Shown: one piece after another, positions 1 through 64,000 of the stretch
Layout of the letters: each line of letters starts with the position of its first letter
Position numbering within the stretch: the stretch's first letter is position 1
Assembly: GCA_963719515.1 (NCBI GenBank)
Contig: CAVRCJ010000010.1
Location: 128,001 to 192,000 of the forward strand
DNA: 64,000 nucleotides
Direction of reading: 5' to 3'
From: an uncultured cyanobacterium
Lineage (GTDB): Bacteria; Cyanobacteriota; Cyanobacteriia; CAKZMO01
Position numbers and translations under genes: made by a program
The notes under the pieces: model-generated
Database searches by the model: none
The model's input: the letters and a program-made list of their open reading frames with translations, nothing else
What the model was told of the DNA's origin: nothing

Positions 1-1742
1 CATGACGCCGCTGGTGAGGACGCCCTGCTCCACTGCCGCCGCAATGCTGCCGCAGCGGCGAACGGTGTTGATAGCCTTGAGGTGGTGGCGGTGGCCGCCG
101 TGGACGGAAATGCCCCGCTTCATGTCCATCCCTAGAGAGGTGCCCATCATCGACTGCTCAATGTCGTGGACGGCGATCGCGTTGCCCCCCGAGCAGGACG
201 TTCACGTAGTTCTCGCGAATCAGCTTGGCCAGAGTGGCTGCCGCCGCCCGTATGGATGACTACCGGACCCGCCGTCACCACCACTTTGCCCCCCCTATCG
301 CGGATGCGGCGCAGATCCCAGGCGATTTGCTCCACGACGATTTCCACGCGCCGCTCGCTGGAGACGCCGGAGCCCATAAAGCTGAACTCCTCGGCGCTGC
401 GCTTTTCTCGCGACTCGGCCTTACGGACCGTCCGCAAACCCTCAACGCCCACCACCACGCGATCGCCTTCTTTTAGGTCCCGCAGCAGAGCGCAGTAGGG
501 CTGTCCCGCTGTAGGCACCACAATGGCAGCGTCCATACGCTGCCCCGTCACCCGGTGCCAATTGCCGCTGATGCGCACCTCGGTGGGGTAGATGGTGGTG
601 ACGTAAAAGTCGTCGGGGGCGACTCCGTTTTGAGCGACGGTGTCTAGCTTTGCCTCGGCGTCGCTGGCGGTGGCGATCGCCCCCATGTCGATCAGCTGCG
701 ACATGATCTCCGCCATCACCTCATGGCTGGGGGCAGAGACGCGGATATTGGCAACGGAGGTGTCCTGGCGCTGGTTGCCCAAGTCGAAGTTGAGCACCTG
801 GAAGCTGCCGCCCCCCTTAACGACGGAATCTAGGGCGCGGTTGATCAGCCCAGAGTCGAGCAGGTGACCCTCTAGCTTCACGTTGCGGCTCTCGACGGCG
901 GCGCTGGAGCTAGAGCTAGGCATAATGGGCTCAGTGGTGCGCAGCGTCAGACATTTTGCCGCACCGCCCGCTTTAAGAAATTCCGTCAGCGGCGTCTCGA
1001 CAAGGGTAAATCCCGCCTCGCCCATGCGCTGCTTCAGCTCGTCGGTAGCCTGATTGACGACCACCGTCTTGTTGACGTCTACGGCGTTGCAGGCGAAGTT
1101 CACGGCGTCGACTTCGCTGATGGGAATACGCTTTTCAGCGGGGACGCGCATCTCAATGAGACGGTTAGAGTAGGCGTCAAAAGCGGGAGGATAATACAGT
1201 AGATAGCCGTCGCTCAAGGGGCAAAAGCAGGTGTCGAGGTGGTAAAAGCGCTCGTCGGTCAGCCGCAGCGATAGCACTTCGATGTCCAGCCACTCCGCCA
1301 GATAGGGATGGGAATCGAGTTCAGAGCGGAACCCATACCCCGCCCACAGCCAGCGACCGCCCCGGTCTAGCAATGCGTCCCCTGCCCCCTCAAACGGCAG
1401 TCCTCTGGGCAGCTCATGTACCGTATAACCCTGCTCTTCAAACCATCGCTTAAAGTGAGGCTCTTCCCCCTGGCGCTCGGGATGGAAAAAGTGGCTGAGC
1501 ACCACCGTTTTGCCCAGCATCAGCCCGGCATTGGCCGTGAACACCATGTCGGGCCAGCCCTGCTGCGGTTTTACCAGGTCTACGGTGGCGTACTGCGTGA
1601 GCACTTGGTAAAGCTTGTTCCACTGCTCCTCAGCGCGATCGCGAGAAGAGCGGTGAACATTGCCCTCCATCCAAGGGTTAATGACGTAGTCGACGTCATA
1701 GTGGTGCGGAGGGCACATAAGGATGTGGACCGGTTGAGTCAT
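1..1742 (-). CDS. argZ: Arginine dihydrolase ArgZ/AgrE (amidinotransferase + LOR/SDH + C-terminal domain); runs off the window edge, two apparent +1 frameshifts
   Basis: N-terminus ILMCPPHHYDVDYVINPWM, plus DMVFTAN, FEGAGD, FYHLDTCF, GGAAKCL, GHLLDSG and GPVVIHTGG. Removing one base at 233 and one in the C run at 185-190 restores [35 protein letters not shown]...GGHRHHLK to the window edge. Confidence 0.88.
173..180. repeat. HIP1 octamer GCGATCGC (one example; dispersed throughout the window)
   Basis: GCGATCGC recurs dozens of times in the resident genes. I did not see it inside the three IS200/IS605 elements. Confidence 0.95.
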
Positions 1743-1904
1743 GATGATGCCTGAATTTGAGCGAGGGGTGGTTGCGTTGGAAAGCCAGTAGATGATTATA
1801 GGGTACTGCTGGGTTAAGCCGACATCAATCGTCAGGATTTCTAGACAGAATTGGCGAATACTCAGGGAATAGCCGATGCCCCCTAGCTCTGTCGTTCTAA
1901 TCCG

Positions 1905-1918
1905 GTACGCTACGTTAC
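1905..1918. promoter_or_regulatory. Candidate NtcA box (GTA-N8-TAC) between divergent argZ and psaC
   Basis: GTACGCTACGTTAC matches the consensus. There is no -10 box at the canonical 22-23 nt spacing towards argZ. Confidence 0.3.
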
Positions 1919-1927
1919 GTTCTTTGA

Positions 1928-2395
<468 letters not shown>

Positions 2396-2535
2396 GCGCT
2401 GCCCCTGTCCCGTCCGGCGATCGCGGTCCTTTGTGCCTTGATGAATGGGCTACGCCAACGCTAAAGAGAGGCTAAGCGCGATAGACGGGGAGAGTCCCTA
2501 CAGCGATTACAAAGTTGGCTTACATCGATTCGCGT

Positions 2536-2569
2536 CGGGGACAAGGTGCTGTACCTTGTCCCCGTTTTT
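2536..2569 (+). terminator. Rho-independent terminator after psaC
   Basis: CGGGGACAAGG-loop-CCTTGTCCCCG followed by TTTTT. Confidence 0.8.
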
Positions 2570-2687
2570 GCGCCAATCCGCAACGTGACCCCACGCTATA
2601 GCGTTCGTCATTCCAGGTAGGATCAAGGCAAAGGGGACAGGCCGCCTTTCTCAGGCAGACCCCAGTTCACCCGTATTCATCTAGCCC

Positions 2688-3206
2688 ATGGACATCAAAA
2701 CCTTCTTCGAAAAGAGCTGCGGCAAGTGGTTTTGCCAATGTACTAGCCAGCACCTCGGCCACAGCCAAAGCGAATGGCGGCGTACCGATACTTGGATCAC
2801 CCTTTTACCCTCCGACGACAGCTCAGTTCTGAGTCTGTGCGAGCAGTTCGCCACAGACCCCGCCCTTGTGGTCTGTGGCCTTTCCGCCCGATGGGAAGGG
2901 ACCGTGGGCGCAGACCCCGATAAAAAGACGGGAAACTCTTTACTGGTGGCGATCGCTGACGCAGGCGCAGCGGGTCAGGGCACCCTGCTGCGGCAGAGCG
3001 CCCCCGACAATGTGGCCACCACGGCCTGCTACATGATTGAGCCTAACGAGACGCTGGTGGTGATGTCGGAGCAAAGCGGCCTTGAAACCCAGGAGCGAAT
3101 CTGGTTTGCTAGCCCCAAGCTCCGCCTCCGCAACAGCATCTTGAAGCGCCCTGATGACTTCAGCACAACGTCCTTCTTCTCAGAAATCCGCGTGGGTGAC
3201 GCCTAA
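2688..3206 (+). CDS. Phycobiliprotein lyase, CpcS/CpeS family (possibly a CpcU/CpcV-like paralog)
   Basis: MDIKTFFEKSCGKWF...H, ERIWFASPKLRLRNS and SFFSEIR match S-type lyase motifs. Confidence 0.8.
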   Translation: MDIKTFFEKSCGKWFCQCTSQHLGHSQSEWRRTDTWITLLPSDDSSVLSLCEQFATDPALVVCGLSARWEGTVGADPDKKTGNSLLVAIADAGAAGQGTLLRQSAPDNVATTACYMIEPNETLVVMSEQSGLETQERIWFASPKLRLRNSILKRPDDFSTTSFFSEIRVGDA

Positions 3207-4636
3207 CTTTCCTGCAGGCGCTGGCTCTTGAGCGGCTGAGACGGCATTAGCCACACCCCGATCAGATAGCCTAAGCAGCAGATGAGCAGCCCGTAAACGT
3301 TGACTCCAAAGTCTTCGGCATATTTACCGGCTCCGATACTAATCCAGGCGGGAAAGATCGCCGTCTGGGCCACGTTTTCCACCACGCGCAGCACGCCGAA
3401 CAGCAGCCCAGGCCAAAACGCCAGATGAAAGCTGAGGGCCGCGCCGCGCAGGAAGGACAGCAGAAAAATAGGGGCTAGCCCCATCACCATGGTGCCGCTG
3501 ATGGTGGTGGCCGAAATGATGGCGGGACCGACCTGGTCCCCCAGGTAGATGCTCAGCAGGGGCAGGTTACCCAGCACGGCGATCGCCACCATGGCCCAGC
3601 GTCCGATGTAGGCTTGAGACTCGGTGGGGGAGCCGTGGCGGTTGGACCAGTCTCGCCCTGCCAGCTTGGCTACGCTAGAGAAGGTTGAGTCGAGGGTGGA
3701 GCCGGCGCTGGTGAGCATGATGCTGTTGAACACCAGCAGCATCGGCAAACCAAACAGCGCGGGGACCGCCAGAGTCGGCTGTCCCTCAACCGTGAACCGC
3801 AGCGCATACAGCCCCACTACGCTAAACAGCAAAATGAAGCCCCCGCTGAGCAGGCCTGCCAGCACAAAGCCGCGCACCATTCGCTGGGGTGAGGTGATGA
3901 ACCCCCGGTCTGTGAGAACGGGGTCATGGAAGGGATAGCTGAAAACCTGCACAAAGGCCAGCCCGCAAAAGGTGAGGCCCGCCCAGCGGGTGGGCTCATC
4001 CACCACCGGGAGCCCGCTCGTGACCAGCCCTGGCCCCAGCTGCGCCAAAATTACCACCAGCAGCACCGCCGCCAGCAGCATTTGCGCCCCGTCTGTCAGT
4101 AGGCTGCTGCGCAGTCCTCCCAGCAGACTGTAGTAGACCGTAAACAGGGTCACCAACAGCGCCGCAACCCAATAGCCGGCGCTGCCTTCAGCTCCAAAAT
4201 AGAGAGAGAACACCTTGGTGTTTGACCACACCTCATTTAGCAGGCGTACGGCGATCGCAATCAAAAACAGCTTGGCGCACAGCGGTCCGTAGCGCCCTAC
4301 TAAAAATTCAGGCAGCGAGCGGTAGCCGCCTCGGCTGCGGATAAAGTAGATGGCGATCGCCGCGGTGATAAAGCTGAGATAGTAGATGGCGTAGCCGATG
4401 CCGCCCGCGATACCAAAGGCGTTGGAGAGGCTAGCGGCATTGTCGATGGATTTGGCAAAAATCCAGGAGATGGCGGCACTCGACACCAGCAGCCATAGTC
4501 CAGGACTTTGCTCCCCGGAGCGCCCTTGGAAAAAAGCCAGCGCAGATACTTTGTCGGGCGTCGTGCGCTGAACAACGCGGTAGATAAAAAAGCCGTAGCC
4601 CAGCAGCAGCGTCCAGGTCAATGTAATTGTGAGCAT
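3203..4636 (-). CDS. Sodium:solute symporter (SSS) family transporter, substrate unknown
   Basis: Many TM helices; YSLLGGLRSSLLTD, SAGSTLDS, ISWIFAKS, YPFHDPVLTDRGF. Confidence 0.85.
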   Translation of the reverse strand: MLTITLTWTLLLGYGFFIYRVVQRTTPDKVSALAFFQGRSGEQSPGLWLLVSSAAISWIFAKSIDNAASLSNAFGIAGGIGYAIYYLSFITAAIAIYFIRSRGGYRSLPEFLVGRYGPLCAKLFLIAIAVRLLNEVWSNTKVFSLYFGAEGSAGYWVAALLVTLFTVYYSLLGGLRSSLLTDGAQMLLAAVLLVVILAQLGPGLVTSGLPVVDEPTRWAGLTFCGLAFVQVFSYPFHDPVLTDRGFITSPQRMVRGFVLAGLLSGGFILLFSVVGLYALRFTVEGQPTLAVPALFGLPMLLVFNSIMLTSAGSTLDSTFSSVAKLAGRDWSNRHGSPTESQAYIGRWAMVAIAVLGNLPLLSIYLGDQVGPAIISATTISGTMVMGLAPIFLLSFLRGAALSFHLAFWPGLLFGVLRVVENVAQTAIFPAWISIGAGKYAEDFGVNVYGLLICCLGYLIGVWLMPSQPLKSQRLQES

Positions 4637-4693
4637 TCAGAGCGGCACCTTTCCTTCAGTTTTGACGACGTCTAGATGGCCCCCCGCTCCCTT

Positions 4694-4735
4694 TGACACC
4701 GCTGAGGTGACACCGCTGAGGTGATACCGCTGGCG
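4694..4735. repeat. Tandem 14-bp repeat, about 3 copies (TGACACCGCTGAGG)
   Basis: TGACACCGCTGAGG twice, then TGATACCGCTGGCG. Confidence 0.85.
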
Positions 4736-4790
4736 GAAGGCTCGTCTTGTAATGTTTCCAGTGTTCCACCACACGAAGAAGTCTCCCGCC
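4732..4790 (-). promoter_or_regulatory. Candidate cis-regulatory hairpin in the SSS transporter leader
   Basis: Minus strand pairings GGCGGGAG/CUUCCGCC, UCGU/ACGA and UGUGGUG/CAUUACA close the loop GAACACUGGAAA. Confidence 0.35.
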
Positions 4791-4925
4791 TTGGGATGCC
4801 CGTCAAGAGCAATAAATTAGGGGATTTGAGAGGGCCAATGCGTAAATGCTATATCTATATCAACTCTTAGACAGGGCCGCATTAACCAAGGCTGAGATTT
4901 TGGTTAGAGTGCTAGGTTTGGAGTG

Positions 4926-5669
4926 CTAGGCAATGCCCTGAGTTCTGAAGGTGACGTTAGTCCCATCGCTGAGCTGCTCTAGCACCAGCAGAGGGGTTGG
5001 CTTGGCAGATTGGTCCCAGCTAATGGTGACGATTCGCCCCTGCAGCGTGGGCTGCCACCGGGCGTGGTCAGTCGTGGGGCTCATGTAGGCTTCTAAGCAA
5101 TCGACCACCTGCTTCACGGTCACTGAGGTTGCCTGCATGGGCAGCTTGAAAAGGCGAATTTGGATGCGGAACAGGACGCCGTTTTTAGTCTTCTTTTTAC
5201 CGCGCAGGCTGTACTCAACGTCAAAGGTGCAGTTGACCTGCCGCCCCGTGCTCGCAATGCCAATCACCCGCTGGGGCTGGCTTTCCCGCAGGGCCAGCGC
5301 GATCTGCTCTTTGACTTTGTTTTTCACCTGATTGACAATCGCGTTGTGAAAGCTGGCCTCTGCCATTCGCAGGCGCAGATAGTCTAGGTTGAATTCCCGA
5401 GAGTGAATGAGGTCGGGATTCGTCTCCATCTTGCGGAGAGTCTGCAGCGCCATCTGCAGCTTTTGGGCCAGCTCCCGGTTTTTGAACTGCTCAAATCGCG
5501 TTTGCTTTTCAAGGGTTTTGACCTGGCGCTGTAGGCGAAGAATGGCTACAGCGCTCGCGGTCGTCACTGCGGCCGTAAGTGCTGGCCAGCCGTAAGCCTG
5601 CAGCCAACCGATAACGCTGGGTTGGGCTGTTACAAGGGGGAGTAAAGCGGAGTGAGTCAGAACGCCCAT
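4926..5669 (-). CDS. Hypothetical membrane-anchored coiled-coil protein
   Basis: 247-aa ORF with an N-terminal TM segment, a coiled coil, then NPDLIHSREFNLDYLRLRM and WDQSAKPTPLLVLEQ. Confidence 0.7.
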   Translation of the reverse strand: MGVLTHSALLPLVTAQPSVIGWLQAYGWPALTAAVTTASAVAILRLQRQVKTLEKQTRFEQFKNRELAQKLQMALQTLRKMETNPDLIHSREFNLDYLRLRMAEASFHNAIVNQVKNKVKEQIALALRESQPQRVIGIASTGRQVNCTFDVEYSLRGKKKTKNGVLFRIQIRLFKLPMQATSVTVKQVVDCLEAYMSPTTDHARWQPTLQGRIVTISWDQSAKPTPLLVLEQLSDGTNVTFRTQGIA

Positions 5670-6306
5670 AGTGGCATCTAAGAGTCGGTGGTGCTGAAGA
5701 GGCAGGGTAGATAGAGGTAAGAGCTATGGCGGTCTTGAGGTCTCAGGGCAGCTGCGCGCTCTATCGCCCGGTGGGCACGGTGGCCCAGATCAGCAATTCT
5801 GTTCTAAGCGGCGTGGCCAATGAATATAGGTGGGGCTGTCAGTATATCTTTATGCTTCGAGGACGAGTTAGCGAAAGCCGGACAATCTGGAGACCTTACA
5901 CGAGAGGCTCATAGAAGGCTTAAGTAGGGTCATCGCCCCGAGCAAAACCGCGATAAATCTAGCGCTGGCGAATAACGGTACGAATTGCCAGCGTTGCATA
6001 AGCTCAAAGTTAGGAGGTAGGGTGGCGCTCTATTTCCCTTGGGCCCCCACCAAAATACGAATATATTGACGGTCAAGTCTACGCTAGGGATGGCGGCAGC
6101 GCTAATCACAGCCGCATCGCCGTCCGCCTAACTGCCTTGCTCGACGCCCCCCGAGCAAACGCCGACTGCATCACCGGCAGCTCAGCCCTGAATGTCAGCG
6201 CTAGCCCGCACTTAGATTGACCTACACAAACGCCAGCCGACGCTCTCAATACCGCTTGCAAAAAAGCGATCGCCCAAGCCATAGATACCGCAGAAGATAA
6301 AAGCCA

Positions 6307-6339
6307 AGAACCCCGGCCCTTTAAAAGGGCCGGGGTTCT
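6307..6339 (-). terminator. Strong hairpin terminator downstream of ahcY
   Basis: AGAACCCCGGCCCT-TTAAA-AGGGCCGGGGTTCT inverted repeat, with a U-rich tail on the minus strand. Confidence 0.75.
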
Positions 6340-6363
6340 GACATATTGGGATCTTCTAGGGTA

Positions 6364-7665
<1,302 letters not shown>

Positions 7666-7953
7666 TTAGAGAGGAGCGATGTAGCGATGGAGCAATGGGT
7701 GCTATTCAACCCATCATCCTCAAGAGATATTTACTATCTTTGTAATGTTAACTATTTCTGCCGATTGCGGCAGGCCAATCGCGTCGGCGCAATCCAGCAG
7801 CGACGCTGAATGGGGGTAGGCGATCGCCCTGGCAACAGCATCAATGCCGTAGGGTGTAGCCCCTGCCCGGAGTTGACGTGAGCCCTATAGGGAAACGGCA
7901 TAGAATGTTACATTAACACCCAGATTACTACCCCATTCTTTCTTGATGCCGCC

Positions 7954-8331
7954 ATGGAGCCTTTGACCTCTGCGCAGATCGCCCAGTACCGCTCTGCGCT
8001 TGCCACCGTACCCGATGCTCTTTTAGCCCTAGATATGGTTGAGGACTGTGAGGGAGATCTGGAAGACGCGGCGATCGCCCTGGCGCTGCAGGTGGGACAG
8101 GAGCCGGACCGCTCGGACCAGTGGCTTGAGGGACTGGCGAAACGCTGGCGGGTTACTCTCTGCGATACCAATGTGCAGGCTTATATCGACTCAGACCGAC
8201 TCGCTGCCGCAGCGCAAACCTTAGTGAATGCCGTCAACCTCTCGCCTCGTTTGGTGACGCTGATCATTATCTATGCGCACCAGTACGGAATTGCCAAATT
8301 TTGTCAGGTTCTCAACGTCACTCAAGACTAG
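7954..8331 (+). CDS. Hypothetical protein (cyanobacterial type)
   Basis: 125-aa ORF with ALDMVEDCEGDLEDAAIAL...WLEGLAKRWR; contains HIP1. Confidence 0.75.
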   Translation: MEPLTSAQIAQYRSALATVPDALLALDMVEDCEGDLEDAAIALALQVGQEPDRSDQWLEGLAKRWRVTLCDTNVQAYIDSDRLAAAAQTLVNAVNLSPRLVTLIIIYAHQYGIAKFCQVLNVTQD

Positions 8332-8370
8332 TTCTATGAAGAGAACCCTTGCGGTGAAGAATCTCACAGT

Positions 8371-8418
8371 ATGTATGTGAAAGAACATGTAGGCGAAAGA
8401 GCATGTGGGTGAAAGAGT
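8371..8418. repeat. Degenerate tandem 16-bp repeat x3
   Basis: ATGTATGTGAAAGAAC / ATGTAGGCGAAAGAGC / ATGTGGGTGAAAGAGT. Confidence 0.7.
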
Positions 8419-8733
8419 GCACAGGATCCTAACTCATAGCAGGACATCTATCGCTGTAGGGGCTAGTGCGCCTCTAGCACGCTTCGCTATCAATAATTTC
8501 TCCACTAAGCTTACAGTCCTTTAATAGAGATGTCCGTAAGTTCACGGAAAATTAATAGCTGTAAAAGTAAAGTCGAGGTAGTATTAGCGCGTAAACCGCT
8601 AGTGCCTCAAGATACCTATTTCTTAGCAGGTTCAATTGACTTAGATTTTGAGGCGTTGTAGGTCATCTCACAGCAAATGCCCTGCGCATTGAGGCATTTG
8701 CCATACACCCCAAAGCAAGGAGCCTGTTTCACC

Positions 8734-9591
8734 ATGCTGCGTCAATTTCAACTGAGAAGCGCTGCCTTTTCGGCAGTCTGCACCCTGTCTGCCGTCTTTT
8801 CGGCAGCTCCGGCCCAGGCGATTGCCTTTGCCGAATCTCAGGGGCAGATTCTCTTCACTGGGTTTCGCCAAACCCCGATATCTACCACCACAGTGACTGA
8901 CACCGATACGGACACCTTTTCAAGCCGAGGAATTGCCGCCGCTGACGCAGGTGCTGACGCCTTGTTTCCTGATAGTGAGGTTTTAGGCGAGAGTCCTGCG
9001 TTTGGTTTCAACACTATTTTTAGTGAAGCATTCGTCGACGGCGTTGGGGTTGCAGATGCGTTTAGCGAAGCCTCAGTTGTAGGCGACTTTTTGGTTGATG
9101 GCTCTAGAGATACCCCGGTAGCGTTCTCTTTCGATTTTCTCGCGTCCCTCAGCACGTTTGGGCAGGTTGATTCTTCCGTTACGGAACAGGCTAGCGCATC
9201 GGCGAGCGTTGTCTGGGCGCTTGTGGAGCGGTCGAACGCTCAAACTAGCATCCTTGACGCTTTCAGCCTCAGCGCGGCAGTCGATACGGCAAGCGATCGC
9301 GATTTCCTTTCTTTAGAAACCACCCCTAATGTCGACCTGTCCGCGGCGCTGCCCTTGCTAGCGAACAGCTTCGGCGGCAGCAGCGAAAGTGCTGCCGCAG
9401 TGGTATCAGGGCGTTATCAACGTAGGTTTGACGAACCTCGGTCTTTGCAGCTGGTGGAAGTCAAGCAGGGGCACGCTTCTGCCACTGCCGTGCCGGAGCC
9501 TTCTACAATTTTGGCGAGCGTCGGTTTGGGGCTGGCTATTTTGAGACGAGCGCAGCAGCGACAGGCTGCGACTGAGTCTCGGGAGGACTAA
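8734..9591 (+). CDS. PEP-CTERM sorting-domain surface protein
   Basis: Signal peptide ending APAQA, Ser/Ala/Asp-rich body, C-terminal VPEPSTILASVGLGLAILRR; AGGAG before ATG 8734. Confidence 0.9.
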   Translation: MLRQFQLRSAAFSAVCTLSAVFSAAPAQAIAFAESQGQILFTGFRQTPISTTTVTDTDTDTFSSRGIAAADAGADALFPDSEVLGESPAFGFNTIFSEAFVDGVGVADAFSEASVVGDFLVDGSRDTPVAFSFDFLASLSTFGQVDSSVTEQASASASVVWALVERSNAQTSILDAFSLSAAVDTASDRDFLSLETTPNVDLSAALPLLANSFGGSSESAAAVVSGRYQRRFDEPRSLQLVEVKQGHASATAVPEPSTILASVGLGLAILRRAQQRQAATESRED

Positions 9592-9666
9592 CGGCTCGTC
9601 GTCCTTGGCGATTGCAGCAGCCTGTCTCAGCTGACAGGTTAAAGTAGGTCACAGCCCCCAAATGCG

Positions 9667-11289
9667 GTGACCCCGATGATGGAAAGCCCGTGGATCCAAA
9701 GGTCTGCTTTGCTGTGGCTGCGGGATGAGCGACCGCAGCCACGGCGGTCATTTGCGATACTCCAAGTCGCGCTGCAGCGGTGCTGGTGGGGTATCGCGGC
9801 TGGACTTGGCCTAGCGGCTGTGGTGCCGACGCCAGGCAGTGCCGCCGTGGCCCAGCCCTCCCCACCCAGCTGCCCCGCTCAGTTGGGAGAGACCCTAGAG
9901 GCGATCGCCGCGGCGTCGCTTGGTCCTCAAGCCCGGTGGGGGGCGCTGATTCAGCCCCTAGCGGAGGTCGCCCCGCCGCCCCTCTATGCTCACAACCCTC
10001 GGCAGTATTTCACCCCCGCTTCTAACGTCAAGCTGCTCACCGCCGCCGCCGCTCTGGCTCAGCTCGGATCAAACTTTCGCATTTCCACGTCGGCCTATGC
10101 CGCTGCATCCCCAGCCGCCCCGCCAGGATTTGAAGGAATTCAAAGCTCGGTCGATTTGTGGGTGGAGGGTGGAGGAGATCCCAGCTTTGATAGCGGTGAT
10201 CTGCAGCGGCTAGCCCAACAGGTGAAGCGCTCTGGCATCACCCAGATCAATCACCTGATTGGGAATGAGCGCTATTTGGGCGATCGCTTCGTCAACCCCA
10301 CCTGGGACTGGGAGGACGCGCAGGCGGGCTACGGCGCGCCCGTCAACAGCCTTATCCTGGATGAAAACGCGATTGGGGTGCGGCTGTTTCCTCAGGCTGT
10401 TGGGCAGCCGCTACGGCTGGAGTGGGAGCAGCCCCAGCGCGCGGACCGCTGGCAAGTGGTGAATGAGTCGGTGACGGTGGCAGGGCCTGAGCCAGAGTTT
10501 GTGCGGGTGGGCCGCGAGTGGAGCGCTCCGGTGCTGCATATTCGGGGGCAGCTGCGGGCAGGGGCGGCTTTGGATCGCTCTGCGGTAGCGGTAGCAGACC
10601 CCGGCAGACAGTTTTTGGAGCAGTTTGAACTGGCGCTAGAGGCTGCGGGCGTGACGGTCAGTCAGTCAAGTTTAGAGCAGTCTATAGGGCAGCAGCCTCC
10701 GCTGGACTTGCGACGCGAAGTTGCCAGGGTGGTCTCACCGCCCCTAGCCGAGCTGCTAACCGTCACCAACGCCGACAGCCGTAACCTCTACGCTGAAGCC
10801 CTGCTGCGGCATCTGGGACGCGCCGCTAGCCCCGATGAGGGGGACGCAGAGGCGCTGTGGCTAGCGGGACTGGCTCAGATGGAGACGACCCTGGCGGCTT
10901 TGGGCGTTACGGGAGCCTACCAGCTGGCCGATGGCTCCGGACTGTCGCGGCGCAACCTAGTGACGCCGGAGGCCTTTGTGCAAACCCTGCAGGCTATGGC
11001 TCAGCATCCCCATGCTGAAGTTTACCGGGACTCCCTCGCGGTGGCAGGGGAGAGCGGCACCTTGCGCTCGCGCTTTCAAGGGACTCCGGTGGCGGGGCGC
11101 TTTTGGGGCAAGTCGGGGGGGCTGACCGGCGTATCATCCCTGTCGGGCTACCTATATCCGCCCGGCTACGACCCCGTGGTGCTCAGCATTTTGATCGACC
11201 ACTCCGACCAGTCGGGCGCGGCGCGGCGGCAGACCATCGACGCTATGGTGGAGGCGATCGCCCGCTTCACCCCCTGTCCATCGAGCTGA
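9667..11289 (+). CDS. dacB: D-Ala-D-Ala carboxypeptidase/endopeptidase (PBP4, peptidase S13); start uncertain
   Basis: PASNVK (SxxK), GGGDPSF, SRN (SxN), DGSGLSR, KSG. Confidence 0.92.
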   Translation: MTPMMESPWIQRSALLWLRDERPQPRRSFAILQVALQRCWWGIAAGLGLAAVVPTPGSAAVAQPSPPSCPAQLGETLEAIAAASLGPQARWGALIQPLAEVAPPPLYAHNPRQYFTPASNVKLLTAAAALAQLGSNFRISTSAYAAASPAAPPGFEGIQSSVDLWVEGGGDPSFDSGDLQRLAQQVKRSGITQINHLIGNERYLGDRFVNPTWDWEDAQAGYGAPVNSLILDENAIGVRLFPQAVGQPLRLEWEQPQRADRWQVVNESVTVAGPEPEFVRVGREWSAPVLHIRGQLRAGAALDRSAVAVADPGRQFLEQFELALEAAGVTVSQSSLEQSIGQQPPLDLRREVARVVSPPLAELLTVTNADSRNLYAEALLRHLGRAASPDEGDAEALWLAGLAQMETTLAALGVTGAYQLADGSGLSRRNLVTPEAFVQTLQAMAQHPHAEVYRDSLAVAGESGTLRSRFQGTPVAGRFWGKSGGLTGVSSLSGYLYPPGYDPVVLSILIDHSDQSGAARRQTIDAMVEAIARFTPCPSS

Positions 11290-11290
11290 G

Positions 11291-11581
11291 CTAGCTCCAG
11301 TCGTCTCGCTTGGCGTTGACGTGGCGGTAGACCTGCCCCACCGCGTGGATGCGGCGGGTCTGCTCGAATAGGGTTTCTTCCGTCAGGTTCCAGGTCTGCA
11401 GCACCTGGGCCAGGTCTTTTTGAATGTCGCGAGCGCCCGGAAAAGTTTGATAGCGGATATAGAGGCGGGCCACCTCGGCTAGCCCCTGCTCCGACGGTGG
11501 GTTTTCTCGCATCAGAGCGCTAACAATGTCGCGATCGCGCCTGTACTGAGGGTGCTGTTGGTCTTGCTGGGTTTTGCTCAT
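11291..11581 (-). CDS. DUF3288-family protein
   Basis: QQHPQY...ARLYIRYQTFPGARDIQKDL...W-LTEETLF...DDWS. Confidence 0.8.
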   Translation of the reverse strand: MSKTQQDQQHPQYRRDRDIVSALMRENPPSEQGLAEVARLYIRYQTFPGARDIQKDLAQVLQTWNLTEETLFEQTRRIHAVGQVYRHVNAKRDDWS

Positions 11582-11688
11582 GGACTAGGTGACCTTTGCT
11601 GTGAAGCTGACGCGGTTCGTTTGGAGCATAGGTATTCGCAGGGCGTGGCTCTGCCCTGTCTCTACGACTGAATCTAATTGGGCGACGT

Positions 11689-13002
11689 TCAAAAGCCCCA
11701 GGTGCGGCGGGGGCCAATGTCGAGGTGAATAATATTAGGGAACTTGCTGTAGATGCCCACTCCGCCAGGCCACCACAGCAGGACTTCGTTCGCCACTTCC
11801 CGTCCGCTAAGACCGTCGACGTCAATGTCGGTGGCCATCCCGAACAGGTGATAGCTCTGAGAGGCTCCCCCCACTGCGGCGTTGATGGCAGGAGGACGGT
11901 ACCAAGAGGTGATGAAGAAGGTGCGTCCCAGCTGGTCGCGAGCCTGCTGCAGCTGTCGGGCTAGCTGAATAATATTGTCTACGATATTAACCGACGCGGG
12001 AATTCGGCTGGCTTCTTTAGTGGCCTCCCCCCAAGTGAAGTTGCCGCCGGGAATGATGGGCTGATCGGTGAAGAAGGTGCTGGTGTTACCGGGGAGGCTA
12101 AAGGGAATGCCGTTGAAGCGCGTCGACGTGGATTGGATCGGCTCTGGGGTAGGGATAGGGAAGAGGATCCTCCCCTGGCGCTCAATTTGGGCGTGGCCCT
12201 GGTACACATACCAGGTGTTGAGCCCGCGAATGTAGTCTTTAGGATACTCAAACGCGATCTTGAGATGGCCATTGAAGCGATTGCCCTGAGGATCTCGGTA
12301 GGCGTAAGAGTTTAAGGGCACCAGCGTCCCCTTTTTAATCGCCTGCAGCTTGTCTGGTGAGAGGGTGGAAGCCTGGTCAGGCTCCCGCTTGAGCAGCGTA
12401 TCTTCGGTGATTCTCAGTCGGGGTAAGTTGGGGTTTTCCGTCGGATAGACCACCTTGCCGTCGTACTCGACGTAGGCGTGGCGATCGTATACAAACCAGG
12501 TGCTCAGGTCGTCAATGTAGTCCTGCGGGTAGCGTAGGGATACTTTGATATGGCGGCCAAAGCTGCCCTGAGAGTCGGCGTAGGCGTAGGAATGTAGCGG
12601 GAAGGTTTTTCCCTGGGGAACCGAACTCACCTCATTGGAGGGCAAAATGGAAGCCTGAAGCGGACGACGCTTAAAAACCGTACTGCGCGTCACTTTGAGA
12701 ACCTGTAGCGCTTCTTGATCTTCGTGGGGGTAAACGACGCGACCGCTGATTTCGATTTGGGCGTGCAGGCTGTAGATATACCAGGTGTTGCGTCCCCGGA
12801 TAAATGAATCCTTGAGCGCAAACTTAATGTGGCCGTTAAAGTCTCCTCTAATAGCGTCGGCGTAGGCATAGGACTGAATGTCAAAGGTTGTGCCCGCTGC
12901 TACCTCATGGATCTCTTCTTCAGCCAGCTCAGACACCTGGAGGGGACTAAGTTTAAGGACGGTATTGGCTTTAACCAGGAGAACTTGACGCGCCATGACC
13001 AC
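11689..13002 (-). CDS. Peptidase M15 (D-Ala-D-Ala metallopeptidase-type) protein with three N-terminal ~90-aa repeats
   Basis: C-terminal ITSWYRPP..N..VGGASQSYHLFGMATDI...HLD. Three repeats read T-x-x-K..P.Q.S.L...SYAY.D...HIK...TW..Y..HA..E..G...(Y/F)P. Confidence 0.85.
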   Translation of the reverse strand: MVMARQVLLVKANTVLKLSPLQVSELAEEEIHEVAAGTTFDIQSYAYADAIRGDFNGHIKFALKDSFIRGRNTWYIYSLHAQIEISGRVVYPHEDQEALQVLKVTRSTVFKRRPLQASILPSNEVSSVPQGKTFPLHSYAYADSQGSFGRHIKVSLRYPQDYIDDLSTWFVYDRHAYVEYDGKVVYPTENPNLPRLRITEDTLLKREPDQASTLSPDKLQAIKKGTLVPLNSYAYRDPQGNRFNGHLKIAFEYPKDYIRGLNTWYVYQGHAQIERQGRILFPIPTPEPIQSTSTRFNGIPFSLPGNTSTFFTDQPIIPGGNFTWGEATKEASRIPASVNIVDNIIQLARQLQQARDQLGRTFFITSWYRPPAINAAVGGASQSYHLFGMATDIDVDGLSGREVANEVLLWWPGGVGIYSKFPNIIHLDIGPRRTWGF

Positions 13003-13129
13003 TCCACTCGAATTTCGGCTTTTGTCCTATGATTTTAGGCTAAGCTGTCGCTGCAGAAAGCGAAAAGAGCCTTAAAAGCGAAAAGAATTTGCTCGGCGAT
13101 TGCATTTTGAAGCCGCGTCTCACCTAGCT

Positions 13130-13636
13130 TTAGCTGCTGCGGGCCAAACGCCGCTGTAGATCGCGTAGGTGCATCGCTCGGCTCGCGATGGTGAGCTGGT
13201 TGTCGTCCTGCTGCACATAGACACGCCCTGATAGCAGCTGGCGGAGGGGTGACCTGACATAGACCCTCAGCGGCGAATCGAGGCTGACATCAACCGAGGC
13301 GGAGTCAGCCTCGTCAAGGTGGTAGCCCATTTCGTCTAGGACGCCGTTGACCTGCGCCAGCGACGCGGAGCCGGGCGGAGCAGAGATTGATATGGCTGCA
13401 GTGCGGTTGAAATACCCTCCCAAGCCCCCCGCGACTAGACCGACAGCTAGGCCAAGCTGCTGAGGCAGGCCGGTGCCGAAGCTGAGGTTCAACCCTCGGG
13501 CGGCGACTAGGGTCGCTAAAAGGGTAGCGCTAGTGAAATAGTACAAAAACGTGGCGGTAAAGCCGGGGCCGACGTCTGTGGCTTCTAGCGTCGTCGGGGC
13601 GGTTGACTTGGTCTCAAAACGGGGTGATTTAGTCAT
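13130..13636 (-). CDS. Hypothetical membrane protein
   Basis: Two TM segments (GPGFTATFLYYF...GGYFNRT). ATG 13636 overlaps the upstream stop. Confidence 0.7.
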   Translation of the reverse strand: MTKSPRFETKSTAPTTLEATDVGPGFTATFLYYFTSATLLATLVAARGLNLSFGTGLPQQLGLAVGLVAGGLGGYFNRTAAISISAPPGSASLAQVNGVLDEMGYHLDEADSASVDVSLDSPLRVYVRSPLRQLLSGRVYVQQDDNQLTIASRAMHLRDLQRRLARSS

Positions 13637-14120
13637 TGGCGGGCTCGCTGTCCTCATGACCATTAAATAGCATCAGTGCCTGACGACAGAACCGCTTTAG
13701 CTTTTCCTGTAGCTCGGGCACGGGGGTGGAGTCCCCCAGCACCTGCCACTGGTCGATGGTAGAGAGCTGCCACTGCTTGCCGCGGTGGTCAAATCCGGCG
13801 ATTTCTAGGCCGATGGCTCGGTAGCGATCGCCCAGGCCCTTTCCCTCATCCTTTGCCTCCGCTCCCCCGCTTAGCTCGTCTTGGTAGAGGCGAATCTGTA
13901 CCAGCAGGCTGCGGCCCTGAAGCTTGCGGCTGTAGCCGGGCATGTGAAACCCAATGTCTATAGAATCTGGGTCGACGAGGGCTTGAGTCTCGCTATCATT
14001 GGCCCAAGGCTTGAGGTCGGATCTGGCGTCAGGAAACTCTGATTTGAAGTGGGTGATCACTGCCGCAATTTTACTAGCGGCATCCACAGATTTCGCTTGT
14101 TCAGCAGCGTTCACTGGCAT
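13629..14120 (-). CDS. Hypothetical protein (cyanobacterial type)
   Basis: VNAAEQA...KIAAVI..FK.EFPDARSDLKPW.ND.ET...VDPDSIDIGFH.PG; start at 14120 or GTG 14114. Confidence 0.75.
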   Translation of the reverse strand: MPVNAAEQAKSVDAASKIAAVITHFKSEFPDARSDLKPWANDSETQALVDPDSIDIGFHMPGYSRKLQGRSLLVQIRLYQDELSGGAEAKDEGKGLGDRYRAIGLEIAGFDHRGKQWQLSTIDQWQVLGDSTPVPELQEKLKRFCRQALMLFNGHEDSEPAND

Positions 14121-14339
14121 CCATACTCCGTAGCGGTTATCAGGCCCACTTACCAGCGGTCCGGCCGATAAGCGTTCGACCATTCTAATTCAGTTCCCCA
14201 AACGATTTTGATAGCGGCAGCAACAAACTTAGGTTTGGACCGCAGCCTTTTTCCCTGTGGTTTTATGCGGCTTCCCCACTTCTCAAAAGGGTTTTGGTTT
14301 ATCATCCAGACGTAGGCGCTCCTCGCAACCGTCTGCGGT

Positions 14340-15761
14340 ATGCCCTCTAAATCTCTAAAAACCACCTTCAAACTGCCGTCGCCCAGCTTGGACGAGGCCG
14401 TTGTTTACCTCTCTGAGCGGTTCTTACGCGCGGCGCGGGGGCTGCGCGTGGTTAAATCACCCAGCGAATTTTGCCTGCTCACTTTATGCCGCCCTTTAGT
14501 AGACCGCTGGTTTGGGGGTCAGCTCTCTTACAGGCCGGGGCAGGTCACCCTAGTTTTCCACGACGACGCGCTCTCATCGGCGGCGGATATTTTGATGTAT
14601 GTGCCTGAGCGAGGCGATCGCTTTTTGTACACCAAGCCCCACCTTGATCCCCCTCTTGAGGCCCCGCATGACGCGCCGTCCGATGCCTTCGCTCTAGAGT
14701 CCCTACTCCGCAAATTAGAGCAGCTCGAATCTTTGGTTGCAGCCGCTATCTCTCCGCCCGCAGAGCCGAGTTCAACTGCCCCGAATGACCCAGAGGCCCT
14801 GTTGGGAGCTTTGTCCCAAGCCTTTCAGTCTTCTAGTCGGCCCATGCTCAGCGCTGTGGCCCAGCTCACCGACCGCGTTCAGCGCGTAGAGGCGATGACC
14901 CAAGCCCTTTCTACTCAGCAGCAGGCCCTTGCGCCGCAGCTGCAGCAGATTTTGAGCCAGCTTGTGGCCCTCAGCGACGCGGGCCCCCCCGTGCCGCAAA
15001 CCGATGATGAATGGCGATCGCGCATCGAGGACACTCGGGGGACTGTGGGAGACTACGAGACCTACAGCGCCGCCTACCGAGAGATGCATGGCGATGCCCC
15101 CCTATTCGATACGCCTGACTGGGTCATGCTGTGCGAATTTGACTGGGCACAGCGGCTGTGCCCTACCCTCGCCGATCTGTATAAACTGCTTTATGGTGCC
15201 GATGGTGTTGGCGATGAGGGCGCAGATATCTTGCAGCAGTTCGGGGCTCACTGCCGGGGGGCGGAGCGATATTACCTCTACGAAGAGCGCGGCTACCAGG
15301 CGGAAGCTGCCCTGCAGGAAATTGCTCACCACCCCGACTACGCCTGGCTACCTATCTTGCGTCAGCTTTGGCAAACGCCTAAAGCGTCGGTCCAAGATAT
15401 CCTCGACCTTTTTGGCTGGGAGGCTGCTGCTGTAGCGGCGCTAAAAGACCTTGCCACCCCATCTCGCTACCAAGACGACAACGGTAACTCTGGCCGCAGC
15501 CCATCAGGACGGCCGCCGAGCGACGACTCAGCCCACCGGGAGCAGTGGTCAACTGCGCCTGTAGAACCTTCGCTACAGGACCATCAGGCCCGTCTCAACA
15601 TCGGTCCCTTTGCTCCTCTGACGGCAGAGACGGTCAAACGGGCCTACCGGCGGGAGATGAAAAAAGCCCACCCCGATTCGGGCGGCAGCACACACCAGGC
15701 CCAGCAGGTTAATGAGGCCTACCAGGCAGTGATGCGGCATTATTTCCCGGATAGGATCTAG
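14340..15761 (+). CDS. Protein with a C-terminal J-domain (DnaJ type III-like)
   Basis: C-terminus VKRAYRREMKKAHPDSGGS...QQVNEAYQ with the HPD motif; central coiled coil; rest unrecognised. Confidence 0.75.
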   Translation: MPSKSLKTTFKLPSPSLDEAVVYLSERFLRAARGLRVVKSPSEFCLLTLCRPLVDRWFGGQLSYRPGQVTLVFHDDALSSAADILMYVPERGDRFLYTKPHLDPPLEAPHDAPSDAFALESLLRKLEQLESLVAAAISPPAEPSSTAPNDPEALLGALSQAFQSSSRPMLSAVAQLTDRVQRVEAMTQALSTQQQALAPQLQQILSQLVALSDAGPPVPQTDDEWRSRIEDTRGTVGDYETYSAAYREMHGDAPLFDTPDWVMLCEFDWAQRLCPTLADLYKLLYGADGVGDEGADILQQFGAHCRGAERYYLYEERGYQAEAALQEIAHHPDYAWLPILRQLWQTPKASVQDILDLFGWEAAAVAALKDLATPSRYQDDNGNSGRSPSGRPPSDDSAHREQWSTAPVEPSLQDHQARLNIGPFAPLTAETVKRAYRREMKKAHPDSGGSTHQAQQVNEAYQAVMRHYFPDRI

Positions 15762-15791
15762 GCCATTTTCTAGGGGGTTCCCCCTAGTCGC

Positions 15792-17090
15792 TTAGATAAC
15801 CGTCCCATCGGAGATAACGGCGTTTTTCAGAATCACCGTGACGCCAGTTCTGATGTAGAAGCCCAGCTCCTCTTTGTTGGACTCCTCCACCCGGTCTTTG
15901 TTGATGATCTGTACGTTCTGTCCAATACGAGCGTTTTTGTCGATGATGGCCCGCTGGACAGTTGTGTTAGCCCCAATCCCAAGCGGAACGTTGTCGAGAG
16001 CCGCACGACGAGACTTCTGACTGTCTTCGAACTGCTCGTAGTAGTCTGCACCCATGATCAGTGAGTCACGGATGGTGCAGCCTCCGTCGACACGGCTCCG
16101 AATGCCCAGCACAGAGTGATGAATTTGACAGTCCTTTAGAACACAGCCGTCGCCGATAAGCGATTCGGTGACATGACAATCTAGAAGCTTGGTGGGCGGC
16201 AGGTAGCGAGGACGGGTGTAGATGGGGGCGCTTTCGTCGTAGAAGCTAAAGGCAGGGTGAGGCTGCGCTGTCAACGCCAGGTTGGCGTCGTAGAAAGCCT
16301 CAATGGTTCCAATATCTTCCCAGTAGTCATCAAACAGGAAGGCCTGTACGTTGAGATCCCGGGCGGCGCTCGGAATAATTTCCTTGCCAAAATCGGTTTG
16401 CTCCAGACTTTTCCGCAGCAGGTCTGCCATCACCTCTCGTTTGAAGACATAAATTCCCATGGAGGCGATGTAGGGCTTTTCTTTGGCCTGCTCTGGCGTC
16501 AGTCCCAGGGTTGTGGTGTCTACCTGCATTTCCTTCAGGGCGTCACCCTTGGGCTTTTCCATGAAATTGGTGACGCGACCTGTTTCATCATCGATGCTCA
16601 TCAAGCCGAAGCTTGACGCCCGCTTCTCAGCAATGGGCACTACCGAAATAGTGATGTCGGCGTTGGTGTCGCGGTGTCGCTGCACAAACTCACGATAGTC
16701 CATGCGATAGAGGTGATCTCCGGAGAGAATCAGGTACTCATCTACATCTGCAGATTCCATGAGCCACAGATACTTGCGGACTGCATCCGCCGTGCCCTGA
16801 AACCAGCTCGGATTGTCAGGGGTTTGCTGTGCCGCTAGAATTTCGACGAAGCCATCAGTGAAGCTTGGAAACTCATATGTTCTGGAAATATGTCTGTTGA
16901 GTGAGGCTGAGTTGAACTGAGTCAACACGTAGATTTTGTTGATCTCCGAGTTGATACAGTTGCTCACCGGAATATCGATCAACCGGTACTTTCCTGCTAG
17001 AGGTACGGCTGGCTTCGCTCGCTGTTTCGTCAATGGATAGAGTCGGGTGCCGGCCCCCCCCCCCAGGATAATCCCAAGTACTCTTTTCAA
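15792..17090 (-). CDS. glgC: Glucose-1-phosphate adenylyltransferase
   Basis: [62 protein letters not shown] start. Confidence 0.98.
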
Positions 17091-17172
17091 GAGAATCCCC
17101 CGTCACTGCCTGTAGGTGTCACCACCAGTGTCTGATTGAGGGGAGAAGTTTGCAAGGGGAGAGCTAAGGTTT

Positions 17173-17646
17173 TTATAAGGTTTTCTCCACCAAAATGGAC
17201 TGGGGACGGTAGTCAAGCCGTTGATAGAGGCTGCGGGCAGCCCTGTTATCGCAGAATACATGCAGCCCCAGCTTTTGGTAGCCTTGTTGCCTGGCCCAGC
17301 TCTCGGCCTGTGAGAGAAGGGCGGTGCCAAGGCCTCGGCGGCGATATTCTGATATGACGTGGACTAAAAAGATATAGGGATGGCGATCGCCTCTAGCGGG
17401 ATCTACGGTATAGCCCAACCAAAGGCAGCCCACAGGTCCAGGCTGCCCTAGGCTAGTCGCCCACCAGACCCGGTGGTCAGTGCTTAAGTACTGGTCGACA
17501 AAGTTGCCCAGGTCGGCGCTTACTGATTGAGAAAACTGCTCCTCATAGGACCAGGCTAAAAACTGCCTTAGGGCAGCAGGACTAACCTGACTCCCTGGCT
17601 GACAGGTGTAAACCCACGGGGACGGTTGGGAGGAATCCGAGCTCAA
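17173..17646 (-). CDS. GNAT-family N-acetyltransferase
   Basis: V..EYRRRGLGTALL (motif A) and N.AARSLYQRLDY. Confidence 0.85.
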   Translation of the reverse strand: MSSDSSQPSPWVYTCQPGSQVSPAALRQFLAWSYEEQFSQSVSADLGNFVDQYLSTDHRVWWATSLGQPGPVGCLWLGYTVDPARGDRHPYIFLVHVISEYRRRGLGTALLSQAESWARQQGYQKLGLHVFCDNRAARSLYQRLDYRPQSILVEKTL

Positions 17647-17653
17647 CGGGGGC

Positions 17654-17935
17654 CTAGTCTATGGAGAACTGGCCAATGCAGAACTGGCCAATGTAGAACT
17701 GGCCAATGTAGAACTGGCCCAAATGGAATTGACCAATGTAGAACTGACCGAGGTGGAGCGGTTCGCTTCCTTCTACTAGCTTGTCCTGGGAAACTAGCCC
17801 AACGGGCTCGCCTTCAATAGGCGCAGGGGCCGCCATATCACCCGGTAAGAAGGAGCGGGCGCTAGCAGCCACTAAAGCCACTAAAAAGACCACCAGAATT
17901 AAAGCGGGAACAACATATTGACGGAATATAGACAC
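17654..17935 (-). CDS. Small membrane protein with a repeat-derived (H/Y/C)(L/I)GQF tail
   Basis: IFRQYVVPALILVVFLVALVAASARSFLPGDMAAPAPI TM core. Probable GTG start at 17935 (ORF extends to 17983). Confidence 0.6.
   Translation of the reverse strand: MSIFRQYVVPALILVVFLVALVAASARSFLPGDMAAPAPIEGEPVGLVSQDKLVEGSEPLHLGQFYIGQFHLGQFYIGQFYIGQFCIGQFSID
17665..17754. repeat. Tandem 15-bp repeat x6 (AGAACTGGCCAATGT)
   Basis: Six consecutive 15-mers with no spacers, in frame in the small ORF. Confidence 0.9.
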
Positions 17936-18439
17936 GACTCTAGCCTCAAAATACGGTAACGATAGGGTTTTTGGGTTCGTCAAACTGACTTACTGACGTG
18001 CAGACTGTCGCTAATCGAACCCCCCAGAAGGGAGTGAGTGGCTTGGTTACTCGATCTTTTCCCGAATACGGCGAAGTGTTGTGCTATTCGCTACGTAATC
18101 TTGCTTGTGTAGACAACTCTAAGCAATTACTTATGAACTTGAAAAGGATGTACCACTTACTTAACCAAAATACATCTACCGCAATATTCTGCCCTTATCC
18201 TAATCAGCATGCTTGATACGATAGTACATAGACCTGCAGAGTTTTTTGCCAAACTGCGGTCTGCAGTCCTCAGTGCTGAGGGATAGCCCTGTCCTGAGGG
18301 CTGAATCTTCGGTCGTTGCCGGCAGTGCGAAGCCTCTAACTCGCTAAAATGACGACTGTCTCCTACATTTACATCTCAGCATCCTACGTTTCAGCCTTTA
18401 GCTTAGAGTTCTGTTTATCAGTGATTTAGAGTCCGGCCT

Positions 18440-19654
18440 ATGCAGCAGTCTACCCGCTGGAATCCTTGCCGCTTTGTTAAGACGCTCGCCTACTTTGGCG
18501 CTGTCCCTATGCTTGGTGGGGCGGGATGGCTGCAGCAGCTGCTCGGTCTGCCAATGCCCCCTCTAGAGAATGGACTACAGGCAATGACAACAGACCAGAT
18601 TGTGCTCACTGCCGCCGATACCGCCATGGCTGGCCTACTGGATCAAGCGTTGGTTGAGCAGGGCTACCGGGCCTATGCATTGCCTCCCGACCGGCTCCCT
18701 GAGGCGATCGCCCAGCTTCCAGATGAGGTCAGGCGTGAAGTTGTGGGGGCTATTGGTGTAATTTCCTCAAGTGAACTCTCGCCCACGGGGCCGAGTGCGA
18801 TCGCCGACCTGCTGGCCCAGGTGCCACAGCGGCGGGTGATTTTCGACTTTCGTCAGCCTGTAGCCTTAGACTCGCTTTGGGGTCCAGTGGACGATGTGGT
18901 GATGGGGGGGGTGAGCGAGAGCCGCATTGAGAAAGTTGCCACAGGCGCGCTGTTTTCGGGCAGAGTCTCCACCGAAAACTCGGGCGGATTCGCCTCAGTC
19001 CGAACCCGCAACCTCGACCCGCTCGATCTATCGGCCTATGAAGGGATTCAGCTGCGGGTTCGGGGCGACGGCAATCGCTATAAGTTTTTGCTGCGGGACA
19101 GCGATCGCTGGGATGGGGTGGCTTACTCTGCCTCTTTCGATACCGTGCCCAATGATTGGATGACGGTGCAGATTCGATTCGATGAACTAGTGCCCGTATT
19201 TCGCGCCCGCACCCTCGAAGAGTCGGACGGCATTAACCGCCAGTCGGTGCGGGCGTTTCAGGTCATGTTAAGTAAGTTTGAGTATGACGGTGAACTCAAT
19301 CCCCGGTTTGAGCCCGGTCCGTTTGAGCTAGCGATCGAGTCGATTGAAGCGTACGGCGATGCGTCGCGGGCCGTTTGGCTAGCTCCCGGTTTGTCTGCCC
19401 CTCAAGTTCATCTAGAGCTTTCAAGTACGGTACTTCGCGTCGCGGCCATTGGCGATAATGATTCTTCTCTAATCGCGCTGACAGCGTCTGATGAACCTAG
19501 CGGCACCCTCTCCCCTACGCAGGCCGCAGAACTCTGTGTCCGAGCCCTAGAGACCCCTGCGCTGCGCTATCAGACCGTGGCGGTGCGGCTTGGGGTCGGT
19601 CAGCCTTTAGCAAACTGGCAGGGGATTCTGAAGGCTTATGCCCAGCCTGCGTAA
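18440..19654 (+). CDS. CIA30-domain protein (NmrA/HCF173-like) with a degenerate Rossmann region
   Basis: WGPVDDVVMGGVSES, GRVSTENSGGFASVRT, GDGNRYKF, LSKFEYDGELNP; no GxxGxxG. Confidence 0.85.
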   Translation: MQQSTRWNPCRFVKTLAYFGAVPMLGGAGWLQQLLGLPMPPLENGLQAMTTDQIVLTAADTAMAGLLDQALVEQGYRAYALPPDRLPEAIAQLPDEVRREVVGAIGVISSSELSPTGPSAIADLLAQVPQRRVIFDFRQPVALDSLWGPVDDVVMGGVSESRIEKVATGALFSGRVSTENSGGFASVRTRNLDPLDLSAYEGIQLRVRGDGNRYKFLLRDSDRWDGVAYSASFDTVPNDWMTVQIRFDELVPVFRARTLEESDGINRQSVRAFQVMLSKFEYDGELNPRFEPGPFELAIESIEAYGDASRAVWLAPGLSAPQVHLELSSTVLRVAAIGDNDSSLIALTASDEPSGTLSPTQAAELCVRALETPALRYQTVAVRLGVGQPLANWQGILKAYAQPA

Positions 19655-19856
19655 AATACTTTATTGTGCACTTGGTATCTGACGGCAATAGAGCGTATAA
19701 TGAGTTTTCTGAGCAGGTAAAGCTGGGTGATGAGTGCTTGGCCTTGGCGAAATGCCGGGAGTAGGCTGAAAAGCTACTTGAAGTGCCCAATGGTGAGAGG
19801 TAGCCCAAACTTTAACGCAGTATCACGAACGGAGATAGGTATCAGGAACAGCCCGC

Positions 19857-20840
19857 ATGGTGGAACAAGCAGAAAAAGAACAAGACAGCTTAACTAACAT
19901 TGGCTTCACCCACGAAGACTTTGCAGCTTTGCTCGATCAATACGACTATCACTTTAGTCCAGGCGACATTGTCGCCGGGACGGTGTTTAGTCTGGAGCCG
20001 AGGGGCGCACTGATTGATATTGGGGCTAAGACCGCTGCATACATTCCTATTCAGGAAATGTCTATCAACCGCATCGACGGTCCTGAAGAGGTGCTGCAGA
20101 CGGACGAAACGCGTGAGTTTTTCATTCTCACTGACGAGAATGAGGACGGCCAGCTAACGCTGTCAATTCGTCGCATTGAGTACATGCGCGCCTGGGAACG
20201 GGTTCGCCAACTCAAGGCCGAAGATGCGACCGTTCGCTCCGCTGTGTTTGCGACTAACCGAGGGGGTGCGCTGGTTCGCATCGAAGGGCTACGGGGCTTT
20301 ATTCCGGGGTCTCACATTAGCACTCGGAAGCCGAAGGAAGACTTGGTTGCTGAAGAGCTTCCCCTTAAGTTTCTAGAGGTGGACGAAGATCGCAATCGCC
20401 TGGTCCTAAGCCACAGGCGTGCTTTGGTTGAGCGGAAGATGAACCGTCTTGAGGTGGGCGAGGTCGTTATCGGTAACGTTCGCGGCCTTAAACCCTACGG
20501 TGCCTTTATCGACATCGGCGGCGTCAGCGGCTTGCTTCACATCTCAGAAATTTCTCACGATCACATCGACACGCCCCACAGCGTGTTTAACGTGAACGAC
20601 GAGATTAAGGTCATGATTATTGACCTTGATGCGGAGCGGGGCCGGATTTCCCTATCGACGAAGCAGCTTGAGCCTGAGCCTGGCGACATGGTCAAGAACC
20701 CAGATTTGGTCTATGACAAGGCCGAAGAGATGGCTGAAAAGTACCGCGAGCGGGTGCTGCAGCAGTCTCAGGGTTCTGATCTCAACGGAGCCTCAAGTGA
20801 AGATGAGAGCGTTGATGAGGCTGTTGCAGTTCCGGAGTAA
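19857..20840 (+). CDS. rps1: 30S ribosomal protein S1 (three S1 domains)
   Basis: IGFTHEDFAALLDQYDYHFSPGDIVAGTVF, IRRIEYMRAWERVRQL, GLLHISEISH. Confidence 0.97.
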   Translation: MVEQAEKEQDSLTNIGFTHEDFAALLDQYDYHFSPGDIVAGTVFSLEPRGALIDIGAKTAAYIPIQEMSINRIDGPEEVLQTDETREFFILTDENEDGQLTLSIRRIEYMRAWERVRQLKAEDATVRSAVFATNRGGALVRIEGLRGFIPGSHISTRKPKEDLVAEELPLKFLEVDEDRNRLVLSHRRALVERKMNRLEVGEVVIGNVRGLKPYGAFIDIGGVSGLLHISEISHDHIDTPHSVFNVNDEIKVMIIDLDAERGRISLSTKQLEPEPGDMVKNPDLVYDKAEEMAEKYRERVLQQSQGSDLNGASSEDESVDEAVAVPE

Positions 20841-21044
20841 ACTGCTAACGAAACAGCCTGCCAATGGAACTCGCTATATCAGCAACCTGCTAGCGCAATA
20901 GCCTGCTGGTATAGCGGACTAGCTGCTCGCACAGTGCGCTATAGGGCGCTCGCCTTTGAGAGGCTGTTGCGCCCGAGCAGCTACAGGTTCAAGACGTTTG
21001 CTGTCTTGTCTAAGAGATTGTTTGACGTCTATGGAGCTTCAGCC

Positions 21045-21833
21045 GTGATTTCGGTTCGCTGCGACCAACATAAATTTGACGATATTCGTGCCGTTCTGTT
21101 TGACAAGGACGGCACGCTTGCTGATTCCGGAAATTTTTTAGCCCGGCTGGGTCGTCGCCGGGCCCGGCTGATCGACGCGCGTATTCCCGGGGTGCAAGAG
21201 CCGTTGCTCATGGCAATGGGAATATCGGATGATGGCACTGATCCTGCTGGGCTGATGGCGGTGAGTAGCCGTTGGGAAACTGAGGTTGCCGCTGCGGCCT
21301 ACGTGGCTGAGACGGGGCGAGGCTGGCGTGAGGCTTTGACTATTGTCAGCGCCAGTTTTGCAGAAGCAGACGCTGATTGGGGGGGCAAGGCAGCCCATAC
21401 CCCTCCCTTTGGAGATGTTTCGGCCTGTCTGCAGCATTTGCGCAAGTCGGGGCTTAAGCTCGGCATCGCTTCCGCAGACACGTCGGACAACGTTAGGGAA
21501 TTTGTTGAGCATTACGGGCTGTCCTCATACTTTGACCTAGTGCTGGGAAGTGATCTGCCGCTGGGAAGTGAGGGGCAGCTGCCTACTTTTGACGGCGATC
21601 GCCAGGCGGTCAAACCAGAGGCGGCATTTTTGGAAAAGGCCTGCGACCTCTTGAAAGTAGCGCCGTCGCAGCTGCTCGTCGTTGGAGATTCGCTGGCTGA
21701 CGTCGAACTGGCGCGTCAGGCAGATACGGCAGGCTGCATTTTGATCGATCGAGGCGGGGCCGATAGTGAAGCGATCGCCGCCGCCGCCGTGACCTTACCG
21801 ACGCTGACAGCGCTGCAGGCTCACCTGAGCTAA
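21045..21833 (+). CDS. HAD-family hydrolase
   Basis: FDKDGTL (motif I), KP, VGDS..D; probable GTG start at 21045. Confidence 0.85.
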   Translation: MISVRCDQHKFDDIRAVLFDKDGTLADSGNFLARLGRRRARLIDARIPGVQEPLLMAMGISDDGTDPAGLMAVSSRWETEVAAAAYVAETGRGWREALTIVSASFAEADADWGGKAAHTPPFGDVSACLQHLRKSGLKLGIASADTSDNVREFVEHYGLSSYFDLVLGSDLPLGSEGQLPTFDGDRQAVKPEAAFLEKACDLLKVAPSQLLVVGDSLADVELARQADTAGCILIDRGGADSEAIAAAAVTLPTLTALQAHLS

Positions 21834-22022
21834 ACGCTACGCTAGACTTCAGTTACAGCCCCGCATTCCTACAGCGCTAAAGCGATTAAGTGCTAGGCGA
21901 TTTATTTTCAGAGCCACGACCGGGTAGAATCAGTCAAGAATAGCGCCAGCGGTATAAGCCGTTGGGCCGATATCCGTCACGTTCGAGACTGTAAACCTTA
22001 AGTAAACTGTGAGGCCGTTTCC

Positions 22023-23282
22023 TTGCCGCGTCGTTACCTTTTTACATCCGAGTCCGTTACCGAAGGTCATCCCGATAAAATCTGTGACCAAATCTCAGAT
22101 ACGATCGTCGATGAATTATTGGCACAAGATGTCGGTAGCCGCGTTGCCGCTGAGGTTGTCGTCAATACTGGCCTTGTTCTAATTACCGGTGAAATTTCGT
22201 CATCTGCCCAGGTCAACTACGTCGATTTGGCCCGTCGCAAAATCGCTGAAATTGGCTACACCGACGCAAACAACGGGTTCTCTGCAGAGAGCTGCTCTGT
22301 GATTGTTGCCCTTGACGCCCAATCCCCCGACATTGCGCAGGGGGTTGATACCGCCCAAGAGATGCGGGAGGATTCGAGCGATGAGGCTCTCGACCGCATC
22401 GGGGCCGGCGATCAGGGGCTTATGTTTGGATTTGCCTGCAGCGAGACTCCTGAGCTGATGCCGCTGCCCATTAGCTTGTCCCACCGGGTATCCCGCAAGC
22501 TGGCGGCAGTTCGCAAAAGCGGAATGTTGCCCTATCTCCGCCCTGATGGCAAGACCCAGGTGACCATCGCCTATGAAGAGGGTCAGCCCGTCGGCATCGA
22601 TACCATCCTGGTCTCCACGCAGCACGCGCCCACCATTGAAGAGATCAGCGATGGCGCTGCCGTTCAAAACCGCATCAGAGATGACCTTTGGGAGCATGTC
22701 GTTCAACCCGTGCTGGAAGGCCTTGATGTAAAGCCCGAAACGAGCACGCGGTTTTTAGTGAATCCTACCGGAAAATTCGTCATTGGTGGCCCCCAAGGGG
22801 ATTCTGGCCTGACCGGACGCAAGATTATCGTCGATACCTACGGCGGCTACTCCCGCCACGGTGGCGGGGCTTTTTCTGGAAAAGATCCCACTAAGGTCGA
22901 CCGCAGCGCCGCCTATGCCTGTCGATATGTGGCGAAGAATATTGTGGCTGCAGGGCTGGCCGACAAGTGCGAAGTACAGCTGAGCTACGCCATTGGGGTG
23001 GCCCGTCCGGTGAGCATCCTCGTGGAAACTTTTGGCACTGGCCGCGTTGAGGATGATCACCTGCTGACGTTGGTAAAGCAGCACTTCGAGCTGCGTCCGG
23101 CGGGCATCATCCAAATGTTTAACTTGACCCGGCTTCCCCAGCAGCGCGAAGGTCGCTTCTACCAAGACGTCGCCGTCTATGGTCACTTTGGTCGGTCTGA
23201 TCTAGACCTGCCCTGGGAGAAGACCGACAAGGCCGAGAAGCTGCGTTCGGATGCGGCATCCCTGTTTGGGGCAAGAACTTAG
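22023..23282 (+). CDS. metK: S-adenosylmethionine synthetase
   Basis: [38 protein letters not shown] start. Confidence 0.98.
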
Positions 23283-23344
23283 CCTGGAATAAAAACCTAG
23301 CTTGGTGCTGCCCGCTTGGCGCTAAAAGTCGGCGTCGGTCCGGG

Positions 23345-23680
23345 CTAGTCCACCTGCGCCGCCAGCCAGCTGAGATAGTCCGGTGAGCCGTCCACGATGG
23401 GTAGGGCAATAATCTCGGGCACCTCATAGGTGTGTAGGCGGCGCACGAGGATTTCGATTTCAGGAAAGCGAGCCTGACGGGTTTTAATCGCCAGCTGCCA
23501 CTCTTGGGCCTGCTCCACTTTCCTTTGCCAGCGATAAAGGGACTGGATCGGGGTGATAGCAATACAGGCAGCGAGTTTTTGCTCTACTAGCGCAGAGGCG
23601 ATCGCCTCTGCGCTGGCTTTTGATGGGGTTGTGACCCAGACGATAATCAGGGACGCCGCGGGAAAACCGGGTGTGTGCAT
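23345..23680 (-). CDS. cutA: Divalent-cation tolerance protein CutA
   Basis: LVEQKLAAC, SLYRWQ, LHTYEVPEII.LPI..GSPDYLSWL. Confidence 0.9.
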   Translation of the reverse strand: MHTPGFPAASLIIVWVTTPSKASAEAIASALVEQKLAACIAITPIQSLYRWQRKVEQAQEWQLAIKTRQARFPEIEILVRRLHTYEVPEIIALPIVDGSPDYLSWLAAQVD

Positions 23681-23720
23681 TGTTATTGTCTGCACCAGAA
23701 GATCTGAGCCCAATATAGCG

Positions 23721-24464
23721 TTAGGCCTGTAGCCAATGGAGCTGCGCTTCCCCTGGAGCTGCAGCCAATGCCAAGTACTGTTGGGCTCGCATCTCTGTCC
23801 TCAGCTGAGCAGTTGCGTCGTCCTGGCGAACTGACGAGGACGTTGACCTTTCCGCTGAGAAGCCATCCCCGCCGTCATTTCGATCAAGCGTAGATCTCAG
23901 CGCTGAGGGGCTGAGGCTGACGTCCCGCAGATCTAGGGTGCCGATATGGGCTCCCTTCAGATTGACGTCGGTCAAGAATGCTCCAGCGAGGCGCGCTTCA
24001 CCCAGTCGAGACGCCGCCAGATTCGCCCAGTTGAGATTGGCCTGACTGAGATCGGCGCTGCGCAAGTTGCTGCCCAGCAGATTCGCGCCGCAGAGATTTG
24101 CCCGTTGCAGCAGCGCTCCCCGCAAATTCGTATGGCTCAGATTCGCGCCGCTAAGCTCTGCGCACAGGCAATTCGACTTCACCATAAACGCACCGCTAAG
24201 ATCGGCTTTCGTCAAATTTGTGTTCTCAAGGCAGCCGTCACTCAGCTTGCTGAAGCGCAAATCAGCCCAGTTGAGAGCAGCTCCAGAGAAATTTGTGCCC
24301 GTCAGAAAGGCGCGGGATAAGAGCGCCCCTGTAAGGTTAGCGCCCGTTAGATTGACGCCGATGAGCGTGACGCCCCTTAGGTCAGCACCCTCTAGGTTGA
24401 TGCCCCTAAAGTCGCGTCGCCCTGACTCGTAGGCATTGAGTAGAAATGCAGCGTCTATGCCCAT
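23721..24464 (-). CDS. Pentapeptide-repeat protein
   Basis: Y..GRRDF N-cap followed by A(D/N)Lxx repeats. Confidence 0.9.
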   Translation of the reverse strand: MGIDAAFLLNAYESGRRDFRGINLEGADLRGVTLIGVNLTGANLTGALLSRAFLTGTNFSGAALNWADLRFSKLSDGCLENTNLTKADLSGAFMVKSNCLCAELSGANLSHTNLRGALLQRANLCGANLLGSNLRSADLSQANLNWANLAASRLGEARLAGAFLTDVNLKGAHIGTLDLRDVSLSPSALRSTLDRNDGGDGFSAERSTSSSVRQDDATAQLRTEMRAQQYLALAAAPGEAQLHWLQA

Positions 24465-24641
24465 ACTTTAGTAATCTCTAGTGCTCCTGTCCCTCCCCTA
24501 CTAGACACTATGAAGCATTTCTGGATAGTTTCAGCCATCTGTAATCTAGGTTGGTTCATAGGTACAAAACAACATGTAGCGACATAGTTAGCAACGTGTG
24601 TAGGAGTGCTAGCATCAAGGTACACGTTACGTAGCATAGGT

Positions 24642-25319
24642 ATGGCACGGCGGCTTTTGTTTATCGTCCTCTGGCTGGGGCTAATCGGCTATGCGCTTGT
24701 TCTGGCCCCTCCAGATCAGCCCGACACCCTATCGCTGATTAAAAATCTGTCCTTCGGGAACTGGGGCGACATCAATCCCATCATCATTGCCCTGTTTAAC
24801 CTCATGGGGGTGTGGCCAATGCTATACAGCAGCCTCATGCTGGTGGACGGGCGATCGCAGTCGGTCCCCGCTTGGCCCTTTGTCGTCGCCTCCTTCGGCG
24901 TGGGTGCGTTTGCGGTATTGCCTTACCTAGCGCTGCGTCGTCCCAACTCAACATTTCCCGGAAACCGGGATTGGCAACTGAGGCTAGTAGATTCTCGCTG
25001 GCTCGGCGGGCTGGCGGCGATCGCCATCGTGGCTTTGGTGAGCTATGGCCTGGGCTGGGGCAACTGGGGAGCCTTTTGGGAGCAGTGGCAGACTAGCCGC
25101 TTCATCCACGTCATGAGCCTCGACTTTTGCCTGCTGTGCCTGCTGGTGCCCGCCCTGCTGGGCGATGACATGGCTCGCCGGGGCGTGGGGCCGTGGGGCT
25201 GGCTAGCCGCTGTCCTACCAATGCTGGGGCTGGCGCTCTATATTGGTTTACGTCCTCCTCTAAACTCTACAGAGACTGCGGAGAGCTTAGGCGATGGCCC
25301 ATTAGGGGCCGGTCTTTAG
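24642..25319 (+). CDS. DUF2834-type membrane protein
   Basis: ALFNLMGVWP, GVGAFAVLPYL, SRFIHVMSLDF. Confidence 0.75.
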   Translation: MARRLLFIVLWLGLIGYALVLAPPDQPDTLSLIKNLSFGNWGDINPIIIALFNLMGVWPMLYSSLMLVDGRSQSVPAWPFVVASFGVGAFAVLPYLALRRPNSTFPGNRDWQLRLVDSRWLGGLAAIAIVALVSYGLGWGNWGAFWEQWQTSRFIHVMSLDFCLLCLLVPALLGDDMARRGVGPWGWLAAVLPMLGLALYIGLRPPLNSTETAESLGDGPLGAGL

Positions 25320-25351
25320 GCTATTGCGCTTCAACCTAAACAAGCTGACCC

Positions 25352-26092
25352 ATGGAAAACACAACGGCCCAGAAAGTCTACGAGGGTAAGGCCAAAATTC
25401 TCTATACCACCGAAGACCCCGACGTTCTTCTGACCCATTTCAAGGACGACGCCACCGCTTTTAATGCCCAAAAGCGGGGCACTATTCAGGGCAAGGGCGA
25501 GATGAACTGCGCCATCTCTACCCACCTGTTTCAGCTGCTGCAGTCTCAGGGAATCGCTACTCACTGGATCGCGTCGCCCTCTCCGAACACGATGCGGGTC
25601 CGCAACGTTACAATCATTCCTCTAGAGGTGGTGGTGCGCAACTTGGCGGCGGGGAGTCTGGTGCGGGAAACAGGACTACCCGTGGGGCAGTCCCTCTCGC
25701 CGCCCCTAGTCGAGTTTTACTACAAGAGCGACGATCTGGGCGACCCCCTGCTGACCCGCGATCGCATTGCGGCACTGGCGCTGGCTTCTGAAGCGCAGGT
25801 GGCTCGGCTCGACGCTCTTGCCCGCCAGATCAATCAAGTGCTGCAGGCTTTCTTTGAGCGCTGCGGCATCGCCCTAGTTGACTTCAAGCTGGAATTTGGC
25901 ACTGACAAGAGCGGTCAGCTGCTGCTGGCAGACGAAATCAGCCCTGACACCTGCCGCCTGTGGGATCAAAGCGTTGCTGACCCCAAGCAGCGGGTGATGG
26001 ACAAAGACCGCTTCCGCCATGACCTGGGTCAGGTGGAAGCGGCCTACAAAGCCGTTATGAAGCGGGTTCTAGCTCAGCCCGCCTCGCCTTAG
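25352..26092 (+). CDS. purC: SAICAR synthase
   Basis: YEGKAK, FKDDATAFN, EVVVRN.AAGS, LVDFKLEFG, ADEISPDTCRLWD. Confidence 0.97.
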   Translation: MENTTAQKVYEGKAKILYTTEDPDVLLTHFKDDATAFNAQKRGTIQGKGEMNCAISTHLFQLLQSQGIATHWIASPSPNTMRVRNVTIIPLEVVVRNLAAGSLVRETGLPVGQSLSPPLVEFYYKSDDLGDPLLTRDRIAALALASEAQVARLDALARQINQVLQAFFERCGIALVDFKLEFGTDKSGQLLLADEISPDTCRLWDQSVADPKQRVMDKDRFRHDLGQVEAAYKAVMKRVLAQPASP

Positions 26093-26124
26093 TACTGTGC
26101 GCCGGGAAAGTGCTATGCGTTGCG

Positions 26125-27102
26125 CTATGCACTGGGAACCGACTCTTTGAGCGCCGCCAGCACCGTATCGTGAATGGCGCTGTTGCTGACCACCACGCCC
26201 TGATTGTCCACCAGCTTGGACCCCTTCGAGAAGTCGAGGGGTTTGCCGTGCATATCGGTCACGCGACCGCCGGCCTCTTCCACCACGATCACGCCTGCTG
26301 CGTGGTCCCAAATTTTCTCGCGGTAGTTGGGAGATTTGGGAGACGGCAGCCGTAGATAGAGCGCTGCTTGCCCTGCGGCCACCGCGCCGTACTTGGCCTG
26401 ACTGTCCATCTTCAGCGCGGACGCGGTGAAGCCGCAGGCGCTAGCCACCGCCTGCTGACGGCCCTGATCCCCGTGGCCGGACTCGACGCTCTCGACAAAA
26501 CGCAGGGTGGCTGTGTCATCTCCCACCACGCGAATTGACTGCTCAGCGCCGCCGCTCAGAGGCCGCATAGTTGCCCCTTCCCCCCGAACGGCGACAAACA
26601 GCAGCCCTTCTTCGCTGGCGTCGTCAAACTTGAGGGCGGGGCAGGCGAGCACGCCCACCTTGATTTCGCCTTCCTCTAGCAGCGCGATCGCCACCGCATA
26701 TTGATCATTGCGCAAAAAGCCCTTGGTGCCGTCGATGGGGTCGAGGGTCCAGAAGCGCTCAGCGGCCTGGCCGTTGCCCCGGTCGATCCAGTCCATCACG
26801 GCTCCCGGCGTCGCCTCAGGCTCGATGCCCTGAACAAACTGGGTCACCTGCTCTAGCTTTTCCTTCATCTCCAGCGATCGCAGCTGGCCCGCGTCTTCTT
26901 CGCCCACAATGGGGTCATTGGGAAAGGCCACGTCTAAGGCGTGACACACTAAAGCCTGGGCCCCATAGTCGGCGATGGTGACGGGGCTTTTGTCCTTTTT
27001 CTCGATTGCCTCGGGAGAAATTTGGTTTCGCACCTGCTGACAAAGCTTAGCTGCCGCGATCGCGGCTTCAATCGCTACGTCTTTCTCACGCTGATATGCC
27101 AT
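26125..27102 (-). CDS. 3'(2'),5'-bisphosphate nucleotidase, HAL2/SAL1 type
   Basis: DKSPVTIADY, GEED, LDPIDGTKGFLR..QYAV, MDSQAKYG, YREKIWDHAAG. Confidence 0.92.
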   Translation of the reverse strand: MAYQREKDVAIEAAIAAAKLCQQVRNQISPEAIEKKDKSPVTIADYGAQALVCHALDVAFPNDPIVGEEDAGQLRSLEMKEKLEQVTQFVQGIEPEATPGAVMDWIDRGNGQAAERFWTLDPIDGTKGFLRNDQYAVAIALLEEGEIKVGVLACPALKFDDASEEGLLFVAVRGEGATMRPLSGGAEQSIRVVGDDTATLRFVESVESGHGDQGRQQAVASACGFTASALKMDSQAKYGAVAAGQAALYLRLPSPKSPNYREKIWDHAAGVIVVEEAGGRVTDMHGKPLDFSKGSKLVDNQGVVVSNSAIHDTVLAALKESVPSA

Positions 27103-27354
27103 AGAAATTCCTGTAATTTTATAGATCTGCTGAAAATTTACGACTTGCCTTTGCGCTTAGGCAGCACAAAGTTTGTCTACTATACCGACTTTCGTCAATC
27201 GGCCAGCCTGGACCGGCCAGCGTTAAATTGGTCGTTCTAAGTCGGTCGCTCTAAGGATGATACTTAATCTACGCGGCAAGTGATGATACCGCTGCGACAG
27301 CTTTACGCCACCTTTGCGTTGCCTTTACGCCAGCGCTGATGCCGCTTAGTCTGT

Positions 27355-28275
27355 TTAATCGTATTGGCTCATCCACTGACGCGTGCCAAAGGTGGTGCAG
27401 GCCAATGCCGCGACTTGAGCAGCCTGCTGAAGCGCTGCGATCGCCTGCGACGAGGCAAGTTCCGTCTCTTGCAGCTTTAGGTCATTGAGCGCTGACGTCA
27501 GGGCGTGGCAAAAGACCCCGTGAAAAATATCGCCTGCCCCCAGAGTATCCACGGCCTCAATGGTGGGCACGGCAATTTTCCAGCAGCGATCGCCGCGCCA
27601 ATAGAGGATCGGTTCACTCCCCCGCGTCATTGCTACGTGAGGCACCCCTAGCCGCTGAAGATAGCTCACGCTCTCTTGGGCAGTTGCGCAGCCGGGAGGC
27701 CTAAACTGGGCTGAGCAAATCGCGCAGTCGGTCCAGCGCAGCACTTGGTCAAAATTGGGCTTCCAGCTGCCGCCGTCTACCACGACGGGAATTCCCTGTG
27801 CTTGGGCCCGCTGGGCTACGGCAGCTCCAAGCGCCATCTGGTGCCCATCAATCAAAACCACGCGACAGCGCGGCAGCAGATCCATCACCTCGGCGGGAAC
27901 CTGAGCCGAGACCTGATGACGGCGGGCGTTGAGAGACACCACGGCGCGATCGCCCGTGGCGCGGGTGACTAAAATTGAGGAGACTGGGGGCGGCTCAGGA
28001 TGGGACGGCGCGAGGTCAATCAGGGTAACCTGGTGGGCTGCCAGCTCAGCCGCGACGTGCTGACTCAAAGGGTGATGACCCAGTACGCTCACCAGAACGG
28101 CGCTTTGGTTAAAATGGCGGTATGCGATCGCGGCGTTTGCGGCGGGGCCACCGGCAACGGCCAGATAGTCTGAGGCAACGAGCTTCTCGTTAGGTGCAGG
28201 CAGTCGCTCGACATGGTAGATCAAGTCGAGGGTAAGCAGTCCTACAAACAGTCCTTGACGCGGGAGTTGACTCAC
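27355..28275 (-). CDS. PfkB-family carbohydrate kinase
   Basis: GGPAANAA and VDTLGAGDIFHG. Confidence 0.9.
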   Translation of the reverse strand: MSQLPRQGLFVGLLTLDLIYHVERLPAPNEKLVASDYLAVAGGPAANAAIAYRHFNQSAVLVSVLGHHPLSQHVAAELAAHQVTLIDLAPSHPEPPPVSSILVTRATGDRAVVSLNARRHQVSAQVPAEVMDLLPRCRVVLIDGHQMALGAAVAQRAQAQGIPVVVDGGSWKPNFDQVLRWTDCAICSAQFRPPGCATAQESVSYLQRLGVPHVAMTRGSEPILYWRGDRCWKIAVPTIEAVDTLGAGDIFHGVFCHALTSALNDLKLQETELASSQAIAALQQAAQVAALACTTFGTRQWMSQYD

Positions 28276-28322
28276 GATTAGCGTTGTCCGGGTCTATATA
28301 CGTTGATACCAGTAGAATTTGC

Positions 28323-29255
28323 ATGCCACAGCCCACTGTACCGCAGCCTCCTATGCCTCAAACGTCTGCGCCACTGCAGCCTAATGGATTGCCCCAACAG
28401 ACCTCTAGCGCCGACGTCACGCCAGGGACGCTGTACATCGTGGGGACTCCCATTGGCAATCTAGAGGATATGACCTTTCGGGCCGTTAGGATCTTGCGTC
28501 AGGTCGACCTGATTGCCGCTGAGGATACGCGGCACACCGGCAAGCTGCTGCATCACTTTCAAATCGATACGCCCCAGATGAGCTACCATGCCCACAACAA
28601 TCGCTATCGCGTCCCGGAGCTCCTGCAGCGACTTCGGGATGATGGGACTATTGCCCTGGTGAGCGATGCGGGTATGCCGGGAATCTCAGATCCCGGCTAT
28701 GAGCTAGTGCGGGCCTGCCGGGAGGCTGGCGTCGCCGTCAGTCCTATCCCCGGCCCGAGCGCGGGCGTCGCGGCACTCAGCGCTTCTGGTCTGCCTACGG
28801 ACCAGTTCGTATTCGAGGGGTTTCTGCCCGTCAAAGGAGCACCCCGTCGCGATCGCCTCGCAGCCCTCAAAGCTGAGCCGCGCACCCTGTTGCTCTACGA
28901 AGCGCCCCATCGCCTCCGCCAAACCCTAGGTGATCTCAAAGAAATCTTAGGATCTGAGCGCCGCCTGATTCTTGCCCGTGAGCTGACAAAGCGGTATGAA
29001 GAGTTTTGGCAGGGCAGCATCGCCGCCGCTGTTGAACGCTACACTGAGCAGACTCCTCAGGGAGAATTTACGCTTGTAGTTGCCGGTGGGGAGTCAAAAG
29101 CGCCAGCGCTCAGCGAAGCCGACATTACCTCCGAACTGCGGCGGCTTTTGGCTCAAGGCCTCTCTCACTCCGATGCCAGCCGCCAGCTGGCGCAGCAGGC
29201 AGACCTGCCTCGTCGTCATGTTTACCAGCTCGCCCTCAGCTTAAAGCAACAATAA
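28323..29255 (+). CDS. rsmI: 16S rRNA (cytidine1402-2'-O)-methyltransferase
   Basis: GTLYIVGTPIGNLEDMT.RA, AEDTR, VSDAGMPGISDPG, YEAPHR, RELTK. Confidence 0.95.
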   Translation: MPQPTVPQPPMPQTSAPLQPNGLPQQTSSADVTPGTLYIVGTPIGNLEDMTFRAVRILRQVDLIAAEDTRHTGKLLHHFQIDTPQMSYHAHNNRYRVPELLQRLRDDGTIALVSDAGMPGISDPGYELVRACREAGVAVSPIPGPSAGVAALSASGLPTDQFVFEGFLPVKGAPRRDRLAALKAEPRTLLLYEAPHRLRQTLGDLKEILGSERRLILARELTKRYEEFWQGSIAAAVERYTEQTPQGEFTLVVAGGESKAPALSEADITSELRRLLAQGLSHSDASRQLAQQADLPRRHVYQLALSLKQQ

Positions 29256-29261
29256 GTAACT

Positions 29262-29963
29262 ATGACAAGACACGTCCTACAGCAGTGGCCCGCCTTGGCG
29301 ATCGCCCTTGTGATCGTGGCCGGCTGTGGCCAATCTTCCGCCGAGCTTGAACCCAGCCCTACGCCGCAGCCGGCGTCTGTGGTCTCTGAGGCTCCCGAAC
29401 CGCCGCCTCCCGCCGAGCCCGACAATCAAGAGATTTCGACCCACGGCATTGGTCCGGCTCAGCTCGGGCTTACCCTGGGGGAACTCAAGCAGCTGCTGGG
29501 ATCAGAGGCGTCTTTTACTCCCCAGTCCCCCTTCCTCGCTGAATTTGACGCGATCGCCGTGCGTCAAGGTAGGGAAATCTTGTTTCACATCTTGCATTTG
29601 CCTGGCGAGCCAATCGCCGATGGGGACGTCATTCAAGGTGTGTTGACCACTAACCCGGCCTTTGAGACCGCTGAGGGCATCGGCGCGGGAACCTCCATCG
29701 CTGAGGCCGAAGCGACCTATGGTAGCGCCACCCTGTCGCACCACAAGGCCAACGCCTCTCTAGAATATGTCCGCTTTACTACCCCTCCGGCTGACAACGT
29801 TTCCTTTGGCACTTGGGCTAGGGAACCCGGCGCGGCGACTCCGGACTACGCTGGCATCTATCCCCAGGAGGCTGGGGACTACCGGGAGACCACGGAGTAC
29901 GACCCGGAGGCCACCATTAAGTCGGTGTTGGTGGTTTGCCTGACTGAGATCTGCGCGAGTTAG
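29262..29963 (+). CDS. Hypothetical lipoprotein
   Basis: Lipobox VAGC, Pro-rich linker, IS..GIG.A.LG.TLGELK domain. Confidence 0.75.
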   Translation: MTRHVLQQWPALAIALVIVAGCGQSSAELEPSPTPQPASVVSEAPEPPPPAEPDNQEISTHGIGPAQLGLTLGELKQLLGSEASFTPQSPFLAEFDAIAVRQGREILFHILHLPGEPIADGDVIQGVLTTNPAFETAEGIGAGTSIAEAEATYGSATLSHHKANASLEYVRFTTPPADNVSFGTWAREPGAATPDYAGIYPQEAGDYRETTEYDPEATIKSVLVVCLTEICAS

Positions 29964-30202
29964 TGATGAAAGGGATAGTAACGCTGCTTCTGTCGGTCTT
30001 GTTGGCGAGCTGGATTTTAGCGATCGCCATTCTATCGGTGCAAAATGCCTTTATCGTCACCCCCGACGGTCCGACGCTGGTTTCGCTGCAGGTTTTAGGC
30101 CGGCAGCTGCCGCAGCTGCCCTTTGGCGTGATCTTGGCCGCAGCGGCGGCGCTGGGGGCCGTAGCCATGGGTGGGGCGATCGCGCTACAGCGGCTGCGGT
30201 AA
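29963..30202 (+). CDS. Small membrane protein, LapA/DUF1049-like
   Basis: IAILSVQNA...VSL...LP.G pattern with two TM segments. Confidence 0.6.
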   Translation: MMKGIVTLLLSVLLASWILAIAILSVQNAFIVTPDGPTLVSLQVLGRQLPQLPFGVILAAAAALGAVAMGGAIALQRLR

Positions 30203-30356
30203 GTCTCCCTTGCCTCTATTCTTTGGGGCGGCTCAGCAGATCGCTTCAGTAAACCGGCTGCTTGAGTTACGTCCCCTTACTTCCTAGAATGAGGCAATAG
30301 TTTGTGACGAAGCACCAGAGCGTGCGTCTCAGCAAGCGCCATATCCAGGAGAAACT

Positions 30357-31304
30357 ATGTCAAGCCGCCCCATAATACTCGGTATTGTTGGCGATAGCGC
30401 TGCCGGAAAGACAACCTTGACGCGGGGCATTGCCCAAATCCTGGGGGAAGACAACGTTACCGTGATCTGCACGGATGACTACCACCGCTACGACCGTCAG
30501 CAGCGGGCCGATATGGGGATTTCAGCGCTCCATCCAGACTGCAACTACCTGGATATTATTCAACAGCATCTAACGCTACTGCGGACCGGTCAGCCGGTGC
30601 TCAAGCCCATCTATAACCACACTACTGGAGCCTTTGACGCCCCGGAATATATCGAGCCTCAGCGCTACGTCATCGTTGAGGGGCTGCTGGGTTACTCCAC
30701 GCGCGGCATGCGTGACGCCTATGACGTCAAGGTCTACCTGGCACCTCCTGAAGAGGTGCGCTTTGGGTGGAAGGTAAAGCGCGATACCCGCAAGCGGGGC
30801 TACACCGAAGAGCAGGTCCGCGAGCAAATGAGTAAGCGGGAGTCTGATTCGGAGTCCTTCATTCGCCCGCAGCGGCAGTGGGCTGACGTGGTGGTTACCT
30901 TTTATCCCCCCAGCAGCGAGCCCGTCAACGAAACCCTGCTCAACGCTCGCCTGGTGCTGCGGCCTACAATCCCGCACCCAGACTTTACCCATATTCTCAG
31001 CCCCAACGGAAGCCACTTAGGAGAGGCCATCCGTCTTGGCCTTGATCGCGATATGGGCAAGCCCGTAGACGTACTTGAGATCGACGGTCACGCTACCGAT
31101 GAGCAAGTCAAATCCCTAGAGCGAGTGCTTTGCAACGAAATTCCCTACTTGGGTCCATTCTGCAGCCTAGAGGGCAATCAAAACTTGGGTAAGGTGGTCG
31201 GCACAACGGGAGAGACCCTGCAGAGCTATCCGCTGGCTTTGACACAGCTGATGATTACCTACCACATGCTCAAAGCTGCAAACATTATGGTTGTCCGGAC
31301 TTGA
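30357..31304 (+). CDS. Phosphoribulokinase-family paralog (PRK/uridine kinase fold)
   Basis: GIVGDSAAGKTT P-loop, ICTDDYHRYDR, KPIYNH.TG, EGL, WKVKRD..KRGY, FIRPQR. Confidence 0.85.
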   Translation: MSSRPIILGIVGDSAAGKTTLTRGIAQILGEDNVTVICTDDYHRYDRQQRADMGISALHPDCNYLDIIQQHLTLLRTGQPVLKPIYNHTTGAFDAPEYIEPQRYVIVEGLLGYSTRGMRDAYDVKVYLAPPEEVRFGWKVKRDTRKRGYTEEQVREQMSKRESDSESFIRPQRQWADVVVTFYPPSSEPVNETLLNARLVLRPTIPHPDFTHILSPNGSHLGEAIRLGLDRDMGKPVDVLEIDGHATDEQVKSLERVLCNEIPYLGPFCSLEGNQNLGKVVGTTGETLQSYPLALTQLMITYHMLKAANIMVVRT

Positions 31305-31318
31305 AGATCGCTTGGGCG

Positions 31319-31891
31319 CTACGGCTCTTTCGAATCTGCCGCCAATGAAACGTTGCGTCGTCGCTGCTGCCACGTGCCTGAGCTGCGAATCGCTAGCCAC
31401 AGCAAAAATAGCGCGATTAGGCCTCCTTGACGCGGCGCATCGAGGGCGAGAAACACGAGCACGACGCACAGCACATCCTGAGTCAGGATGAACCACAGCG
31501 GCAGCCCCCTAAGCCGGTAAAACCAACCGAGCTGTACGAGCCGTAGAACGAAGGCCAATGACGCGCTGACTGCCCCGATAATGCCGAAAATCAGAGCCGA
31601 ACTGCCGACGGTACTCACAACGGCAATGCCAGCGATCGCCCCTACCACCGGACTTAGAAATAGCTCCACCGTCTGTAGCGCTCTATGCCCCACGCGATCT
31701 TTGGAGATCACGAGCTCCAGGAGTGACCAGCTGACCAAGATCCCCAGCACGGTAGCGGGGCGAAGCATAGAGAGGAGCGGCACTTGGCTCCACAGGTCGT
31801 CACCGCTCAAAATGCCGAGAATCAGGAGCGGCAGCGCCAGTCTCAGGCCCGCTGCAGCTCCAATGGAAAGTGCAGCTAGGAGTTCAAACAT
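31319..31891 (-). CDS. DUF4126-type membrane protein
   Basis: LAALS..AAAGLRLALPLL N-terminus with multiple TM segments. Confidence 0.7.
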   Translation of the reverse strand: MFELLAALSIGAAAGLRLALPLLILGILSGDDLWSQVPLLSMLRPATVLGILVSWSLLELVISKDRVGHRALQTVELFLSPVVGAIAGIAVVSTVGSSALIFGIIGAVSASLAFVLRLVQLGWFYRLRGLPLWFILTQDVLCVVLVFLALDAPRQGGLIALFLLWLAIRSSGTWQQRRRNVSLAADSKEP

Positions 31892-31931
31892 GGCTCAGGG
31901 AATTGGCGTAACTGCGGTTTCCACAAAAGAC

Positions 31932-32203
31932 TGGTTCACTAGCGAAAACACGTGACATCCTCCCGACGCTGACAGCAAGCTGTACAGCGCGGGCTTCCTC
32001 AGTGACTCCCAGCTATTGCCGAGACATATCCTGAGATAGGTTTATACTCCGCCTGATGCCCCACGGCAGAGTTTTGAATTTTCATCTCCGCGAGGGAGGA
32101 TACGCACTATGTGTCGCAGATACATTTGCAAACTGAGGAACGGGTGACTTGCAGCTTTCGCCTACGGGCCCGTCACACTCTTTGCGGGGTGTATCACCTT
32201 GCT
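31932..32203 (-). ncRNA. Putative stand-alone omegaRNA (scaffold plus ~20-nt flank-derived guide GUGUUUUCGCUAGUGAACCA)
   Basis: Extended -10 TGGTATGAT at 32218-32210. Stems GGUGAU/GUCACC, UUCCUCAGU/ACUGAGGAA and ACUCUGCC/GGCGGAGU. Internal GUGAC (32176-32172) is complementary to the terminal GUCAC. Boundaries are inferred. Confidence 0.55.
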
Positions 32204-32343
32204 ATCTCTATCATACCAACTGCTAGCCTCAGCGCTGAGCGCACTATCCGCTGTGCATCATTTTGCGGGCGCACTTCGGCTAGCGCGACTCTCATCCCGA
32301 CGCTCACCCTGACGGGTAGAGCGCGGGGCTTCCTGTCTAGTAG
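31952..32343 (-). mobile_element. Non-autonomous IS200/IS605-family mini-element (PATE-like, 392 bp, no protein)
   Basis: Two related subterminal hairpins (CCCGCGCT...AGCGTCGGG). The left guide AAGC is preceded by TTTAG; the right guide GAAG goes with the terminal GTCAC. Confidence 0.8.
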
Positions 32344-32541
32344 CTAAATCTAGTGTAGTCCTAGTTTCCTTTCAGTGCCGTCATGCCTCACGCCGCAGTG
32401 CCCAGTGCCGCCATACCCAATCTGTAGGTCTTTCGCGGCAATGACATCCTGCTCAAACCCCTAGGCTCGAAAGCCGCTGTAGCTGTCTACAAAATTGAGC
32501 TAAGCCTGGCACAATAGTGAACACCGGGCGCTTCCATTCGT

Positions 32542-33693
32542 TTGACGATCGCCGACATTACGGAGGCAATTCATTTGAAGCTCGAATCCCAGCAGCACGT
32601 GTCGATCTCGCTGTCGACTCTGTTCTCTATTGTCTCAGTTGGGCTAGCTATCGTGTTGCTTTGGCAGCTGCGGAGCTTGCTCTTACTCTTGCTGATCTCT
32701 ACCGTTTTAGCCTCGGCGATCGCCCCTATTGTCAACTGGGCCGAGCAGTGGCGTATTCCCCGCTGGGTCACGGTGCTTTTGGTTTACCTCACGCTCATTG
32801 GCGGGCTAACGGGGTTTGGCATTCTCATTGGTCCCTCCCTATTTGAGCAAATTCAGCGCCTCATTCGCCAGGTGCCCCTTTCCCTCGACAATGTCTTAGT
32901 CACCCTAGAGGATTTGGCTACCCGTCAAGGCGACAATCGCCCTGACTTGGTGAGCGACTTGTTTAGACAAATCATTGATGTGCAAGGGCTAACCACCTGG
33001 GCCATCCGCTCGACCCAGCAGCTGCTGAGACGGTCGGTCAGCATTACGACGGGGCTAGTTGGCGGTGTTTTTAGCGTAGTGCTCGCCATTTTTATCTCCG
33101 GCTATATGGTTTCCGACAGCCGCAAGCTGATCCGCGGCCTCGTCAGCCTCTTGCCCCAGCCCTGGGATGAGCGCCTCGCTGCCCAAATGGCCCCCATTGG
33201 CGATCGCATCGGCAGCTACGTGCGGGGGCGCATTTTAGTGTCCGCGATTTTGGGCGTGCTGATTACGACCACGCTGCGGTTTCTGGGGCTGTCTGAGTTT
33301 GCCCTAGGTCTTGGGGCGATCGCCGGGGTTACCAATCTCATTCCGTTTATTGGACCGTTTCTTGGGGCGATTCCGGCGTTGACCATTGCGATTTCCCAGG
33401 GCTGGTGGACTATCCTTTGGGTTGCGGTCCTGTTTGTCGTCGTGCAAAACCTCGAAACCTACGTCCTTGATCCGCTACTGGTGGGCTCGTCGGTGGGGGT
33501 GCATCCGCTCTATCAGCTGCTTGCGGTGCTGGGGGGGACCCAGGTGCTGGGAATTATCGGGGCCATTATCGTGCCCCCTTGGATTGCGGGGGCGGCGGTG
33601 CTGGTAGAAAACCTGTACCTGCAGCCTAAGCTGCGAATGGAGAAGCGGGCGGCAAGGCGGGTCACGGCCAAAGCGCCCGTAGTCAGCGGGTAG
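32542..33693 (+). CDS. AI-2E family transporter
   Basis: P.VNW.E..RIPR, YVRGR, NLIPFIGP, QNLETYVLDP..VG..VGVHP. Confidence 0.9.
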   Translation: MTIADITEAIHLKLESQQHVSISLSTLFSIVSVGLAIVLLWQLRSLLLLLLISTVLASAIAPIVNWAEQWRIPRWVTVLLVYLTLIGGLTGFGILIGPSLFEQIQRLIRQVPLSLDNVLVTLEDLATRQGDNRPDLVSDLFRQIIDVQGLTTWAIRSTQQLLRRSVSITTGLVGGVFSVVLAIFISGYMVSDSRKLIRGLVSLLPQPWDERLAAQMAPIGDRIGSYVRGRILVSAILGVLITTTLRFLGLSEFALGLGAIAGVTNLIPFIGPFLGAIPALTIAISQGWWTILWVAVLFVVVQNLETYVLDPLLVGSSVGVHPLYQLLAVLGGTQVLGIIGAIIVPPWIAGAAVLVENLYLQPKLRMEKRAARRVTAKAPVVSG

Positions 33694-33746
33694 GGACAGA
33701 GGGCCAATTTGCCCCTACAATATGCCTGTGTTGACGTAGATAACCC

Positions 33747-34955
33747 ATGCGCATCAGGCGTTCTTTTTGGCTGCTGGCTAGCCTCATCCTCTGCTTGAGC
33801 CTGTCGTGCGGCCAGCGCGGGCAAGACATCCCAGCGGCCGATTCTATGCCGCCAAAGACGGCTCCAGCCGCCGAGCCTAGAGGTGACTCCCGAGGGGCCA
33901 CAGCGCCACAGCTGCCGCCAGAAACCGCAGCGATCGCCTCTAGCGTGGCGGGAGGCCTGGTCAATCCTCCCAAGGGAGACTTGCGCCTAGCGGTAATCAG
34001 CGACCTCAACGGCGCGTATGGCTCGACGGATTATGACCCTGAAGTGGATAAAGCGATCGCTCTGATGCCGCTCTGGGATCCAGATATAGTGCTGTGCAGC
34101 GGCGACATGGTGGCTGGACAAAGCCCTACCCTCACGGTAGAAGAGATTCGCGCGATGTGGGCCGCCTTTGATGCCCATGTCGCCGCCCCTCTGCGGCAGG
34201 CGCAGCTGCCCTACGGATTTACCGTTGGCAATCACGATGCTTCTAGCGCTCGGGGGCAGGGGGGAAGCTTTTTGTTTGCGCAAGAGCGGGATTTGGCGGC
34301 GGAATACTGGAACGACCCGGCCCACGATCCGGGACTCCAGTTTAGCGATCGCCACCAGTTTCCCTTTTTCTATAGCTTTACGTTTGAAGATGTCTTTTTT
34401 CTAGCCTGGGACGGTTCGTCCAGCTCCCTCTCCGATGAAGAGCTGGCCTGGGTGGAGCAGGCCCTCGCCAGCCCCGAGGCTCAGAACGCCAAGCTGCGCA
34501 TCCTGCTGGGGCACCTGCCGCTCTATGCCGTGGCCATTGGGCGAGACAGTCCCGGTGAGGTAATGGAGAACGCCGACGTCCTGCGGGCTCTGTTGGAGCA
34601 GTACAACGTCCATACCTATATCAGCGGTCACCAGCACGCCTATTACCCCGCCCGTCGGGGTGACCTGCAGCTGCTGCACACGGGCCTGTTGGGGTCTGGT
34701 CCTCGTCCGCTCATTGCCGGTAACCTGCCTCCCGGCAAGACATTGACAATTATCGACATCACCTTCGACGTGCCGCAAGCCCTCTACACAACCTACGACA
34801 TGGAGACCCTGGGGCTTATTGAGCTGCAGCAGCTACCCCGCTACCTAGTGGGCCACAACGGGATGGTGCTACGGCGGGACGTGGCGTGGAAAGACCTAGA
34901 GGACTGGGAGCAAGCAGACTGTCTGCAGCAGCACGGCGAGGCCTGTGGCCCCTAA
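33747..34955 (+). CDS. Calcineurin-like metallophosphoesterase, probable lipoprotein
   Basis: SDLN, GDMV, GNHD, GH, SGHQH motifs; lipobox LSLSC. Confidence 0.88.
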   Translation: MRIRRSFWLLASLILCLSLSCGQRGQDIPAADSMPPKTAPAAEPRGDSRGATAPQLPPETAAIASSVAGGLVNPPKGDLRLAVISDLNGAYGSTDYDPEVDKAIALMPLWDPDIVLCSGDMVAGQSPTLTVEEIRAMWAAFDAHVAAPLRQAQLPYGFTVGNHDASSARGQGGSFLFAQERDLAAEYWNDPAHDPGLQFSDRHQFPFFYSFTFEDVFFLAWDGSSSSLSDEELAWVEQALASPEAQNAKLRILLGHLPLYAVAIGRDSPGEVMENADVLRALLEQYNVHTYISGHQHAYYPARRGDLQLLHTGLLGSGPRPLIAGNLPPGKTLTIIDITFDVPQALYTTYDMETLGLIELQQLPRYLVGHNGMVLRRDVAWKDLEDWEQADCLQQHGEACGP

Positions 34956-34964
34956 CTTTGGCTA

Positions 34965-35930
34965 TCAGGCCAATCGCTTTAGCAGGTAGTGACGCAGCTT
35001 CTTTTTGCGTTTGCAGCGATACATCGCCTGGTCAGCGCATTCCCAAGCGTCCCACAATCCATTACTAGGACTTCGAAAAGCCATCCCAAAGGAGGCCTCG
35101 ATTCCCTTGAGCGCAAAGCTCCTGCGGATTCGCTTCAGCAAGGACTCGCCAACGGCCAGCGTACAGACCGTGCTCAAAATAGCGAACTCATCGCCCCCCA
35201 CTCGAGCCACGATATCGTGCTGACGCACAGCGTTCCGAATGAGCTGGCCCGCTTGACGGATTACCCGGTCTCCTTCCACATGGCCCTGACAGTCGTTGAT
35301 TTCCTTTAGCCCGTCCAAATCAACGGCGATGATGCAGGCGGAGTACCCCTGTCGCCGACATCGGGCCTCCTCTTCAACCAGCCTCCGGTTCCAGCCCCGA
35401 CGATTGTAAAGGTCGGTCAGGACGTCTTTCATCGCTACAGCTTCTGCTTGCTCAGCCTGTTTTGCCTGCTGTGCCAGCTTTAGGTCGGCGTCGAGCAGGC
35501 GGCTAAGTAGCTCAGCTATCGCTTCAACTAGGGGGAGCTTGGATGCGATCGCGTCGGGCTGAGGTTCGGGATGGATGGCGCAAAGCGTTCCGAATAAGGA
35601 GCCATCGCTGTAGAGCAACGGAACGCCTATGTAGGATTCGATGCTTATCTGCTCCCCGATGGGAGCGCTGTTATACGCTGGAATATCTCTAGAGCGAGGG
35701 GCAATCCGGGGGCCTTTGCCGGCTATCATCCACCAGCAGAAGGAGTCCAACCACCGAAAATTTTCGCCTTCTGCGATGCCATACCCTTGATCTTGAGCCT
35801 GTAAAACAATCCAATCGGTCTGTTTGACCTGGGTCACCATCCACAGGTCGAACCCAATCCATTTTTGAAGAAACGCTAACGCCTCACGGGCGGCGGCATC
35901 GAAGTGAGCAGAGATGGTGGCATCAACCAT
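34965..35930 (-). CDS. GAF + GGDEF diguanylate cyclase
   Basis: SYIGVPL...GTLCA (GAF), DVLTDLYNRR, DLDGLK.IND..GH..GD, RQHD I-site, GGDEF. Confidence 0.92.
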   Translation of the reverse strand: MVDATISAHFDAAAREALAFLQKWIGFDLWMVTQVKQTDWIVLQAQDQGYGIAEGENFRWLDSFCWWMIAGKGPRIAPRSRDIPAYNSAPIGEQISIESYIGVPLLYSDGSLFGTLCAIHPEPQPDAIASKLPLVEAIAELLSRLLDADLKLAQQAKQAEQAEAVAMKDVLTDLYNRRGWNRRLVEEEARCRRQGYSACIIAVDLDGLKEINDCQGHVEGDRVIRQAGQLIRNAVRQHDIVARVGGDEFAILSTVCTLAVGESLLKRIRRSFALKGIEASFGMAFRSPSNGLWDAWECADQAMYRCKRKKKLRHYLLKRLA

Positions 35931-36090
35931 TGGTTAACCGTTCCGCAGTCTGTGAGGCAGGTTGCTTAGGACAATAATAAACGGCTAAATAAAATTTGTC
36001 TTACCAGACGATTAGATTTTTGGAACTCTAGCGCGGCAGTCCCTAATCTCAGCGCAGCGGATTAGGGAAGGATAGGGGATGGCGGAGCCG

Positions 36091-36501
36091 TCAATCAGTC
36101 GGTGCATCTTGGCGGTGGATGTATTGTTTAAGCATTTCGATTGGGGCTCCGCCAGCGCTAGCGACATAGTAAGCGTTGGACCAAAACGCTTTATGTCCCC
36201 CGTAGTGTTCTTTGTACTGCTGGGGAAATTCTTTTTTCATGGTGCGGCTGGTTGCGGCTTTAAGGCTGCCAACGAGCGCAGAGATTGAGTTGCGTGGATG
36301 GAAGTCAACAAGTAGGTGGATGTGGTCCGCTTCCCCTGAGAACTCCAGCACCCTACACCCCATCTTCACGCAGACCTGAGAAATCATTTCCTCAATCCTA
36401 GTAAGCATTTCAGAGTCGATGGCTTTGCGCCTGTAGTGCGTTACGAATACTAGGTGCAGGTGCACACTAAAAACGCTGTGACTTCCTTTTCTTGTTGGCA
36501 T
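36091..36501 (-). CDS. tnpA: IS200/IS605 Y1 transposase TnpA
   Basis: HLVFVTHYRR, EADHIHLL (HUH), FWSNAYY, LKQYI (catalytic Tyr); ATG at 36501. Confidence 0.93.
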   Translation of the reverse strand: MPTRKGSHSVFSVHLHLVFVTHYRRKAIDSEMLTRIEEMISQVCVKMGCRVLEFSGEADHIHLLVDFHPRNSISALVGSLKAATSRTMKKEFPQQYKEHYGGHKAFWSNAYYVASAGGAPIEMLKQYIHRQDAPTD

Positions 36502-36530
36502 TTGAGCTAGGTGTAGGCTATTATGGGCAC

Positions 36531-37788
36531 ATGGTAACAACTCGCCGCGTCACTTTCAAGCTGTATCCGTCCGCCACTAAGGCGGCGAAGCTGCATGATG
36601 CGCGAAAGTTACACCAGTATCTGTACAATGCCGCACTAGCAGATCGCCGCGATATGTATAAGCGGTGGGGCGTCTCGGTGGACTACTTTGCTCAGCAAAA
36701 CTGTTTGCCAGCATTTAAGAGAGAGTGGCCTGAGTACAAAGGGCTAGCCAGTCACGCCTTGCAAGCGACTCTAAAGCGGGTTGACCTAGCATTTCAGGGC
36801 TTTTTCAATGGCCTGCGGGGTTACCCCAAATTCAAGGCATTCCGCTACTACAGAGGTTGGACATATCCTTGCAAGTCAGGATGGAAAGCCCATACCGATG
36901 GTACAAATGGCTACTTGGAGCTGAGAGATTTGGGGTTGCGCATTCAGATGCGCGCTCAGGCCAGAACTTGGGGAAAGCCAACCATCTGCACTATCGTCTA
37001 CAGCGCCGTTGAGGATTGCTGGTATACCAGCATCACGGTCAAATGCAGCCCGGTGCGGGAGACAGGGACAGGCGCTATCGGTGTGGACCTGGGCTGCAAA
37101 GATGCCATATCGTTCTCGGACCGCACCAAAGAGCGCAAGCCTCAATTTATCGCCGAGGGCGACCGGGCCGTTAAGCGACTGAGCAAGTCCCTGCAAAGGA
37201 AGCGCCGCCCTGACCGGCGTGGTGGGGTGCGTGGCTCTCGCAGATGGAAAGCAGCGCAACAAAAGATTTCTAGTCGCAAGCGAACAGTGAAGCGCCAGCG
37301 CGAGGATTGGCTTCACCAGGTAACCAGCAGCATAGTACGCGATAACAGCCTAGTTGCTGGCGAACAACTCAACGTCAAGGGCATGACTCGCAAGGCCCAG
37401 AAGGGTAAGCGGAAAAAGCAAAAGGCCGGTCTCAACCGCTCTATCTTGTCGGTAGGGTTTGCCGAGATTGGCAAGCTGCTATCCTACAAAGAGGCTGAGG
37501 CCGGTGGCTTCTATGTCGAGTCACCTACCCGGCAGCTTAAGCCTACTCAGCGGTGTGCTGTGTGCTGACAGACGACGCCCAAGACGATGGCTGAGCGCAC
37601 TCACGTATGCCAGCACTGCGGTCATGTTGAGGACCGCGATACCAATGCAGCCCAGGTCAACTCTGATCTGGGCCAAGGGGCACGAACTGTCCTTAAGCCG
37701 TCGATCCACTAGCTCCACTGATTGCCGAAGCATGAAGCGCCTAGCGGAAATGAAACGTGCGAAACGTCTAGCTCAGCCTTGCGGCTAG
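36531..37788 (+). pseudogene. tnpB: TnpB RNA-guided nuclease, disrupted
   Basis: GVDLG and AGEQLN are intact. TGA at 37566-37568 replaces the Trp (TGG) seen in the second copy and cuts off half the Zn finger and DRDTNAA. There is a further +1 at about 37662. Confidence 0.85.
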
Positions 37789-37975
37789 ACGTAGTTCATG
37801 AACCATTTCTTGCCGAAAGCGGCGCACAAGAGACAGGACTGCGCCGGATGTCGCCCTCTGTCCAACCCTATACCCATTGTGTAAATCTGTTGACCGTCTG
37901 AAGTATTGCGGCTTTCGGTCATAAAGATCCACATAATGGTCAAAGCTACTGTCATAGAGGATTCTCACGTCTCAA

Positions 37976-38128
37976 ATGACTGCGATTGATGATAGAGAAC
38001 TCGATCGATACGATAGTGAATGGGTTGAGACGGACATCATGGTTCAAAAACTGCGGCGAGTCGGCGTTGACCTATTTCAGGGTCATGTCTTTGGTCGCCC
38101 GGCTCCGCTCGATGAGCTAGTGCTTTGA
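37976..38128 (+). pseudogene. C-terminal relic of an EAL phosphodiesterase domain
   Basis: EWVETDIMVQKLRRVGVDLFQGHVFGRPAP matches the EAL C-terminal (A)E(G/W)VET...GVD..QG..F..P pattern; the upstream part is decayed. Confidence 0.7.
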
Positions 38129-38262
38129 CGCTCTGTATGCTGGGCTGTGGCTTTAAATTACGTTCGATAGACAAGCGCCGTGCTATCGATTGTTCAGACA
38201 GTAGGCAGAGCCATACGCCGGTATACTAAACACCTCGTTCTCAATCTCTATCGCCGTCTGCC

Positions 38263-39774
38263 ATGCCGTCTGACTATTTAGAGCGCATTTTGACCGCCCG
38301 CGTCTACGACGTTGCCCAAGAAACCCCCTTAGAGTTAGCGCCTAATCTGTCCGCTCGGCTTGACAACCGGCTGTTGCTCAAGCGTGAGGATATGCAGTCT
38401 GTCTTTTCGTTCAAGCTGCGGGGCGCTTACAACAAGCTGGCGCAGCTGTCCGCCGAGCAGCTCTCGCGGGGAGTGATCGCTTCCTCCGCGGGAAACCATG
38501 CTCAGGGGGTGGCGTTGGGGGCGCAGTGGTTGGGGGTCAAGGCGCTGATCGTCATGCCCGTGACTACCCCCCAAGTCAAGGTTCAGGCTGTGAAGGCGCG
38601 GGGGGCGGAAGTGGTGCTACAGGGCGAGACCTATGACGATGCCTATGCCTACGCACGCCAGCTTGAGGCCGACAAAGGATTAGTCTTCATTCATCCGTTT
38701 GACGACCCCGACGTGATCGCGGGTCAGGGCACCATCGGCATGGAGATTTTGCGCCAGCATCAGCAGCCGATTCATGCCGTCTTCGTGGCCATTGGCGGCG
38801 GCGGGCTGATTTCGGGCATTGCGGCCTATATGAAGCGGCTGCGCCCAGAGATCAAGATTATCGGGGTAGAGCCGGTGGATGCTGACGCCATGGCGCGATC
38901 GCTCGAAGCCGGCCACCGGGTTCGTTTGGAGCAGGTCGGCCTGTTTGCCGATGGGGTAGCGGTGCGGGAGGTGGGGGTGGAGACCTTTCGCCTATGCCAG
39001 CTGTATGTGGATGAGGTGATTCGGGTAGAGACGGACGATGCCTGCGCCGCCATCAAAGACGTGTTCGAAGACACGCGCTCGATTTTAGAACCCGCTGGGG
39101 CGCTGGCGATCGCCGGGGCGAAAGCCTACGTAGAGCGGGAGCAAATTCAAGGCCAAACCCTCGTGGCGGTAGCCTGTGGCGCTAACATGAACTTCGACCG
39201 GCTGCGGTTTGTAGCGGAGCGAGCGGAGCTAGGAGAGCGTAGGGAGGCGATTTTCGCCGTCACTATTCCTGAAAAACCCGGCAGCCTGCGCACGTTTTGC
39301 CACTGCATCGGCACCCGCAACGTCACTGAGTTCAACTATCGCATCGCTGACCATCAGGTGGCCCATATTTTTGTCGGGCTGCAGATCGCCAATCGCGCCG
39401 ACGCCGCCCAAATGGCCGCTACCTTCGAGGCCAACGGCTTTGAGACCTACGACCTCACCGATGATGAGCTCGCAAAAATGCACCTGCGCCATATGGTCGG
39501 GGGGCGATCGCCTTTGGCCCAAAACGAGCTGCTTTATCGGTTTGAGTTTCCAGAGCGCCCCGGCGCGCTGACTCGGTTTGTAGACACCATGGGGCCCAAC
39601 TGGAATATCAGCCTGTTCCACTACCGCAACAACGGGTCCGACTACGCTCGCATTGCAGCGGGTATTCAGGTCCCCCCGGAGGATACCTTGGAGTGGCAAA
39701 CCTTTCTAGAGGGCCTAGGCTATCGCTATTGGGATGAAAACGAAAATCCAGCCTATCGTCTGTTTTTGGGGTGA
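38263..39774 (+). CDS. ilvA: Threonine ammonia-lyase, biosynthetic
   Basis: KREDMQSVFSFKLRGA, SAGNHAQG, GGGGL, GANMNFDRLRFVAER, ACT-like regulatory domains. Confidence 0.97.
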   Translation: MPSDYLERILTARVYDVAQETPLELAPNLSARLDNRLLLKREDMQSVFSFKLRGAYNKLAQLSAEQLSRGVIASSAGNHAQGVALGAQWLGVKALIVMPVTTPQVKVQAVKARGAEVVLQGETYDDAYAYARQLEADKGLVFIHPFDDPDVIAGQGTIGMEILRQHQQPIHAVFVAIGGGGLISGIAAYMKRLRPEIKIIGVEPVDADAMARSLEAGHRVRLEQVGLFADGVAVREVGVETFRLCQLYVDEVIRVETDDACAAIKDVFEDTRSILEPAGALAIAGAKAYVEREQIQGQTLVAVACGANMNFDRLRFVAERAELGERREAIFAVTIPEKPGSLRTFCHCIGTRNVTEFNYRIADHQVAHIFVGLQIANRADAAQMAATFEANGFETYDLTDDELAKMHLRHMVGGRSPLAQNELLYRFEFPERPGALTRFVDTMGPNWNISLFHYRNNGSDYARIAAGIQVPPEDTLEWQTFLEGLGYRYWDENENPAYRLFLG

Positions 39775-39981
39775 TGGGGCTCTCGCTCAGGCAGCGCAGT
39801 GTCCTGTCTCTAACAATTTCTACAACGACTTTTACGCAAGGGGGTTGCGCTTTCCATAGCAGGCTGTAACGCCCGACGTAAACTTTTTTTGCCCAATCCC
39901 CCCAGCTCAATTCGGGGTTGATACAGTCAAAAAAGATTTGGATTTGAAATCTATCTCATAAAGGCAGCAAATCGGCTAAGT

Positions 39982-40299
39982 ATGAAACACTATTGCGACG
40001 ACTGGATTCAAGAGTGGTGCCAAGATAATGGCTGGACTGAGCCGGTCATGAATCCTATCAACGCCTACTGGGCTTTTCCGCCAAACGCAGTGATGCCCGA
40101 GCCAATCCCCTTTTCGACCCTAAGAACCATCAAGGCTCGGAAAGGCCTAACGCCCCAAGAAACCCGATGGACGAGTGCGGCGATCGCCGTCAGCGTTTTG
40201 GCGATGGGGATGAGCTATTGGCTAAACTGCCCGCTGCCGCTGCTGGCGGGGTTTGCCTTTGCGGCGTTTGTGGTAGCTAGCCTAGAAGTGGAAGAGTAG
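39982..40299 (+). CDS. Hypothetical membrane protein (cyanobacterial type)
   Basis: HYCDDWIQEWCQDNGWT...YWAFPPNAVMPEPIP plus two C-terminal TM segments. Confidence 0.75.
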   Translation: MKHYCDDWIQEWCQDNGWTEPVMNPINAYWAFPPNAVMPEPIPFSTLRTIKARKGLTPQETRWTSAAIAVSVLAMGMSYWLNCPLPLLAGFAFAAFVVASLEVEE

Positions 40300-40370
40300 C
40301 GGGCTGACACCCCTGTCGGCAGCGCCAGCTGCTCACCTATGGCCATTGCCCAATCACGCAGACGTTTTAA

Positions 40371-41723
40371 TTACGCAGGCGTTCGCTCTCGCTCTTTTAC
40401 CGTTTGATTAGCCGTCGGCAACCGCAGGTTGAACGCCTCTGGCCCCGTAATTAGCCTTGCTCCGCCCTTGCGGGTGAAGTAGTTCCAGGCCCATTGAGTC
40501 ATTACTACCAGCTTGTTATCAAACTCGATTAGGTAGTAGATGTGGGCAAAGATCCACACTAGCCACGCAAAGAAGCCCGAGAATTTTACAAAGCCCAGGT
40601 CTACCACGGCGGCGTTTTTGCCGATAACGGCCAGGCTACCCCGGTCGATGTAGCGAAATTCAGGAACGGACTTCTCCGCCAGGCGAGTCTTGATCAGCTT
40701 CGCCATATACTGACCCTCCTGCATGGCCACTGGGGCTACCCCCGGCAGCGGGCGATCGCCCTGGTGCGACACATGGGCCAAATCGCCGATCACGAAGATG
40801 CTGTCATCGTTTTCCAGGTGCAGGCGGGGCCCTACCATCACTCGGCCCGCCCGGTCTAGCTCCGCTCCGGTGCGAGATTCTAGCACTTTGCCCATCTTCG
40901 AGGCCCGCACCCCGGCAGCCCAGAGCACTGTGCGTGCGCCAATGGTTTCGGTGGTGCCGTCTTTTTTCTTGAGGGTCACCCCTTCTGGCTGGACGTCGGT
41001 CACCAGAGAGTTGGTGACTACGGTAACGCCCAGACCCTCTAGCGACTCGGCCGCCCGCGCAGATAAAGAAGGATCGTAGGGGGGCAGCACCCGGTCCATA
41101 CCTTCGACCAAAATGATGCGAGACTTGCGGGTGTCGATGCGGCGGAAATCCTGCGGCAAAATGTTGTAGGCCAGCTCGGCGATCGCCCCCGCTAGCTCTA
41201 CTCCGGTGGGTCCCCCGCCCGCAATCACAAACGTCAGCCACTCCGCCTGCTTTTCTGGGTCAGCTTCCTTCTCTGCCGCCTCAAAGGCCATGAAGATGCG
41301 GCGACGAATTTCTAGGGCGTCTTCCACGGTCTTGAGGCCAGGGGCGTCCTCTTGCCAGTGGTCGTTGCCGAAGTAGTGGTGGCTGACCCCAGTTGCCATG
41401 ATCAGGGTGTCGTAGGGTACGGTCTCGTGCTTGCAGAGCACCTGCTTTTCATCGGGATCAATATCCACCACTTCATCCAGCAGCACCTTTGTGTTGCGGT
41501 TGCGGCTGAGGATGCCCCGCAGCGGGGAAGAAATGTCGGCGGGGGAGACGGTGCCGGTGGCCACTTGGTAGAGCAGTGGCTGAAAGAGGTGGAAGTTGCG
41601 GCGATCGATGAGAGTGACATCGACAGGGGCTTTGCCGAGGGCTTTAGCGGTATATAGCCCGCCGAAGCCACCTCCCACTATGACAACGCGATGGGCCTGC
41701 TGAACCGGATTTTCCATTTGCAT
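40371..41723 (-). CDS. Type II NADH dehydrogenase (NDH-2)
   Basis: GGGFGG, FQPLLYQVATG, GGGPTGVELAG, WAAGV, IGD, APVAMQEG. Confidence 0.92.
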   Translation of the reverse strand: MQMENPVQQAHRVVIVGGGFGGLYTAKALGKAPVDVTLIDRRNFHLFQPLLYQVATGTVSPADISSPLRGILSRNRNTKVLLDEVVDIDPDEKQVLCKHETVPYDTLIMATGVSHHYFGNDHWQEDAPGLKTVEDALEIRRRIFMAFEAAEKEADPEKQAEWLTFVIAGGGPTGVELAGAIAELAYNILPQDFRRIDTRKSRIILVEGMDRVLPPYDPSLSARAAESLEGLGVTVVTNSLVTDVQPEGVTLKKKDGTTETIGARTVLWAAGVRASKMGKVLESRTGAELDRAGRVMVGPRLHLENDDSIFVIGDLAHVSHQGDRPLPGVAPVAMQEGQYMAKLIKTRLAEKSVPEFRYIDRGSLAVIGKNAAVVDLGFVKFSGFFAWLVWIFAHIYYLIEFDNKLVVMTQWAWNYFTRKGGARLITGPEAFNLRLPTANQTVKERERTPA

Positions 41724-41928
41724 ACCGCCGTCCCTTAAATGCAAGGTGCTTACTGTTCTTGACTTTAGAGAAATCTGCAGATCGTCGATGAAGTCGATGC
41801 TACCGTCTATTGGCTCAATATTACAAAAAATTAACTCTATTGTCTTTAGATTGAGCTGGGATTTACAAAAACTTGGTACACTGCATGGGCCGTTTTGATT
41901 CGAGACCTATTCCCCTCGTGACTTTGCT

Positions 41929-42021
41929 CTCCGGTGGCTCTGTTCTCTGGTGGCCCTGTTCTCTGGTGGCCCTGTTTTTCAGCGGCCCTGTTTTTCAGCG
42001 GCTTTCTCAGGCGGCTCTGTT
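41929..42021. repeat. Degenerate tandem 16-bp repeat, about 5-6 copies (CTCTGGTGGCCCTGTT)
   Basis: Consecutive 16-mers immediately upstream of the bioM-like start. Confidence 0.8.
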
Positions 42022-42040
42022 CTTCGGCGATCGCCCTTCC

Positions 42041-42736
42041 GTGATTGAACTCCAGCGCATCTCCCATTGGTTTGAGGCCTCTCGTCCCGTTTTGCGCGAC
42101 ATCACCCTCCAGCTTTGCGAGCCGCGCATCGGCATTATCGGCAGCAACGGCTCCGGTAAAAGCACCCTGGCCCGCCTCCTGAATGGGCTGATTCTCCCGG
42201 CGCGGGGGCGAGTGCTAGTAGATGGTCTCGACACCCGCAAGCAGGTGCGCTTGGTGCGCCGCCGGGTGGGGTTTGTGTTCCAGAACCCGGATAGCCAAAT
42301 TATTTTGCCCACTGTTGAAGAGGACGTCGAATTTGGGCTGAAGATTTTGAAGATTCCCCCAGCTGTTCGGCGGCAGCGGGTTAGCGATATCCTGGTCCGC
42401 TATGGCCTGGAGGTGATGCGCCATCAGCCTGTTCAGACGCTCAGCGGCGGGCAAAAGCAGCTGTTGGCGATCGCGGCTGTGATGGTGATGGAGCCGCAGT
42501 ACGTGGTGTTTGATGAGCCCACCACCCTGCTCGATCTGCGCAATCGCAACCTCGTGCAGCGGCTGCTGCGGGGTCTATCGCAGTCCATCGTAGTGGTGTC
42601 CCACGATTTAGATCTGCTGCTGGATTTTGACCGCGTCATCGTGCTGCAGTTGGGGCGAGTGGTGAAAGACGACAGGCCAGCGGCGGCGATCGCCTACTAC
42701 CGGCAGCTCATGACTGAAAGCTCTGACCCGTGCTAG
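42041..42736 (+). CDS. bioM: ECF transporter ATPase (BioM-like)
   Basis: GSNGSGKS, VFQNPDSQI, LSGGQKQ, FDEPT; GTG start at 42041; adjacent to bioY. Confidence 0.8.
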   Translation: MIELQRISHWFEASRPVLRDITLQLCEPRIGIIGSNGSGKSTLARLLNGLILPARGRVLVDGLDTRKQVRLVRRRVGFVFQNPDSQIILPTVEEDVEFGLKILKIPPAVRRQRVSDILVRYGLEVMRHQPVQTLSGGQKQLLAIAAVMVMEPQYVVFDEPTTLLDLRNRNLVQRLLRGLSQSIVVVSHDLDLLLDFDRVIVLQLGRVVKDDRPAAAIAYYRQLMTESSDPC

Positions 42737-43329
42737 GGCTCTACGTTTCCCGGGCTTCCCCCATCCATCGTCTTCCCGCCGCCGTCAAGCTGCTGGCCCT
42801 GACCTGCGCGGGAATTGGCCTGTTTTGGGTGCGATCGCCCGTGGCGCTGGCGGGTGCGCTGGCCGGGGGGACAGTCTGCGTAGTCATCGCGCAGCTGCCG
42901 CCGCGGCGAGTGATTCATCAGCTGCGGCCTCTATTCCCCCTGCTGCTGTTCATTTTTCTGCTGCACGGCTGGGCCACAACTTGGGAAACCGGAGCAGTGG
43001 TAGTACTGCGCTTTGGGCTACTGGTGCTGCTAGCGACCGTCGTCAGCTTGACCACTCAGGTGACCGCCATGATGGCGGTGCTAGAGCGATCGCTGCGGCC
43101 CCTGGAGAGGGTGGGCGTTCCGGTTGCTGCCGTTACCCTGCTGCTATTGCTCACCATTCGCTTTATTCCCGTGCTGTTTGAGCAGCTGCAGGAGATTCAG
43201 GCGGCGCAGCAGGCTAGAGGCGTCTCCCGCCCGGCGCTGACGCTGTGGCTACCGCTGCTGTTGAAGACGCTGCGCCTAGCCGATCAGGTCACGGAGGCTC
43301 TAGACGCGCGCGGGTATGGGGACGGCTGA
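42730..43329 (+). CDS. bioN: ECF transporter T component (BioN-like)
   Basis: SPIHRLPA..KL, IRFIP, two ARG motifs (QQARG, LDARG). Confidence 0.8.
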   Translation: MLGLYVSRASPIHRLPAAVKLLALTCAGIGLFWVRSPVALAGALAGGTVCVVIAQLPPRRVIHQLRPLFPLLLFIFLLHGWATTWETGAVVVLRFGLLVLLATVVSLTTQVTAMMAVLERSLRPLERVGVPVAAVTLLLLLTIRFIPVLFEQLQEIQAAQQARGVSRPALTLWLPLLLKTLRLADQVTEALDARGYGDG

Positions 43330-43356
43330 GCGATATACTTTTGAGCGATATACTTT
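43327..43356. repeat. Exact 15-bp tandem duplication TGAGCGATATACTTT
   Basis: Two identical adjacent copies between bioN and bioY. Confidence 0.85.
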
Positions 43357-43420
43357 TGGCTCTGGCAGCGCCTTTTTGGGATTCTGGCAGCACCGTTGTA
43401 AAGAGTTTGCCGTCTGGGAC

Positions 43421-43966
43421 ATGACCAACCGCGACATCGTTCATATCGCTCTATTCGCCGCTCTTGTAGCGGTGCTAGGCCTAATTCCACCCATTTTCTT
43501 TCCCTTTATTCCTGTTCCCATCACCGCGCAGACGCTGGGGGTGATGCTGGCAGGCTCGATTTTGGGGATGCGGCGGGGTGGGCTGGCGCTGCTGGTATTT
43601 TTGGGGTTGGTGGCAATGGGGCTGCCGCTGCTGTCTGGCGGGCGCGGGGGGCTGGGGGTGTTTTTGGGACCCTCCGGCGGGTTTGTGCTGTCGTATCCGC
43701 TGGCGGCGGCGGTAGTTGGCGCTTTGACCCAGAGGGTTTGGAGGCGGCTGAGCATGCCCCTCGCGTTTATGATCAACGTTATCGGCGGCATCGGCGTCAT
43801 CTACGCTCTGGGGATTCCCTGGCTGGCGATCGCCTCCGATCTGCCTCTGCTCCAAGCGGCACAAGGATCCCTAGTCTTTATTCCGGGTGATTTGGTCAAG
43901 GCGGCAATTGCGGCGGTGGCGGTAGTGACGGTGAAGCGGTCCTATCCGACCGTCAAGTCTTTTTAG
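43421..43966 (+). CDS. bioY: Biotin transporter S component BioY
   Basis: PVPITAQTL, GLPLLSGGRGG, GPSGGF, FIPGDLVKA. Confidence 0.92.
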   Translation: MTNRDIVHIALFAALVAVLGLIPPIFFPFIPVPITAQTLGVMLAGSILGMRRGGLALLVFLGLVAMGLPLLSGGRGGLGVFLGPSGGFVLSYPLAAAVVGALTQRVWRRLSMPLAFMINVIGGIGVIYALGIPWLAIASDLPLLQAAQGSLVFIPGDLVKAAIAAVAVVTVKRSYPTVKSF

Positions 43967-43978
43967 GTTTCGCGCCCA

Positions 43979-45508
43979 ATGGGACGAATTACTGACGAAT
44001 TTGTAGAGCGGGCCATCCAGACGCCGGATAAGGCCGCTGTGGTCGTGGGCGATCGCCTCTACTCCTACGGTAGGTTTTTGAAAGAGGTCCAGCAGGTTGC
44101 GGGCTACGTTGCCCAGTTGGGGAGCGAGTCTACCGGCCTCGCACGGGACGGCCTGCCTAGGGTCGCTTTGCTGAGCGCTAACCGCATCGAGTTTATGTCC
44201 GTGTTTTTAGGAACGGCAAAGGCTGGGGGGGTGACGATGGTGCTCTCGCCCAGCTGGGGCGTGGCGCAGCTGCAGGAAGTGCTCCAGCGATGGCCCCCTG
44301 ACTGGCTGGTAGGAGAAGCGGCTTTACTCAAGCTGGACCTGTCGCCAGACCTGTCGATGCCCACGACTGCGTTGCCGGCCTTGCCGCCGGTCAATCTATC
44401 CTGGTCTCATGTGCTGACCCAGAACGCTGAGGCGATCGCCCCCGACCCCGAGTTGCCTTTCTACATTTGCTTCACCTCCGGCACCACTGGCCGGCCCAAA
44501 GGCATCGTTAAAAGTCACCGCTCCTGGCTGGCGGGGCTAACGGCTAGCCGCGCTGAATTTGGTATTGATGCCGCTGACCAAGTGTTTGTGCCGGGAGGCT
44601 TGTCCCACAGTCTGTCTCTTTACGCCGCCACAGAGGCCCTATCTGCCGGGGCGACGCTCCACCTGCTCTCCCAGGTTACCGGGGCAGCGGCAGTCTCGTG
44701 GATGCGACAGCACCCTATTACCGTCGTGGTGGCAGTGCCGACGCTGCTGCATCTGGTAGTGAAGGCGATGGCCCAGGCCCTTACGTTTCCGGCGGTGCGG
44801 CTGGTCATCTCCGGCGGTGCGAAGCTGACGGAGCACATGACCCAGGCGCTAGCGCGGGTATACCCTCAGGCCCGCATCATTGAGTACTACGGAGCGTCGG
44901 AGTTGGGGTTCGTTAGCGTTCGTAGCGGTAGGTCAGTGCCGCCCGAGTCGGTGGGCCGTCCGTTTACGGGGGTAGAGCTGTCCATACAGCGGCTGGAGGG
45001 CAGTGGGGAGGCGGCAGTAGGAGAATGCGGCTGGGTGAGCTTGCGCAGCTCGATGATTTGTTCTGGCTACTTGGAGGGGGGGGCTGCGGCTGGATTGCGA
45101 CAGCTCAACGGTTGGTGGACCGTGGGCGATCGCGGCTGGCAAGATGAGCAGGGGTACCTGTACCTGGCGGGCCGCGAGGAGATGCTGGTGTGCGCCGGGG
45201 TGAATGTCTACCCGGCTGAGGTGGAGGCCGCGCTGCTGAACCTGCCTGAGGTGGCGGCGGCGGCGGTGCTGGGGGTGAGCGACGATTGCCGGGGCGATGT
45301 GATCTATGCGGTGGTGGCCTGGGAAGGGGAGGCGCTGAGTCGGCGATCGCTGCGGCTGCGGCTGCGACCCTACCTTAATCGCTATGCCCTGCCCCGCCGA
45401 GTTTATGCGCTTCCTAAGCTGCCCCTTACCCCCAGCGGGAAGGTGGCGCGGGCTTTGCTCACTGAGCAGCTCGGGCGCGGAGAACTAACCCCTTATGAGG
45501 TGCGGTGA
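43979..45508 (+). CDS. AMP-dependent acyl-CoA synthetase (YhfT-like)
   Basis: FTSGTTGRPKG, YYGASE, TVGD, GR, GVNVYPAEVE, LP.TPSGK. Confidence 0.9.
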   Translation: MGRITDEFVERAIQTPDKAAVVVGDRLYSYGRFLKEVQQVAGYVAQLGSESTGLARDGLPRVALLSANRIEFMSVFLGTAKAGGVTMVLSPSWGVAQLQEVLQRWPPDWLVGEAALLKLDLSPDLSMPTTALPALPPVNLSWSHVLTQNAEAIAPDPELPFYICFTSGTTGRPKGIVKSHRSWLAGLTASRAEFGIDAADQVFVPGGLSHSLSLYAATEALSAGATLHLLSQVTGAAAVSWMRQHPITVVVAVPTLLHLVVKAMAQALTFPAVRLVISGGAKLTEHMTQALARVYPQARIIEYYGASELGFVSVRSGRSVPPESVGRPFTGVELSIQRLEGSGEAAVGECGWVSLRSSMICSGYLEGGAAAGLRQLNGWWTVGDRGWQDEQGYLYLAGREEMLVCAGVNVYPAEVEAALLNLPEVAAAAVLGVSDDCRGDVIYAVVAWEGEALSRRSLRLRLRPYLNRYALPRRVYALPKLPLTPSGKVARALLTEQLGRGELTPYEVR

Positions 45509-45524
45509 TGATGGAGGTCGAGCG

Positions 45525-46705
45525 ATGTCTCTAGGAGACCCGTTGCCTACTGACCCGATTATCGTCGCTGCCCGCCGTACCCCCATTGGTCGCGTGGGGG
45601 GCAGCCTCAAAACCTTAACGGTAGAAGACTTGCTGGCTCCGGTGCTGCGATCGCTGCTGCAGGATACGGGAATTGCCTCGGAGCGGGTGAGCGACGTGGT
45701 GATTGGGAACGCTGTCGGGCCGGGGGGAAACCCGGCGCGGCTAGCGCTGCTGGCGGCGGAGTTTCCAGTCACGGTGCCCGGTCTGACGGTGGACCGGCAG
45801 TGCGGCTCCGGACTAGCGGCAATCAACCTGGCGGCGCGTTTGATTCAGGCGGGGGCGGGAGAGGTGTACGTTGCCGGGGGGGTGGAGAGCGTGAGCACCG
45901 CCCCTTGGCGGGTGGAGAAGCCCCGCTCTTTACACGAGCTGCCCCGCTTTGCCCATCGGGCGCGGTTTGCCCCTGAAGCCCTGGGTGACCCCGATATGGG
46001 GCCAGCGGCAGAGGCGATCGCTCAGACTTTCGGCATCAGCCGCGATCGCCAGGACGAGTATGCCCTGCATAGCCACCAAAAAGCGGTTCGAGCGCAGCGC
46101 GAAGGGCGCTTCGTTGCCGAAATCGTTCCTCTGGCCCTGTCTTCTACCACCGTTGTCGATACCGACGATTGCCCCCGCCCCACCCTGACGCCCCAGCGCC
46201 TGCAGCGTCTTGCCTCCCGCCTTCACCGCCAACGGCACCGTCACGGCAGGAAATGCCTGCCCTATCAATGACGGGGCAGCGGCGGCAATGATTGTGTCAC
46301 GGCGGCTGTTTGAGCAGTGGGGCATGACAGGCGGACTGCAGGTTGTGGAGGCGATCGCCGCTGGAGTTGACCCCAGTTTGCCGGGGCTAGGACCGGTGGC
46401 TGCCGTTAGGGCTCTGCTGGCCCGTCAGCCGGCGCTAAAACTTCAAGATATCGATTGGGTAGAGTTTAATGAGGCCTTTGCGGCCCAGGTGCTGGCCTGC
46501 ATGGACCAGCTGGAGCTAGACCCGAAGGCGGCTAAACGTTGACGGGGGAGCGATCGCCCTGGGCCATCCCTACGGAGCGTCGGGGGCCATTTTGGTGACG
46601 CGGCTGTTTAGCACGATGCGATCGCCTGGGTCTTTGGGATTGGCCACGATTGGCATTGGGGGAGGGCTCGGTCTCGCGACGCTGGTAAAGCGGGTCGATC
46701 GATAG
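45525..46705 (+). CDS. Thiolase (YhfS-like) split by two apparent +1 frameshifts
   Basis: RTPIG, DRQCGSG, then (after 46209) TAGNACPINDGAAA and NEAFAAQ, then (after about 46525) NVDGGAIALGHPYGASG...GIGGGLG; stop at 46703-46705. Confidence 0.85.
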
Positions 46706-46814
46706 CGCCAACGCAATGGCGGGAATTTGAATGTTGATTCTGATATTGAGAAGACGGTTGGTCTGAGCGAGATCCGGCACAATAGGATTCGGCGTTTCCT
46801 CCATCCACTGCACA

Positions 46815-47558
46815 ATGACTGACAGAATCCTGATTATCGTTCATCAGCCGAGTTCTACCCCCGGACGCATCGGCCAGGTGCTGCAGGAAATGGGCTATGC
46901 CCTAGAACTTCGCTGTCCGGCGGCAGGCACGGCGCTGCCCGCTAGCGTAGAAGAATACGCCGCCGTGGTCGTCTTTGGGGGGCCGATGAGCGTCAACGAC
47001 GATCTGCCCTTCATTCAGGCCGAGCTGGCCTGGCTACCCCAGGTGCTGGCAGCTCAAAAGCCGCTCTTAGGGGTGTGTTTAGGGGCTCAGCTGCTGGCGA
47101 GAGCCCTCGGCAGTACCGTCAGCGCCCATCCTCAAAAGCGGGTAGAGATTGGCTATGCGCCGGTACGAGCGACAGAGGCGGGGCAGGCGCTGTTTGGTGA
47201 GCTATCTCACGTTTTTCAGTGGCATCACGAAGGGTTCGAGCTTCCCGAAGGCGGGACACTGCTTCTCACCGGAGATGTCTTTGCACATCAAGCCTTCCGC
47301 TACGGGCCGGGGGTTTACGGGCTGCAGTTTCACCCCGAGATGACGCGATCGCTCTTAGAGCTGTGGAATTCCAAAGCCGCTGACCAGCTAGACCTTCCGG
47401 GAGCTCAGCCCAGCGAGGCGCAGCGCGTGGCCCACCGGCTGCATCGGGAAACCGTTGAGCGCTGGCTGCGGCAATTTTTGGCCCAGTGGCTGACGGAAGG
47501 CGGGATAAAGCCCCTGCCCTACGGTTTGTTACAGTCTGGTTACCAGGCTTCTGCCTAG
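46815..47558 (+). CDS. Class I glutamine amidotransferase
   Basis: GGPMS, GVCLGAQ, QFHPE. Confidence 0.9.
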   Translation: MTDRILIIVHQPSSTPGRIGQVLQEMGYALELRCPAAGTALPASVEEYAAVVVFGGPMSVNDDLPFIQAELAWLPQVLAAQKPLLGVCLGAQLLARALGSTVSAHPQKRVEIGYAPVRATEAGQALFGELSHVFQWHHEGFELPEGGTLLLTGDVFAHQAFRYGPGVYGLQFHPEMTRSLLELWNSKAADQLDLPGAQPSEAQRVAHRLHRETVERWLRQFLAQWLTEGGIKPLPYGLLQSGYQASA

Positions 47559-47679
47559 GTTGAGAATCGAGATAGTCTAGATCAAGCTTTATGAAAACCG
47601 GGGTTAGCGCTAACCCTTATAGGGTACAAAGGTAAAGCAAAAGGATTTAAGCCCGTCTACACGGAACGTCCATCAGTCT

Positions 47680-48738
47680 ATGACACAGTCATCGCTCAAC
47701 GTCTCAGCTCCCGCCCCAGCCTCGACAACTGCTGCGGCCCCCCCTGCTGACTCTAAGTCACGGGTCAGCGACTTTATGAAGTCGCTCCAGGATAATATCA
47801 GCCAAGCTTTGCAGGATTTGGACGGTAAAGCGACGTTTCAGCAGGACGCCTGGGATCGAGAAGAGGGCGGCGGCGGGCGATCGCGGGTCATCAAGCAGGG
47901 CAGCCTGTTTGAGCAAGGGGGCGTCAACTTTTCAGAAATCTGGGGCAAGCACCTGCCGCCCTCCATCTTGGTACAGCGGCCCGAGGCGAAGGGCCACAAG
48001 TTTTATGCCACCGGCACCTCTATGGTGCTGCATCCCCGCAACCCCCATGTGCCTACGGTCCACCTCAACTATCGCTACTTTGAGGCAGGTCCAGTGTGGT
48101 GGTTTGGCGGCGGCATCGACCTTACTCCCTACTACCCCGTAGACGAAGACGTCGTCCAGTTTCACCGCACCCTTAAGGCGGCCTGTGATGCCCATCACCC
48201 TCAGTACTACCCCACGTTCAAGCCCTGGTGTGATGAGTACTTTTATCTAAAGCATCGCGAAGAAACTCGGGGAGTAGGCGGCATTTTCTTCGATTACCAG
48301 GACGGGCGCGGGCAGCTCTATCGCGGTCCCCACCCGGACAAAGCCGCCGCAGGCCACAGCGATAAAATTGGCGAGGTTGAGCCTCGCAGCTGGGAGTCCG
48401 TGTTTGACTTCGTTCAATCGTGCGGCAACGGCTTTTTGCCAGCCTATATCCCCATCGTAGAGCGGCGGCGAGAGACCGCCTACGGCGATCGCGAGCGTCA
48501 GTTTCAGCTCTATCGGCGGGGACGCTACGTCGAATTTAACTTGGTGTACGACCGGGGCACAATTTTCGGGCTGCAGACCAACGGCCGGACCGAATCAATT
48601 TTGATGTCTTTACCCCCTCTGGTGCGGTGGGAATATGACTATGCCCCTGAGGCGGGAACTCCTGAGGCGCGGCTGTATGACGTATTTTTGCGGCCTCAGA
48701 ACTGGGTCGATTGGTCGTCTTCTGAGGACATGGGTTAA
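47680..48738 (+). CDS. hemF: Oxygen-dependent coproporphyrinogen III oxidase
   Basis: [55 protein letters not shown]. Confidence 0.97.
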
Positions 48739-48821
48739 GCTACCTTTAGTAGTAAATAGGCGCGATCGCCTTAGACCCTAAAACGAAACTGTCAAGAGGA
48801 CGGCGTCAAGAAGCCACCGCT

Positions 48822-49169
48822 ATGGACCAAGAGACTTTGACCCTCGACGAGAATAAGCAGGTCGCTATTCTCCGTCCCTCCGGCCGGTTGGACATCACTA
48901 CGGCTTGGCAGTTTCGCCTAAAGCTTCAGGGCTGCATATCTCCAGGCTGCCCTCACGTGATTGTGAATCTAAACGACGTCAATTTCATCGATAGCTCCGG
49001 TCTGACGTCTTTGGTTGCCGGCATGCGCGACGCCGACAAAGTCAGCGGTAGCTTTCGCATTTGTAACGTTCACTCAGATGCGAAGCTTGTACTAGAGGTC
49101 ACTATGATGGACTCGGTCTTCGACATCTATCCATCTGAGGATGATGCTTTAAAGGCGATCCCAGGCTAG
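48822..49169 (+). CDS. STAS-domain anti-sigma factor antagonist
   Basis: GRLD and V.FIDSSGL. Confidence 0.9.
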   Translation: MDQETLTLDENKQVAILRPSGRLDITTAWQFRLKLQGCISPGCPHVIVNLNDVNFIDSSGLTSLVAGMRDADKVSGSFRICNVHSDAKLVLEVTMMDSVFDIYPSEDDALKAIPG

Positions 49170-49270
49170 TTCGTTCCCGGCCTTCTCTCAGCAGTTTACG
49201 TCCCTGTTTCTTGGCAAACGGTCAGAGACAAGGGAGAATGAGGGTACGATTAACGCATCTTAACTTATCA

Positions 49271-50023
49271 GTGAATAACGTCCGTACCGTTTCAGACACC
49301 AAGCGTGCTTTCTACAGCACTCATACCCGGCCGATCAATTCAATCTATCGTCGGGTCGTTGAAGAGCTGATGGTAGAGATGCATCTGCTATCGGTGAACG
49401 TAAACTTTCACTACAACGCCATCTACGCCCTCGGCGTTGTGACGAGCTTTGACCGATTCATGTTGGGCTATCGCCCGGAGCAGGACCTAGAGTCAATTTT
49501 CCCGGCACTTTGTCAGGCTATTGAAGCGGAACCCCAACGCTATCGTCAGGATGCTCAGCAGGTTTTAGCTGACGCGGCTCAGTTGTCTTTAGATGATCTG
49601 ACTGCGTTTGGGCGCTCCGAAACCTCAGAGGCCTTGAACAACACCGCTCTGCTTGGCACTTCCCTAAAAGACGTTGCCGATACGCCTGAGTTTAAGTACA
49701 GCCGCTTGTGGGTCATTGGCCTTTATACTGTCGTTGAGACAGTGGACAGCGCTGCTGCAGAAGATGCCGCGCGCTTAAAAGAGGTTCTTGAGCCACTTTG
49801 CGAGCGACTTCACATATCCTTTGACAAGCTCCAGAAAGATTTGGATATCTATCGTTCGAATTTGGAAAAGCTAGAGCAAGCCCGAATCGTAATGGAAGAT
49901 ATTCTGAAGGCGGATCGTAAGAAAAGAGAGCAGCGCCAGCCTGAGAGTCAGTCCCAAGCCGCTGAGGAGCCCAATGAGGCACCTTCTGAGCCGCAAGATT
50001 CTAAGTCTAAGGACGAAACGTAA
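49271..50023 (+). CDS. psb29: Psb29/Thf1 photosystem II biogenesis protein
   Basis: VNNVRTVSDTKRAFY...INSIYRRVVEELMVEMHLL, FKYSRL, KDLDIYRSNLEK. Confidence 0.95.
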   Translation: MNNVRTVSDTKRAFYSTHTRPINSIYRRVVEELMVEMHLLSVNVNFHYNAIYALGVVTSFDRFMLGYRPEQDLESIFPALCQAIEAEPQRYRQDAQQVLADAAQLSLDDLTAFGRSETSEALNNTALLGTSLKDVADTPEFKYSRLWVIGLYTVVETVDSAAAEDAARLKEVLEPLCERLHISFDKLQKDLDIYRSNLEKLEQARIVMEDILKADRKKREQRQPESQSQAAEEPNEAPSEPQDSKSKDET

Positions 50024-50366
50024 CCGCGCTCGGCAATCAGCCGGAATTCTCTGCAAGGCTGATCCTAAAGATTGAATAAACTTGCCAAAAATGTATGGCA
50101 GCTGCCTTACCGAACGTTTACAGTGTCGTATGTATTCGTAGCTTGTGTGCTTTGTGCCGAACACTTTCGTATTGAACGTCTCTAACTTCTAGGAGTTTTG
50201 AGGGTTTGATTCTATAGCGATTGGCAGCAATCCAATAGCTTGTGGCCTTACCTCTGCTGGGCAGATGATTGAGTATAGAGAATATAAGTATAGAGATCTG
50301 CGTTGGTAAGGCTGACAAAGTTGACCAGCTATTTTAGTTATTATCATTATATTCAGGAGTTAACTG

Positions 50367-50918
50367 ATGGGTAGCGAACAGCGCGGCGTCACGGTATGGT
50401 TTACGGGATTGAGCGGCTCGGGAAAGACGACTATTCGCATCGAGCTTGAGAAAAAGCTGCGGGCCCAGGGGCTCAAGGTTGAGGTACTAGACGGTGATAT
50501 CGTCCGGCAGAATCTGACTAAAGGGTTAGGCTTCTCGAAAGAAGACCGTGATGAGAATATTCGCCGAATTGGCTTTGTCTCCCAGCTGCTGACTCGCAAC
50601 GGAGTAATCGTCTTGGTTTCGGCTATTTCTCCCTATCGGGGCATCCGGGACGAAGTGAGAGAGCGCATTGGAGACTTTGTCGAGGTCTACGCCAATGCTC
50701 CCCTATCAGTGTGTGAAGATCGGGATGTTAAAGGTCTGTATAAGCGAGCCCGCTCTGGAGAAATCAAGCAGTTTACCGGCATCTCTGACCCCTACGAGGC
50801 TCCCGAAAACCCTGAAGTCGAATGCCGCACCGACCTGGAGACTTTAGAGGAGAGCGCCAACAAGGTTCTCTCCAAGCTAGAGGAGATGGGCTACGCTCCA
50901 GTCAAGAGCGCTACTTAG
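50367..50918 (+). CDS. cysC: Adenylyl-sulfate kinase
   Basis: [40 protein letters not shown]. Confidence 0.97.
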
Positions 50919-51147
50919 TCTGTAGGCCAAGCCTGTAGGCCAAAGTGGCGCGCATGTCGCTCTTGAGCCCACTCGTTGAGAAGCTGCTACGAGCCTGCAC
51001 CCTGAATCTCTTGGCCCTTCTTCTCGCAAATTTGAGAGAAGAGGCTAGGGGATGTAGAGCTTTACTCTTCCCGAAGAGTGGGCCTTTCTGTGTCATTTGC
51101 GAAAGTGACATGGGCCCCCAAAGCGCTGCTGGGCTTCCTCTATTGAA

Positions 51148-52513
51148 CAGAATCGCGGCAGTCCCTAATCTCAGCGAAGCGGATTAGGGAAGGATAGCGC
51201 GTGAGCGTAGCGAACATAGTACGATTGTCTCAGTGCATACATCGAGTTATGGCAACACGCCGTGTAACGTATAGGCTCTACCCGACGACCCAGCAAGGGG
51301 CGATGCTGTTCGAGTGGCGGCGTCTTCATGCCTACCTGTACAACGCCTGCATAGAGCACCGCCGCACCAGCTACAAACAGCACGGGCAGTCTGTGGGCTA
51401 CATCGACCAGCAAAACCTGCTACCTGCATTCAAGGAGTGCTGGCCAGAGTACAAAGCTTTGGGCAGTCATGCTTTGCAGGCTACGGTCAAGCGAGTAGAC
51501 TTTGCGTTTCAGCGGTTCTTCAAAGGGCTAGGGAAGTATCCCAATTTCAAGTCGATACGGCTGTTCTCTGGCTGGACCTATCCGTGCGGTTCTGGCTGGA
51601 AGGCGCTAAGCGATGGCATCAATGGTTGCCTGCAGCTATCAAACTTGGGCAAGATTCGGATGCGAGGACAAGCTCGTACCTGGGGGAGACCGACAACCTG
51701 CACGATTGTCTACCGGCCAAGTGAAGGGAAGTGGTACGCCTCCATCACCGTGGCGTGCAGCCCAGAGCGCCAAACCGCTGGCGGTGCTGTCGGGATAGAC
51801 TTAGGCTGCACTAATGCGGTGTCGTTCTCAGACGGCACCAAAGAGGAAAAGCCTGAGTTTATCAAAGCGGGCGATGTCGCGGTTAAGCAGGCCTGCAAGG
51901 TGCTGCGCCGCAAACGCAGGCCCAACCGCAAGCAGGGCGTCAAAGCCTCCAACCGCTGGCGCAAAGCCAGACGCAAAGTTTCCAAGATTCAACGCAAGGT
52001 AGCCAACCAGCGAGCGGATTGGTTGCACAAGCTCACCAGCAACATAGTTAGCCGTAATAGCCTAGTCGCCGGAGAGCAGCTTAACGTCAAGGGCATGACC
52101 CGCAAGGCCCGCAAAGGCAAGCGGAAACGTCAAAAGGCCGGTCTCAATCGCTCAATCCTGTCGGTGGGGTTTGCAAGGGTTAGACCGCTGCTGTCCTACA
52201 AGGAAGCTGAGGCGGGCGGATTCTATCTGGAGTCTCCTACCCGGCAGCTCAAGCCGTCCCAGCGCTGCGCTCAGTGCTGGGAGCTGACGCCCAAGACGTT
52301 GAGCGACCGTATCCACCGATGCCAACACTGCGGCCATACCGAAGACCGCGATACCAATGCTGCTCAGGTCAATCTGATCTGGGCACGGGGGCAGGAATCT
52401 TCCCTCGCAAGCGCTGAGCCGCCTAGCTCTACCAACTGCGGAAGCATGAGGCAACTAGGGGCAATGAAGCGCACGAAACACCTAGCTCAGCGTAGCGGTT
52501 AGGTGTAGTTCAT
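51148..52513 (+). mobile_element. IS1341-type (tnpB-only) element, same family as 36026-37799
   Basis: TTGAA directly precedes the element. Left-end hairpin CCCTAATC/GATTAGGG follows CAGT. Right-end hairpin CACCTAGC/GTTAGGTG follows GAAA and the element ends in TTCAT. Confidence 0.9.
51249..52502 (+). CDS. tnpB: TnpB RNA-guided endonuclease, apparently intact
   Basis: RuvC D (GIDLG), E (AGEQLN) and D (DRDTNAA); Zn finger CAQC...CQHC. Confidence 0.93.
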   Translation: MATRRVTYRLYPTTQQGAMLFEWRRLHAYLYNACIEHRRTSYKQHGQSVGYIDQQNLLPAFKECWPEYKALGSHALQATVKRVDFAFQRFFKGLGKYPNFKSIRLFSGWTYPCGSGWKALSDGINGCLQLSNLGKIRMRGQARTWGRPTTCTIVYRPSEGKWYASITVACSPERQTAGGAVGIDLGCTNAVSFSDGTKEEKPEFIKAGDVAVKQACKVLRRKRRPNRKQGVKASNRWRKARRKVSKIQRKVANQRADWLHKLTSNIVSRNSLVAGEQLNVKGMTRKARKGKRKRQKAGLNRSILSVGFARVRPLLSYKEAEAGGFYLESPTRQLKPSQRCAQCWELTPKTLSDRIHRCQHCGHTEDRDTNAAQVNLIWARGQESSLASAEPPSSTNCGSMRQLGAMKRTKHLAQRSG

Positions 52514-52661
52514 TGAACTGGGGGCAGTCTTGCGTCGCCATAGGGAAAGGGGAAAGCTGAGGATTTCCCTACGGTAGGTAGAGCCTATGCCAAGAGGACA
52601 GTTCATCAAAGAGATCTCAAGGCGCTAAGCGTCGTTGCGCAGTTTCATCAGTTCTGCAACG

Positions 52662-54119
52662 CTAGACAAACTCGCCTTCAATGACTTTATGTCGACGGCG
52701 AGCGGCGATCGCCATAGCTGATGCTACCGCTAGGCCCGCGATCGCTCCGGCTGGGTAGAGGGAACCCTCGGGTAGCCCGTGGTGCCACCGCTCAAGAGCG
52801 GGCTCTTCCGGCGGAATGAGCTCAGGGGGTGAGACAAGCTCCCAGGTCAATGATTCTTCAGCAGCCTCGAGCTGCAGCTGTTCCCGGCGGTCGATATGCC
52901 GCTGCAGCTGGTGCGTACTGGTCAATAGCCGCTGTTGCGCAGCCTCATACCGGCTCAGCGCCCCCGCCACGCGATGGCGCTCCTCAGCTAGCGTTATCTC
53001 CACCTGCGCGAGCGTTTTTTGGCGCAGTTCCAGGACTTCGATCTGATGGACAACGCCGACGAGCTTTTGCAGCAGCTCGCCGTAGATAGGCTGCTGAAAA
53101 ACAGGATCAACCGGGCCCCGGGGATTGTTCAAAAAGCGTCTGAGCCCCCCTTGAGCGTCTTGGGCGAGCTGTGCTGAGATAGAGCTGTGCTGTTGATAGA
53201 GGGTGCGCAGCGCCTGGCCATCGGTTTGAGCACGGCCAAACTCTACCGCAATTTTCTGCTCAACCTGACGCAAGATCTCTAGGGTCTGCTGATAGGGGGC
53301 ATCCTGCTGCAGTGTCGTAGAGGCTGGGGTTTGTTCTCTTATGCTGAGCCGATCTTTTAGGGTCGCCTGCTCTCGATAGGCGGCAGACAGGCGCTGCTCT
53401 AGCTCAATAGTTTGGCGCTGAGCCTCTACAGTCCGAGCCTGCAGCAACTTTGCCTGCCGGTCTGGGGCTGCGCTGCTTGCGTATAGCTGGCGCAGCTGGG
53501 TCTGGTCGGCCTGTACCTGCTGCTGCACGGCGGGCAGTTTTGCCTCAATAAACTGCAGGCCGCGGCAGGCGGATTGACGGCACGTATGACCGTGGGATAG
53601 ATAGGTCGAACTGAGCTGGTCGATGACGGCCTGGGCCGTTTCTGCGTCCGGGTGACGGTAGCGAATATCGAAAGTCTCTCCTCGGGCTTCAAGGGTCAGC
53701 GATTGGATGAGGCTGTCGTAATTGATATCGATGGCGCGAGCCTGAAGCTGGTCAACGACAGGTTCGAGCAATGTTGGGCTCTCCATCACCTCAAGCTGCG
53801 TCTCAATATCGAGATGGGTACGCCCCCTGCTCTCGGCAGCTAATTTGACGTGCGCTTCGTAGGTTGGAGTGACCTGTGTGGCTTGATCAATGATCCCGAT
53901 AGCAGCGACGATCGCCACTCCTGCCGCAATACTAATCGGGAGCAAGCGATCGCTGGGATCACTGTCATAGACCACCGCGTCGCAGTCAAGCAGAGCGGGC
54001 TTGAGGCGAGGGGCCAGCACAACTGCCGAGGAGGAGGAGGCAATCACCTGAGGCCAACCGTCTGCCGGGCGCGTTGGCTCAGCAGGGATCCAGAGGGGTG
54101 GCATCGCGATTGTCTCCAT
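52662..54119 (-). CDS. GumC/Wzz/Wzc-N-like chain-length-determinant protein, no kinase domain
   Basis: TM segment, P.YEA, ETQLEVMESP.LL, I.YRHPD, long coiled coil, W.LVSPP, C-terminal TM segment. Confidence 0.7.
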   Translation of the reverse strand: METIAMPPLWIPAEPTRPADGWPQVIASSSSAVVLAPRLKPALLDCDAVVYDSDPSDRLLPISIAAGVAIVAAIGIIDQATQVTPTYEAHVKLAAESRGRTHLDIETQLEVMESPTLLEPVVDQLQARAIDINYDSLIQSLTLEARGETFDIRYRHPDAETAQAVIDQLSSTYLSHGHTCRQSACRGLQFIEAKLPAVQQQVQADQTQLRQLYASSAAPDRQAKLLQARTVEAQRQTIELEQRLSAAYREQATLKDRLSIREQTPASTTLQQDAPYQQTLEILRQVEQKIAVEFGRAQTDGQALRTLYQQHSSISAQLAQDAQGGLRRFLNNPRGPVDPVFQQPIYGELLQKLVGVVHQIEVLELRQKTLAQVEITLAEERHRVAGALSRYEAAQQRLLTSTHQLQRHIDRREQLQLEAAEESLTWELVSPPELIPPEEPALERWHHGLPEGSLYPAGAIAGLAVASAMAIAARRRHKVIEGEFV

Positions 54120-54187
54120 GATCTTCTTTGTGATACCAGGTTTACGTTTTCAATGAGTTATACGGCGTTTCCGTGCTCCTATCGGGA

Positions 54188-54281
54188 TAAGTAGGAGTCC
54201 ATAAATAAACGACGCGCTCAGGGGGTTCGCCCCCCACCGGGGGGCGAACCCCAACACCGTTTACTTGTGGCTAGCCATTTA
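54188..54281. mobile_element. MITE-like inverted-repeat element with a central GC hairpin
   Basis: TAAGTAGGAGTCCATAAATAAACG ... CGTTTACTTGTGGCTAGCCATTTA imperfect terminal inverted repeats. Core GGGGTTCGCCCCCC-ACC-GGGGGGCGAACCCC at 54222-54252. Confidence 0.5.
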
Positions 54282-54369
54282 CCTACTCATGTTCACAACG
54301 AGACGACTACAATTGAGAGTGTGGAGAGCCTAAAGACCTGGCCAGCAAAGAGCCAATTTTGGATGACCT

Positions 54370-55389
54370 ATGATCCCAGCGGTGCTAATCAAAGAGTTGC
54401 AAAAGCGCTACGGCTCCGTTGATGCGCTCAACGGGGTTTCCTTCAGCGTAGAGCCCGGCGAAATTTTTGGTCTGCTTGGCCCAAACGGGGCTGGGAAAAC
54501 CACGACCCTGCGCTGCTTATGTACCCTGGCTTCGCCAGATTCAGGGACGGTGGAGGTGTCGGGAACGTCGGTGATTGAGGAGCCAAAGCTCGCCCGCCAA
54601 CGCCTTGGCTACGTGGCTCAGGAGGTGGCTTTGGACAAGGTGCTCACGGGGCGAGAGCTGCTGCAGCTACAGGCGGCGCTCTACCATATTCCTCGGGCAG
54701 CGGCAGTGGCGCGCATTGATGCCATGGTTTCGCTGCTGGGGCTGACAGACTGGATAGACCAAAAAAGCGGCATTTACTCGGGCGGGCTGAAAAAGCGGCT
54801 CGATTTGGCGGCTGGGCTCCTGCATCAGCCAGACGTTTTAGTATTAGACGAGCCTACGGTAGGTCTAGACATTGAAAGCCGCGTGGTTGTCTGGGACTTT
54901 TTGCGGCAGCTCAAGGCTAGTGGGACGACGGTGCTGTTAACCAGCCACTACCTAGAAGAAGTTGACGCTCTAGCGGACCGCGTTGCCATCATCGACAAAG
55001 GCACCGTGATTGCCTCGGGAACCCCATCAGACCTCAAAGATAAGGTGGGCGGCGATCGCATCACCTTACGCATTCGCGAGTTTACGCCAGACGACGAAGT
55101 GACCCAAGCTCGGGGACTGCTAGAGCAGCTGCCTTTCGTCCAGGAAATCATCGTTAACGAGTCCCAGGGCAACTCCCTCAACATGGTGGTCGACCCCCAA
55201 AGTGAAGCTTTGATTACGGTACGGCAGGCGCTCAAAGACGCAGGACTGCCTACCTTTGGCATCTCTCAAGCCCGCCCGAGTCTAGATGATGTCTATCTCG
55301 CGGCCACCGGCAAAACCCTCATGGACGCGGAGCTAGCCGCTGCGGGGAACCGCGATCTCAAGGCTGAACGCAAGCAAAACATGCGCTAA
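54370..55389 (+). CDS. ABC-2 exporter ATPase (DrrA-like)
   Basis: GPNGAGKTT, YSGG, LDEPT, SHY, PSLDDVYL. Confidence 0.92.
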   Translation: MIPAVLIKELQKRYGSVDALNGVSFSVEPGEIFGLLGPNGAGKTTTLRCLCTLASPDSGTVEVSGTSVIEEPKLARQRLGYVAQEVALDKVLTGRELLQLQAALYHIPRAAAVARIDAMVSLLGLTDWIDQKSGIYSGGLKKRLDLAAGLLHQPDVLVLDEPTVGLDIESRVVVWDFLRQLKASGTTVLLTSHYLEEVDALADRVAIIDKGTVIASGTPSDLKDKVGGDRITLRIREFTPDDEVTQARGLLEQLPFVQEIIVNESQGNSLNMVVDPQSEALITVRQALKDAGLPTFGISQARPSLDDVYLAATGKTLMDAELAAAGNRDLKAERKQNMR

Positions 55390-55411
55390 ACCAAGACACC
55401 CTAACATCGAC

Positions 55412-56284
55412 ATGAATCAAACCATTACTCCCCTGACTCCCGCCTCCGGTACGCTACAGCACACCCCCGGTCTACTCTCCGGCGAGTTCGTCCAAGAGAC
55501 GACAGCGTTGGCCAAGCGGCTGTTTATTCAGCTGCAGCGGCGACCCACCACCCTTATTGCTGGCATTATTCAGCCTCTGATGTGGCTGATTTTATTTGGA
55601 GCGCTGTTCCAGAATGTTCCCCAAGGGCTGTTTGGTACCAGCCAAAGCTATGGGCAGTTTTTAGGTGCGGGCATCATCGTGTTCACGGCCTTTGGCGGTG
55701 CCCTCAATGCTGGGCTTCCCGTAATGTTCGACCGAGAGTTTGGCTTTCTTAATCGACTGTTGGTGGCTCCCCTCGCGTCTCGCCTCTCGATTGTGATGGC
55801 CTCTGCGATCTTCATCGCTACCCTGAGCATGGTTCAGACCGCCGTGATTGTGGCCGCAAGCGCCGTCATGGGGGCCGGACTTCCTGGATTGGGAGGACTG
55901 CTGCTTGTCGCGGGTATCGTGCTGCTCCTGGTCTTGGGCGTAACGGGCCTTAGCCTCGCACTGGCGTTCGCTCTGCCGGGTCACGTCGAGCTGATTGCGG
56001 TTATCTTTGTCAGCAACCTGCCGCTGCTGTTTTCCAGCACGGCACTGGCTCCGCTGTCGTTTATGCCCACCTGGCTCCGCTGGATTGCTGCTCTCAACCC
56101 TTTGAGCTACGCTATTGAACCCATCCGCTACGTTTACACTAACAGCGCCTGGGGCTTGGACAGCGTTGTGATGCAGGCTCCCTTTGGCGATGTAACCCTG
56201 TGGTCGGCGGTGCTGGTGCTGGTTGGGTTTGATGCGATCGCTCTAGCTGCCGTTCAGTCCTTGCTGCGTCGCTCTTTCTCTTGA
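55412..56284 (+). CDS. ABC-2 exporter permease (DrrB-like)
   Basis: QPLMWLILFG, DREFGFLNRLLVAP, NPLSYAIE. Confidence 0.92.
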   Translation: MNQTITPLTPASGTLQHTPGLLSGEFVQETTALAKRLFIQLQRRPTTLIAGIIQPLMWLILFGALFQNVPQGLFGTSQSYGQFLGAGIIVFTAFGGALNAGLPVMFDREFGFLNRLLVAPLASRLSIVMASAIFIATLSMVQTAVIVAASAVMGAGLPGLGGLLLVAGIVLLLVLGVTGLSLALAFALPGHVELIAVIFVSNLPLLFSSTALAPLSFMPTWLRWIAALNPLSYAIEPIRYVYTNSAWGLDSVVMQAPFGDVTLWSAVLVLVGFDAIALAAVQSLLRRSFS

Positions 56285-56507
56285 TTTCAGCGAGGCTCTC
56301 GAAAAAGCTGATCCCCAGCGTTCCTCCTGAAGCGGTCACCTTGAAGATAGGCACACCGACTAGAGCGTGAGGGCGAGAAAAAGGCATAATGCTGATAAGC
56401 CTGCCCTCTCTTTTGTACTCAGCGACTTATTCCCCTCAATGGTGCTCGCCAGAATAGGTCCTCTCAATAACATCTACAGTACTCCACAGCTCAGCGCGGT
56501 AGCTCAT

Positions 56508-56861
56508 ATGAAACTTACGACTCAGCTCGTTTTATCCCTGTCTGTTGCCCTCTGCGGTTTTGGCCTGGCGACTGCAGCCAGCGCCCAAACGACTATCGAT
56601 CCCTTAGAGGATTTACGGACCAACGACAACAGCAACAATCCCTTTGAAGGGAGCGGCAACTCTGCCCAAACAGGCATCTTTGATCTAATCCACAACTCCG
56701 TGCTCAGCAATGGAACTTCTAGAGAGGAGTTCAATGAGGCCCGAAGTGAGAACATTGAGGAACAGGCCGGCAGCTTTCGAGAGCAGCAGCGCCGGTTGCT
56801 CAACCAAAACGTCCAAGGCGACGCTGCTCAGAGCGATGCCGCCTCGAATCGTCAGCAGTAG
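56508..56861 (+). CDS. Hypothetical secreted protein
   Basis: Signal peptide MKLTTQ...ASA-Q; IFDLIH motif. Confidence 0.65.
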   Translation: MKLTTQLVLSLSVALCGFGLATAASAQTTIDPLEDLRTNDNSNNPFEGSGNSAQTGIFDLIHNSVLSNGTSREEFNEARSENIEEQAGSFREQQRRLLNQNVQGDAAQSDAASNRQQ

Positions 56862-56887
56862 CTGCTGACGCCGTTGAGGATTCGAGA

Positions 56888-57475
56888 ATGTCTACTGAAG
56901 CCTGTTCAGCCGACATTCTTGCCTTTTGGTTTGGCAAGTCGAGTCAAGTCGACATCAGCTATCGCGCTCGCCGAAAGCTCTGGTTTGGCAAGTCAGCGGC
57001 GTTTGACGCTCAGGTCCGCCAGCGATTCAAGTCTCTCTACGCCGCCGCATCTAGCGGCATAGACTGGCCGGAGACCCCGGACGATCGCTTAGCGCTAGCC
57101 CTGCTCTTGGACCAATTTCCGCGCAATATGTTTCGCGGGACTCCAGCTGCATTCGCTTCAGATCCCCAGGCCCGAGCAGTGTCCCGCTCCGCGATCGCTC
57201 AGGGCTTCGATCAAGCAGTGTCGCCCCTGCGGCGCATGTTCTTCTACTTTCCTCTAGAGCATAGCGAGTCGCTGATGGATCAGCAGCAGGCCATAGACTG
57301 CTTTAAAGGCCTAGTGGACCAAGCGCCAGAGCTTCAGGACACGTTCGACTACGCCATTCGTCATCAGCGAGTAATTCAGCGGTTTGGGCGCTTTCCCCAC
57401 CGCAACCCAATTTTGGGTCGCCTCAGTACCCCTGCCGAGGTGGCGTTTTTAAAGCAGCCGGGCTCTTCGTTCTAG
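56888..57475 (+). CDS. DUF924-family protein
   Basis: ILAFWF, LLDQFPRNMFR, PLEHSE, FGRFPHRN. Confidence 0.92.
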   Translation: MSTEACSADILAFWFGKSSQVDISYRARRKLWFGKSAAFDAQVRQRFKSLYAAASSGIDWPETPDDRLALALLLDQFPRNMFRGTPAAFASDPQARAVSRSAIAQGFDQAVSPLRRMFFYFPLEHSESLMDQQQAIDCFKGLVDQAPELQDTFDYAIRHQRVIQRFGRFPHRNPILGRLSTPAEVAFLKQPGSSF

Positions 57476-57481
57476 TCCTTC

Positions 57482-60139
57482 ATGGTGCTAAAGAACCTCT
57501 ACCGCCATCTGCGTGCGCTCTCTCTTCGCCCTAAGCGTATCGCCATCTTTGAAGCCTGCGCCATTGGTTTAGTGTCGGGGCTAGCAGCGGTACTGCTGCG
57601 CGAGGGAGCGGGGGCGTTGGGCCTTTGGCGTATCCAGCTCGCGGAGCAGCCCGGCTACTGGTGGGTATTGCCCGTTGTGGGCTGCGCTGGCGGTGGGCTA
57701 GCGGGGCTGTTGGTGGAAGGGCTCGCCCCTGAGGCCGCAGGCAGCGGCATCCCCCAGGTGAAAGTAGCGCTGGCCAATATGCCAATTCGGCTGAACCTAC
57801 GGGTCGCCCTGGTGAAACTACTGGGGGTGGTGCTGGTGATGGGATCTGGGCTTAACTTAGGGCGACAGGGACCAACGGTACATATCGGCGCAGCGCTGGC
57901 GGCCCAGTTCAACCAATGGATTCCGACCTCTCCAGAATATCGGCGACAGCTGCTGGCCTCAGGGGCGGCGGCGGGTCTGGCTGCAGGGTTCAACGCCCCC
58001 ATTGCAGGGGTTTTGTTTGTGGTGGAGGAGCTGCTGCAAGACTTCTCTGGGCTGACTTTGGGCACTGCCATCTTGGCCTCGTTCATCGGGGCAGTCGTCT
58101 CCCGAATTCTAGGGGGACGTAGCGGTAGCCTTACCCTTGCAACGACCGTTTCCCAGGCCGATGTCTCTCTACAGGATGTGCCCTTCTTTATCGTGCTGGG
58201 ACTCTTGGCGGGGGTACTGGGGGCGCTGTTTTGTCGCGGCATTATCGCCAGCAGCCTGCTTAACCGCCGCCTTGAGCTAAGACTCCCCCTCAAAATCGCG
58301 ATCGCAGGCGCTGCTTCGGGGGCAATTACCATGCTGCTGCCCACCGTGTTTCGCGACAATACCGGCTTGCCCGAGTTTCTCAGTCAGGGAGGGGTCGCCT
58401 GGCAGCTGGTGTTTTTGGGCTTTGGCCTTAAGTTTTTGCTGACGCTAATTGCCAGCGGCTCCGGCGCTCCGGGGGGAATCTTTGCCCCAGCGCTAATTCT
58501 AGGTTCGTCGCTGGGGCTGCTAGTCGGGCAGGGGGCAGAAGCCTTGGTGACGGTAGTGGGCCAGCCGCTGGGGCTAGCTGCCGGAATTGGTTCGGCGTCG
58601 ACCTACTCGCTAGCGGGGATGGGCGCTTTTTTTAGTGCGGTCACCAAGGGGCCGATTACCGCTATCGTCATCGTCTTTGAAATGACGGCGGATTTCAACC
58701 TGGTGCTGCCGCTGATGATTACCTCCGTCACAGCCTATCTCACCTCAGATCTGCTGTACAGTGGCTCCATTTACAACCGGCTGCTGGCCCTGCGGGGCAT
58801 CCGCTTTGACCAGGTGGGGGAGAGCAGCGAGCCGATCGTCAATCTAACCGCCGCTCAGCTGATGCAGTCTCGCGTGGAGACGCTGTCCAGTAAGATGCCT
58901 TTGCACGAAGTGATGCAGGCCTTCTCCGACTCTCACCACCGGGGCTTTCCCGTGGTCAGTGAGAGAAAGCTGGTGGGCATCGTCACTCGCTCAGATCTCG
59001 CAGACGCTTCGCGGCTACGGGCGAAGCGATCGCTCAAGGCTAGCCAGCTGTGCTTGAAAGACGTGATGACGCCGCAGCCGGTTACAGTCAGACCAACGGA
59101 TCACCTGTCCCACATTCTGTATTTGCTCAACCGCTTCAAAATTAGCCGCCTGCCGGTGACCGAAGGACAGCGGTTGGTAGGAATTATCACCCGGGCCGAT
59201 ATTATTCGAGCGGAATCAGATCAGCTCAGCGGCACCGCCAAGCCCACCGCACTGCAGGACGAGCCCTCTTATATCGTCTACCAAACCCGCTCCCCGGCTA
59301 CCGGCAATGGCCGGCTTTTGGTGCTCTTGGGCAACCCCCACACGGCCCCCTTTTTGCTGCAAATGGCGGCGGCGATCGCTCGCAGTCGGGGCTATGAGCT
59401 AGAGTGCCTGCAGATTATCAAAACCTCCCGCAGCCGCTCCCCCTGCGAGACCACGGTCCACACCCAGTTCAGTCGGCGGCTTTTGCGACAGGCGGAGCAG
59501 GTGGGACGCGAATGGGATCTCCCGGTCCACACTCAGATTCGAGCCGCCCACGATGTGGCTCAGGCTACTCTAGAAGCTATTGAGGCGCACCACATTGACC
59601 TGACGCTGATGGGCTGGCAGGGCCGGACCAAAATACCAGGGCGCGTCTTTGGCAACACCGTAGACACCCTTATCCGACAGGCGGATTGCGAGGTCATTGT
59701 CGTTAAGCTGTGTGATGCCCCCACGTTTGAAAACTGGCTTTTTCCAGTAGCAGGAGGTCCCAACTCTCAGCAGGCCTTTAAGCATCTCTCTGCCCTAATG
59801 AGCCTTGGGAAAGCGCCAACGATCGCCGTCTGTCAGGTCCTCGAGCCGGGTAAAGCCTATGATACTAGGTCTCTCAAACGGGCCGTTAAGCAGCTCAAGC
59901 GACTCGATTGCTCAGTCCGGTCTCACCCCGTTTGGGGATCAGTCGTCAGCGATGCTGTTTTGGAGGTTGCCGACGAAGAGGGCTCAGATGTGATTATCTT
60001 GGGGGCAAGTCGCGCCGGTATTTTACAGCAGGCGATTCGCAGCAATATCCCCGAGGCGATCGCTCGCAGCAGCGGCGCCACCGTCATCTTGGTGCGGGGT
60101 GCCCTCGAACTAGAAGCGGTGGCCGCCCCCAAACTTTGA
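57482..60139 (+). CDS. CLC chloride channel/transporter with a CBS pair and tandem USP-like domains
   Basis: GSGIP, GRQGP, FNAP.AG..F..EE, GGIFAP, SIY; CBS HRGFPVV and SRLPV; USP-like GNTVD and ILGASR. Confidence 0.92.
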   Translation: MVLKNLYRHLRALSLRPKRIAIFEACAIGLVSGLAAVLLREGAGALGLWRIQLAEQPGYWWVLPVVGCAGGGLAGLLVEGLAPEAAGSGIPQVKVALANMPIRLNLRVALVKLLGVVLVMGSGLNLGRQGPTVHIGAALAAQFNQWIPTSPEYRRQLLASGAAAGLAAGFNAPIAGVLFVVEELLQDFSGLTLGTAILASFIGAVVSRILGGRSGSLTLATTVSQADVSLQDVPFFIVLGLLAGVLGALFCRGIIASSLLNRRLELRLPLKIAIAGAASGAITMLLPTVFRDNTGLPEFLSQGGVAWQLVFLGFGLKFLLTLIASGSGAPGGIFAPALILGSSLGLLVGQGAEALVTVVGQPLGLAAGIGSASTYSLAGMGAFFSAVTKGPITAIVIVFEMTADFNLVLPLMITSVTAYLTSDLLYSGSIYNRLLALRGIRFDQVGESSEPIVNLTAAQLMQSRVETLSSKMPLHEVMQAFSDSHHRGFPVVSERKLVGIVTRSDLADASRLRAKRSLKASQLCLKDVMTPQPVTVRPTDHLSHILYLLNRFKISRLPVTEGQRLVGIITRADIIRAESDQLSGTAKPTALQDEPSYIVYQTRSPATGNGRLLVLLGNPHTAPFLLQMAAAIARSRGYELECLQIIKTSRSRSPCETTVHTQFSRRLLRQAEQVGREWDLPVHTQIRAAHDVAQATLEAIEAHHIDLTLMGWQGRTKIPGRVFGNTVDTLIRQADCEVIVVKLCDAPTFENWLFPVAGGPNSQQAFKHLSALMSLGKAPTIAVCQVLEPGKAYDTRSLKRAVKQLKRLDCSVRSHPVWGSVVSDAVLEVADEEGSDVIILGASRAGILQQAIRSNIPEAIARSSGATVILVRGALELEAVAAPKL

Positions 60140-60309
60140 TCCCCGCTTCATCTTTCAAAAGAGGACAACGCCAATCCTCTCAAGAAATAAGCCAATCCGC
60201 GTTGTCTCGGTCTAATATGTTTCATGGAGACGTTGAGGTATCAGTGCTGCTAGATTGGCCGCTGCATCGAAACGTCAGCGCTAACCTACTGCTTAACCTA
60301 ATTAGTCCT

Positions 60310-60795
60310 ATGGCACGCTATCGTTCTTTCCTATCCTTTGTTCTGGCGGCGATCGCCCTATTTATCGTCAGCTGCGGCGGCGTCAAAGAGGCGGCCCTGC
60401 CGACATACACCGATGCCGATATTGCTCAGATTGAAACCTACGTTGCCGATATCGATCAGCTCCGCGATCGCCTCACCGAGCTGCCTGAAATGGCGCGAAC
60501 GGCCAAGTGGTCAGACATTGATTCTTTGATTCACGGCCCTTTGGGTGATCTACGCTTCAAGATGTCGTCGGTGGCCCGCAAGCTGGATAAAAGCCAGCAG
60601 GCTGACGCCCGCAGCATTTCCAAGGACGTATTCGGCCATTTGGTTGCCATTGACGATGCCGCCAAGGGCCAGAACTACGAGAGCGTCCTGCTGAACTACA
60701 ACGGCGTCTTAGAAGACATCGAGCGGTTTGTGCAGCTGACGCCGGTATTTCCGACGCCCGGCGATGCCGCTGCGCTGCCCGCTGCAGTCGTGTAG
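60310..60795 (+). CDS. psbQ: Photosystem II extrinsic lipoprotein CyanoQ
   Basis: MARYRSFLS..L...lipobox VSC, PTY, W.DI..LIHGPLG.LR. Confidence 0.9.
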   Translation: MARYRSFLSFVLAAIALFIVSCGGVKEAALPTYTDADIAQIETYVADIDQLRDRLTELPEMARTAKWSDIDSLIHGPLGDLRFKMSSVARKLDKSQQADARSISKDVFGHLVAIDDAAKGQNYESVLLNYNGVLEDIERFVQLTPVFPTPGDAAALPAAVV

Positions 60796-60827
60796 CGAGC
60801 AGATAGGGCATAGAAAGGCTGGCTCCC

Positions 60828-61901
60828 GTGAACCGGCTACTGGTGAATCTCTCTTTCCTGATGGCAAAGCCAACGGGACTGGCCACCTACGGGCTAAATC
60901 TATTTCCCTATCTAGGCCCATTAGATCCTGTTCTCCTCTCCCCTCTGGCTCATCCCAATCATCAGGTACATACCCTTGCTGCCAATATGACGGCTCAGCA
61001 GGGTTCAAGGGGCCACGCGCGGCGACTGTGGTGGACTCAGCGGCAGCTTCCTCAGCTTTGTCGGGCTTACGAGAGCAGTCTACTGTTCTCCCCGATTCCC
61101 GAAGCGCCCTTGGGAACAGGCGATCGCTTCGTGGTTACAGTGCATGATTTTATCGCCCGCCGGTTTTCCAAGCCGGCTTCTCCGCTGGCCCTGTACACCC
61201 GCTACTACGTCCCTAAAGTGCTGCAGCAGGCGGTCCGGGTCATTGCTAATTCCGAAGCGACAGCGCGGGACGCTGTTCGGTTTTGCGGAATCGCGGCGCA
61301 GAAAATTACCCCGATTCCGCTGGCCTACGATGCTCAGCATTTTCGGGACTTGGGATTGCCTACACAGCCCTACTTTCTTCACTTAGGGCGGCACGATCCC
61401 CACAAGAACGTAGCGCGAACTTTAGAGGCCTTTGCGCAGATCTCAGCCGTTGTCGACTGTGAGCTGTGGCTAGCGGGTAGCCCAGACGCCCGCTATACGC
61501 CACAGCTGCAAGCCCAAGCCGCGGCCTATGGTCTTGCGGAGCGCGTTCGGTTTTTGGACTACGTGCCCTATGACAGACTGCCCATTCTTCTTAACCAAGC
61601 TCTAGGCCTGGTGTTTCCAAGCCTCTGGGAGGGATTTGGCCTACCCGTGCTAGAAGCAATGGCCTGCGGCACGCCGGTTATTACTTCGAATCTCTCTGCG
61701 CTGTCCGAGGTAGCGGCGGATGCAGCCTTGCTCGTCGATCCCTATCGGCCTTCGGAAATTGCTGCAGCACTCAGGACGGTCGCCACAGATAATGTAGCAA
61801 GAGTACAGCTGAAGCAGGCCGGATTGACCCATGCCCAAAAATTTAGCTGGGCGAAAACGGGCGAAGAAACCCGTCAACTTCTTAGCGAAGCTATGCGGTA
61901 G
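60828..61901 (+). CDS. Glycosyltransferase family 4 (GT-B)
   Basis: VTVHD, PHKN, FPSLWEGFGLPVLEAMACGTPVITSN, FSW. Confidence 0.92.
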   Translation: MNRLLVNLSFLMAKPTGLATYGLNLFPYLGPLDPVLLSPLAHPNHQVHTLAANMTAQQGSRGHARRLWWTQRQLPQLCRAYESSLLFSPIPEAPLGTGDRFVVTVHDFIARRFSKPASPLALYTRYYVPKVLQQAVRVIANSEATARDAVRFCGIAAQKITPIPLAYDAQHFRDLGLPTQPYFLHLGRHDPHKNVARTLEAFAQISAVVDCELWLAGSPDARYTPQLQAQAAAYGLAERVRFLDYVPYDRLPILLNQALGLVFPSLWEGFGLPVLEAMACGTPVITSNLSALSEVAADAALLVDPYRPSEIAAALRTVATDNVARVQLKQAGLTHAQKFSWAKTGEETRQLLSEAMR

Positions 61902-62107
61902 GTAAAACGGGTCACCGCCAACCCAGCCGTGACGTCGGTCCAACGGCGCAGGCCCAGAAAGGCCGATCTAACAGCGCCGTAAAACTACGGAGAATGCGGT
62001 ATTAAACTCTGCGGTAGTGCCACATCTCAGTGAAGGCACGATTGCCGCTGCCGATGTCTCAGCTTAAAGTGGCGTTATCGAGAGCGTTACTGCTGAGGAT
62101 ATCGATA

Positions 62108-62338
62108 CTAGAGGCTGACGAAGTGGCCGGAGTTCTCTAGGCCCAACGTGGTTTCCGCCGCAGGCGCGATCGCCGACAATAGGTCATCTAGTGCATCTTG
62201 GGCGCCATCTTCCTCAAGAATTTCCATGAAAAACTTGGGAACCTCGTCCAGAGAGCATGCTCCCTGACGTAGAGCGTAACCATACATCGACTTGACCCTC
62301 TGCTTCATCTGGTCTTCCATAATCACACCCAAATGCAT
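62108..62338 (-). CDS. Small hypothetical protein
   Basis: 70-76-aa ORF filling an intergenic gap and containing HIP1; no recognised motif. Confidence 0.4.
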   Translation of the reverse strand: MHLGVIMEDQMKQRVKSMYGYALRQGACSLDEVPKFFMEILEEDGAQDALDDLLSAIAPAAETTLGLENSGHFVSL

Positions 62339-62600
62339 TGATACTTGAAGCGTTTTGGTTCAAGGTTTTGAAACCCTTATCCTGAGCCGATTACTTCTGA
62401 GTAATTGCCATCAGCCTAGCTGAATAAGCTTGGATCTGGCCTCTTTCAAAGGGTAGGCTCTAGGTAATTAACCCGACCTTTGCTAACAATACTAATAGGC
62501 TCTGAATGAAGGGCACGTGTTATCGAACAGGCATGGGATGAAGATAGTATGAACTTTTGGGCGTAAGTTCAGTAGCCCCACGAAACTTGGAGTAGCCCAG

Positions 62601-63614
62601 CTAGAGGGTTACTGTATTCAGCTGTTCACGGGGCTCATAGCTGCGAATGGTCTGCAGCTTTTGGTACAGCTCTTGCTCAGCTTGACTGATCGATTTTGGC
62701 GGAACAATCGTTACCGTTACCAGCTGATCTCCCCGGCCCCCCTTAGGCATTGGCCAACCCTTACCCCGCAGCCGCAGCGTCTGCCCTGAGCGCACCCCTG
62801 CCGGAATGCTCATCGTAACGGGACCATCAGGCGTTGGGACGTCAATTGCGCCCCCCAACACGGCTTCATCGGGCGCAATGGGAACATCACAGACTAAATT
62901 ACTGCCATCGAACGCAAAGAAAGGGTGCGGTTTTAGATTCACCACTAGGTAGAGATCTCCCCGCTGCCCAGAGGCAGGGGATACGCGTCCTTTGCCCCGT
63001 ACGCGAATGCGGCTACCGGACTTAGCCCCTGGGGGAATGCGGACCGTGATTACTTCATTGCCAAGGCTCAAGCGCTGCTTTACCCCGCGAAAGGCATCTG
63101 CGAAGCTCAGGGTGATAGGCGACTCAAGATCTTGACCCGCTTTACCAAACGGATCGCTGCCAAAACCTTCTGTACCAAAGCCACCGGGAGTCGCAGTGCG
63201 GGTCTTATATCGAAATCCCTGCCGTCCGCCCGCCGGACCTCCCGCTGCGCCCGTATTGAAGCGACCCAGCAGCTCGTTAATGAAATCGTCGAAGCTGCTG
63301 TATTGACTGAAATCAAAGCCGTCTACTCCCACACCGGGACTTGCGCCCGCTCCGGGAGGCCAGCCGCTGGGGGCACCGGACTGTTTCCAATATTGACCGA
63401 ACTGGTCGTACTTCTGCCGTTTGTCGGAATCAGACAGGACCTCGTAGGCTTCGTTGACTTCCTTAAAACGATTTTCCGCCTGCTGATCCCCTTGGTTCAT
63501 GTCAGGGTGATACTTGCGAGCTAGTTTGCGGTAAGCTCGCTTGATCTCGTCAGCGCTGGCGCTTTTGGCGACGCCCAGCACGGCATAGTAATCTTTGAAG
63601 TCGGTTGCAGCCAT
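62601..63614 (-). CDS. DnaJ-class chaperone, CbpA-like (J domain, G/F region, C-terminal domain, no Zn finger)
   Basis: [41 protein letters not shown]. Confidence 0.93.
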
Positions 63615-63750
63615 TCACCTCACTCTCCTGACAACAGATTCACACAGTTTGGGGCTAGCTCTAGCCTACCAAGCTCGTAGGACCGGCCCGGTTCGGTTAT
63701 GCCAGCCGCACAAGCGCGATTTCCGCACCTTCTCCAGGCTACGCTGTGAC

Positions 63751-64000
63751 TCATGATATCGCCAAGGGTATTCTCACTAAAGCGTCGAAGCCCTCATCAA
63801 GATTAGGAGGAGCCCCAGTGAGGCAGCGCTGCATCCGCGACATCACGGCCTCCGGAACCTGACGCGATCGCATTCTGTTGCGCGCTAGGCAGAGGTCGAA
63901 AGGCATATCGAGCCAGCAGCCAGATACCGCAAAGCCCAGGGATTGAGCCTGTCGTATGACGCGGCGGCGCTGACGGCGAACCACGTTGGTGGCGTCGTAG
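63751..64000 (-). CDS. C-terminal part of a P-loop kinase (AAA_33 / polynucleotide-kinase-like); start lies outside the window
   Basis: YDATN..RRQR, C.ARN..R.RQVPE.V..RM, PP...EGF. Confidence 0.75.
   Translation of the reverse strand, partial: YDATNVVRRQRRRVIRQAQSLGFAVSGCWLDMPFDLCLARNRMRSRQVPEAVMSRMQRCLTGAPPNLDEGFDALVRIPLAIS

Follow-up and report, generated by a model that had tools for sequence, protein, structure and literature searches.

The closest described counterparts of the element analysed here are the PATE-like elements of Geobacillus stearothermophilus, which are likewise ORF-less IS200/IS605 elements with cognate ends and omegaRNAs (Meers et al., bioRxiv 10.1101/2023.03.14.532601). 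The same preprint reports that PATEs often encode omegaRNAs requiring the TnpB of other elements in trans, and that guide-directed retention at the donor site was demonstrated for tnpB/iscB elements; its available part describes neither a dedicated promoter nor a conserved front domain in the Geobacillus PATEs, whose RNAs were not tested there. The cyanobacterial element, PATE-A, has candidates for both, and its body, unlike theirs, is not a deletion of a resident tnpB element. In-trans activity of an omegaRNA has been shown for CboTnpB (10.1101/2023.11.20.567912), and the stand-alone omegaRNAs of OMEGA systems, mobile and without effector or transposase, reportedly function in trans when the effector is a compatible one (PMC10691335, on Altae-Tran et al. 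2021), an account that in its available part states no effector class or added 5' domain. PATE-A is of the TnpB type, with a predicted 3' guide. The stand-alone omegaRNAs tested by Altae-Tran and colleagues in 2021 were reportedly IscB-type, with a 5' guide.

The homogeneous PATEs of Haloquadratum walsbyi (PMC3119063) resemble PATE-A in having IS605-like near-terminal palindromes but no terminal inverted repeats, in producing no target duplication, in being too short to code and in reaching multiple copies of > 90% identity; unlike PATE-A, they were characterised as DNA elements at a time when omegaRNAs had yet to be discovered, and are often simple core deletions. The ISDra2 TnpB omegaRNA (PMC10097598) resembles that of PATE-A in scaffold size (about 116 nt in ISDra2), four stems, a flank-derived 3' guide and a stem-1 loop that forms a pseudoknot with the last bases of the element. 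It is derived from the tnpB mRNA and has a dispensable 5' region overlapping coding sequence, whereas PATE-A has at that place a non-coding, separately conserved domain behind its own predicted promoter. In IS608, guide tetranucleotides 5' of each hairpin select the cleavage sites (TTAC, TCAA and AAAG are given in PMC3201880). A 2026 review (PMC13565253) contains nothing on PATE domains in its available part, and the literature covered, main texts without supplements or extended figures and mostly from outside subscription journals, yielded no PATE with promoter plus front domain in cyanobacteria. PATE-borne omegaRNAs that need TnpB in trans are therefore already in print, and the addition made here is a front domain of about 130 nt: PATE-A is an omegaRNA-bearing PATE variant in which a conserved predicted promoter is combined with an apparently portable RNA domain of no catalogued family.

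Ends, copies and partner elements of PATE-A

The window, the whole stretch of 64,000 nucleotides that was analysed, comes from the genome of an uncultured cyanobacterium (G000). PATE-A occupies 392 bp of it (31952..32343, minus strand, as are all features given below by window coordinates unless noted) between a DUF4126 membrane-protein gene and a divergent AI-2E gene. The host genome holds 53 full-length copies of 96–100% identity (33 haplotypes, with few changes), sharp-ended and in unrelated flanks. All 53 have TTAG at the left and GTCAC at the right, and the sequence outside both ends is random; the fifth base of the left motif is T in 47 copies, G in three and C in three. This (T)TTAG (32344..32348) is host DNA outside the element, is also found at the cognate tnpB elements and is the predicted left cleavage site of TnpA as well as the predicted TAM for TnpB. 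The orthologous site in the congener G002 is empty, and the intergenic region of G003 is shorter and also without the element. Inside G000 no empty site was found, the five junction-spanning matches being the copies' own loci. PATE-A is present at other sites in G002 (93% identity) and G004 (86% over the part present). An earlier, sequence-only reading of the locus had proposed an ORF-less mobile IS200/IS605 element, to be sought as copies with different flanks and as empty sites; both were found, and its placing of the ends, the hairpins, the box TGGTATGAT and the distance to the DUF4126 gene agrees with the sequence.

The layout of the ends is like that of IS608. At the left, the tetranucleotide AAGC (32331-32328) precedes an imperfect hairpin (32327-32296); at the right, GAAG (31997-31994) precedes a second hairpin (31993-31962), followed by the cleavage site TCAC (31955-31952), the element terminating in GTCAC. 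The guide tetranucleotides of IS608 pair with their sites position by position, a rule that gives AAGC -> TTAG and GAAG -> TCAC, and the ends of PATE-A fit it. The element thus has subterminal imperfect palindromes without terminal inverted repeats, inserts on the 3' side of a constant tetra/pentanucleotide with no duplication of the target, and contains no transposase or nuclease ORF. A single chance frame of 78 aa lies on the plus strand, and the only coding trace in six-frame translation is a relic of the TnpB C-terminal tail within the omegaRNA part, so the view that no credible ORF is present holds. We found no conserved small peptide, the 28-codon relic frame being absent from the related loci L183 and L143. 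Between the left end and the promoter lies a spacer hairpin (32231..32275), completely paired in G002 and partly disrupted in most G000 copies; related hairpins occur in other PATE families, a similar motif being present in PATE-B/D/E, and in some relatives the hairpin is missing or replaced. A 279-nt stretch of PATE-A folds modestly better than shuffles (z -2.18, 4/200).

Two other families in G000, a tnpB-only family of 1488 bp and a tnpA+tnpB family of 1.8 kb, have left end, right end and target motif in common with PATE-A. In alignment the first 64 nt of PATE-A are identical to the left end of the 1488-bp element; three 1.8-kb elements, with a Y1 tnpA without stops, are 89–92% identical to PATE-A at the left end and 87% identical over the last 85 nt. 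At the sequence level PATE-A therefore shares its ends with a TnpA-encoding element, whose action in trans is putative. The cognate family comprises 22 blast pieces, and in 17 of them the tnpB frame is complete, has no stop and carries all three RuvC motifs that were looked for. One cognate TnpB is encoded at C6:122121-123317 of G000. It had been supposed that a tnpB family with the ends and target of PATE-A would exist elsewhere in the genome, since the ends of the two tnpB elements in the window differ from those of PATE-A; both statements proved right. One of these two elements (36091-37568) is an IS605 element with tnpA and tnpB, in which a TnpB zinc-finger match just past the ORF contains one stop; the other lies at about 52170-52367. 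In a 1488-bp cognate element a 59-aa ORF replaces tnpA (L046:112-288, minus strand) and gives weak ribbon-helix-helix matches (RHH_1, E 0.021; DUF6290, E 0.0035), both below the cut-off.

PATE-A as a simple internal deletion of the resident tnpB element was considered and rejected: only its positions of about 1-65 and 278-397 align, and positions of about 65-277 are not derived from that element. The omegaRNA of PATE-A is nearer to a tnpB element of another genome (G483) than to the resident one.

The omegaRNA scaffold and its predicted promoter

The last 120 nt of PATE-A (31952..32071) are, by homology to the 3' ends of tnpB elements and by covariation, a TnpB omegaRNA scaffold with predicted TnpB binding and cleavage. 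They are 80% identical to the 3' end of the co-resident tnpB family, from which a 6-nt insertion distinguishes them, and 85% identical to that of the G483 element. The scaffold ends exactly at the right end of the element and contains stem 1 (32071-32047), stems 2/3 (32036-31997), the right-end hairpin (31993-31962) and a pseudoknot between GGCAU in the stem-1 loop (32060-32056) and AUGUC (31958-31954), stems and pseudoknot being conserved. Stem 1 is mostly rewritten between PATE-A and the cognate element with its pairing preserved. On 18 rows (15 tnpB-linked and three PATE), the four-stem structure with pseudoknot has 91.5% of its cells paired, and 15/33 pairs show double changes. A second alignment, of 30 gene-less rows, was fitted to the stems but not to the pseudoknot, and 28 of its rows had played no part in training the model; here 94% of cells are paired (slid controls, 33–51%) and 19/27 pairs show double changes. 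The five pseudoknot pairs are kept in 30, 24, 29, 28 and 26 of these rows, one of them alternating between A-U (15 rows) and G-C (10 rows). Covariation of the right-end hairpin says nothing about RNA use, because this hairpin is also the TnpA site. The covariance model of the omegaRNA (R1) has matches in 56/150 genomes of the class; among the matches listed, many of the loci inspected have, in place of a tnpB within 800 nt, a left end together with a -10 box and a spacer.

The sequence-only reading had taken the whole predicted transcript for a guide-RNA gene, had placed a 9-bp helix (UUCCUCAGU/ACUGAGGAA) in it and had paired an internal GUGAC with the terminal GUCAC. The guide-RNA assignment survives for the last 120 nt, the first ~130 nt of the predicted transcript being a separate domain. 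Its covariance-model check came out in favour, omegaRNA stems and pseudoknot covarying among gene-less relatives, and by position a flank-derived guide is predicted at the right end of the scaffold, as had been suggested. The two pairings were not upheld: the complementary strings of the 9-bp helix exist, but their mean pair probability is 0.002, and that of GUGAC with the terminal GUCAC is 0.000, covariation placing the pseudoknot at GGCAU/AUGUC.

An extended -10 box, TGGTATGAT (32210..32218), predicts a transcript start near 32203. The box reads TGGTATGAT in G000, TGCTATACT in G002 and TGGTATAAT in G004, its distance being fixed within each lineage. A TA...T hexamer with at least 4/6 consensus matches is found in the 55-nt window of 19/20 relatives, a proportion that overstates the case as the 20 elements are kin; the corresponding figures are 17% for random windows and 34% for shuffled ones. 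The proposed box thus persists while its sequence changes. A strict -35/-10 scan of the PATE-A transcript strand gave no pair.

The DUF4126 gene (31319..31891; Pfam PF13548, E 1.1e-28) starts 60 nt beyond the right end of PATE-A. Just upstream of PATE-A is a possible native -10 box of this gene (TACACT, 32352..32357), a putative promoter hexamer that occupies the same place in the empty G002 allele, and the predicted promoter of PATE-A may replace that of the gene. The suggestion that PATE-A aims a promoter at DUF4126 accordingly stands at this locus and does not extend to the copies at large. Intergenic copies number 46/53 against 38% of background sites, and 30/46 of them point toward sense neighbours against about 58% of background TTTAG sites (crude ORF calls in both cases); promoter exaptation across the copies was rejected as these crude calls give no clear orientation bias.

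The front RNA domain and its distribution

The front domain (32072..32203, ~130 nt) is defined by covariation and has no Rfam match. It forms a long rod (32195-32119), the internal loops of which are near-invariant in the core (32180-32135); a small hairpin (32100-32085) follows. Across 19 rows, which amount to about three lineages, 91% of cells are paired; 27 cells show double changes (0/500 shuffles), and the number of pairs with double changes, 7/20, is not above the shuffle control (141/500). Between G000 and G002 there is a compensating substitution in the outer helix and a compensating insertion pair in the next one, and in the full transcript the pair probability of both helices exceeds 0.95. 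For the inner GUGAC/GUCAC helix it is 0.003 in the G000 variant, and folding energy is not unusual relative to shuffles (z -0.05 to -1.25). The invariant letters are located in loops. At 32162-32171 (minus strand), three G000 substitutions relative to G002 and G004 create a perfect 10-bp palindrome in the core, a pattern as from template switching that permits alternative pairing of the domain.

Rfam 15 returned nothing for the domain at the gathering score, and nothing relevant at E up to 10 for PATE-A in the window and for L143, or at E up to 1 for 13 loci. Likened to twister, twister-sister and HDV-like ribozymes, SRP and group II domain V, it presumably fits none of them. Base pairing of the domain with the cognate tnpB mRNA is no better than that of eight shuffles.

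A motif taken from the transcribed part of the element was detected in 17 stretches of the genome collection, 16 of them upstream of an omegaRNA scaffold and the seventeenth a chance match. The 16 loci lie in 11 cyanobacterial records (Baaleninema, Prochlorothrix, Nodosilinea, Aphanocapsa, Elainellaceae/Elainellales, Leptolyngbyaceae and further cyanobacteria), mostly 206–234 nt from the right end, one having an insertion and one being truncated where its contig stops; 11/16 show a left-end hairpin within the 260 nt displayed. Baaleninema simplex PCC 7105 is a cultured strain with this front domain. In Baaleninema simplex, one copy (L172) has an insertion of ~130 bp inside the stem-1 region of the omegaRNA. 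With a looser pattern applied to metagenomes, 8/23 matches were such loci and the other 15 look like coding DNA. In G000 the front-domain covariance model (R2) picks out the 53 copies and nothing else, and it is matched in 9/150 genomes of the class, G000 included; one weak R2 match among 150 phylum-wide genomes (L286) resembles coding DNA and was judged a chance match. Against six tnpB-element loci and the other PATE types R2 gave no significant match (best E 0.3), so likenesses to other PATE front domains seen by eye are unproven. The pattern had no match in viral contigs, and in plasmid records no match to PATE-A was found, the left part of L143 having a single partial one. A DNA search of 401 genomes of the phylum with the middle part of PATE-A gave strong matches only in G000 and six weak ones, one of which (L022) overlaps the omegaRNA part. 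Metagenomic locus L202 and loci L186/L216 combine front domain and omegaRNA with a predicted promoter but lack a left-end hairpin in the upstream DNA shown, and are possibly immobilised stand-alone guide genes. A PF07282 search found no TnpB in two of five front-domain genomes (G050, 99% complete; G499, 85%), repeats often being missing from assemblies.

Front domain and omegaRNA differ in their relationships. Conservation across genera is higher in the core than in the omegaRNA: loci L183, L187 and L200 are 90–92% like L143 in the core, and their omegaRNA is 60–61% like that of L143 and 87% like that of PATE-A. In a tree of 16 front-domain PATE omegaRNAs and 21 tnpB-linked ones (119 alignment columns, including the right-end hairpin, which may recombine), the PATE rows separate into two clades, each joined by different tnpB relatives, and a single clade for the 16 is rejected (p-AU 0.012). 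Contig-cut, inserted, decayed-end and near-duplicate rows (L003, L172, L181, L184, L137, L204 and others) were left out of this tree. The simplest reading of the two-clade pattern is a swapping of 3' ends, which the tree suggests; deep co-divergence under strong constraint is a possible alternative.

At least four further gene-less IS200/IS605 families are present in G000, with 18, six, one and one copies: the L048 family (454 bp, C3:734706-735160, 18 copies), a 427-bp family (C10:332119-332545, six copies) and those at C4:101934-102377 and C1:7104-7551. Each has a left end, a -10 box, a leader and a different omegaRNA type, and some have the PATE-A spacer hairpin. Other cyanobacterial PATE lineages (L049, L112, L114 and L115; L145, L152 and L159; L110 and L007; L120-L125) each have a conserved front domain of their own, of differing length. 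The L145/L159-type domain is one that we take to resemble a cyanobacterial CRISPR leader sequence.

Mechanism, alternatives and significance

The explanation that we regard as best, and as reasonably probable, is that PATE-A is a gene-free PATE, moved by TnpA, whose RNA of ~250 nt loads a borrowed TnpB for restorative homing, the front domain having a protective or loading role. TnpA from co-resident IS605 elements would excise and insert PATE-A in trans. Its promoter would give a single RNA of ~250 nt that runs through the right end into the flank, and the borrowed TnpB would load the back-half scaffold and cut TTTAG plus flank, a sequence present only after excision; repair from the sister chromosome would then restore PATE-A at the emptied site, by the mechanism of Meers et al. 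Transcription, read-through, TnpB loading and restorative homing are steps that we infer. The weakest step is the role of the front domain, which may protect the RNA and help its loading in trans, a suggestion that we make tentatively. Protection is proposed because a tnpB element frees its omegaRNA from its own mRNA, whereas the RNA of a PATE must survive and fold alone.

The guide itself is predicted, by analogy with TnpB omegaRNAs, in the flanking host DNA at 31932..31951. The sequence-only reading had proposed a trans-acting guide, and the genome search that it called for spoke against a special trans guide: none of the 53 guides has a TTAG+16-nt target (up to two mismatches) elsewhere in G000, three have one at 10 nt exact, and the guide at 31932..31951 matches only its own copy's empty site. 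Each guide would hence act on its own emptied site, and probably serves re-insertion there. Elements of 93 bp, derivatives without stem 1, pseudoknot loop, promoter or front domain, occupy six separate TTTAG sites in G050 and G022, from which it follows that the PATE RNA is unnecessary for spread. These elements (L261, L262, L266, L267, L270 and L274) begin exactly at the internal omegaRNA TCAC and have no normal left hairpin; internal AAGC and stem 2 may act as their cryptic left end. Similar short right-end-only inserts after TTTAA were seen in G008 (L158, L161 and L162).

Several other explanations bear on whether the RNA, or its front domain, does what is proposed. The front domain might itself be active, as a self-cleaving ribozyme that frees the 5' end of the omegaRNA or as a protein or RNA polymerase site that secures read-through into the guide. 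Its invariant letters lie outside the stems, in internal loops, a pattern known from catalytic and protein-binding RNAs, its core is conserved above the omegaRNA across genera, and independent changes yield G-U pairs on the transcript strand; but no Rfam ribozyme or other family appears at E up to 1 or 10, other PATE lineages have different front domains or almost none, and 5'-end processing of TnpB omegaRNAs is reported to proceed in the absence of a domain of this kind (PMC10097598), which leaves this explanation unlikely. We think it distinctly unlikely that PATE-A is a TnpA-only parasite whose omegaRNA-like end and middle are inherited baggage, in an RNA unused by TnpB. The spread of 93-bp derivatives without a complete omegaRNA would suit such a relic, and the G000 copies, with 33 haplotypes and few changes, are too young to reveal selection. 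On the other side, stem 1, stem 2 and the pseudoknot covary in gene-less elements, where coding constraint is absent, the -10 box survives though the length of the preceding spacer varies widely, and the middle did not arise from the cognate tnpB by deletion.

Alternatively the RNA could be made and bind TnpB as a decoy, titrating the TnpB of about 20 cognate elements without productive cutting. The copy ratio of 53 to about 20 and a scaffold 20% diverged from the resident family would fit this, as would an own promoter as against the small RHH-like ORF (a weak Pfam match) of the tnpB-only family, ORFs of this kind being reported as IS605 promoter repressors (10.64898/2026.09.24.754181). A decoy brings the element no clear gain, though, and pseudoknot and right-end/guide junction are intact, so that we hold it to be very improbable. 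Still less probable is a role of the conserved core as single-stranded DNA in peel-and-paste transposition, as an extra TnpA-binding or folding element: the core is on the transposed top strand, and base pairing cannot separate DNA from RNA, but its place is invariably downstream of the -10 box, the distance being fixed within each lineage, and cognate tnpB elements and 93-bp derivatives are mobile without it. Domestication by the host, in which selection would favour PATE-A as a trans guide or a mobile promoter for the control of genes nearby or far away, is scarcely credible. The position of PATE-A just after a possible native -10 box and aimed at DUF4126, and the 46/53 intergenic copies, could be read in that way; against it, 0/53 guides have a distant target, orientation shows no clear bias, the G002 site is empty, and purifying selection alone predicts an intergenic excess.

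A bolder reading, rather unlikely in our judgement, is that of a long-lived, RNA-only lineage in which a left end, a promoter and a conserved, active RNA domain form a chassis that captures whichever omegaRNA fits the local TnpB. If it were true, the domain would be either a loading enhancer that outcompetes cis-made omegaRNAs or a new self-cleaving ribozyme, and PATE-A-type elements would be dedicated parasites of the TnpB homing pathway. The front domain could also be a new class of structured RNA.

If the preferred explanation, that of a promoter-borne RNA loading a borrowed TnpB for homing, is right, the published suggestion of PATE omegaRNAs could be tested directly within a single genome, which offers 53 natural guides and a partner family already identified, and the front domain would be a natural answer to a problem of genome editing, the expression of TnpB guides apart from the mRNA. 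Elements of the PATE-A type also bring predicted outward-reading promoters into the intergenic DNA of cyanobacterial genomes. Gene-less IS605 elements would then be more than debris, keeping a promoter and a guide RNA under selection in order to borrow TnpA and TnpB.
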